Part shown: one piece after another, positions 1 to 26,079 of the stretch
How positions within the stretch are numbered: the stretch's first letter is position 1
Layout: the number at the start of each line of letters is the position of its first letter
From: Candidatus Falkowbacteria bacterium CG10_big_fil_rev_8_21_14_0_10_43_11
Lineage (GTDB): Bacteria; Patescibacteriota; Patescibacteriia; Patescibacteriales; XYC2-FULL-47-12
Reading direction: 5' to 3'
Length of the DNA stretch: 26,079 nucleotides
Assembly: GCA_002778635.1 (NCBI GenBank)
Contig: PFAS01000047.1
Span: 3,811-29,889, forward strand
Notes under the pieces: model-generated
Told to the model about the DNA's origin: nothing
Databases searched by the model: none
Seen by the model: the letters and a program-made list of their open reading frames with translations, nothing else
Position numbers and translations under genes: made by a program

Positions 1-714
1 TTAACGACTTTTGCCATATTTAAAACAACCGGCGCGCCAGTTGCTTTAGCTACCGCGTCAGGGCAGGTATTGGGTGAAAAAGTTGTCAACGACGCGCTGA
101 GCGGAACTGTCGGCGACTACGTCGCAAGCCAAAAGAAACTTCTGAAAACAATTGATAAAAAACTAACCAAGCGCCTGGCCGGTCGTATTTTACTGCAAGT
201 GCAGGACAATGGCCAGGCATGGTATGTTGAGCCGACATCACAAGTTCGTTACTATCTCGCGGATGGCGCGCGCGCTTACGGCGCTTTGCGCAAATTCGGC
301 TTGGGCATTACCAACGCGGATCTGAAAAAAATTCCGGTGGGCATTGAACAGAGATTTTTAGATACTGACACTGATTCTGACGGCCTCGCGGATAAATTGG
401 AAGAAGGTTTGGGAACCGATATTAATAAAACCGATACGGACTCGGACGGCGTTTCCGATTATGACGAAGTTGTAAAAAATAATACCAATCCGCTAGGGAC
501 GGGCAAATTAACTTACAGTTCAAGTTTAATTAACCGGCTGAAAGGCAGAATTGTTTTGCAGGTGCAGAGTAAAGGCGAGGCCTGGTACATCAATCCGGTT
601 GACGGCAAAAGATATTATTTAAAAGACGGCGGCGCGGCGTATCAGATTATGAGATTTTTAAGCTTAGGAATTACCAATGCGGATATACAGAAAGTCGGGA
701 TAGGAGATTTATAG
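1..714 (+). CDS. 3' part of a surface/secreted protein: two copies of a ~55-aa GRILLQVQ..G.AWY..P....RYYL..G..AY...R..GLGITNAD repeat flanking DxDxDG (TSP3-like, Ca-binding) repeats; runs off the left edge
   Basis: Frame 1 is open from base 1 (LTTFAIFKTTGAPVALATASGQVLGEK...), so the TTG at 70 is not the true start. Motifs DTDTDSDGLADKLE and DTDSDGVSDYDE. Stop TAG at 712-714. Confidence 0.8.
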   Translation, partial: LTTFAIFKTTGAPVALATASGQVLGEKVVNDALSGTVGDYVASQKKLLKTIDKKLTKRLAGRILLQVQDNGQAWYVEPTSQVRYYLADGARAYGALRKFGLGITNADLKKIPVGIEQRFLDTDTDSDGLADKLEEGLGTDINKTDTDSDGVSDYDEVVKNNTNPLGTGKLTYSSSLINRLKGRIVLQVQSKGEAWYINPVDGKRYYLKDGGAAYQIMRFLSLGITNADIQKVGIGDL

Positions 715-726
715 GCGTGTTGTTAT

Positions 727-763
727 GTGTTCCAACCACGATAGCGTGGTTGGAACACTTTTT
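727..763 (+). terminator. Intrinsic terminator
   Basis: Perfect 14-bp stem GTGTTCCAACCACG (727-740), loop ATAG, CGTGGTTGGAACAC (745-758), then TTTTT. Confidence 0.9.
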
Positions 764-806
764 GTTATCATTGTGAACATTTTATTTTAATAAAAGGAGA
801 AGGGCT

Positions 807-1019
807 ATGTTCAAAAAAGTGGTAGTTGGTAATCTTACAAGAATTAGAAGCGAGCTAGATAAAAAGAACGATTGCCACAACTGCGACGGCGAAGGCAAGG
901 TTAATTATTGGTTTTTTCCTTAGAAAGTAAAGCATTGGCTTTTCCGCAAGTTGGTAATGGTTACTTGTGAAAAATGCCACGGCAGCGGCAAAGAAAAATA
1001 TCCTGCTTGTTCGGGCTAA
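807..1019 (+). pseudogene. Small DnaJ-type (CxxCxGxG x2) zinc-finger gene interrupted by an in-frame TAG at 921-923; not in the ORF track
   Basis: SD AAAGGAG upstream of ATG 807. Translation: MFKKVVVGNLTRIRSELDKKNDCHNCDGEGKVNYWFFP*KVKHWLFRKLVMVTCEKCHGSGKEKYPACSG*. Both motifs are in the same frame on either side of the TAG. Confidence 0.75.
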
Positions 1020-1038
1020 AGACAGAGGAGATTTTACG

Positions 1039-1155
1039 ATGGAAATAATTGATATGAGAGGCGATTACCATTGGTTAGCCGGACTGGTTGCGGTGGCGGT
1101 TATAGCTCTTGGAATTTTTATCGCCCAGAGCAAAAACCGGAAGGGCGGCGAATAG
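1039..1155 (+). CDS. 38-aa single-TM small protein (MEIIDMRGDYHWLAGLVAVAVIALGIFIAQSKNRKGGE)
   Basis: SD AGAGGAG at 1024-1030 precedes ATG 1039, preferred over the track's GTG 967, which overlaps the zinc-finger ORF. Hydrophobic core followed by a basic tail. Confidence 0.65.
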   Translation: MEIIDMRGDYHWLAGLVAVAVIALGIFIAQSKNRKGGE

Positions 1156-1180
1156 ATCATTTCGCATATTTCAGCACCCT

Positions 1181-1218
1181 AATTCGGCGTTAAGCTTAAT
1201 GCCGAATTTTATTTTTTG
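1181..1218 (+). terminator. Intrinsic terminator
   Basis: AATTCGGCGTTAAG/CTTAATGCCGAATT near-perfect palindrome (1181-1208) followed by TTATTTTTTG. Confidence 0.75.
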
Positions 1219-1223
1219 CCCGG

Positions 1224-1252
1224 TTGACAGGAATAATTTTTTATGATAGAAA
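1224..1252 (+). promoter_or_regulatory. Putative sigma70 promoter
   Basis: TTGACA (1224-1229), 17 nt, TAGAAA (1247-1252), with TG at 1244-1245 as an extended -10. Confidence 0.45.
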
Positions 1253-1317
1253 GAAAGGAAGTCAAATTTGAAACTTTGATTTTAAAAAAACAGTTCATTT
1301 CACTAAGGAGGATAATG

Positions 1318-1872
1318 ATGATAACGCCCATTATTTTAGCCATATTTTTGTTAGTAGCAGCGGGTCTTATTTTTTACGCTTTGCGCGCGGGAAATATGAA
1401 CGGAAAAGAAAAAGAAAAAGCCGGCAAAGTAACGGTAGGGCAAAAGAAAAAAGTTTATTTTGTAATTCCGGAGTACAAAGGTTTGTTAAAAGATTATACC
1501 GATGCTTTGGATAATTTTGTTATCCGTGATGTATTGCCGGCGATAAAAACGACCGCCGATCAAAAGAGTGCTCGTCTGCAAGCGCATCGCTTTGGAGTGG
1601 TGGCGGAGATTAAAAGAACGCCGCCGCACAATGCGGACATTTGCGTGTCTTTTAGAATAGAAAAAGATACGGAAAATAATAAGGTTTTTTTAAAAATTGA
1701 TTTTAACGAATGGAAGTGGGGGGTAGCGTCCGAGCTTGACGGCACGCAAGAACTGGCCGTGGAGCTGCCGGCGGTTAACCGCGAGGCAATAAAAAAAGCG
1801 GTAAAAATAGAGACATTAATCGGCCAGTTCACGACAGCGGTCATGGGTCCGCCATATAGCCGGTTTAGCTAA
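1318..1872 (+). CDS. Hypothetical membrane-anchored protein (~184 aa, N-terminal TM)
   Basis: SD AAGGAGG at 1305-1311 points to ATG 1318 rather than 1243. N-terminus MITPIILAIFLLVAAGLIFYALR. No family recognised. Confidence 0.75.
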   Translation: MITPIILAIFLLVAAGLIFYALRAGNMNGKEKEKAGKVTVGQKKKVYFVIPEYKGLLKDYTDALDNFVIRDVLPAIKTTADQKSARLQAHRFGVVAEIKRTPPHNADICVSFRIEKDTENNKVFLKIDFNEWKWGVASELDGTQELAVELPAVNREAIKKAVKIETLIGQFTTAVMGPPYSRFS

Positions 1873-1897
1873 AAAGTTCAAGAAGAACAGATATTCT

Positions 1898-1936
1898 AGC
1901 GTCCGTTTACAAAAATTCGGGCGCTTTTTATTTTTT
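1898..1936 (+). terminator. Intrinsic terminator
   Basis: AGCGTCCG (1898-1905) ... CGGGCGCT (1918-1925) followed by TTTTATTTTTT. Confidence 0.65.
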
Positions 1937-1938
1937 AA

Positions 1939-2006
1939 AATTTTCAGTGTTTGATAATTAAATTATTGGAAATTCATTGAAAATTGAAAATTGGTCATTG
2001 AAAATT
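1939..2006. repeat. Degenerate CATTGAAAATT tandem/inverted repeat module
   Basis: CATTGAAAATT at 1975-1985 and 1996-2006, GAAAATT at 1986-1992, and inverted copy AATTTTCAGTG at 1939-1949 (1 mismatch). Confidence 0.7.
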
Positions 2007-2026
2007 TTTCTCCTTTGCGCTAAAAT
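1998..2026 (+). promoter_or_regulatory. Putative leaderless sigma70 promoter for the CAP-domain gene
   Basis: TTGAAA (1998-2003), 17 nt, TAAAAT (2021-2026), 6 nt, then ATG 2033. Confidence 0.6.
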
Positions 2027-2032
2027 AGAGTT

Positions 2033-3511
2033 ATGAAGAAAAAAGCAAAACTATCATCCAAAAAAAGAACAAAAAAATCCCTTAAGCAGATTAATTTTTT
2101 GGATTTTGTTGATTCGGACGCGGACGGCTTATCCGATAACGAAGAAAAGCGGCTGGGGACTGACCCGTTCAATCCGGATACTGACCGCGACGGCTTGCCT
2201 GATTTTGCCGAAGTCAAAAAATACCGTACCGACCCGCTTAATCCGGATACGGATAATGACGGCATAACTGACGGCGATGAGGTAAAAATAGGGCTTAATC
2301 CTAAAAGCCCAAATCAGTGGAAAGATATTTTTTGGCCTTCGGTTGATAATAATTATCAGCCCTTGCTCTTGCGGCCCAAGCGCGCGATTGGTTACAGTGC
2401 TTTTTTTGTCGGCATAAAAGCAATCGCTTTTATCTTTGCGGCCGCGTTGCCCCTGCAGGCCTTTATGATGCCGGATGTTTTGGCGCAACAGCGGGACAAA
2501 ATTTTAGCGTTAGTGGAACAGGTGCGCGCCGAGCAGGGAGCGGGGGAATTAGCGGGCAATGAGAAGTTGCGGGCTTCCGCGCAGGCGAAAGCAAGCGATA
2601 TGGTTAACTATCAGTATTTTAGCCATGTAGGCCCGGAACAGCACGATTTGCCTTATTTTTTAAAGCAGGCCGATTATAATTATCGCTTTGCCGGGGAAAA
2701 TTTGGCCATGGGTTTTAACGACGCCTCAAGCGTGGTGCGCGCCTGGGTCAAAAGCCCTCTGCATTACCAAAATATCATTGACAAAGATTTTGCCGAAACC
2801 GGAATGGGCATAGATGGCGGCGAATATCAGGGCCGGCAGACGGTTTTTATCGCCAACCATTTCGGCTCGCCTTTAGTGACGACGGCCAAAAAAGAACAGC
2901 CGGCTGCGGGACAAAAAACCAAAAATAAGACCGTTAAATCGCGGCAGGTGCTGGGAGAAAAATTAAGCGGCGAGGCGGTTCCGGCAAGTGAAATTTCGTA
3001 TCAAGGAGAAAAATCTTTCGTGCTGTGGAAATACGACGGGGAGCGGACGACCTTTACCGCCCGAGCCGTTATCGGCGGGGAAGTAGCGCAAGCGGTCGTT
3101 TACATCGGGGATTATCAAATGGAATTAAAGGCGGATGAATCCGAAGCAAGTTTATACGCAGGAACTTTAACCGTCGCCGAGCCGATTGACAATTTTTTTC
3201 AGGTAGTCATTAATCCAAGCATTATTATTAAAGCCAAAAACGGCGCGACGCTTACCGCGAGCATTCCCTGGTATCAAACGAAAATAGTCGCGCCCTCGCT
3301 TTTGACCCGCTATCAGGCAATGCACACGATTTTGCCCGGAAGCTTAACCCGCGTCTTGAGCGCTTCCCGCGTCATTTTCGCTCTGGCCATAATAATTTTC
3401 AGCGTCGTGTTGCTTCTTACTATTTTTATTGAGATTAAAAAACAGCATCCGCACATTATCGTTCAAACTTTGGCAGTGATTGGGCTATTGGCGGTTTTAA
3501 TAAGTATTTAA
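2033..3511 (+). CDS. Membrane protein with N-terminal DxDxDG (TSP3-like) repeats, CAP/SCP domain and C-terminal TM helices (492 aa)
   Basis: DSDADGLSD, DTDRDGLPD, DTDNDGITD. CAP motifs KASDMVNYQYFSH, GENLAMG, WVKSPLHYQNI. Hydrophobic segments near aa 120-140 and at the C-terminus. Confidence 0.85.
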   Translation: MKKKAKLSSKKRTKKSLKQINFLDFVDSDADGLSDNEEKRLGTDPFNPDTDRDGLPDFAEVKKYRTDPLNPDTDNDGITDGDEVKIGLNPKSPNQWKDIFWPSVDNNYQPLLLRPKRAIGYSAFFVGIKAIAFIFAAALPLQAFMMPDVLAQQRDKILALVEQVRAEQGAGELAGNEKLRASAQAKASDMVNYQYFSHVGPEQHDLPYFLKQADYNYRFAGENLAMGFNDASSVVRAWVKSPLHYQNIIDKDFAETGMGIDGGEYQGRQTVFIANHFGSPLVTTAKKEQPAAGQKTKNKTVKSRQVLGEKLSGEAVPASEISYQGEKSFVLWKYDGERTTFTARAVIGGEVAQAVVYIGDYQMELKADESEASLYAGTLTVAEPIDNFFQVVINPSIIIKAKNGATLTASIPWYQTKIVAPSLLTRYQAMHTILPGSLTRVLSASRVIFALAIIIFSVVLLLTIFIEIKKQHPHIIVQTLAVIGLLAVLISI

Positions 3512-3512
3512 G

Positions 3513-3654
3513 ATTTATGATTTTAGATTTATGATTTATGAATAGTGAAGATTTAAAAACGAAATAATTTCTATTATGGTTGCCTCGGTAAAATATAGTA
3601 AAAGTAGAAAATAGATCTGAAATCCTAAATCATAAATCAAAAATCATAAATCAT
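3513..3654. repeat. Inverted heptamer-array element (ATTTATG)n ... (CATAAAT)n
   Basis: Left arm 3513-3543: ATTTATG ATTTTAG ATTTATG ATTTATG AAT. Right arm 3620-3654: ...CCTAAAT CATAAAT CAAAAAT CATAAAT CAT. Confidence 0.9.
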
Positions 3655-3657
3655 CGT

Positions 3658-4266
3658 ATGACTTTTACATTACAATTATTTTCCATCATCATATTAATCC
3701 TCTCCGCCTCAATCCACGAATACATGCACGCCTGGATGGCGGACCGTTTAGGGGATGCTACGGCGCGCGACGCGGGGCGGCTGACGATAAATCCGCTCGC
3801 GCATCTGGATTGGTTCGGCTCAATTTTTTTGCCGCTCCTTTTGGTATTGTCAAATTCGCCGTTCGTGTTCGGCTATGCCAAGCCGGTGCCGTTCAATCCG
3901 CATAATTTGCGCGACGGCAAATGGGGTCCGGCCAAAGTCGCGCTCGCCGGTCCTTTAGGCAATTTTATTTTAGCGCTCTCGTTTGGGCTGGTTTTGCGCT
4001 TCGTGCCGGTTTTAGACGCTCAACTCGCCGCTTTTATTTCTTACATTATTATTATTAATCTGATATTGATGGTTTTTAACCTTATCCCCATTCCGCCGTT
4101 AGACGGCTCTAAAATAATACTTCCGTTTTTGCCGTATCATTGGCAGAAAAAATATTTTCTCCTGGAACCGTACGGCATGACGCTGGTGGTGTTTTTTATG
4201 CTTTTGGGCATGAACATCGTTTGGTTTTTCGTAAATATTTTGTTTCAGCTGATTGTGGGCGGATAA
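3658..4266 (+). CDS. Site-2 protease family (M50) intramembrane zinc metalloprotease
   Basis: HExxH (SIHEYMH), LAGPLGN and NLIPIPPLDG motifs; multi-TM. Confidence 0.95.
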   Translation: MTFTLQLFSIIILILSASIHEYMHAWMADRLGDATARDAGRLTINPLAHLDWFGSIFLPLLLVLSNSPFVFGYAKPVPFNPHNLRDGKWGPAKVALAGPLGNFILALSFGLVLRFVPVLDAQLAAFISYIIIINLILMVFNLIPIPPLDGSKIILPFLPYHWQKKYFLLEPYGMTLVVFFMLLGMNIVWFFVNILFQLIVGG

Positions 4267-4304
4267 ATTTTGTATTCGTAGAGGTGAGGCATTGTTGATG
4301 TGAT

Positions 4305-4338
4305 TAAAAAAGAAAAAGAGGCCTGTTTTTTTCAGGCC
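4305..4338 (-). terminator. Intrinsic terminator for the minus-strand ORF
   Basis: GGCCTG (4320-4325) / CAGGCC (4333-4338) stem; the plus-strand A-rich tract at 4305-4317 gives a U-tract on the minus strand. Confidence 0.65.
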
Positions 4339-4377
4339 CCCATGGCAACGGAGGTTGATGCGCGAATTATTTTGAAT

Positions 4378-4668
4378 TTAAGCGGCGCGGCTGTGGTCTT
4401 GCCAATGATGGCGATGAAATTCGTCCGCGTATTTTTCCGCCCATTCCTGGGCCGAAAATTTGCCGATTATATCAATTAATTCTCGCCCGCTCAGGCCGAG
4501 GTGGAACGCATATTCTTCCACCGTCATCCCATTAGCGGCAATCTTTTCTACCGTATTTTCCACCGTTACCCAGCGGTGTCTCTGCATTTCTTGCAGTTCA
4601 CTTTCCAAATACTGCCGTTCATTTCGGAATACAATCGGTGGCGCAAAAAAAGAGCAATTAATTTCCAT
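4378..4668 (-). CDS. Hypothetical protein (96 aa)
   Basis: Minus-strand SD AAAGGAG 9 nt before ATG, a candidate promoter and a terminator all support this frame over the overlapping plus-strand ORFs. No family recognised. Confidence 0.7.
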   Translation of the reverse strand: MEINCSFFAPPIVFRNERQYLESELQEMQRHRWVTVENTVEKIAANGMTVEEYAFHLGLSGRELIDIIGKFSAQEWAEKYADEFHRHHWQDHSRAA

Positions 4669-4706
4669 GATGGATTTCTCCTTTCACACCATGATGGTTA
4701 TTTTTA

Positions 4707-4735
4707 ACCATATAACTTTGCGTTATTTTTAGCAA
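4707..4735 (-). promoter_or_regulatory. Putative promoter for the minus-strand ORF (divergent from the rpsL promoter)
   Basis: On the minus strand: TTGCTA, 17 nt, TATGGT. Confidence 0.45.
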
Positions 4736-4747
4736 TAGCCGTTTTTC

Positions 4748-4776
4748 TTGACGATTTTTTATTATTTTGCTAATCT
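4748..4776 (+). promoter_or_regulatory. Putative str operon promoter
   Basis: TTGACG (4748-4753), 17 nt, TAATCT (4771-4776), with extended -10 TG at 4768-4769. Confidence 0.6.
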
Positions 4777-4925
4777 ATTGATAGTTAGAAAACTTATTCA
4801 CCCCGTCGCCTGTTTCATTTAAGCCGGTTAATGTAATCATAGGGCTTATTTATGTAGGCGCAGGGGTAAACAAAACGCATAAAAGTCCAATCGGACTCAT
4901 TTTTTGTTATCTACCAAAATAAACT

Positions 4926-5345
4926 ATGCCTACTATTAACCAGTTAGTCAAAAGGCCGAGAAAAGTCCAAAAAATAAAAACCAAAGCGCCGGCCTTGCAA
5001 AGCGTTTTGGACACCCTCCACCGCCGGCGCACGGTATTGCCTAAAGGCAGTCCGTTTAAGCGCGGCGTTTGCCTGAAAGTGACGACCATGACGCCAAAAA
5101 AGCCAAACTCGGCTTTGCGTAAAATCGCGCGCGTCAGACTGTCAAACGGCAGCGAAGTAACCGCCTATATTCCAGGCATGGGACATAATTTGCAGGAGCA
5201 CGCGATTGTTTTAATCAAAGGCGGCAAAACCAAAGATTTGCCGGGCGTGCGCTATAAGATTATCCGCGGCGTCTACGATACGCAGGGCGTGCAAAATCGC
5301 CGGCAAGGCCGCTCTTGTTACGGAGCGAAACGGCCAAAACAATAA
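4926..5345 (+). CDS. rpsL: 30S ribosomal protein S12
   Basis: MPTINQLV...[10 protein letters not shown]...DLPGVRY. Confidence 0.99.
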
Positions 5346-5367
5346 TTTATTCAAGAAATTTTGTACA

Positions 5368-5464
5368 GACTTAATAGAGCCCGCGAACCTAATCTAAATC
5401 CGTACCAAGAATTCGTATTAAAGGTTCATAATAAGATTTAAGTCCGTAATAACTATTTGAACAT
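5368..5464. repeat. Palindromic intergenic element, 'family X' copy 1 (rpsL-rpsG)
   Basis: GACTTAA-N10-GAACCT ... AGGTTC-N10-TTAAGTC symmetric arms; ends AACTATTTGAACAT-ATG. Confidence 0.8.
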
Positions 5465-5935
5465 ATGCGAGGAAAACCAGCGCCCAAAAGAGAAATACAG
5501 CCCGATGTCCGCTACCGCGATTTGGATGTTGCTAAATTCATGAATTACATTATGGAACGCGGCAAAAAGACCGTGGCGGAAAAAATCATCTACGGCTGTT
5601 TTGACATTATCAAAGAAAAAACCAAGCAAGACCCGCGGCATGTTTTTAACAAAGCGCTGAAACAAGTGGGTCCGCAGCTGGAAGTGCGCGGCCGCCGAGT
5701 CGGCGGCGCTAATTACCAAATTCCGTATCCGGTTCGCCCGGAGCGGCGTTTCGCGCTTTCCTGCCGCTGGATTATTGACGGCGCCAAATCGCGCAAAGGC
5801 CGTTCCATGGCGGATAAGTTAGCCGCCGAAATAATGGACGCGTCCAAAGGCGAAGGCGCGGCCGTCAAGAAACGCGCGGATGTGCACCGCATGGCCGAAG
5901 CCAACAAAGCGTTTGCGCATTTCGCTCGCTACTAA
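5465..5935 (+). CDS. rpsG: 30S ribosomal protein S7
   Basis: GKKTVAEKI, RRVGGANYQIP, HRMAEANKAFAHF. Confidence 0.99.
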   Translation: MRGKPAPKREIQPDVRYRDLDVAKFMNYIMERGKKTVAEKIIYGCFDIIKEKTKQDPRHVFNKALKQVGPQLEVRGRRVGGANYQIPYPVRPERRFALSCRWIIDGAKSRKGRSMADKLAAEIMDASKGEGAAVKKRADVHRMAEANKAFAHFARY

Positions 5936-6041
5936 ATACGCAAATTACCACGAATAAATTAACGAATGGTCGCTAATTTAGTCAAAATAATTATTCTTAA
6001 ATTATTGTAAAATTTTTGTTTAATTATTATTCAATTTTCAC

Positions 6042-6077
6042 GGGATTGCCACGCTCCCTCCGGTCGCTCACAATGAC
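6042..6077. repeat. Solo half of a GTCATTGCGAG...GCAATC-type REP-like element
   Basis: Reverse complement reads GTCATTGTGAGCGACCGGAGGGAGCGTGGCAATCCC. It resembles a widespread palindromic repeat class I recall; not verified by search. No partner half in the window. Confidence 0.6.
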
Positions 6078-6130
6078 AGAAAATAACAATTTAACCAATT
6101 AACTTTTTACTTTTAACTTTCTAACTCCCT

Positions 6131-8212
6131 ATGGATTATCCCCTTAATAAAGTCCGCAACATCGGCATTATCGCCCACATCGACGCCGGCAAAACAACCG
6201 TTTCCGAGCGCATTTTATTTTACACCGGCAAAAAGCACAAAATCGGCGAGGTGCACGAAGGCGAAGCGACGATGGACTGGATGGAACAGGAGCAAGAGCG
6301 CGGTATTACCATAACGAGCGCCGCGACCACTTGTTTTTGGAAAGATTGCCGCATCAACTTAATTGATACTCCGGGACATGTGGATTTTACCGCCGAAGTG
6401 GAACGCTCTTTGCGCGTTTTAGACGGCGGCGTAGTCGTATTTGACGGCGTAGCCGGCGTTGAGCCGCAATCCGAAACGGTTTGGCATCAGGCGGAAAAAT
6501 ACAGCGTGCCGCGCATGTGTTTTATCAATAAATTGGATAGAACCGGCGCGGATTTTTATAAAGACGTGGAATCCATTCACAGCCGTTTGACCAAAAGCGC
6601 TTACCCGATCCAGCTGCCTATCGGCACGGAAGAAAATTTTCGCGGCTTAGTTGATTTGCTTACGCGCAAAGCGCGAATTTACGAAGACGAATTGGGCACT
6701 AAATTCAGCGACGAAGAGGTGCCGGCGGACATGAAAGACAAAGTGGAAGAATACCGCGCGAAATTGGTTGAAGCGATCGTGGAAAATGACGAAGAGTTAA
6801 TGGGTAAATATTTGGCCGGTGAAGAAATCGGCGCGGAAGATTTAAAAAAAGAATTGCGCGCGGGAGTAATCACTAACCGTCTGGTGCCGATTATGTGCGG
6901 CAGCGCGCTGAAAAATAAAGGCGTGCAGTTTTTATTGGACGCGGTCTGCGACTATTTGCCGTCGCCGCTTGACGTGCCGCCGCTGGAAGGAATTGACGCC
7001 AAAGACGCGGCCAAAAAAATTGCCGTACATCCGGACCCAAATGAGCCGTTCGCGGGCCTAGCTTTTAAAATCGCGACCGACCCTTTTGTCGGCAAACTTT
7101 GTTTTGTCCGCGTTTATAGCGGCATCTTAAAATCCGGCTCTTATGTTTTAAATACCGCGAACGACGCCAAAGAGCGCATCGCTCGCATTGTTTTGATGCA
7201 CGCCAATCACCGTGAGGATGTGGATGAAGTAAAGGCGGGTGAAATCGCGGCCGTGATTGGTCTAAAGAGCACCGTTACCGGACATACGCTTTGCGATGAG
7301 AGCCGCCCGCTGATTTTAGAAAGCATTACTTTCCCCGAACCGGTAATCAAAGTCGCCGTGGAACCGAAAACCAAAGCGGACCAGGAAAAAATGGGCATTG
7401 CTTTGCAGAAACTTGCGGAAGAAGACCCGACTTTTCGCGTTAATACCGATCAGGAAACCGGCCAGACTTTAATCGCGGGCATGGGCGAGTTGCATTTGGA
7501 TATTATTGTTGATCGTATGAAGCGCGAGTTTAAAGTGGAAGCGAACATCGGCCAGCCGCAAGTCGCTTATCGCGAGACAATCAAAAAAGAAGCGGAAGCC
7601 GAAGGAAAATACATCCGCCAATCCGGCGGCCGCGGTCAATACGGCCATTGCTATTTGCGCGTGAAGCCGCAAGAAACCGGCAAAGGTTTTGAATTTAACG
7701 ATGAAGTAAAAGGCGGCGCTATTCCGCGCGAGTATATTCCGGCCATTCAAAAAGGCGTTAAAGAAGCGCTGGACAAAGGAATTTTGGCCGGTTACCAGTT
7801 GGTTGACATTAGCGTTACCGTCTATGACGGTTCGTATCACGAAGTTGACTCATCCGAAGCGGCGTTTAAAATCGCGGGTTCAATGGCTTTTCAAGACGCT
7901 TGCCGCAAAGCCGATCCGGTATTGTTAGAGCCGGTAATGAATGTGGAAGTAGTAACGCCGGAACAGTTTATGGGAGATGTGGTCGGCGATATTAATTCCA
8001 AGCGAGGTAAAGTGGAAGAAATGAGCGAACGCGGCCAGATGAAAGTGATTGACGCCAAAGTGCCGCTCGCGGAAATGTTCGGTTATGCCACGCAATTGCG
8101 CTCCATGACGCAGGGCCGCGCGAGCTACAGCATGGAATTATTCGGCTACGAAGAAGTGCCGCGCAACAAAGCGCAGGAAATTATTGAAGGCAAAAGCGGA
8201 GGAAAAAAGTAG
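6131..8212 (+). CDS. fusA: Elongation factor G
   Basis: [39 protein letters not shown]; 693 aa. Confidence 0.99.
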
Positions 8213-8245
8213 CGTAAAAACATTGAAACAATTAACAAGCGATAA

Positions 8246-8274
8246 TTGACAAGTGGTAATGACAGTTATATAAT
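8246..8274 (+). promoter_or_regulatory. Perfect-consensus sigma70 promoter
   Basis: TTGACA (8246-8251), 17 nt, TATAAT (8269-8274). Confidence 0.85.
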
Positions 8275-8315
8275 TTTGATTAGTTGCAATTTTAAATAAA
8301 ATAAATTTGTGGGAT

Positions 8316-8870
8316 ATGCAAAATCAACTTGACAGGATTATAAATTTAGTAAAAAAAACCGGCGACCGTCTGGTTGTTTTGGATCGCGATAACCCGCGTC
8401 AAAGTTATGTAGTAATGGATATTAACGATTATGAAATGTTAGTGGATAAGGGAGAATGCCATTGGGATGGCGACGGCGAAAGCGATGATTTTTATAAAGA
8501 GCCTTGGGACGAGAGCGATGAAGAAGATGAAGATTGGGATTTTAAGCCGGAAAATTACTTAAGCGATGATTTAAAAGAGGATAATAATGAATATGATTTT
8601 AATGAGCCGCCGATAGTTGATCTGGACGGCGATGACTATGGGGACGACGGAAAAGAAGATTTTACGCCAATAGATGAAATTTTTGCTGAAAAAAAGGTAA
8701 AAAATAAAAAAACCAGCCAGCTTGACAATAGTTTGAAGTATGGTACAATGAAGCATAATTCCGAAGAAATCAGCGGAAAACGGCGTTCTCGCTGGGAAAT
8801 TGCGCCGGAAGTGAAAAAAACATTTGAAAATGAGCCGGAGGAAGACAGATATTATTTAGAAACCATTTAA
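8316..8870 (+). CDS. Hypothetical protein (184 aa): compact, possibly Phd/YefM-like N-terminus plus a long acidic low-complexity tail
   Basis: ATG 8316 (MQNQLDRIINLVKKTGDRLVVLDRDNPRQSYVVMDINDYEML). D/E-rich middle. C-terminus EEDRYYLETI. Confidence 0.8.
   Translation: MQNQLDRIINLVKKTGDRLVVLDRDNPRQSYVVMDINDYEMLVDKGECHWDGDGESDDFYKEPWDESDEEDEDWDFKPENYLSDDLKEDNNEYDFNEPPIVDLDGDDYGDDGKEDFTPIDEIFAEKKVKNKKTSQLDNSLKYGTMKHNSEEISGKRRSRWEIAPEVKKTFENEPEEDRYYLETI
8722..8749 (+). promoter_or_regulatory. Putative internal promoter directed at tuf
   Basis: TTGACA (8722-8727), 16 nt, TACAAT (8744-8749), with extended -10 TG at 8741-8742 and an A-tract at ~8701-8712. Confidence 0.55.
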
Positions 8871-8964
8871 TTTTTTTGGTTTTTTTTACTTTATTTATAA
8901 TAATTTAGGCGGCTGGATTGTAACCCCGCAGTACTGTGGGGGCCGTAATTAAGGAATAAAAAAC

Positions 8965-10152
8965 ATGACTGCACAATTTGAACGCACAAAACCCCATGTT
9001 AATGTCGGCACCATCGGCCACGTTGACCATGGCAAGACGACTTTAACGGCAGCTATTTTAAAAGTGTTGCATGCTAAAGGTTTTACTGCTTCCGAAAAAT
9101 CAGTTGACCAAATAGACGCTGCTCCGGAAGAAAAAGCGCGCGGCATTACAATCGCCACCGCGCATGTTGAGTATGAATCGGAAAAACGCCATTACGCGCA
9201 CGTAGACTGCCCGGGTCACGCCGATTACGTCAAAAACATGATTACCGGCGCGGCTCAGATGGATGGCGCGATTTTGGTCGTGAGTGCGACTGACGGTCCG
9301 ATGCCGCAAACGCGCGAACATATTTTGCTTGCAAATCAGGTAGGCGTGCCGTATGTCGTGGTATTTTTAAACAAAGTTGACATGGTTGAGGATAAAGAAT
9401 TGATTGATTTGGTAGAAGAAGAAGTTCGTGATTTATTAAAAAAGTACGAATTTGACGGCGATAACGCGACGATTATCCGCGGCAGCGCTTTGAAGGCGTT
9501 AGAAGATCCGAACGGCGAGTACGGCCAGGCGATTTTAGATTTAGTCAAGGCTTTGGACGAAAAGATTCCGGAGCCGAAACGCGATATTGATAAGCCGTTT
9601 TTAATGCCGATTGAAGATGTTTTCTCAATTGAAGGCCGCGGCACCGTAGTCACCGGCCGCATTGAGCGCGGCATAGTAAAAGTCGGCGAAGAACTGGAAA
9701 TAATCGGTTTGCGCGATACCCAAAAGACTACTGCCACCGGCATTGAAATGTTTAACAAAACTTTAAATCAGGGACAAGCGGGAGACAACGCCGGCGTACT
9801 TTTGCGCGGCACTAAAAAAGATGAAGTGGAACGCGGCCAGGTTTTGGCTAAACCAGGATCAGTTACTCCGCATACGGAATTTGAATCCGAGGTATATGTT
9901 TTAACCAAAGAAGAAGGCGGACGCCATAAGCCGTTTTTTAAAGGATATAAGCCGCAATTTTACATCGGCACCACTGATGTTACGGGCGAGGTAAGTTTGT
10001 CGGAAGGAACGGAAATGGTCATGCCGGGCGATACCGTCAAAATGACGATTAAATTAATCGCGCCCATCGCTTTGGAAGAAAAGCAAAAATTCGCCATTCG
10101 CGAAGGCGGCCATACCGTAGGCGCCGGCGTTGTGGCAAAAATGATTAAGTAA
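8965..10152 (+). CDS. tuf: Elongation factor Tu
   Basis: [33 protein letters not shown]. Confidence 0.99.
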
Positions 10153-10160
10153 ATACTTTA

Positions 10161-10183
10161 TCCTCCGAAATATTTTCGGAGGA
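10161..10183 (+). other. 10-bp perfect hairpin between tuf and rpsJ, without a U-tract
   Basis: TCCTCCGAAA-TAT-TTTCGGAGGA. Confidence 0.7.
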
Positions 10184-10237
10184 CAGCAGTGTTTATTTAT
10201 AAACGCTAAATCTTTAAAATTAGAAAATAAAGATTAC

Positions 10238-10600
10238 ATGAGTATCACTGAAACAAACAAGAAGCCAGCGTCGGATGCGGTCGTTCCTGAAGACAGCAAA
10301 CAAAAAATCAGGATTAAGATTCGCGCTTACGATTACAAAATCATCGATCAAGCGGCAAAAACGATTATTGAAAGCGTTCAGCGTAGCGGCGTGCAGGTTT
10401 TCGGCCCGATTCCGCTGCCAACGGCCAAAAGAAAGTACACGGTAAACCGATCTACTTTCGTGCACCGGAAATCAAAGGAGCAGTATGAAATGCGCGTTCA
10501 TAAGCGTTTGATTGATATTATTGAGCCGACTGCCAAAACAGTGGAGCTTCTGACAAATTTAAGCTTGCCGACCGGCGTGGACGTGGAAATTAAAATGTGA
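10238..10600 (+). CDS. rpsJ: 30S ribosomal protein S10 (short N-terminal extension)
   Basis: KIRIKIRAYDYK, GPIPLPT, EQYEMRVHKRLIDI; TGA stop. Confidence 0.99.
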   Translation: MSITETNKKPASDAVVPEDSKQKIRIKIRAYDYKIIDQAAKTIIESVQRSGVQVFGPIPLPTAKRKYTVNRSTFVHRKSKEQYEMRVHKRLIDIIEPTAKTVELLTNLSLPTGVDVEIKM

Positions 10601-10839
10601 TAGATCGCTAATTGCCACGAATTCATAAACGAACAGCCGCGAATTACTAGTACGCAAAATAAAAATACATCATTGGATTGTTGCTGTAACCCCTTTTGGG
10701 AAGTATGGCAAGAAGAAGATGATAAAAAACGAGGATTTAAGAGTCAAATAACTACAACAAAAAGTAAAGCTAGCCAAGATATTTTAGAATTCTGGCGCTT
10801 TGTTGTAAGGCCAGATTTTTTATTTCAATTAGTTTTAAT

Positions 10840-11631
10840 ATGAAATTCATTTTAGGCAAAAAATTAGAGATGACGCAGCTTTTCCAAGACGACGGAACGG
10901 TCGTGCCGGTGACTAAAATTCAGGCGGGACCGTGCGTCGTAACGCAGGTTAAAAACGCCGGTAAAGACGGTTACGCGGCCGTGCAATTTGGTTATGGAGC
11001 AAAGAGAGCAAAAAATATTAATAAATCATTGCGCGGGCATGCGGACGGCTTGGGTAATTTTCAATATTTGCGGGAGATGAGGGTTAAAGACGAAAACAAA
11101 GAGAAAGTTGAATTGAAGCGCGGGCAAATCATTGATGTTTCCAGTTTTATTCTAGGCGATGTCGTTGACGCGATTGGCGCGTCCAAAGGGCTTGGTTTTC
11201 AGGGCGTAGTCAAACGGCATCATTTTCACGGTTCTCCCGGGAGCCACGGCCACAAAGACCAATTGCGGCACTCGGGTTCAGTGGGGGCTAAAGGTCCGGC
11301 GCATGTTTTTAAGGGCACTCGCATGGGCGGCCACATGGGCGATGAGCGAGTAACGATGAAAAATTTATCAATTGCCAAAGTTGACGCGGACAATAATATT
11401 TTATATGTCAGAGGAGCGGTACCCGGAGCGCGCAACGGATTAGTTATCATTAAGGGAGAAGGGGAGATGACGATTGCGGAAAGTAAGAAGTCGGAAGTAA
11501 GAAGTGAAGAAAAAGAGACGGAAAAAATTACCAATGACGAATTAAGAATTAAGAATAAAGGAGAGGAACAAGCAGCAGAAGAGAACATAGAAGAAAAAGA
11601 ACAAAAAAAAGAAGAAGTCGCGGCAATTTAA
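10840..11631 (+). CDS. rplC: 50S ribosomal protein L3 with a ~57-aa acidic C-terminal tail
   Basis: GKKLEMTQ, KGLGFQGVVKRH, GTRMGGHMG, GAVPGARNG. Confidence 0.99.
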   Translation: MKFILGKKLEMTQLFQDDGTVVPVTKIQAGPCVVTQVKNAGKDGYAAVQFGYGAKRAKNINKSLRGHADGLGNFQYLREMRVKDENKEKVELKRGQIIDVSSFILGDVVDAIGASKGLGFQGVVKRHHFHGSPGSHGHKDQLRHSGSVGAKGPAHVFKGTRMGGHMGDERVTMKNLSIAKVDADNNILYVRGAVPGARNGLVIIKGEGEMTIAESKKSEVRSEEKETEKITNDELRIKNKGEEQAAEENIEEKEQKKEEVAAI

Positions 11632-11655
11632 CAATGTGACAATGCAGTAATTTTT

Positions 11656-12321
11656 ATGAAAGTTAAAGTTTATAATCAAAACGCGGAAATAGTCGGAGAG
11701 CAGGATTTAAATCCGGCGGTATTTGACGTAAAAGCGAACGAAGCTTTAATTCATCAGGTTGCGGTGGCGCAAATGTCCAACGAGCGGCAGGTGCTCGCCC
11801 ATACCAAAACCAAAGGCGAAGTGCGCGGCGGCGGCCGCAAGCCTTGGCGCCAAAAAGGCACCGGCCGGGCGCGCGCCGGTTCATCCCGCAGTCCGTTATG
11901 GACCGGCGGCGGCGTGACTTTTGGACCGCGCTCCAATCGCAATTTTTCCAAAAAGATAAATATCAAAATGAAACGACAAGCGATCTTGGGAGTTTTGTCG
12001 GATAAGGTTCGCCATCAGAGTTTGATAATAGTTGATAAATTAGATTTGCCGGAAGCAAAAACCAAGCAAGCGGCGCTCATAATTAAAAATTTTGCCGCGA
12101 AAACGATAATTGGCGGTGAAGCGAACAAACAGAGAAAAAATAATATTTTAGTGATGACAGCGGGCAGAGAAGAAAAAGCGGAGCGGGCGCTGAAAAATTT
12201 AACCAGCGCGGAGTTGATAAAAATTAACAACATCAATATTTTGGATTTGTTAAAATATAAAAACATAATTTTAACTTTGGAAACGGTTAAAAAATTAGAA
12301 GAGCGGTATTCAGGCAAATAG
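11656..12321 (+). CDS. rplD: 50S ribosomal protein L4
   Basis: GGGRKPWRQKGTGRARAGS..GGGVTFGP. Confidence 0.99.
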   Translation: MKVKVYNQNAEIVGEQDLNPAVFDVKANEALIHQVAVAQMSNERQVLAHTKTKGEVRGGGRKPWRQKGTGRARAGSSRSPLWTGGGVTFGPRSNRNFSKKINIKMKRQAILGVLSDKVRHQSLIIVDKLDLPEAKTKQAALIIKNFAAKTIIGGEANKQRKNNILVMTAGREEKAERALKNLTSAELIKINNINILDLLKYKNIILTLETVKKLEERYSGK

Positions 12322-12330
12322 CAAAAACAT

Positions 12331-12759
12331 ATGGCAGCATTTAAAGCAAAAAAAAATAGCAATCAAGACGGCCAGCCGGACAAAAATCCAAGCATGAAAG
12401 ATTTGTATGACGGCGGCATCAGCGCGACCGCAACTGACGCAAAAAAAGGAAAGTCAGCGGCGCGCGGCTCTTATTTGGAATCATATCGCGTGTTAATTAA
12501 ACCGTTAGTCACTGAAAAAGCGGCCAAAATCGGAGCGGCAAACAAATATGCTTTTGTAGTGTCAAAAGAAGCCAATAAAATAATGGTTGCCAAGGCGATA
12601 GAGCATGTCTATGGCGTTAAACCGGTTAGAATCAATATTATTAATAGAACAGGCAAAGTAGTTCGCAGCCGGCGGGGAAACGGCAAAAGAAAAGATTGGA
12701 AAAAGGCGATAATCAGTCTGCCTAAAGGAAAAAACATTAATATTTACGAAGGCGTGTAG
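12331..12759 (+). CDS. rplW: 50S ribosomal protein L23 with a ~50-aa N-terminal extension
   Basis: IKPLVTEKA, NKYAFVV, KDWKKAIISL. Confidence 0.97.
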   Translation: MAAFKAKKNSNQDGQPDKNPSMKDLYDGGISATATDAKKGKSAARGSYLESYRVLIKPLVTEKAAKIGAANKYAFVVSKEANKIMVAKAIEHVYGVKPVRINIINRTGKVVRSRRGNGKRKDWKKAIISLPKGKNINIYEGV

Positions 12760-12777
12760 TTCAATAACGCCAAAAAG

Positions 12778-12984
12778 GGACTTAATAGATTAGCGAACCC
12801 TTAATACGAATGCTTCTTGCGGATTTAGTTGCCCCCGCAGTTATACGAATGCCACGAATGTAGGAAAAAAGTTTAACAGCAGAATTCGTAGCATTCATGT
12901 CCATCTTAGCCGTTATAAGTCCGTATAAAGAGCTCGCATTAAAGATTCACTAAAAGATTAAAGTCCATAATTAACTTTTTGAAC
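12778..12984. repeat. Nested palindromic element: family X arms enclosing an ACGAAT/ATTCGT inverted module (rplW-rplB)
   Basis: Outer: GGACTTAATA..GCGAACCCTTAATACGAAT (12778-12811) and TAAGTCC..GCTCGCATTAAAGATTCA..TTTTTGAAC. Inner: GAATGCCACGAAT (12847-12859) / ATTCGTAGCATTC (12884-12896). Confidence 0.8.
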
Positions 12985-13821
12985 ATGGGTATAAGAACGG
13001 TAAAACCAACAACGAACGCATTGCGTCAAGTAACCTTTGACGATTTTGCCGATATCACCGCCGTTAGGCCGCTGAAGCGCTTGACCGTGCCAAAGAAAAA
13101 AAAAGGCGGCCGAAATTTTCAAGGTAAAATTACCATTCGCCATCAGGGCGGAGGGGCAAAACAACGAGTCCGGCTGGTTGATTTTAAACAGGATAAATTT
13201 GACGTCTTGGCGACGGTGAAAACGATTGAATATGATCCGACCAGAGGCGCCAGAGTCGCTTTGTTGTTTTACCGCGACGGCGAGAAGCGCTACATTATCG
13301 CGCCCGACGGTTTAAAAGTGGGCGATACGCTAATGAGTTCGGAACAAAAGCAGGAAGCAAAATTAGGCATGCGCCTGCCGTTAAAACACATCCCGATTGG
13401 TTTAGAGATACATAATGTGGAATTGGTTCGGGGCGCCGGCGGAAAATTAGCCCGCGGCGCCGGTAATTTGGTCAAATTAATGGCCATTGACGGAGACAAC
13501 GCTCAATTAAGATTGCCCTCCGGCGAAATCAGACTGGTAAAAAGCGATTGTTTGGCGACTATCGGCAAAGTAAGCAATCCTGACCGTCGTTTGATTTCTA
13601 TCGGCAAAGCCGGTCGCAGCCGTTTGTTGGGAATACGCCCGACCGTGCGCGGCACGGCGATGAACCCGGTTGACCATCCGCACGGCGGCGGCGAAGGCAA
13701 ACAGTCCATTGGTTTGAAAGCGCCTAAAACTAAGTGGGGCAAGAAAGCGCTCGGCGTCAAAACCAGAAAGCCGCAACCGTCAGACCGACTGATAATGCAG
13801 AGAAGGAAAAAGAGAAAGTAA
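12985..13821 (+). CDS. rplB: 50S ribosomal protein L2
   Basis: ATG 12985 (MGIRTVKPTT); IEYDPTR, RLPSGE, MNPVDHPHGGGEG. Confidence 0.99.
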   Translation: MGIRTVKPTTNALRQVTFDDFADITAVRPLKRLTVPKKKKGGRNFQGKITIRHQGGGAKQRVRLVDFKQDKFDVLATVKTIEYDPTRGARVALLFYRDGEKRYIIAPDGLKVGDTLMSSEQKQEAKLGMRLPLKHIPIGLEIHNVELVRGAGGKLARGAGNLVKLMAIDGDNAQLRLPSGEIRLVKSDCLATIGKVSNPDRRLISIGKAGRSRLLGIRPTVRGTAMNPVDHPHGGGEGKQSIGLKAPKTKWGKKALGVKTRKPQPSDRLIMQRRKKRK

Positions 13822-13868
13822 CTAGTCAAAAGTCCATAAAGTCAAATTTGTATTAACATGTTGAACAT

Positions 13869-14201
13869 ATGTCCAGAAGCTTAAAAAAAGGTCCTTATGT
13901 AAATGAGGATTTAATAAAAAAGATAAAAAATTTAATGCCGAACGATAAGACGGTTGTTAAAACTTGGGACAGGTCTTGCACGATTACGCCAGCAATGGTA
14001 GGTTTTACTATCGGCGTTTATAACGGCCGCCAGCATGTTCCGGTAAGGGTAGTGGAAAATATGGTCGGCCATAAGTTGGGCGAGTTTTCCTTGACGCGCA
14101 AGTTTATCGTGCACGGCGGCAAGAAAGCCAAAGAACAAGAGCGCGAAGCGGCCCAAAAATCAGCCGCGCCCGTTGCCGCTCCGGCCGCCAAAAAAGTTTA
14201 A
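13869..14201 (+). CDS. rpsS: 30S ribosomal protein S19 (A/P/K tail)
   Basis: [24 protein letters not shown]. Confidence 0.99.
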
Positions 14202-14217
14202 TTAATTTTATTTAGAT

Positions 14218-14811
14218 ATGCGGATAACGGCTAAAGTAAAAAACGTCAGAATTGCGCCGCGCAAATTGCGGTTAGTGGTTGATTATGTCCGAAAGATGAA
14301 AGTAGGAGATGCTTTAAATCGCTTGCGTCTGCTTAATAAAACAGGCAGCCAAACCGTGATGAAAGCGATTAATTCGGCCATAGCCAACGCCGAACATAAT
14401 TTTGAATTAGATAAAAATAATTTGTTTATTCAGGAAATCAAAGTGAATGAAGCGGCTACTTTAAAACGCTGGATGCCGCGGGCGCACGGCCGCGCCACCC
14501 CGATCAGAAAACGAGGCAGCCATTTGGAATTAATTTTAGCGGAAATAAAAGACAGCGGCGTTAAAGCGGGCAAAAAACCGACGATGGAAGCGCCGGTAAA
14601 ATTATCGGAAGTGGCCAAAGAACCGTTGGCGGCCGCGGCTAAGCCGGCGGTTAAAGCCAAGGACGCGTTTGACGCTGACATTAAAGATACTGCAGCAGAA
14701 GGTGAAAAGGAAATTCAGAACGTCCAGCGCGAAGGTCGAGCCGGACATGCGCGAGCCGAAGGCGGACGTAAAGGTTTTGCCAGCCGAATGTTTAGAAGAA
14801 AGTCAGGATAA
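14218..14811 (+). CDS. rplV: 50S ribosomal protein L22 with an ~87-aa C-terminal extension
   Basis: RIAPRKLRLV, SAIANAEHN, LKRWMPRAHGRA. Confidence 0.98.
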   Translation: MRITAKVKNVRIAPRKLRLVVDYVRKMKVGDALNRLRLLNKTGSQTVMKAINSAIANAEHNFELDKNNLFIQEIKVNEAATLKRWMPRAHGRATPIRKRGSHLELILAEIKDSGVKAGKKPTMEAPVKLSEVAKEPLAAAAKPAVKAKDAFDADIKDTAAEGEKEIQNVQREGRAGHARAEGGRKGFASRMFRRKSG

Positions 14812-14813
14812 GC

Positions 14814-14912
14814 AGTCAAAAGTTCATAAAGTTATAAAGTTAGAAGGTAAAACGCTAAAAATTGAACTTTATTGAACTTTATAGACTTTACGGATTTTAT
14901 AGACTTTATAAC
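14814..14912. repeat. Inverted 8-10-nt tandem array (AAAGTT.AT / ACTTTA) between rplV and rpsC
   Basis: Left: AGTCAAAAGTTCATAAAGTTATAAAGTT. Right: TTGAACTTTA TTGAACTTTA TAGACTTTA CGGATTTTA TAGACTTTA TAAC. Confidence 0.85.
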
Positions 14913-14920
14913 TAATAAGT

Positions 14921-15616
14921 ATGGGACAAAAAGTACATCCAAAAATTTTTCGCACCGGAGTAATTTATACCTGGCCTTCAAAATGGTTCAGTTCACGCCG
15001 CACTTTGGCCGTTAAAATAAAACAAGACGTCCAGATCCGCCGTTTTTTGATAAAAAAATTAAGAGAGGCCGGAGTTGACAAGGTGGAAATTGAACGCGAC
15101 GCCCAAAAAATAATAATTACCGTCTATACGGCAAAACCGGGGCTCGTTATCGGCCGCGGCGGCGCGGGCGCGGAAGATTTGAAAAAAGAAGTTAAGCGCA
15201 AATTTTTGCCCAAGGTCAAGTTAGGCGAAATTAATTTAAACATTAACGAAGTTGACCGGCCGAATTTGTCGGCGCAAATAGTCTTGCAGGGGATGATTTT
15301 AGAGATTGAAAAACGCCTGCCGTTTAGGCGGGTAATGAAGCAGGCGATTATGCATGTTCAGCGCGCGGGCGCTTTAGGCGTCAAAGTGCAGATAAAAGGG
15401 CGGCTGAACGGAGCGGAAATCGCGCGTGAAGAAAAAATGGCGGTCGGGAAGATTCCTTTGCATACTTTGCGCGCGGACATTGATTACGCTCGCGGCGCGG
15501 CCCATACCACCTACGGCGCGATTGGCCTTAAAATTTGGATTTATCGCGGTGAAATATTTAACAAAGAAGAGTCTAAGACGGGCGATGTCGTCGGTGAAGT
15601 TAAAAACAGAAAATAA
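14921..15616 (+). CDS. rpsC: 30S ribosomal protein S3
   Basis: MGQKVHP, KPGLVIGRGG, GRLNGAEIAR. Confidence 0.99.
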   Translation: MGQKVHPKIFRTGVIYTWPSKWFSSRRTLAVKIKQDVQIRRFLIKKLREAGVDKVEIERDAQKIIITVYTAKPGLVIGRGGAGAEDLKKEVKRKFLPKVKLGEINLNINEVDRPNLSAQIVLQGMILEIEKRLPFRRVMKQAIMHVQRAGALGVKVQIKGRLNGAEIAREEKMAVGKIPLHTLRADIDYARGAAHTTYGAIGLKIWIYRGEIFNKEESKTGDVVGEVKNRK

Positions 15617-15622
15617 AAATTT

Positions 15623-16027
15623 ATGTTAGCGCCAAAAAAAACCAAACACAGAAAACATCATCAGATCAAACCCTCGGGGACAAGCACTCGCGGGACGGAA
15701 TTAAATTTCGGCAGTTTTGGCTTAAAGGCGCTGGAATCGCGCTGGATTACCGCAAGGCAGATAGAAGCGGCTCGGCGCGTCATTACCCGTTATACCGCCC
15801 GCGGCGGCAAAATGTGGATTAGGATTTTTCCGGACGCGGTGATTACTAAAAAAAGCGGTGAAATTCCAATGGGAAAAGGCAAGGGCGATCCGGATCATTT
15901 TGTGGCGATAGTTTATCGAGGCAGAGTGCTGTTTGAATTGGAAGGCATTAAAGAAGCGCAGGCAAAAAAGGCTTTGACGCTCGCGGCCCACAAATTACCG
16001 ATAAAATGCAAATTTATTAAGAAATAG
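15623..16027 (+). CDS. rplP: 50S ribosomal protein L16
   Basis: RQIEAARR, WIRIFPD, MGKGKG, AAHKLP. Confidence 0.99.
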   Translation: MLAPKKTKHRKHHQIKPSGTSTRGTELNFGSFGLKALESRWITARQIEAARRVITRYTARGGKMWIRIFPDAVITKKSGEIPMGKGKGDPDHFVAIVYRGRVLFELEGIKEAQAKKALTLAAHKLPIKCKFIKK

Positions 16028-16029
16028 TT

Positions 16030-16224
16030 ATGGAGATTAAAGAGTTAAAAAATAAAAATATCAGCGAATTGCAGGCAATACTGAGAATCAAGCGGGACAA
16101 ATTGCGCGAACTGCGTTTTAAAGATGCGGCGAAACAGCTGAAAAACATCAGAGAATTAAGGATGATTAAAAAAGATATCGCGCAAATTTTGACCTTAATT
16201 AATGTCAAAGAATATGGAAAATAA
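16030..16224 (+). CDS. rpmC: 50S ribosomal protein L29
   Basis: ELRELRF...[14 protein letters not shown]; position between rplP and rpsQ. Confidence 0.97.
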
Positions 16225-16489
16225 AGAGCCAGCCAAAATAATTAAAAAATTTTACGGGGTAGTCGTAAGCGCTAAAATGGATAAGACCCGCGTAGTTAAG
16301 GTTGACCGGGTCAAGTGCCATCCGAAGTACCGGAAAAGTTTTATGCGGAGCAAAAAATATAAAGTGCATGACGAACGCAATCAGTTTAAAGAAGGCGATC
16401 AGGTTACTTTCGTCGAATGCCGACCGTTGTCCAAAGATAAAAGATGGAGAGTACTGTATGAAGCAAAAAGTAAGAAGCAAGAAACATAA
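16214..16489 (+). CDS. rpsQ: 30S ribosomal protein S17 (start 16214 or 16202; overlaps rpmC)
   Basis: [30 protein letters not shown]. Confidence 0.98.
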
Positions 16490-16564
16490 AAACATAAAAC
16501 GCGAGAACATAAAAAAATACATTCGTATTAATGGTTCGCTTAATGATTTAAGTATTTGAACGAT

Positions 16565-16936
16565 ATGATTCAACACAGAACAATGTTAAAATTAGCAGAT
16601 AACAGCGGCGCCAAACTGGTGCAGTGCATCAAAGTTTTAGGCGGTTATAAGAAACGCTACGCCCGCATTGGCGATGTTATTACCGTCGCGGTAAAAGAAG
16701 CGGTGCCTCACAGTTTGGTAAAAAAAGGCGATGTGACGCATGCGGTGGTGGTGCGCACGCGTAAAGAAATAAAGCGCAATAACGGGGTTTGCGTCCGTTT
16801 TGACGAAAACGCCTGCGTCTTAGTTGACCAAAAAACTAAAGAGCCGAAAGGCACTAGAATTTTCGGGCCGGTAGTCAGAGAGCTGCGCGACCGTGGCTTT
16901 ATAAAAATCGTTTCGCTGGCGCCGGAAGTGCTGTAG
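16565..16936 (+). CDS. rplN: 50S ribosomal protein L14
   Basis: ATG 16565 ([17 protein letters not shown]); [15 protein letters not shown]. Confidence 0.99.
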
Positions 16937-17048
16937 TAGAAAAAGTCGGTACGGGTTTTGTAGGTTAGCGATCCTTAGCAGATATAAGCCCGCATGAAGA
17001 ATTCGTATCAAAGGTTCATAAAAATACGTAGTAACTATTTGAACAATT

Positions 17049-17360
17049 ATGAAGATAAAATCAGGAGACAAAGTTAAAATAATCGCCGGAAAAGATAAAG
17101 GCAAAACGGGAAAAGTGCTGCAGATTTTTCCGCGTGAGCAAAAAGCGAGCGTTGAGGGTTTGAATTTATTGATAAAACATTTGCGGCCGCGCCGCCAAGG
17201 AGAAAAAGGCCAACGAATAGAATTTCCGGCTCCGTTAAGCCTTTCCAATCTTCAGCTTATCTGCAAACAGTGCGGCCAAGCCGCCAGAGTTAATTTTAAA
17301 ATTTTAGATAGCGGAAAAAAAGCAAGAATTTGCCAAAAATGCAAACAGGTCATGGATTAA
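17049..17360 (+). CDS. rplX: 50S ribosomal protein L24 (Cys-containing: CKQC...CQKC)
   Basis: KSGDKVKIIAGKDKGKTGKV. Confidence 0.99.
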   Translation: MKIKSGDKVKIIAGKDKGKTGKVLQIFPREQKASVEGLNLLIKHLRPRRQGEKGQRIEFPAPLSLSNLQLICKQCGQAARVNFKILDSGKKARICQKCKQVMD

Positions 17361-17394
17361 TGTAATCCGAATTAATTTTGACAGCCATTTAAAT

Positions 17395-17952
17395 ATGAGA
17401 TTAATGGAAAAATACAAAAAAGAAATAATTCCGAGCTTAAAGGAAAAATTCGGTTATCCTAATGATTTGGCCGTGCCCAGAATAACGAAAGTAACCGTTA
17501 ACATCGGCGGCGGTAAATTCGTCAAAGACAGCGGGTTTTTGGAGGTGGCCGAAGAAGCGTTAAAAAAAATTACCGGACAAGCGCCGGTGAAAACTAAAGC
17601 TAAAAAATCGATTTCTTCCTTTAAAATTCGCGTCGGCATGGTTATTGGCCTAAAAGTAACTTTGCGCAAAGAGAGAATGTATGATTTTATGGAAAAATTA
17701 ATAAACATTACCTTGCCGCGCACTCGCGATTTCCGCGGCCTATCAATGAAAGGAATGGACGAGCAGGGTAATTTTAACATCGGTTTTAGCGAGCACATTG
17801 CTTTTCCGGAAGTAAATCCTGATGATATGGATAAAATCCACGGCTTAGAAGTCTGCGTTACCACCACTGCCGGAACGAAAGCGGAAGGTTTGGAACTGTT
17901 TAAATTAATTGGCATTCCTTTTAAGCAATCAGAAGAAAAAGTCGCAAAATAA
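17395..17952 (+). CDS. rplE: 50S ribosomal protein L5
   Basis: PRITKVTVNIG, KITGQAP, PRTRDFRG. Confidence 0.99.
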   Translation: MRLMEKYKKEIIPSLKEKFGYPNDLAVPRITKVTVNIGGGKFVKDSGFLEVAEEALKKITGQAPVKTKAKKSISSFKIRVGMVIGLKVTLRKERMYDFMEKLINITLPRTRDFRGLSMKGMDEQGNFNIGFSEHIAFPEVNPDDMDKIHGLEVCVTTTAGTKAEGLELFKLIGIPFKQSEEKVAK

Positions 17953-17974
17953 ATAATTAATTTTATAAAATACC

Positions 17975-18160
17975 ATGGCAACTACCGCTCAAATAGTAAA
18001 ATCAAAAAAGCATCCGAAGTATTCCACTAGAATCGTTAGACGCTGCTGGCGTTGCGGCCGCAAACACGGCTTTATGCGCGATTTTAATTTGTGCCGTATT
18101 TGTTTCCGGGAACTTGCGAATAATGCCGAGATTCCCGGCATCACCAAATCATCGTGGTAA
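17975..18160 (+). CDS. rpsN: 30S ribosomal protein S14 type Z (zinc-binding)
   Basis: CWRC...CRIC; 61 aa; position between rplE and rpsH. Confidence 0.98.
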   Translation: MATTAQIVKSKKHPKYSTRIVRRCWRCGRKHGFMRDFNLCRICFRELANNAEIPGITKSSW

Positions 18161-18213
18161 ATTAGAAATTATCAGACCGATTTTACATTATATAAAAATT
18201 ATTTAAGTAAAAT

Positions 18214-18612
18214 ATGACTGATCCAATCGCAGACATGTTAACGCGCATCCGAAACGCTCAAGCCGTCAGAAAAACGGAAATATTTTTGTCGTTCAGCAAT
18301 TTTAAATACAGTTTGGCTAATATTTTAGCCAAGGAAGGCTGGATTGAAAGCGCGGAAAAAAAGGTCAGCGGCGTTAAAAATTTAGATGAAATCGGCATTA
18401 AATTAAAATATCATAAATCAGGCAAGCCGACGATAATGAGCCTGAAGCGGATAAGCAAGCCCGGCCGGAGAGTGTACGCCGATTACGATCATTTGCCTTA
18501 TGTTCTGAACGGCTTGGGAATGGCGATTATTTCCACCTCTCGCGGTTTAATGACGAATAAAGAAGCGCGCCGCGCTAAAATCGGCGGAGAGGTTGTTTGC
18601 GAAATCTATTAA
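18214..18612 (+). CDS. rpsH: 30S ribosomal protein S8
   Basis: MTDPIADMLTRIRNA, RISKPGRRVY, STSRG, GGEVVC. Confidence 0.99.
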   Translation: MTDPIADMLTRIRNAQAVRKTEIFLSFSNFKYSLANILAKEGWIESAEKKVSGVKNLDEIGIKLKYHKSGKPTIMSLKRISKPGRRVYADYDHLPYVLNGLGMAIISTSRGLMTNKEARRAKIGGEVVCEIY

Positions 18613-18678
18613 CCCCGCAAATCTACAAATCCCGAAGCACTCGGGACAAATATCACAAATTAAGGATAAAGGAAAATT

Positions 18679-19242
18679 ATGTCGAGAATAGGAAAGTTGC
18701 CAATCAAAATCATGCCGGGAACTGAAGCCAAACTGCAGGATAATGTTATAATTATCAAAGGGCCCAAAGGAGAACTAAAACAAACGATCCATGCGGCGGT
18801 TAATGTTGACATTAATGAAGGCAAAGACGGGAAAAAAGAAATTAACATAAGCGTAAAAAACGAATCAGACAAAAAAAATCGGGCGCTTTGGGGGCTTTAT
18901 CGGGTTTTGATTGATAATATGGTGGAAGGAGTTAATAAAGGATACGCAAAACAGCTTGAGATCAACGGCGTCGGTTATCGCGCCGCGGCTGTCGGCAATA
19001 AATTAACGTTAAATTTGGGGTTTTCCCATCCGGTTGATTTTTCTTTGCCGGCAGGCATTACCGCGACGGTAGAAAAAAACGTCATTACTGTCAGCGGAAT
19101 TGACAAACAATTGGTCGGCGAAGTATCCGCTCAGATCAGGCGCATTCGCAAGCCGGAGCCCTACAAAGGCAAGGGCATAAAATATGCTACTGAAATATTG
19201 CGGCGCAAAGCGGGAAAGACGGCCGCTTCCACTGCTAAATAA
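18679..19242 (+). CDS. rplF: 50S ribosomal protein L6
   Basis: MSRIGKLP, KGPKGEL, GVGYRA, PEPYKGKGI. Confidence 0.99.
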   Translation: MSRIGKLPIKIMPGTEAKLQDNVIIIKGPKGELKQTIHAAVNVDINEGKDGKKEINISVKNESDKKNRALWGLYRVLIDNMVEGVNKGYAKQLEINGVGYRAAAVGNKLTLNLGFSHPVDFSLPAGITATVEKNVITVSGIDKQLVGEVSAQIRRIRKPEPYKGKGIKYATEILRRKAGKTAASTAK

Positions 19243-19243
19243 T

Positions 19244-19600
19244 ATGAAAAAAGAGCTTAAAAAAATAAAGCAAAATAAAAAGCAGCGCCAAACGCGCGTC
19301 AGATTTAAAATTTCCGGCACCGGTTCCCGTCCCCGTTTAAGCGTGTTCCGCAGCAATCGCGGACTTTATTTGCAATTGATTAATGACGAGCGAAATAAAA
19401 CCATCGTAAGCGTGAATGCCAAAGAAGTCAAAGATAAAGGCACAAAAAAGGAATTAAGCGCTTTAGCCGGCAAGTTGCTCGCGCAAAAAGCGATGGAGCA
19501 AGGAATTAAAGAAGCAGTTTTTGACCGCGGTGGCAATAAATATCATGGCCGGATAAAAGCGGTGGCGGAAGCGGCGAGGGAAGCGGGGCTAAAGATATAA
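19244..19600 (+). CDS. rplR: 50S ribosomal protein L18
   Basis: ATG 19244, one base after the rplF stop; RPRLSVFRSN, FDRGGNKYHGRIKA. Confidence 0.98.
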   Translation: MKKELKKIKQNKKQRQTRVRFKISGTGSRPRLSVFRSNRGLYLQLINDERNKTIVSVNAKEVKDKGTKKELSALAGKLLAQKAMEQGIKEAVFDRGGNKYHGRIKAVAEAAREAGLKI

Positions 19601-19681
19601 GTTTAAAGTTAAAAGTAAAAAGGAATGAAGACAAATTGACGGTTAATTGTAGGATTAAGTAAGTAATAAATATTTGAATTT

Positions 19682-20395
19682 ATGCCAGAAGAAATTAAAA
19701 AAAATGAAGAAGAAAAAACAGAAGAACCGGCAGTAGTGCTGGAAGAAATTGAAGTAGAAGACGAAGAGGCTAAAAAAGCTCCGGTCGCCCAGCTTAAGAG
19801 CAAAGGACGCCGAGGTTTTGGCGCGCCTTCCGGCGGTGGCGGAGGCAGGCGCCGAGGCCGTGATGATCGGAAAAACGCGGAAAAAAGCGAATACGAACAG
19901 AAGATAGTCGATATCGCTCGCGTTACGCGCGTTATGGCCGGCGGAAAACGGATGCGCTTTCGCGCTTGCGTCGTTTTGGGCAACCGCAACGGTAAAGTAG
20001 GCGTCGGTTTAGCTAAAGCGGCTGACGTCACTAACGCCATCACCAAAGCGGTGGAACAGGCCAAAAAGAACATGCTGTTAATGCAAATAGTCAACGGCAC
20101 TATCGTCCATGAAGTGCGGCATAAATTCGGCGCGGCGCGGATTTTATTAAAACCGTCCAAACAAGGAACGGGCATTATCGCGGGCGGCGCGGCGCGGATC
20201 GTGCTTGAACTTGCCGGCATTAAAAATATCGTCGGTAAAATTTTGGGCACGAGCAATTCGGTCAATAACGTAAAGTGCGTCATGGAAGCTTTAAGAAGTT
20301 TAAAATATGTTGAACCTAAGGCAAAAAAGATTAAGCCAGGCGAACCGAGGATAAATAATCAGCCAGCCGACAAAGCGGAAGTAAAAAATATTTAA
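19682..20395 (+). CDS. rpsE: 30S ribosomal protein S5 with a ~70-aa acidic then G/R-rich N-terminal extension
   Basis: RVTRVMAGGKRMRF, GVGLAKA, GTGIIAGG. Confidence 0.99.
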   Translation: MPEEIKKNEEEKTEEPAVVLEEIEVEDEEAKKAPVAQLKSKGRRGFGAPSGGGGGRRRGRDDRKNAEKSEYEQKIVDIARVTRVMAGGKRMRFRACVVLGNRNGKVGVGLAKAADVTNAITKAVEQAKKNMLLMQIVNGTIVHEVRHKFGAARILLKPSKQGTGIIAGGAARIVLELAGIKNIVGKILGTSNSVNNVKCVMEALRSLKYVEPKAKKIKPGEPRINNQPADKAEVKNI

Positions 20396-20404
20396 GATTA
20401 AATT

Positions 20405-20866
20405 ATGCTATCACTACACACAATTAAACCGGCTAAAGGTTCCACTAAAAAAATAAGGCGCATCGGCCGAGGTGATGCGTCCGGACGCGGCACTTATAGC
20501 GGCCGCGGCCAAAAGGGCCAAAAATCCCGCAGCGGCGGGCGCAAGGGCTTAAAGCGCTGGGGCATGAAACAGCTTTTGTTAAAGACGCCAAAATTGCGCG
20601 GTTTTAAAAGTTTAAAGGAAAAAAATCAAGTAGTTAATTTGGCCGACATTAATCGTTTTTTTAAAGACGGGGCGCATGTTTCTCCTAAAAGTTTGTTAAA
20701 CGCCGACTTGATTGATAATATTAAAACGACCGTAAAGATTCTAGGCACGGGGGAGTTAAAAATAAAAAATTTGGAATTTGCGGATATTAAATTAAGCAAA
20801 AGCGCGGAAGAACAAATTAAAAAAATGGACGGCAAAATTAAGGCAGAAGTAAGAAATAAGAAGTAA
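20405..20866 (+). CDS. rplO: 50S ribosomal protein L15
   Basis: GRGDASGRG..GRGQKGQKSRSG, LLKTPKLRGF. Confidence 0.99.
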   Translation: MLSLHTIKPAKGSTKKIRRIGRGDASGRGTYSGRGQKGQKSRSGGRKGLKRWGMKQLLLKTPKLRGFKSLKEKNQVVNLADINRFFKDGAHVSPKSLLNADLIDNIKTTVKILGTGELKIKNLEFADIKLSKSAEEQIKKMDGKIKAEVRNKK

Positions 20867-20882
20867 AAAGTAGCGTTTTATT

Positions 20883-22154
20883 ATGCTTGAGAAAATTTCA
20901 CAAATTTGGAAAGCGAAAGACTTGCGGCAAAGCATCTTGTTTGTTTTAGCTACGCTTGCTGTTTTTCGTCTGGCGGCGCATGTGCCCGTTCCGGGCGTTG
21001 ATGTTACCGCTTTAAAGCAGTTTTTTGCCTCTAATCAAATGCTGGGGATGATTAATTTATTTTCCGGCGGCGGCATGGAAAATTTTTCCATCGTTATGAT
21101 GGGCGTCGCGCCGTACATTACCGCGTCCATTATTTTTCAATTGCTCGCGATGATTGTGCCGTCGCTCGAAGAAATGCAAAAAGAGGAAACCGGCCGGCAA
21201 AAAATAAACATGTGGACCCGCTATCTGACGGTGCCGATGGCCATGATGCAGGCTTACGGCATGATCGCCATTTTACGCCGGTCAACGCTCGGAATCGTTT
21301 CTGACGTAAGTTCCTTAACGCTTATTTCCACTATTATTACGATAACGGCCGGCACCGTTTTTTTAATGTGGATTGGAGAACTTATTTCCGAAAAGCACAT
21401 CGGCAACGGTATTTCTTTGCTAATTTTTGCCGGCATTGTCGCCGGCCTGCCGGGAGCGATTCAACAAATGGCAGTTACTTTTGACGCTTCGCAATTATTC
21501 GTATTGATCGGTTTTGCGGCAATAGCGGTAATTACGGTCATCGGCGTGGTCATAATCAATGAAGGCCAGCGGAACGTGCCGGTAGTGTACGCGAAACAAG
21601 TCCGCGGCGGTCACATGTACGGCGGCACGCAGACGCATTTGCCCTTGCGCGTCAACATGGCGGGCGTGATGCCGATAATTTTCGCCATTTCCGTAATTTT
21701 GTTTCCTTCCATGATCGCTCAGTTTTTCATCCACGCGCGCACGGAATTTATCGCCCAAGCGGCGGAATGGACAATGCAAGCGTTTAACAATCAGCTTATT
21801 TACGGTATTGCCTATTTTATTTTGGTTTTTAGCTTCACTTATTTTTATACCGAAGTTATTTTTCATCCCGCGCAAATCGCGGAAAATTTGCAAAAGCAAG
21901 GCGCGTTTATTCCCGGCATTCGCCCGGGCAAGCATACGGAAGATTACATCGGCAAAACCACTTACAAAATTATTCTTATCGGCGCGCTGTTTCTGGCTCT
22001 CATTGCCATCTTACCTTTAATTTTACGCTATTTTACCGGAATGCAGTCGCTGGCTATCGGCGGCACGAGCATTTTAATCGTGGTCGCGGTGATTATTGAA
22101 ACGGTCAAGCAGATTGAGGCGCAGTTAACGATGCGCGAATACGAAGGATACTAA
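20883..22154 (+). CDS. secY: Preprotein translocase SecY
   Basis: MGVAPYITASII, WIGELIS..IGNGISL, GAFIPGIRPG, GGTSILI. Confidence 0.99.
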   Translation: MLEKISQIWKAKDLRQSILFVLATLAVFRLAAHVPVPGVDVTALKQFFASNQMLGMINLFSGGGMENFSIVMMGVAPYITASIIFQLLAMIVPSLEEMQKEETGRQKINMWTRYLTVPMAMMQAYGMIAILRRSTLGIVSDVSSLTLISTIITITAGTVFLMWIGELISEKHIGNGISLLIFAGIVAGLPGAIQQMAVTFDASQLFVLIGFAAIAVITVIGVVIINEGQRNVPVVYAKQVRGGHMYGGTQTHLPLRVNMAGVMPIIFAISVILFPSMIAQFFIHARTEFIAQAAEWTMQAFNNQLIYGIAYFILVFSFTYFYTEVIFHPAQIAENLQKQGAFIPGIRPGKHTEDYIGKTTYKIILIGALFLALIAILPLILRYFTGMQSLAIGGTSILIVVAVIIETVKQIEAQLTMREYEGY

Positions 22155-22196
22155 TCAATTGTCAATTAACAATTATTCAATTGCGAATTTACTGGA

Positions 22197-22228
22197 TAAA
22201 AAAACAACCGGTTGACGCCGGTGTTTTT
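22197..22228. terminator. Bidirectional terminator between convergent secY and typA
   Basis: A-tract, ACCGG-TTGACG-CCGGT, then GTTTTT. The stem is short. Confidence 0.6.
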
Positions 22229-22244
22229 AGTTAGTATAAATTTT

Positions 22245-24029
22245 TTATTTCCTTCCCGCCTGCACGCGCTCGTTTTCAGTCAGAAGCTGTTTGCGCAGGC
22301 GCACGCTTTGCGGCGTAATTTCCAAATATTCATCCGCGCGCATAATTTCCAAACCGCGTTCCAGCGTCAGGTCTAAGGGCGGCGTTAAAGTAAGCGCCTC
22401 ATCGGAAGATTTGGAGCGCATATTGGTCAGTTGCTTGCCTTTGGTCGGGTTAACCGCCATATCGTTTCCTTTGGCGACATTGCCAATCACCATGCCCTCG
22501 TACACTTCAGTATTGGCATCGATATAAAGCACGCCGCGTTCCTGCAAGTTCCACAAGGAAAATCCGAGCGTTTTTCCGGTTGCCATGGAAACCATGGAGC
22601 CCAAGTCGTTATGGTCAATTTCGCCCGCATACGGCTTAAAGCCGATAAAGCGATTGCATAAAATGCCTTCGCCGCGCGTGTCAATTACGAATTCGCCGCG
22701 GTAACCGAGCAAACCGCGAGTCGGAATTTCGTAAATTAAGCGCGTATGGTTTTGTTCCGGCCGCATTTCAATCATCGTGCCTTTGCGCTTGGCTAGTTTG
22801 GCAATGACCGCGCCACAGGAAATTTGCGGCACATCAATAATCAATTCTTCAAACGGCTCATGTTTTGCGCCGTCAATTTCTTTGATAATTACTTGCGGCT
22901 GGGACACTTGCAATTCAAAACCTTCGCGCCGCATGTTTTCCAGTAGTATCGCGATGTGCAGCTCGCCGCGGCCGTAGACTTTATAAAATTCCACGGGCGA
23001 AAAATCTATTTTTAAACCAACATTTACTTCCAATTCTTTTTCCAGCCGCTCTTTGATTTGGCGGTTGGTGACAAATTTGCCTTCGCGTCCGGCTAACGGG
23101 GAATTGTTTACTAAAAAATTAAGCGAAATCGTCGGTTCGTCGATTTTAATCGCGGGCAAAAGCGTTTGTTCTTTATCCGTGCAAACGGTATCGCCGATAT
23201 AAATGTCCGGTAAACCGGCAAGCATCACAATATCGCCGGCCATGGCTTCCGGCGTTTCTTTGCGGGTTAAACCCTCAAAGGTAAAGAGTTTAGTAATAAC
23301 GCCCGCGATGATTTCACCGGTTATTTTTTTGACAAAAACTTTATCGCCCGTTTTGATTGAACCCTGATAAACGCGGCCGATGCCCAAGCGGCCCAGGTAA
23401 TTATCGTAAGCTAAATTAAAAGGCTGAAAAGCAAACGGCAAACTAATATCCGCTTTCGCCGCCGGAACTTTGGCTAATATTGAATCTAGCAGGGGAGTTA
23501 AATCTTTACCTTCATCGCTAAGTTTTAATTTGGCGACGCCTTCTTTGGCAATGGCGTATACGGTCGCAAAATTTAACTGTTCGTCAGTCGCGCCCAGGTC
23601 CATAAAGAGTTCCAGTACTTGTTCGTGCGTCCATTCGGGCCGCGCCGCCGGTTTGTCAATTTTATTAATGACGACAATCGGTTTTAAGCCCAGTTCCAAT
23701 GATTTTTTTAAAACAAACTTAGTCTGCGGCATTGGACCTTCCTGCGCGTCCACGACCAGTAATACTGAATCAATGGAACGCAGCACGCGCTCCACTTCGC
23801 TGCCGAAATCGGCGTGCCCGGGAGTGTCCACGATGTTTATTTTAGTATCTTTATAAAATACCGACGTGTTTTTGGAATAAATGGTAATGCCGCGTTCGCG
23901 TTCCAGGGCGTTTGAATCCATACTGACCGTGTCATCTTTAACCATGCCGGTTTGGCGCATTAAAGCATCGGTCAAGCGGGTCTTGCCGTGGTCCACATGT
24001 GCTATGATTGCTATATTTCTAATTTCCAT
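22245..24029 (-). CDS. typA: Translational GTPase TypA/BipA
   Basis: AHVDHGKT, RGITI, DTPGHADFGSEVER, GRGELHIAILLENMRREGFE, ITPQSVRLRK. Confidence 0.99.
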   Translation of the reverse strand: MEIRNIAIIAHVDHGKTRLTDALMRQTGMVKDDTVSMDSNALERERGITIYSKNTSVFYKDTKINIVDTPGHADFGSEVERVLRSIDSVLLVVDAQEGPMPQTKFVLKKSLELGLKPIVVINKIDKPAARPEWTHEQVLELFMDLGATDEQLNFATVYAIAKEGVAKLKLSDEGKDLTPLLDSILAKVPAAKADISLPFAFQPFNLAYDNYLGRLGIGRVYQGSIKTGDKVFVKKITGEIIAGVITKLFTFEGLTRKETPEAMAGDIVMLAGLPDIYIGDTVCTDKEQTLLPAIKIDEPTISLNFLVNNSPLAGREGKFVTNRQIKERLEKELEVNVGLKIDFSPVEFYKVYGRGELHIAILLENMRREGFELQVSQPQVIIKEIDGAKHEPFEELIIDVPQISCGAVIAKLAKRKGTMIEMRPEQNHTRLIYEIPTRGLLGYRGEFVIDTRGEGILCNRFIGFKPYAGEIDHNDLGSMVSMATGKTLGFSLWNLQERGVLYIDANTEVYEGMVIGNVAKGNDMAVNPTKGKQLTNMRSKSSDEALTLTPPLDLTLERGLEIMRADEYLEITPQSVRLRKQLLTENERVQAGRK

Positions 24030-24146
24030 AAAATTTTAGAAAAAAATAAGCCGCCGCAAAGTAGCTTTATCCAAACACCTTCCAGTTCACCTCCGCGCCA
24101 AATTTTAATATGGAGATGAAGGTGTCCGGATTTATTTTATTAATCA

Positions 24147-24175
24147 AGTATAGCGTAAAAAGCAGTCTTTGTCAA
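24147..24175 (-). promoter_or_regulatory. typA sigma70 promoter
   Basis: Minus strand: TTGACA (24175-24170), 17 nt, TATACT (24152-24147). Confidence 0.8.
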
Positions 24176-24186
24176 AGCGACAGGGC

Positions 24187-24639
24187 GTAACCACTCACCA
24201 CTCCCAACATTTTTACCCAGTATTTATTTCAATTTTAGCTAAAAATATACTAAAATAGGGATATATGAAAGGAGAGCTAACAATTGAACAAAGATTAAAG
24301 CAGGTTAACAGCCGCCTCAAGAATGAAAACGCTAAACTGCGTTTAGAAAATAAAACCTGGCGTAGCCAGAGGTGACGGAGCTGGAGTTAAAGTTGGAAGA
24401 TAAAGAATTACAGCGCAAGAATCTGCTGGCCGACCTTCATAACTTCAAACTGTCTGAGGGTGAAATAGCCAATCAGTGGCTGTTCGCGTTCGGTAAGCTC
24501 GGCCAAAATCATGGAAACGAACGCTTCAGTGATTGATACTCTGATGATGCGGGAACCAAACAAATCTTTTACGGAGGTTATCTTGCCTAAATTGAAGGAG
24601 TTGCGGGGTGAGAATTAGTTGGGGGGCGTGAGTGGATAC
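24187..24639 (+). mobile_element. Internally deleted IS66-family element (453 bp, non-autonomous)
   Basis: 22-bp TIRs, 18/22 identical: left GTAACCACTCACCACTCCCAAC (24187-24208); right reverse complement GTATCCACTCACGCCCCCCAAC (24618-24639). Frameshifted coiled-coil N-terminus from ATG 24265. C-terminal remnant RVK*PISGCSRSVSSAKIMETNASVIDTL matches the IS66 KVKQKISGCFRS-type motif. Confidence 0.8.
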
Positions 24640-24677
24640 AGTAATATCTGGTGTATTTGATATTTTACTGATCATAT

Positions 24678-26079
24678 TTATTTACATAACCCCTTCAAGC
24701 TCATGTTCGGGGCGACAGCTGTATGCGGAATAAGAACATAGACCCACTGCTTGCCTCCGTTGGCTAGATTAAATACAGTAGCGGATTCGCAATATTTCTT
24801 GCCGGCTTCGGCTTTCTCTTGAACCTCTGTGTCGTCGATATCTTTCTCGGCTTTGATTTCAACCATAAAGATCGTGTCGGCAGTTTCTACCACAAAGTCG
24901 GGATGATAGCGTTTTGAATTGAACTTCCAATAAAGCTCAAACTGCGAATCGGCCGGGCGAAGCCACTTCAATACATCCGTATCTTTTTCCAAAATAGCGG
25001 CAAAATCCTTTTCTGATTTAGAATCAAACTTATACAGATTATGACAAGCTTTTTTGAATCCGCTAAATACCTTTGAGGGAATCGTGTTTGTCGGTGTAAT
25101 TGTTTCGGCGTAGTGATGCACGCTATCGGCTGTGTATTTGGAAAAGTTGTGTGGCTTTATCCGATCAAACGGATAGACCAGCGGTTCTTCAAAGCCGGAA
25201 CTTTCCAAATAAAAATGCTGTTGCAATTGGGCATAAATATACTTGCCGATTCCTCGTTTATTGTAGAGCACGATGTTCTCCAAATCTCCCTCGCTTCGGG
25301 CATTGCCAAGCTTAGCGATAGCTTGTTTGGCTAATTTGTACAACAGCTCGGACTCACGATCATAATCCACCTCCGGATAGTTGATCAATTCGTTCACTAA
25401 AATGTTTTCTGGGGTATCACGCTCTGCTCCGGAACTTTCACTCTGTAATATTTCGCTTTCGTTGGTACGCAAGGTACGGCGAATAATCTCCTTCGATACC
25501 GGCTGATAGTTAAGCCCGGCGACACCAAGGTCAAAATCTTTAAAGCCAGACTTTACATCGTGCTTCTGCTGAATAAGCATGCGCGGAATCGGGATCGTCT
25601 TATCAATCAACTCGGAAACGACCGACTCGTATTCCTGCTTGGCCGCTTCAACGATAGCCGACTTAAACAAATTTTGTTGCGGATTGCTTTCAATGCTTGT
25701 GACTATTTTTTCAAAAGCCAGTTTGCGAATCTCGTCGCTATTCAAGTCATTGATATTTTTAACGCTTGCACCCAGGGCATTCACCGCCTCGGTAATCAAC
25801 TGTTCGGCTTCCAAAACCAAGCCGGCCTTTTGTCGGTCCACTTCGTTTGTAATGGTCGCTACTTCCTGACGCTTAAGAGCAAAGGATTCGTCCGTTACCG
25901 AGGAAGCAGTAATAACTTCCTGTGCTTCAGGCAAAGCGTTCGGATCAATTTCAATAATATTTTCCTGCCGAATTATAGAGTTTGGATCATTAGCGGCGTC
26001 AATAATGGATTGAAAGCGATCGTGGGCGATGATAGTGAGCTTGTCCACCTTTTCAACGCCGGTCCGCACGCCATAAGGC
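24678..26079 (-). CDS. 3' part of a probable type III restriction-modification Res subunit (helicase C-terminal region plus PD-(D/E)xK nuclease); starts beyond the right edge
   Basis: Frame open to the edge (PYGVRTGVEKVDKLTIIAHDRF). C-terminal YHPDFVVET..MVEIKAEKD nuclease motif. Confidence 0.75.
   Translation of the reverse strand, partial: PYGVRTGVEKVDKLTIIAHDRFQSIIDAANDPNSIIRQENIIEIDPNALPEAQEVITASSVTDESFALKRQEVATITNEVDRQKAGLVLEAEQLITEAVNALGASVKNINDLNSDEIRKLAFEKIVTSIESNPQQNLFKSAIVEAAKQEYESVVSELIDKTIPIPRMLIQQKHDVKSGFKDFDLGVAGLNYQPVSKEIIRRTLRTNESEILQSESSGAERDTPENILVNELINYPEVDYDRESELLYKLAKQAIAKLGNARSEGDLENIVLYNKRGIGKYIYAQLQQHFYLESSGFEEPLVYPFDRIKPHNFSKYTADSVHHYAETITPTNTIPSKVFSGFKKACHNLYKFDSKSEKDFAAILEKDTDVLKWLRPADSQFELYWKFNSKRYHPDFVVETADTIFMVEIKAEKDIDDTEVQEKAEAGKKYCESATVFNLANGGKQWVYVLIPHTAVAPNMSLKGLCK

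Follow-up and report, generated by a model that had tools for sequence, protein, structure and literature searches.

REP/REPIN sequences are GC-rich palindromes of 20-40 nt that have a GTAG head and go together with RAYT (Y1) transposases, and the MIRU of mycobacteria are direct tandem units of 40-100 bp with small ORFs that couple translation. To our knowledge repeats have rarely been described in genomes of the CPR/Patescibacteria, which are usually presented as streamlined. Other such families are the ERIC of Enterobacteriaceae (~127 bp) and the Correia elements (CREE) of Neisseria (~104-157 bp), both MITE-type intergenic palindromes, and the Neisseria REP2 and Borrelia IR repeats, which lie immediately upstream of genes and carry promoter, RBS and ATG (PMC3184786). 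Hairpin repeats (NTS/SRM) are also found with Ssn (GIY-YIG) nucleases, the SRM being a GC-rich hairpin of ~30 bp (PMC11893778).

Here we analyzed a stretch of 26,079 nucleotides (the window) from Candidatus Falkowbacteria, in which a preliminary description had noted related sequences directly before several r-protein genes. This observation holds overall. Our results make it probable that these sequences belong, as start-side arms, to a dispersed, lineage-restricted palindromic intergenic element of MITE/ERIC-like type, with an AU-rich tail that serves as initiation region. The element is not an r-protein-specific control signal, and we found no description of it in the literature.

Anatomy of the copies in the str/S10/spc cluster

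The copies and remnants in the window are as follows.

5346-5464, plus strand: short, whole palindromic element; fills the 119-nt rpsL-rpsG gap from stop codon to start codon
about 5350-5392: its degenerate left arm, finishing beside the rpsL stop
5395-5463: its start-side 'S' arm, end TATTTGAAC-AT, then the rpsG ATG at 5465
12760-12984, plus strand: full-length element of 225 nt that fills the rplW-rplB gap
12777-12827, minus strand: its left arm, with outer end GTTCAA overlapping the rplW TAG
about 12828-12915: its central module with ACGAAT/ATTCGT hairpins
12916-12984: its right S arm, end TTTTTGAAC flush with the rplB ATG at 12985
13859-13868, plus strand: S-arm end kept as a solo remnant, TGTTGAACAT, rpsS ATG at 13869
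16519-16564, plus strand: S arm with internal deletion in the rpsQ-rplN gap, end TATTTGAAC-GAT, rplN ATG at 16565
16937-17048, plus strand: short element that fills the 112-nt rplN-rplX gap
from immediately 3' of the rplN TAG: its stop-side 'T' arm, starting TAGAAAAAGTCGG
16985-17045: its S arm, end TATTTGAAC-AATT, rplX ATG at 17049
19671-19681, plus strand: possible solo remnant, proposed from sequence only, TATTTGAATTT, rpsE ATG at 19682

A full element consists of a stop-side arm, a central ACGAAT/ATTCGT hairpin module and a start-side arm ending AACTnTTTGAAC. The arm consensus is AT-rich and ~68 nt long, the elements are 110-230 nt without an internal ORF, and many arms stand in inverted pairs that form hairpins of 110-230 nt with folding energies of -50 to -70 kcal/mol (MFE of the folded rplW-rplB gap, -50 to -52 kcal/mol; the whole rpsL-rpsG gap was also folded). 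The termini of such pairs are often unlike (TAGAA... vs ...TTGAAC), and since they differ in many elements the inverted repeats are subterminal rather than strictly terminal. What had been seen as upstream inverted arms of the rpsG and rplB copies (GACTTAA, GAACC) is the degenerate left arm of the complete palindrome. With nhmmer the arms were matched at C13:9205-9273 (rpsG, score 59), 16587-16637(-) and 16726-16794(+) (rplB), 20329-20370 (rplN) and 20795-20855 (rplX).

The core ATTCGTATTAAWGGTTC occurs four times in the window with up to 3 mismatches, against 0.28 expected, and none of 100 shuffles reached four. The four occurrences include an inverted copy (12795-12811) that was missing from the preliminary list. 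The sequences quoted there for 5411-5464, 16521-16564 and 17001-17048 are exact, while the one before rplB has an extra A and begins at 12932, not 12931. As had been stated, TTTGAAC closes all four copies at 0-4 nt from the ATG. The end motifs before rpsS and rpsE are likewise present in the sequence. At rpsS the motif is a true remnant, as G004 retains a longer arm there whose end, ACATGTTGAACAT, is identical; the rpsE motif gave no match to the arm model and may be a chance occurrence. An orthologous copy precedes rpsG in G004 too, and remnants at the rpsQ-rplN junction of relatives form a graded series, down to a gap in G010 that is just TTTGAACAT. The shorter and half copies would be deletion derivatives of the full element. 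As an annotation hazard, gene callers readily mistake the TTG of TTGAAC for a start, here at rplB and rplN. No Rfam 15 match was found anywhere in the window, even at E<=1, and the window has no tRNAs.

Distribution, neighbors and variable occupancy

About 28 arms were found by nhmmer arm search on >15 contigs of the 0.82-Mb genome. Thirteen adjoin an ATG at 0-4 nt, those of rpsG, rplB, rplN, rplX, rplT, rpmI, rpsT, mreB, dciA and four others. Arms also adjoin the stops of rpsL, rplW, rplN, ftsZ, lepB and an ABC-transport gene, and further ones adjoin convergent terminators. Because the copies occupy gaps of a few bases between tightly packed genes, both ends meet a stop, a terminator or a start codon. 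The suggested targeting of r-protein junctions is real only as an enrichment, 7 of the 13 start-abutting copies preceding r-protein genes, but it is no restriction, since mreB, dciA, genes of unknown function and the ftsZ, lepB and ABC-transport stops are adjoined as well.

This bears directly on the idea of an r-protein feedback leader, a shared RNA operator that an r-protein would bind to autoregulate rpsG, rplB, rplN and rplX. The four copies in the str/S10/spc cluster, each right before an r-protein gene, fit such a leader, but the element also precedes mreB, dciA, hisS and many unrelated genes, close relatives lack it at the same r-protein junctions, and neither an Rfam match at E<=1 nor covariation was detected. 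The distribution of the element already refutes a feedback leader in practice, and we regard it as barely conceivable.

The genome has few Shine-Dalgarno (SD) sites, as had been noted. TTGAAC-N0-4-ATG is present at only about 15 of 688 genes (~2%) and so is not the general ribosome-binding signal of the genome; intergenic DNA outside the arms shows no TTGAAC enrichment.

In the relatives, the family was present in 11 of 11 genomes of the own taxonomic family. Model R1 gave 11-42 arms in ten of these and 1-2 in the remaining one (G005), and it also found arms in 5/5 genomes of family f8 and 1/4 of family f19, with no arms in 23 other families of the order. The repeat is restricted to a single small clade, whose members are tiny CPR-type bacteria from groundwater. 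When S7 was compared, the top matches had 68-72% identity, and MAGs of Candidatus Magasanik-, Taylor-, Nomura- and Yanofskybacteria 56-60%.

Occupancy was tabulated for 23 junctions in 9 genomes. The rplW-rplB gap is 225 nt here vs 2-9 nt in G008, G004, G010 and G003; several contigs of relatives end beside rplB. The rplN-rplX junction is filled in G000, G010 and G006, with orthologous 225-nt elements in the latter two; in G008 and G004, two genomes from the genus of G010, it measures 4 nt. In other genomes the rpsC-rplP, rpsS-rplV, rpsH-rplF and rplP-rpmC junctions are filled. Presence/absence polymorphism at orthologous sites, in which gain looks the same as loss, is seen even within one genus, and between the near-identical G004 and G008 a whole gap is replaced with the boundary exactly at the ATG. 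Over time the element would have been both gained and lost, and inside operons it is presumably co-transcribed. Identical contigs from other groundwater samples span the elements, so these are not artefacts of assembly. In four groundwater runs no element-skipping joint was present among the matches listed, the listed joints belonging to other organisms; among RNA datasets none was listed as matching the stretch or rplB.

Of the two readings first offered, a MITE/REP-like element or a shared cis-element, the former is supported. The dispersed arms, their inverted arrangement, the number genome-wide and the differing occupancy of orthologous junctions all speak for it. Against a MITE-type origin, we saw no clear target-site duplication and no autonomous partner. 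A TA is often found 3' of TTGAAC (TTGAAC-TA-TG) and also just before left ends. However, 75% of all starts in the genome have T at -1, and no clean pair of filled and empty sites turned up. A non-exhaustive search of this genome, loci of 10 relatives and 80 metagenome loci yielded no autonomous element sharing these ends. Where paired arms are widely spaced, ordinary r-protein genes lie between them, and the metagenome scan gave ordinary copies only; its sole autonomous candidate, a single pair, encloses rpsK-rpsD-rpoA-rplQ-rplM and was discarded. A RAYT/IS200 partner was also rejected. The Y1_Tnp genes (on contigs C41 and C42) bear their own GGGCTTCAGCCC-type hairpins, these contigs have no arm even at E<=100, and the arm consensus has no GTAG head. 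Likewise, an Ssn-type GIY-YIG partner was dismissed, as the sole small GIY-YIG gene here, located within a tRNA gene, has no arm close to it, and numbers of such genes do not track arm numbers among the genomes (G005 has 5 such genes and 1-2 arms).

Conservation, pairing and the start-codon end

Several orthologous copies shared across genera have an identity of 0.62-0.87, as compared to 0.24-0.61 at four-fold sites of the adjacent genes. Copies that outlast four-fold sites are unlike plain decaying MITE copies. Intact TTGAAC ends are found at starts rather than stops in a ratio of 40 vs 7 in the relatives and 14 vs 2 in metagenome contigs, and about 12 of the 41 abutted gene families encode r-proteins. 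Together, slow copy evolution, start-codon bias and r-protein share point to selection acting on individual copies. Among the abutted genes, those for translation and cell division are enriched, and the distance from TTGAAC to ATG is most often 1 nt (in 19 of the 41 families; range 0-6). Remnants in relatives always keep the ATG-proximal end, and in f8 the TTGAAC end beside the ATG persists despite divergence in the central part of the arm. The two arms of a paired element are systematically unlike, GGTTC with a TTGAAC end vs GGATC with a different end, so that the tail stays unpaired; for the start region, an unpaired probability of about 0.63 is predicted in such polar elements vs about 0.43 in symmetric ones (small n). 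We infer that the single-stranded AU-rich tail now acts as SD-independent initiation region for the gene that follows, and this would account for the ATG end being lost last.

The shared cis-element fails the checks first proposed for it as regards RNA structure, since none covaries, and largely as regards orthologous constancy in the S10/spc cluster. It keeps some support, however, from copies that have orthologues in other genera and change far more slowly than four-fold sites, and from the start-proximal end kept in a second family. The apparent compensatory change in the GTTC/GAAC pairing did not withstand comparison, the positions being pairable in 88.8% of cells vs 89.1% with shuffled partners, and RNAalifold of the arm yielded no consensus structure and no pairs. 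Between arms, own-partner pairing was 0.630 and foreign pairing 0.628, a level that 2184 of 5000 permutations also reached. As the conserved pairs are invariant, a helix may still form despite this lack of covariation.

As a rival reading, the polar element would be a portable expression module, chosen site by site for a processing or stability hairpin and an SD-independent initiation signal that a lineage-specific factor or the ribosome would recognize. From sequence features we consider this possible but not likely; the more specific version, in which the hairpin parts the cistrons and the TTGAAC tail itself would specify initiation through the ribosome or such a factor, appears unlikely. 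Orthologous copies that stay near consensus where neutral sites are saturated, the tight spacing, the end kept by remnants and in f8, the freed tail with its more unpaired start region (small n) and the enriched gene classes are consistent with such a module. The same intact end, however, also adjoins stop codons and convergent terminators, junctions of close relatives manage without the element, covariation is absent for every helix, and polarity is reversed at the conserved lepB-hisS case.

The element could alternatively be an outward promoter cassette (cf. Correia, Neisseria REP2), the S arm starting leaderless or near-leaderless mRNAs just before the ATG. Many abutted genes are typically first in operons (rpsT, rpmE, rplM, mraZ, mreB and hpf, as named from our reading of their N-termini), and T at -1 with A at +1 suits a pyrimidine-purine start site. 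Sequence scans of the gene strand gave no sigma-70-like site for any of the four copies. The final 30 nt of the consensus contain no hexamer that has A at position 2 together with T at position 6, and the copies showed no terminator. The lineage uses canonical TTGACA-17-TAnAAT promoters at rRNA operons and orfX, no copy is sense-oriented before a tRNA or other RNA gene (tRNAs were found convergent to the element), and T at -1 is also seen in operon gaps of 2-5 nt, too small for a promoter. We therefore hold a promoter cassette to be quite improbable. The S-arm tail has no SD motif. An altered anti-SD was rejected, as the 16S 3' end is canonical (GATCACCTCCTTT) in two relatives (16S is unassembled in this genome), and so was a role in antitermination: the tail resembles, in our view, the Gram-positive boxA, but rRNA leaders of relatives have neither the arm nor a TTTGAAC-type box.

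By analogy with the co-persistence of REPINs and RAYTs, the element might instead be a DNA-level site for a lineage-specific protein, for example one that acts on the nucleoid, in replication or in recombination, or a domesticated transposase, and the specificity of this protein would hold the copies close to consensus. In accordance with this, the sequence is conserved rather than the pairing (the near-equal own- and cross-arm complementarity given above), the blocks TTAA, GGTT and TTGAAC are invariant in every genus, a single core position showing mild preferences by lineage, and the element persists in two or three families. We still find it doubtful, as no candidate protein was found among the Y1 transposases and small GIY-YIG genes, which are not arm-flanked and the latter unrelated in number to the arms, and as the start-codon bias of intact ends would be left unexplained.

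Significance and comparison with known repeat families

The MITE/ERIC-like element places a repeat family within operons that are the most conserved a cell has. There it alters how far apart genes lie in close relatives, takes the place of the region in which essential genes begin translation and probably breaks assemblies at r-protein genes. If copies are truly selected, they offer a handle on SD-poor initiation and on the splitting of polycistronic mRNA; if the element is only selfish, insertion into operon gaps of 2-10 nt is tolerated. Should the portable module be true, a mobile repeat and not the SD would set expression of several percent of the genes, many of them for r-proteins.

As in Ssn/SRM systems, hairpin repeats lie dispersed around genes, and small GIY-YIG genes abound in this genome family, but here the small GIY-YIG gene has no arms near it and gene counts ignore arm counts. 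With REP/REPIN it shares inverted doublets that give extragenic hairpins, long vertical persistence and copies near consensus, whereas its arms are ~68 nt and AT-rich and the Y1 transposase genes of the genome are not arm-flanked. Similar to MIRU, it is wedged into intercistronic operon gaps and meets the stop of one gene and the start of the next, though as a palindrome without ORF. As in REP2 and the Borrelia IR, the end of a dispersed repeat stands against the starts of unrelated genes and supplies their upstream region; REP2 brings a promoter and a Shine-Dalgarno site, while the present element has neither and also adjoins stops and terminators. The likeness to ERIC and Correia extends to a non-coding sequence (100-230 nt here), inverted arms, a long imperfect hairpin and tens of intergenic copies that are, here presumably, often co-transcribed in operons, variable at orthologous sites and confined to one lineage. 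Unlike in those families, no TA target duplication was demonstrable and no promoter or IHF site was recognized; the arms are polar, the copies are conserved well beyond neutral sites, and in a CPR-type host of 0.8 Mb they fill the stop-to-start gaps of r-protein operons.

Build of the element and its copies in the window

The genes of the window all lie on the forward strand in the order rpsL-rpsG-fusA-orfX-tuf (orfX is the ORF between fusA and tuf), then the S10 cluster and then the spc cluster. The four copies of the palindromic family X that a preliminary description had placed before rpsG, rplB, rplN and rplX were all found, three of them quoted letter-perfect, and the end motifs before rpsS and rpsE were confirmed; the rplB sequence also exists, but had been quoted with one A too many and truly starts at 12932. 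With at most three mismatches the 17-nt core occurred four times in the window, as compared to 0.28 expected by chance, and one occurrence was an inverted copy at 12795-12811 missing from that description. The TTG within TTGAAC at window 12979 (rplB) and 16556 (rplN) is in frame, and a naive ORF finder places the start there; in relatives, the conserved N-terminal sequence begins at the ATG of both genes, not at the upstream TTG.

A longer unit was recognised when the window copies were aligned with three exact matches to the core from other parts of the genome analysed, G000 (822 kb, 77 contigs, 42% G+C, 85% complete), in which the window is C13:3811-29889. Iterated nhmmer searches of G000 gave 22, 27 and finally 28 arms of ~68 nt each on more than 15 contigs, with the consensus blocks TAAATCCGTA, ATTCGTATTAAnGGTTCGC, a variable stretch and TAAATCCGTAAnAACTnTTTGAAC, in that order; the arm core reads ATTCGYRTTAAWGGTTC. 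Inverted pairs of arms are frequent and stand back-to-back ~60-120 nt apart, with a central module of ACGAAT/ATTCGT hairpins between them; such paired-arm elements are 190-230 nt long and have a predicted fold of -50 to -70 kcal/mol. The "upstream inverted arms" reported earlier are real and form the other half of the same palindromic element. Each element takes up all the space between the stop codon and the start codon.

Family X elements in the window
rplW-rplB gap, 225 nt, + strand: one paired-arm element with central module
rpsL-rpsG gap, 119 nt, + strand: shorter version of the paired-arm element
rplN-rplX gap, 112 nt, + strand: shorter version of the paired-arm element
rpsQ-rplN copy, + strand: single arm with internal deletion

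The two arms of an element can be told apart, as two core columns are anti-correlated between partners. The start-side (S) arm has TTAAtGGTTC in its core and the AACTnTTTGAAC end, and its stop-side (T) partner has TTAAaGGATC and a different end, often TAGAA directly after the stop codon. At co-directional junctions the usual order is stop, T arm, centre, S arm, ATG; symmetric S-S elements were found in other contexts, and lepB-hisS is a conserved case with the opposite arm order. In the small sample of T-S elements folded, the last 15-20 nt upstream of the AUG were predicted to be unpaired.

A GTTC/GAAC helix with compensatory change, also proposed earlier, was not supported: pairing was possible in 88.8% of cells as compared to 89.1% with shuffled partners, and the sole variation was G-U or A-U at one position. 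RNAalifold gave no consensus pair inside the arm, and 25 two-armed elements showed no arm-arm covariation (complementarity 0.630 with the own partner and 0.628 with foreign ones; 2184 of 5000 permutations as high). The hairpin potential exists because both arms match one consensus, not through compensatory evolution.

Gene context and initiation signals

According to crude, ORF-based gene calls, 13 arms in G000 adjoin an ATG at 0-4 nt, namely those of rpsG, rplB, rplN, rplX, rplT, rpmI, rpsT, mreB, dciA, one DUF5667 protein and three proteins without Pfam family, and a degenerate arm lies 13 nt upstream of hisS. Stop codons are adjoined equally tightly (rpsL, rplW, rplN, ftsZ, lepB and an ABC-transport auxiliary gene), and further arms adjoin the poly-A side of convergent terminator hairpins. 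The suggested targeting of r-protein genes stands as an enrichment (7/13 start-adjoining genes, against an estimated ~6% of the genes in a genome) but not as an exclusive preference.

From relatives we took 60 further loci and scored 71 arms with intact end: 40 adjoin a start codon (0-7 nt, mostly TTGAAC-T-ATG), seven a convergent stop, and 24 have other positions, of which many lie against convergent terminators and three face the 3' end of a convergent tRNA. Pooled with G000, the 57 start-adjoining arms represent 41 gene families; 48 of these arms carry the TTGAAC end, and spacing to the ATG peaks at 1 nt (19/41 families). R-proteins account for about 12 of the 41 families (S7, S18, S20, L2, L3, L13, L14, L16, L20, L24, L29 and L31; outside the window named from N-terminal sequences by inspection), and the others include MreB, DciA, MraZ, HPF, FtsE-like ATPases, a pilin and PilT-like proteins. 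The pattern was similar in 80 metagenome loci (14 starts, two stops, nine other), where one contig carries copies at rpsM-rpsK and rplM-rpsI. Element position largely accounts for the closeness to start codons, since empty junctions measure only 2-10 nt and stops and terminators are touched equally.

Shine-Dalgarno (SD) motifs are sparse in G000 (GGAGG in 20 and AGGA in 52 of 520 upstream regions, about twice the rate farther upstream), and the 25 nt upstream of starts are ~75-85% A+T. Of 520 genes starting with ATG, 75% have T at position -1 (in the window, for example, at starts 5465, 13869 and 17049), a UAUG context that could reflect extended pairing with the initiator tRNA. TTGAAC-ATG is ruled out as a general initiation signal, as TTGAA[CT]-N0-4-ATG stands in frame at the 5' end of only ~15/688 genes (11/3119 internal in-frame ATGs). 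Nor is TTTGAAC a substitute SD, since the canonical 16S anti-SD tail is kept in the two relatives with an assembled 16S.

A consensus scan of the gene strand found no promoter-like or terminator-like sites in the four window copies; the same scan found a perfect TTGACA-17-TATAAT upstream of orfX, and the rRNA operons of relatives have textbook promoters. This suggests that the elements within the S10/spc cluster are most simply read as co-transcribed spacers. For orfX itself (window 8307-8870), tblastn found relatives in the corresponding position of three genomes (G006, G002 and G007; 33-58% identity), which argues that it is conserved in the family and not a recent insert.

Distribution, occupancy and age

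Using a sequence-only covariance model built from 25 arms, we found the family in three taxonomic families of the order, and arms were absent from the 23 other families (~100 genomes searched with the same model). The genomes compared are incomplete MAGs, and the relatives do not count as independent of one another. The S arms of f8 have diverged in their middle part but retain the core and the YTTGAAC end, which again lies 0-4 nt upstream of ATGs.

Genomes with arms
Family f1, which includes G000: 11/11 genomes, 11-42 arms per genome (G005: 1-2)
Family f8: 5/5 genomes, 3-8 arms per genome
Family f19: 1/4 genomes, 4 arms

The r-protein clusters were located in eight relatives and 23 junctions tabulated. 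Occupancy is mobile between relatives, gain and loss not being separable.

Occupancy of orthologous junctions
rplW-rplB: filled in G000 (225 nt); short in G008, G004, G010 and G003 (2-9 nt)
rplN-rplX: filled in G000, in G010 and G006 (225 nt) and in G002; short in G008 and G004, of the genus of G010 (4 nt), and in the congener G001 (21 nt)
rpsC-rplP: filled in G004 only; short or empty in the others
rpsS-rplV, rpsH-rplF, rplP-rpmC: filled in G006 and/or G003; short or empty in the others

By the arm model the fillings in relatives belong to family X as well, and here too the distance from their end to the ATG is 1-3 nt. The rpsQ-rplN junction forms a graded series, from a 45-nt arm in G000 through a 25-nt end in G008 and G004 to just TTTGAACAT in G010, the ATG-proximal end being retained in every case. 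Between G004 (L011) and G008 (L009) the flanking coding sequence is near-identical, and the rpsC-rplP and rplB-rpsS gaps are entirely replaced, and with them a few final codons of the r-protein gene upstream; identity returns exactly at the downstream ATG, a pattern that looks like cassette-like spacer exchange. All window elements are bridged by window-identical contigs from other groundwater samples. In four relatives a contig ends 0.5-1.4 kb from rplB or inside it (G001:C2, G004:C59, G008:C4, G007:C22), consistent with repeats breaking assemblies within r-protein clusters. In G002 (L015) the rplN-rplX gap measures 529 nt and contains, upstream of a right-half element, a ~60-codon ORF that has a strong AGGAGG site and could be either cargo or a small gene in its own right.

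Other palindromes were also seen at junctions. The word ATTCGTA is common to the family X core and central module and to a second filler; in G000 its frequency in intergenic DNA is ~3 times that in coding DNA, even outside arms. In relatives this filler occupies the same junctions as family X in G000, and also one rRNA leader.

Other intergenic palindromes
AATTCGT/TACGAAT hairpins of 7-8-nt units: L010, L014 and L009 (rplW-rplB, rplB-rpsS); L191 ~1230-1390 (16S leader of G005); window 5936-6130 and 10601-10839
Short-period palindromes, sequence unrelated to family X: window 3512-3657 (ATAAATC units) and 14812-14920 (ATAAAGT units)

In 11 gene families an arm is kept before the same gene in two to five genomes, and the idiosyncratic variants common to these copies argue that they are orthologous by descent.

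Arms kept before the same gene
rpsR: five genomes of four genera
rplX: three genomes
mreB, rpsG, dciA, hisS and others: two to five genomes

In inter-genus pairs, orthologous arms have an identity of 0.62-0.87, and four-fold degenerate sites of the adjacent genes one of 0.24-0.61; mean identity is 0.69 for non-orthologous arms between genomes and 0.70 for arms inside G000. Arm identity above that of four-fold sites indicates that the copies stay near a common consensus over times when neutral sites approach saturation, which requires purifying selection on every copy or else ongoing homogenisation. The invariant blocks are identical across all genera, and a single core position shows slight preferences by lineage.

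As to spread, no target duplication was demonstrable around the copies; TA flanks are common, but confounded by the T-ATG start context. Y1 transposases, present in 10/11 f1 genomes, are bounded by end hairpins of their own, with no arms close by. Small GIY-YIG genes, considered as candidate partner in view of PMC11893778, are plentiful in f1 and neither flank arms nor track arm numbers. No autonomous element with arms was found among the loci examined. G000 has two IS200-like Y1 transposase genes (C41:2829-3182 and C42:7397-7729) flanked by GGGCTTCAGCCC-type hairpins; one has an in-frame TGA, and parts of both contigs read N. On C35:16500-17000 two copies of a tRNA gene 5' part (GGCCTCATCGTCTAATGGTTAGGACATCAGGTTTT) enclose a 98-aa GIY-YIG gene, an arrangement that looks like a homing-type insertion into the tRNA.

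Nature of family X and known systems

Taken together, family X matches a MITE/ERIC-like intergenic palindrome in form and in its behaviour at population level, in agreement with the MITE-like reading first offered, and this refutes an r-protein-specific regulator. Three features go beyond a decaying selfish insert: orthologous copies evolve slowly, the TTGAAC tail beside ATGs preferentially survives, and the polar T-S build is predicted to leave this tail single-stranded. On these grounds we think it fairly probable that family X is a lineage-specific dispersed repeat whose tail has been co-opted: inside operons the element would be co-transcribed with the neighbouring genes, and the S-arm tail would have been taken over as an AU-rich, SD-independent initiation region of the downstream gene. 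The main rival explanation, a truly selected expression or processing module, we regard as rather unlikely.

We compared family X with known systems, examining the defining features of each where possible. Nearest in form are ERIC and the Correia elements, nearest in position are Neisseria REP2, the Borrelia IR (PMC3184786) and MIRUs, and nearest in persistence are REPINs. No known system fits fully, so family X is placed in the general kind of MITE-like intergenic palindromic repeats.

Follow-up and report, generated by a model that had tools for sequence, protein, structure and literature searches.

A conserved, toxin-less antitoxin-like gene ahead of tuf in Patescibacteria appears to carry a tuf promoter within its codons

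Results

The locus

The window analysed here is the whole 26,079-nucleotide stretch introduced above, and positions are those of the window unless a locus or contig is named. An open reading frame that we call orfX splits the fusA-tuf pair. The features of the locus are as follows.

6131-8212, + strand: fusA, encoding EF-G, the usual neighbour 5' of orfX
8246-8274, + strand: promoter-like site of orfX itself, TTGACA-17-TATAAT, 12/12 consensus positions, ~42 nt upstream of the ATG
8316-8870, + strand: orfX coding sequence, 184 aa and a stop codon, for a toxin-less, conserved, acidic Phd/YefM-like protein
8316-8450, + strand: N-terminal domain of the orfX protein (aa 1-45), predicted helix-strand-strand-helix, likely a Phd/YefM fold minus strand 1
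8451-8780, + strand: predicted disordered linker (aa 46-155), acidic and aromatic-rich, pLDDT 47-65
8722-8749, + strand: promoter-like site within orfX that faces tuf, TTGACA-16-TACAAT with TG upstream, 11/12 consensus positions
8781-8867, + strand: conserved C-terminal region (aa 156-184), with R-W-E-I-x-P-E-x-K, an acidic run and the tip D-R-Y-Y-L-E-T-I
8909-8946, + strand: predicted structured tuf leader: outer stem of 5 bp, inner hairpin of 7 bp and, on the 5' side, a conserved bulge of 10 nt (UGGAUUGUAA)
8965-10152, + strand: tuf, encoding EF-Tu, the downstream neighbour of orfX

The earlier note's description of the gene itself held up: the frame lies between fusA and tuf (8316-8870, +), its promoter-like site matches the consensus at 12/12 positions, the protein contains the quoted N-terminal peptide, the D/E-rich tail and the EEDRYYLETI end, and no toxin gene is adjacent, the next gene being tuf. 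An in-frame TTG at 8307 makes three extra residues possible; all homologues begin M-x-x-Q-L, and we therefore take the ATG at 8316 as the start. The predicted protein has a pI of 4.23, with 54 D and E among its 184 residues and 19 aromatics. The gene has a G+C content of 38%, versus 50% for fusA and 48% for tuf, and heads a cluster of tuf and ribosomal protein genes. Its DNA is present in 23 DNA sequencing runs (groundwater and aquifer metagenomes), and no RNA run is among the runs listed as containing it.

Distribution and conservation

A word-indexed search returned 13 relatives of the orfX protein, and an exhaustive search 146 cluster representatives at E ≤ 0.001. Profile searches of whole genomes placed the gene in 57 of the 61 genomes searched from this order; among these are all 45 of high quality. 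Of the high-quality genomes of the class, 62 of 143 have it, as do 26 of the 182 genomes in a phylum-wide sample, usually in a single copy. It lies directly 5' of tuf and on the same strand in all 19 order loci and all 29 class loci. The phylum search gave a further 29 loci, and in 25 of them orfX is again directly 5' of tuf; of the other four, three are weak, head-only matches in larger proteins. Given the 146 cluster representatives and the fixed position beside tuf, the observation is far beyond chance. The earlier note had staked its reading partly on a conserved place next to tuf, and the place is conserved, in 73 relatives' loci overall. Its description of orfX as an orphan insertion is not supported, and neither is a recent insertion, as the gene occurs in nearly every genome of the order that was searched.

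Some genomes of the class lack orfX, so the gene is not universally essential; at one such locus (L085) the gap between fusA and tuf is 146 nt. Other class genomes carry a diverged short form, e.g., at locus L089. The ESM Atlas neighbours of the protein are labelled Falkowiibacteria, Uhrbacteria and Magasanikbacteria, consistent with ABY1. No longer, fused forms of the protein were found, NCBIfam holds no family for it, and a literature search found no paper on the family. From its distribution, orfX appears to be an old, vertically inherited housekeeping gene of ABY1-type Patescibacteria.

Other small genes occur at this position. In two genomes from different families of the order, a gene of 118-123 aa with no Pfam family ends 6-11 nt 5' of orfX (L001:1001-1354, +; L009:2037-2405, -), and its product contains the conserved stretch H-E-M-K-x-Y-I-D-S-K-L ... 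D-K-N-W-K-I-K-I. In a class genome with no recognisable orfX, tuf is preceded by a gene for a 114-aa protein (L086:998-1342, +) that has an N-terminal membrane helix and ends ...F-K-L-D-P-I-E, similar to the tip of the orfX family.

An antitoxin-like head

Conservation in the first 45 residues centres on L11, T15, G16, D17, V32, Y39 and E40, which are near-invariant. AlphaFold2, run with 141 sequences, predicts a helix at residues 2-15, strands at 19-22 and 30-33 and a second helix at 36-44, with pLDDT values of 87-93 over aa 1-40 and ~ 90 for aa 1-45; nearly all of the rest falls below 70. The Pfam family PF02604 matches aa 2-43 on profile positions 10-49, and 76 of the 141 family members match it at E < 0.01 (the best at 1.4e-7). 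The protein of this window is not a member of PF02604 in the strict sense: it scores 16.2 bits (E 0.0088; 19.9 bits in a six-frame search of the genome) and does not reach the curated cut-off of 29.8. Structural comparison gave a similar picture. In Foldseek the model found nothing significant (E 0.6-1.6), and the rows with low rmsd (2.0-2.5 Å over 44-48 columns) are YefM and RelJ. In VIA, the 14 best chains are all Phd, YefM or RelJ, but at Z values of only 2.7-3.8; scores as weak as these are expected for 45 residues. The VIA alignment places model residues 1-50 on chain residues 7/8-56, and its start at chain residue 7-8 leaves strand 1 without a counterpart in the orfX head. Searches of PDB sequences with the protein and with two profiles, one of them of the head, returned neither YefM nor Phd, and the rows for a radial spoke protein, a beta clamp and designed proteins were set aside as weak and chance-like.

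We consider it likely that the head has the Phd/YefM fold. The earlier note had pointed to the Phd/YefM antitoxin pattern in this part of the protein, and a match to the fold does exist in the Pfam and structural comparisons; the likeness stands by the 14 best structural matches and the 76 of 141 family members that match PF02604, while the statistics are weak and the protein's own score lies below the cut-off. The nearest known proteins are the Phd/YefM type II antitoxins, such as E. coli YefM (2A6Q), S. aureus YefM (6L8E), phage P1 Phd (3HS2 and 3K33) and M. tuberculosis RelJ (3OEI). Like these antitoxins, the orfX protein starts with a small alpha/beta head, and its C-terminal part is predicted to be disordered and would be expected to fold on a partner. 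It differs in that no toxin gene follows, the head lacks strand 1, and the C-terminal part is acidic, far longer and of unrelated sequence; the gene also has a fixed place in the str operon, usually with one copy per genome.

A similar helix-strand-strand-helix head stands at the N-terminus of a 297-aa glucose-1-phosphate thymidylyltransferase-like protein from another class (L078:757-1650, -). We rejected this sugar nucleotidyltransferase as a fused form of orfX, as it is an unrelated protein; its head suggests that the module may serve more generally for oligomerisation.

A variable linker and a conserved tip

The 110-aa linker holds 38 D and E residues and 13 of F, W or Y. Across the family, proteins range from 96 to 213 aa and from 14 to 37% D+E, and the linker varies in both length and sequence; with such a range, bulk acidity is not a conserved feature of the family. 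Head and tip stay in frame with each other although linker lengths differ widely. In ~ 44 of 49 loci the extreme C-terminus follows the pattern ...[DE][DE][DE]-x-[FYQ]-Y-[LF]-E-[PET]-[IVL], then E or x-F. It reads ...Y-Y-L-E-T-I in this window's orfX family; elsewhere in the order it is ...Y-L-E-E-[IV]-P-F, and the other orders of the class have ...F-Y-L-E-P-[IV]-E. In other classes the protein ends in acidic and aromatic residues, with I-P-F last in some. The D/E-rich tail and the terminal motif that the earlier note singled out are real, and the motif is conserved. The tip differs between lineages, so a single common partner for it is an assumption.

A predicted tuf promoter written into orfX

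The site upstream of orfX is the only perfect match to TTGACA-17-TATAAT in the window, where matches with at most one mismatch number two, against 0.12 expected from shuffles. A site matching at least 10 of 12 positions lies within 200 nt upstream of orfX in 21 of 49 related loci.

The site at 8722-8749 lies within the coding sequence, where it is encoded as L-D-N ... Y-G-T-M, and has two hexamers close to consensus with a spacing of 16, within the range of 16-18 for a sigma-70-type promoter. Its predicted transcription start falls at ~ 8756, ~ 208 nt before the tuf ATG. Such sites are concentrated in orfX. Over 49 loci, and with at least 5 of 6 matches required in the first hexamer, sites of at least 10/12 occur at 1.74 per kb in orfX, 20 to 35 times the rates per kb of fusA (0.09) and tuf (0.05). 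They are found inside orfX in 34 of the 49 loci, in the spacer between orfX and tuf in 8, and in either place in 38.

The peptide that coincides with the site in most of the class is L-T-E-x-E-L-L-D-K-I, with the codons TTG ACA ... GAT AAA ATA. Codon use was compared at 27 loci that were picked by peptide pattern alone, which avoids circularity. Leu is encoded by TTG at 24 of these loci, Thr by ACA at 25, Asp by GAT in 21 of 21 cases and Ile by ATA in 21 of 26, whereas in tuf of the same genomes these codons make up 33% (TTG), 16% (ACA), 56% (GAT) and 6% (ATA); as the codon and site counts come from related genomes, small probabilities calculated from them are overstated. Third-position identity is 78-93% in the hexamers versus 41-63% in the spacer and most flanking positions, and the Leu, Glu and Asp codons of the spacer vary freely among the 27 loci. 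The hexamers are conserved beyond the protein's need.

Five loci keep both hexamers with a changed peptide between them, e.g., L-T-N-F-R-A-P-D-K-I. Three keep the peptide in other codons and have lost both hexamers together, and one of these has a strong promoter in the spacer. In this window's orfX family, the site stands in another frame and position (x-TT GAC AAy ... TAT GGT AMA ATr), at 8 of 8 loci. Genomes of other classes and genomes without orfX have a 10-12/12 promoter 56-220 nt upstream of tuf. We conclude that tuf probably has a promoter of its own throughout the phylum, placed here within orfX, and, at the level of sequence, that the embedded sigma-70-type promoter is kept by selection on synonymous sites. 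The first reading of orfX had missed both this putative promoter and the structured leader of tuf.

A perfect TATAAT at 8896-8901 (+) lies 7 nt before the leader stem, and similar A/T-rich words occur in relatives. We rejected it as a third promoter before the leader hairpin, given inconsistent spacing in relatives and no matching first hexamer.

There is a possible precedent. Zengel and Lindahl are said to have described, in Biochim Biophys Acta in 1990, secondary tufA promoters inside the fusA coding region of E. coli. As with the site in orfX, a tuf promoter would lie inside the upstream gene there, and tuf could be expressed beyond the level of the operon. The case described here differs in its host gene, orfX, and in hexamers that overlay a conserved peptide with synonymous codons fixed across the class; the promoter of orfX is a prediction from sequence.

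A covarying hairpin in the tuf leader

The predicted leader hairpin has a continuous 3' strand and ends 18 nt before the tuf ATG, just 5' of AAGGA. Its folding energy is -18.1 kcal/mol (z -1.6), and the tuf leaders of relatives fold alike, some with an extra hairpin in the bulge. A covariance model, R1, built from 12 loci with a hand-set structure, has 19 matches in 273 kb, all just 5' of tuf; one of them is in a genome without orfX (L085) and one in this window. As R1 matches a single place in the window, the hairpin is distinct from a dispersed element found before the window's other ribosomal protein genes. Its pairs hold in 91.8% of cells, compared to 79% in shuffles and 48-59% when the structure is slid, and double changes number 29 versus 9.8 in shuffles; these covariation counts lean towards the structure, the alignment having been fitted to the model. 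The outer stem is 98.9% paired, with compensatory changes at four of its five pairs. MAFFT with RNAalifold misaligned the leader and returned only 4 pairs. A search of Rfam 15 gave no match to the tuf leader; one row, at a chance-level E of 0.87, lay elsewhere.

The comparative data point to a covarying, bulged hairpin ahead of tuf. It resembles the autoregulatory leader RNAs of operons for ribosomal proteins and translation factors in that a conserved, covarying structure stands just 5' of the ribosome-binding site of a translation gene with high expression. In contrast to these, the tuf leader has no Rfam family, and the ribosome-binding site is unpaired in its predicted fold.

Toxin genes at the locus and in the genomes

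No toxin gene adjoined orfX in any locus fetched, and this genome has no match to ParE or YoeB. Fic-domain genes are found in 45 of the 61 genomes of the order, in 0 to 8 copies, and mostly encode 300-400 aa rather than Doc-sized proteins. Of the order's 45 high-quality genomes, all of which have orfX, 13 showed no gene of Fic or Doc type.

This genome has two Fic genes (C13:1876-2199, -, and L082:1318-1641, -). One frame, of 380 aa, is on the same contig, ~ 10 kb upstream of orfX and outside the window. The second is a contig-end fragment with the motif Q-P-F-E-D-G-N-K-R, in which Gln replaces the catalytic His and the Lys is typical of Doc.

Toxin-antitoxin genes lie between fusA and orfX in three relatives (L017:987-1488, +; L038:1900-2459, -; L007:2345-2590, -). 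They comprise ParE-type toxins, one after a MazE-like gene and one after an 81-aa gene without a match in Pfam, as well as a HicB-like antitoxin; the ParE-type toxins, 5' of orfX, come in complete cassettes with an antitoxin of their own. The fusA-orfX junction seems to collect toxin-antitoxin cassettes, which would provide a plausible origin for orfX.

Discussion

So, is orfX an antitoxin gene? Our best reading is that it encodes an antitoxin fold that was taken out of toxin-antitoxin biology, i.e., a domesticated descendant of a Phd/YefM-type antitoxin. Phd neutralises Doc, and Doc phosphorylates EF-Tu (PMC4803016). A working antitoxin for a toxin encoded elsewhere, such as a Fic/Doc-type enzyme that targets EF-Tu, would have this precedent, the Phd/YefM-like fold and the frequency of Fic genes in the order (45 of 61 genomes, and two here) on its side. 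However, no adjacent toxin was found in the loci fetched, and the 13 of 45 high-quality orfX-carrying genomes without Fic/Doc show that any such link is not obligatory. The Fic genes are moreover mostly of the wrong size for Doc and vary from none to eight per genome, and orfX is usually single-copy at a fixed place, unlike mobile toxin-antitoxin genes. We judge a current antitoxin role to be very unlikely, and the Phd-Doc-EF-Tu connection implied by the earlier note is not supported.

The layout of the protein suggests another kind of function. By analogy, an oligomerising head, a floppy linker and a conserved end peptide would together make a tethered docking motif. The tail of SSB has the same design: from the oligomerisation domain, a flexible linker of low complexity leads to a short, conserved peptide, acidic and hydrophobic, at the very C-terminus. 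The SSB tip is an acidic run that ends in I-P-F (the SSB of this genome ends ...E-N-I-P-F), and many orfX relatives in the order end ...E-E-[IV]-P-F. The fold is different, and the likeness is one of design only; the protein of this window ends ...EEDRYYLETI and so lacks the [IL]-P-F end of SSB, and most members in the class end ...E-P-[IV]-E. Ribosomal stalk proteins (L7/L12 in bacteria, P1/P2 in archaea and eukaryotes) dimerise through their N-terminal domain and recruit translation GTPases with a C-terminal element, and a flexible acidic hinge lies between the two. The orfX protein can be likened to them in layout, and its gene adjoins the genes of both GTPases, EF-G and EF-Tu, but there is no relation in sequence or fold.

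The reading that we favour, with slightly more than even confidence, is that orfX encodes a domesticated antitoxin fold that acts as a dimeric scaffold with two tethered docking peptides, and that the gene doubles as a promoter platform for tuf. The head would dimerise as Phd/YefM heads do, and from the dimer two long, flexible arms would extend, with a short docking peptide at the end of each. The peptides may bind a conserved partner, which would most plausibly belong to the machinery of translation or transcription. A co-fold of EF-Tu with the orfX protein, both given as alignments, scored 0.00, which speaks neither for nor against binding. A more specific proposal, which we consider unlikely, is that orfX is a Patescibacteria-specific translation factor, a dimer whose tethered C-terminal peptides bind EF-Tu or recruit elongation GTPases in the manner of the stalk; gene, embedded promoter and leader RNA would then form a single unit controlling the supply of EF-Tu in genomes as reduced as these. 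As a replacement for EF-Ts, orfX was rejected, EF-Ts being present in the genome.

Three other explanations must be weighed against the scaffold reading. The N-terminal domain of Phd/YefM is a dimerisation and operator-binding domain (PMC4803016), orfX lies between two strong promoter-like sites, and a conserved basic K-K/R-R pair precedes the invariant T-G-D of its head, so the protein could be a DNA-binding regulator, its head dimer repressing or tuning its own promoter and that of tuf and the ribosomal cluster. A highly conserved DNA-reading head should have a conserved site, but upstream of orfX in 49 loci we found no conserved palindrome, and no common word beyond A/T runs and TATAAT. The head also lacks strand 1. 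In YefM, R10 and R31 are needed for operator binding via the head dimer (PMC4803016); by hand alignment only, the DNA-binding arginines fall on Q2 and the invariant D23 of orfX. We regard such regulation as improbable. Alternatively, orfX might act chiefly as an acidic buffer or mimic: a disordered polyanion that would imitate nucleic acid or chaperone basic ribosomal proteins, with the conserved ends serving only oligomerisation and turnover. A pI of 4.2, the acidic and aromatic residues of the linker (38 and 13 in 110 aa) and the position of the gene at the head of the tuf and ribosomal protein cluster would all suit this role. Yet the acidity of the linker is not conserved (14-37% D+E in proteins of 96-213 aa), and the strongly conserved tip points to a specific site rather than to bulk charge, which makes bulk-charge action decidedly unlikely. 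Finally, the protein could be incidental and lack any function of its own, with the frame kept for its translation or for the DNA, promoter and leader, that serves expression of tuf. A promoter written into the frame and a hypervariable linker agree with this. The head and tip, however, are conserved across the class and beyond, far above what a spacer frame would need, and AlphaFold2 folds the head with high confidence; of all the explanations considered, we give an incidental protein the least credence.

Regardless of the function of the protein, several results are firm: the conservation of orfX, its fixed place before tuf, the lack of a toxin, the predicted in-codon promoter and the covarying leader. 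The cut-down head is likely of antitoxin type. For the mechanism, we infer a dimeric scaffold that carries two docking peptides.

The Patescibacteria, mostly uncultured and with tiny genomes, account for a large part of bacterial diversity. The occurrence of orfX in nearly every genome of the order, within an operon that is among the most conserved in bacteria, points to a likely basic role that has gone unseen in model organisms. The gene would be a clear case of an antitoxin fold outside toxin-antitoxin biology. The putative promoter in fixed synonymous codons would be a natural example of DNA that carries two messages at once and, if the promoter is true, silent mutations should alter the expression of EF-Tu. 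The partner of the tip would tell whether these bacteria run translation or transcription with an extra component.
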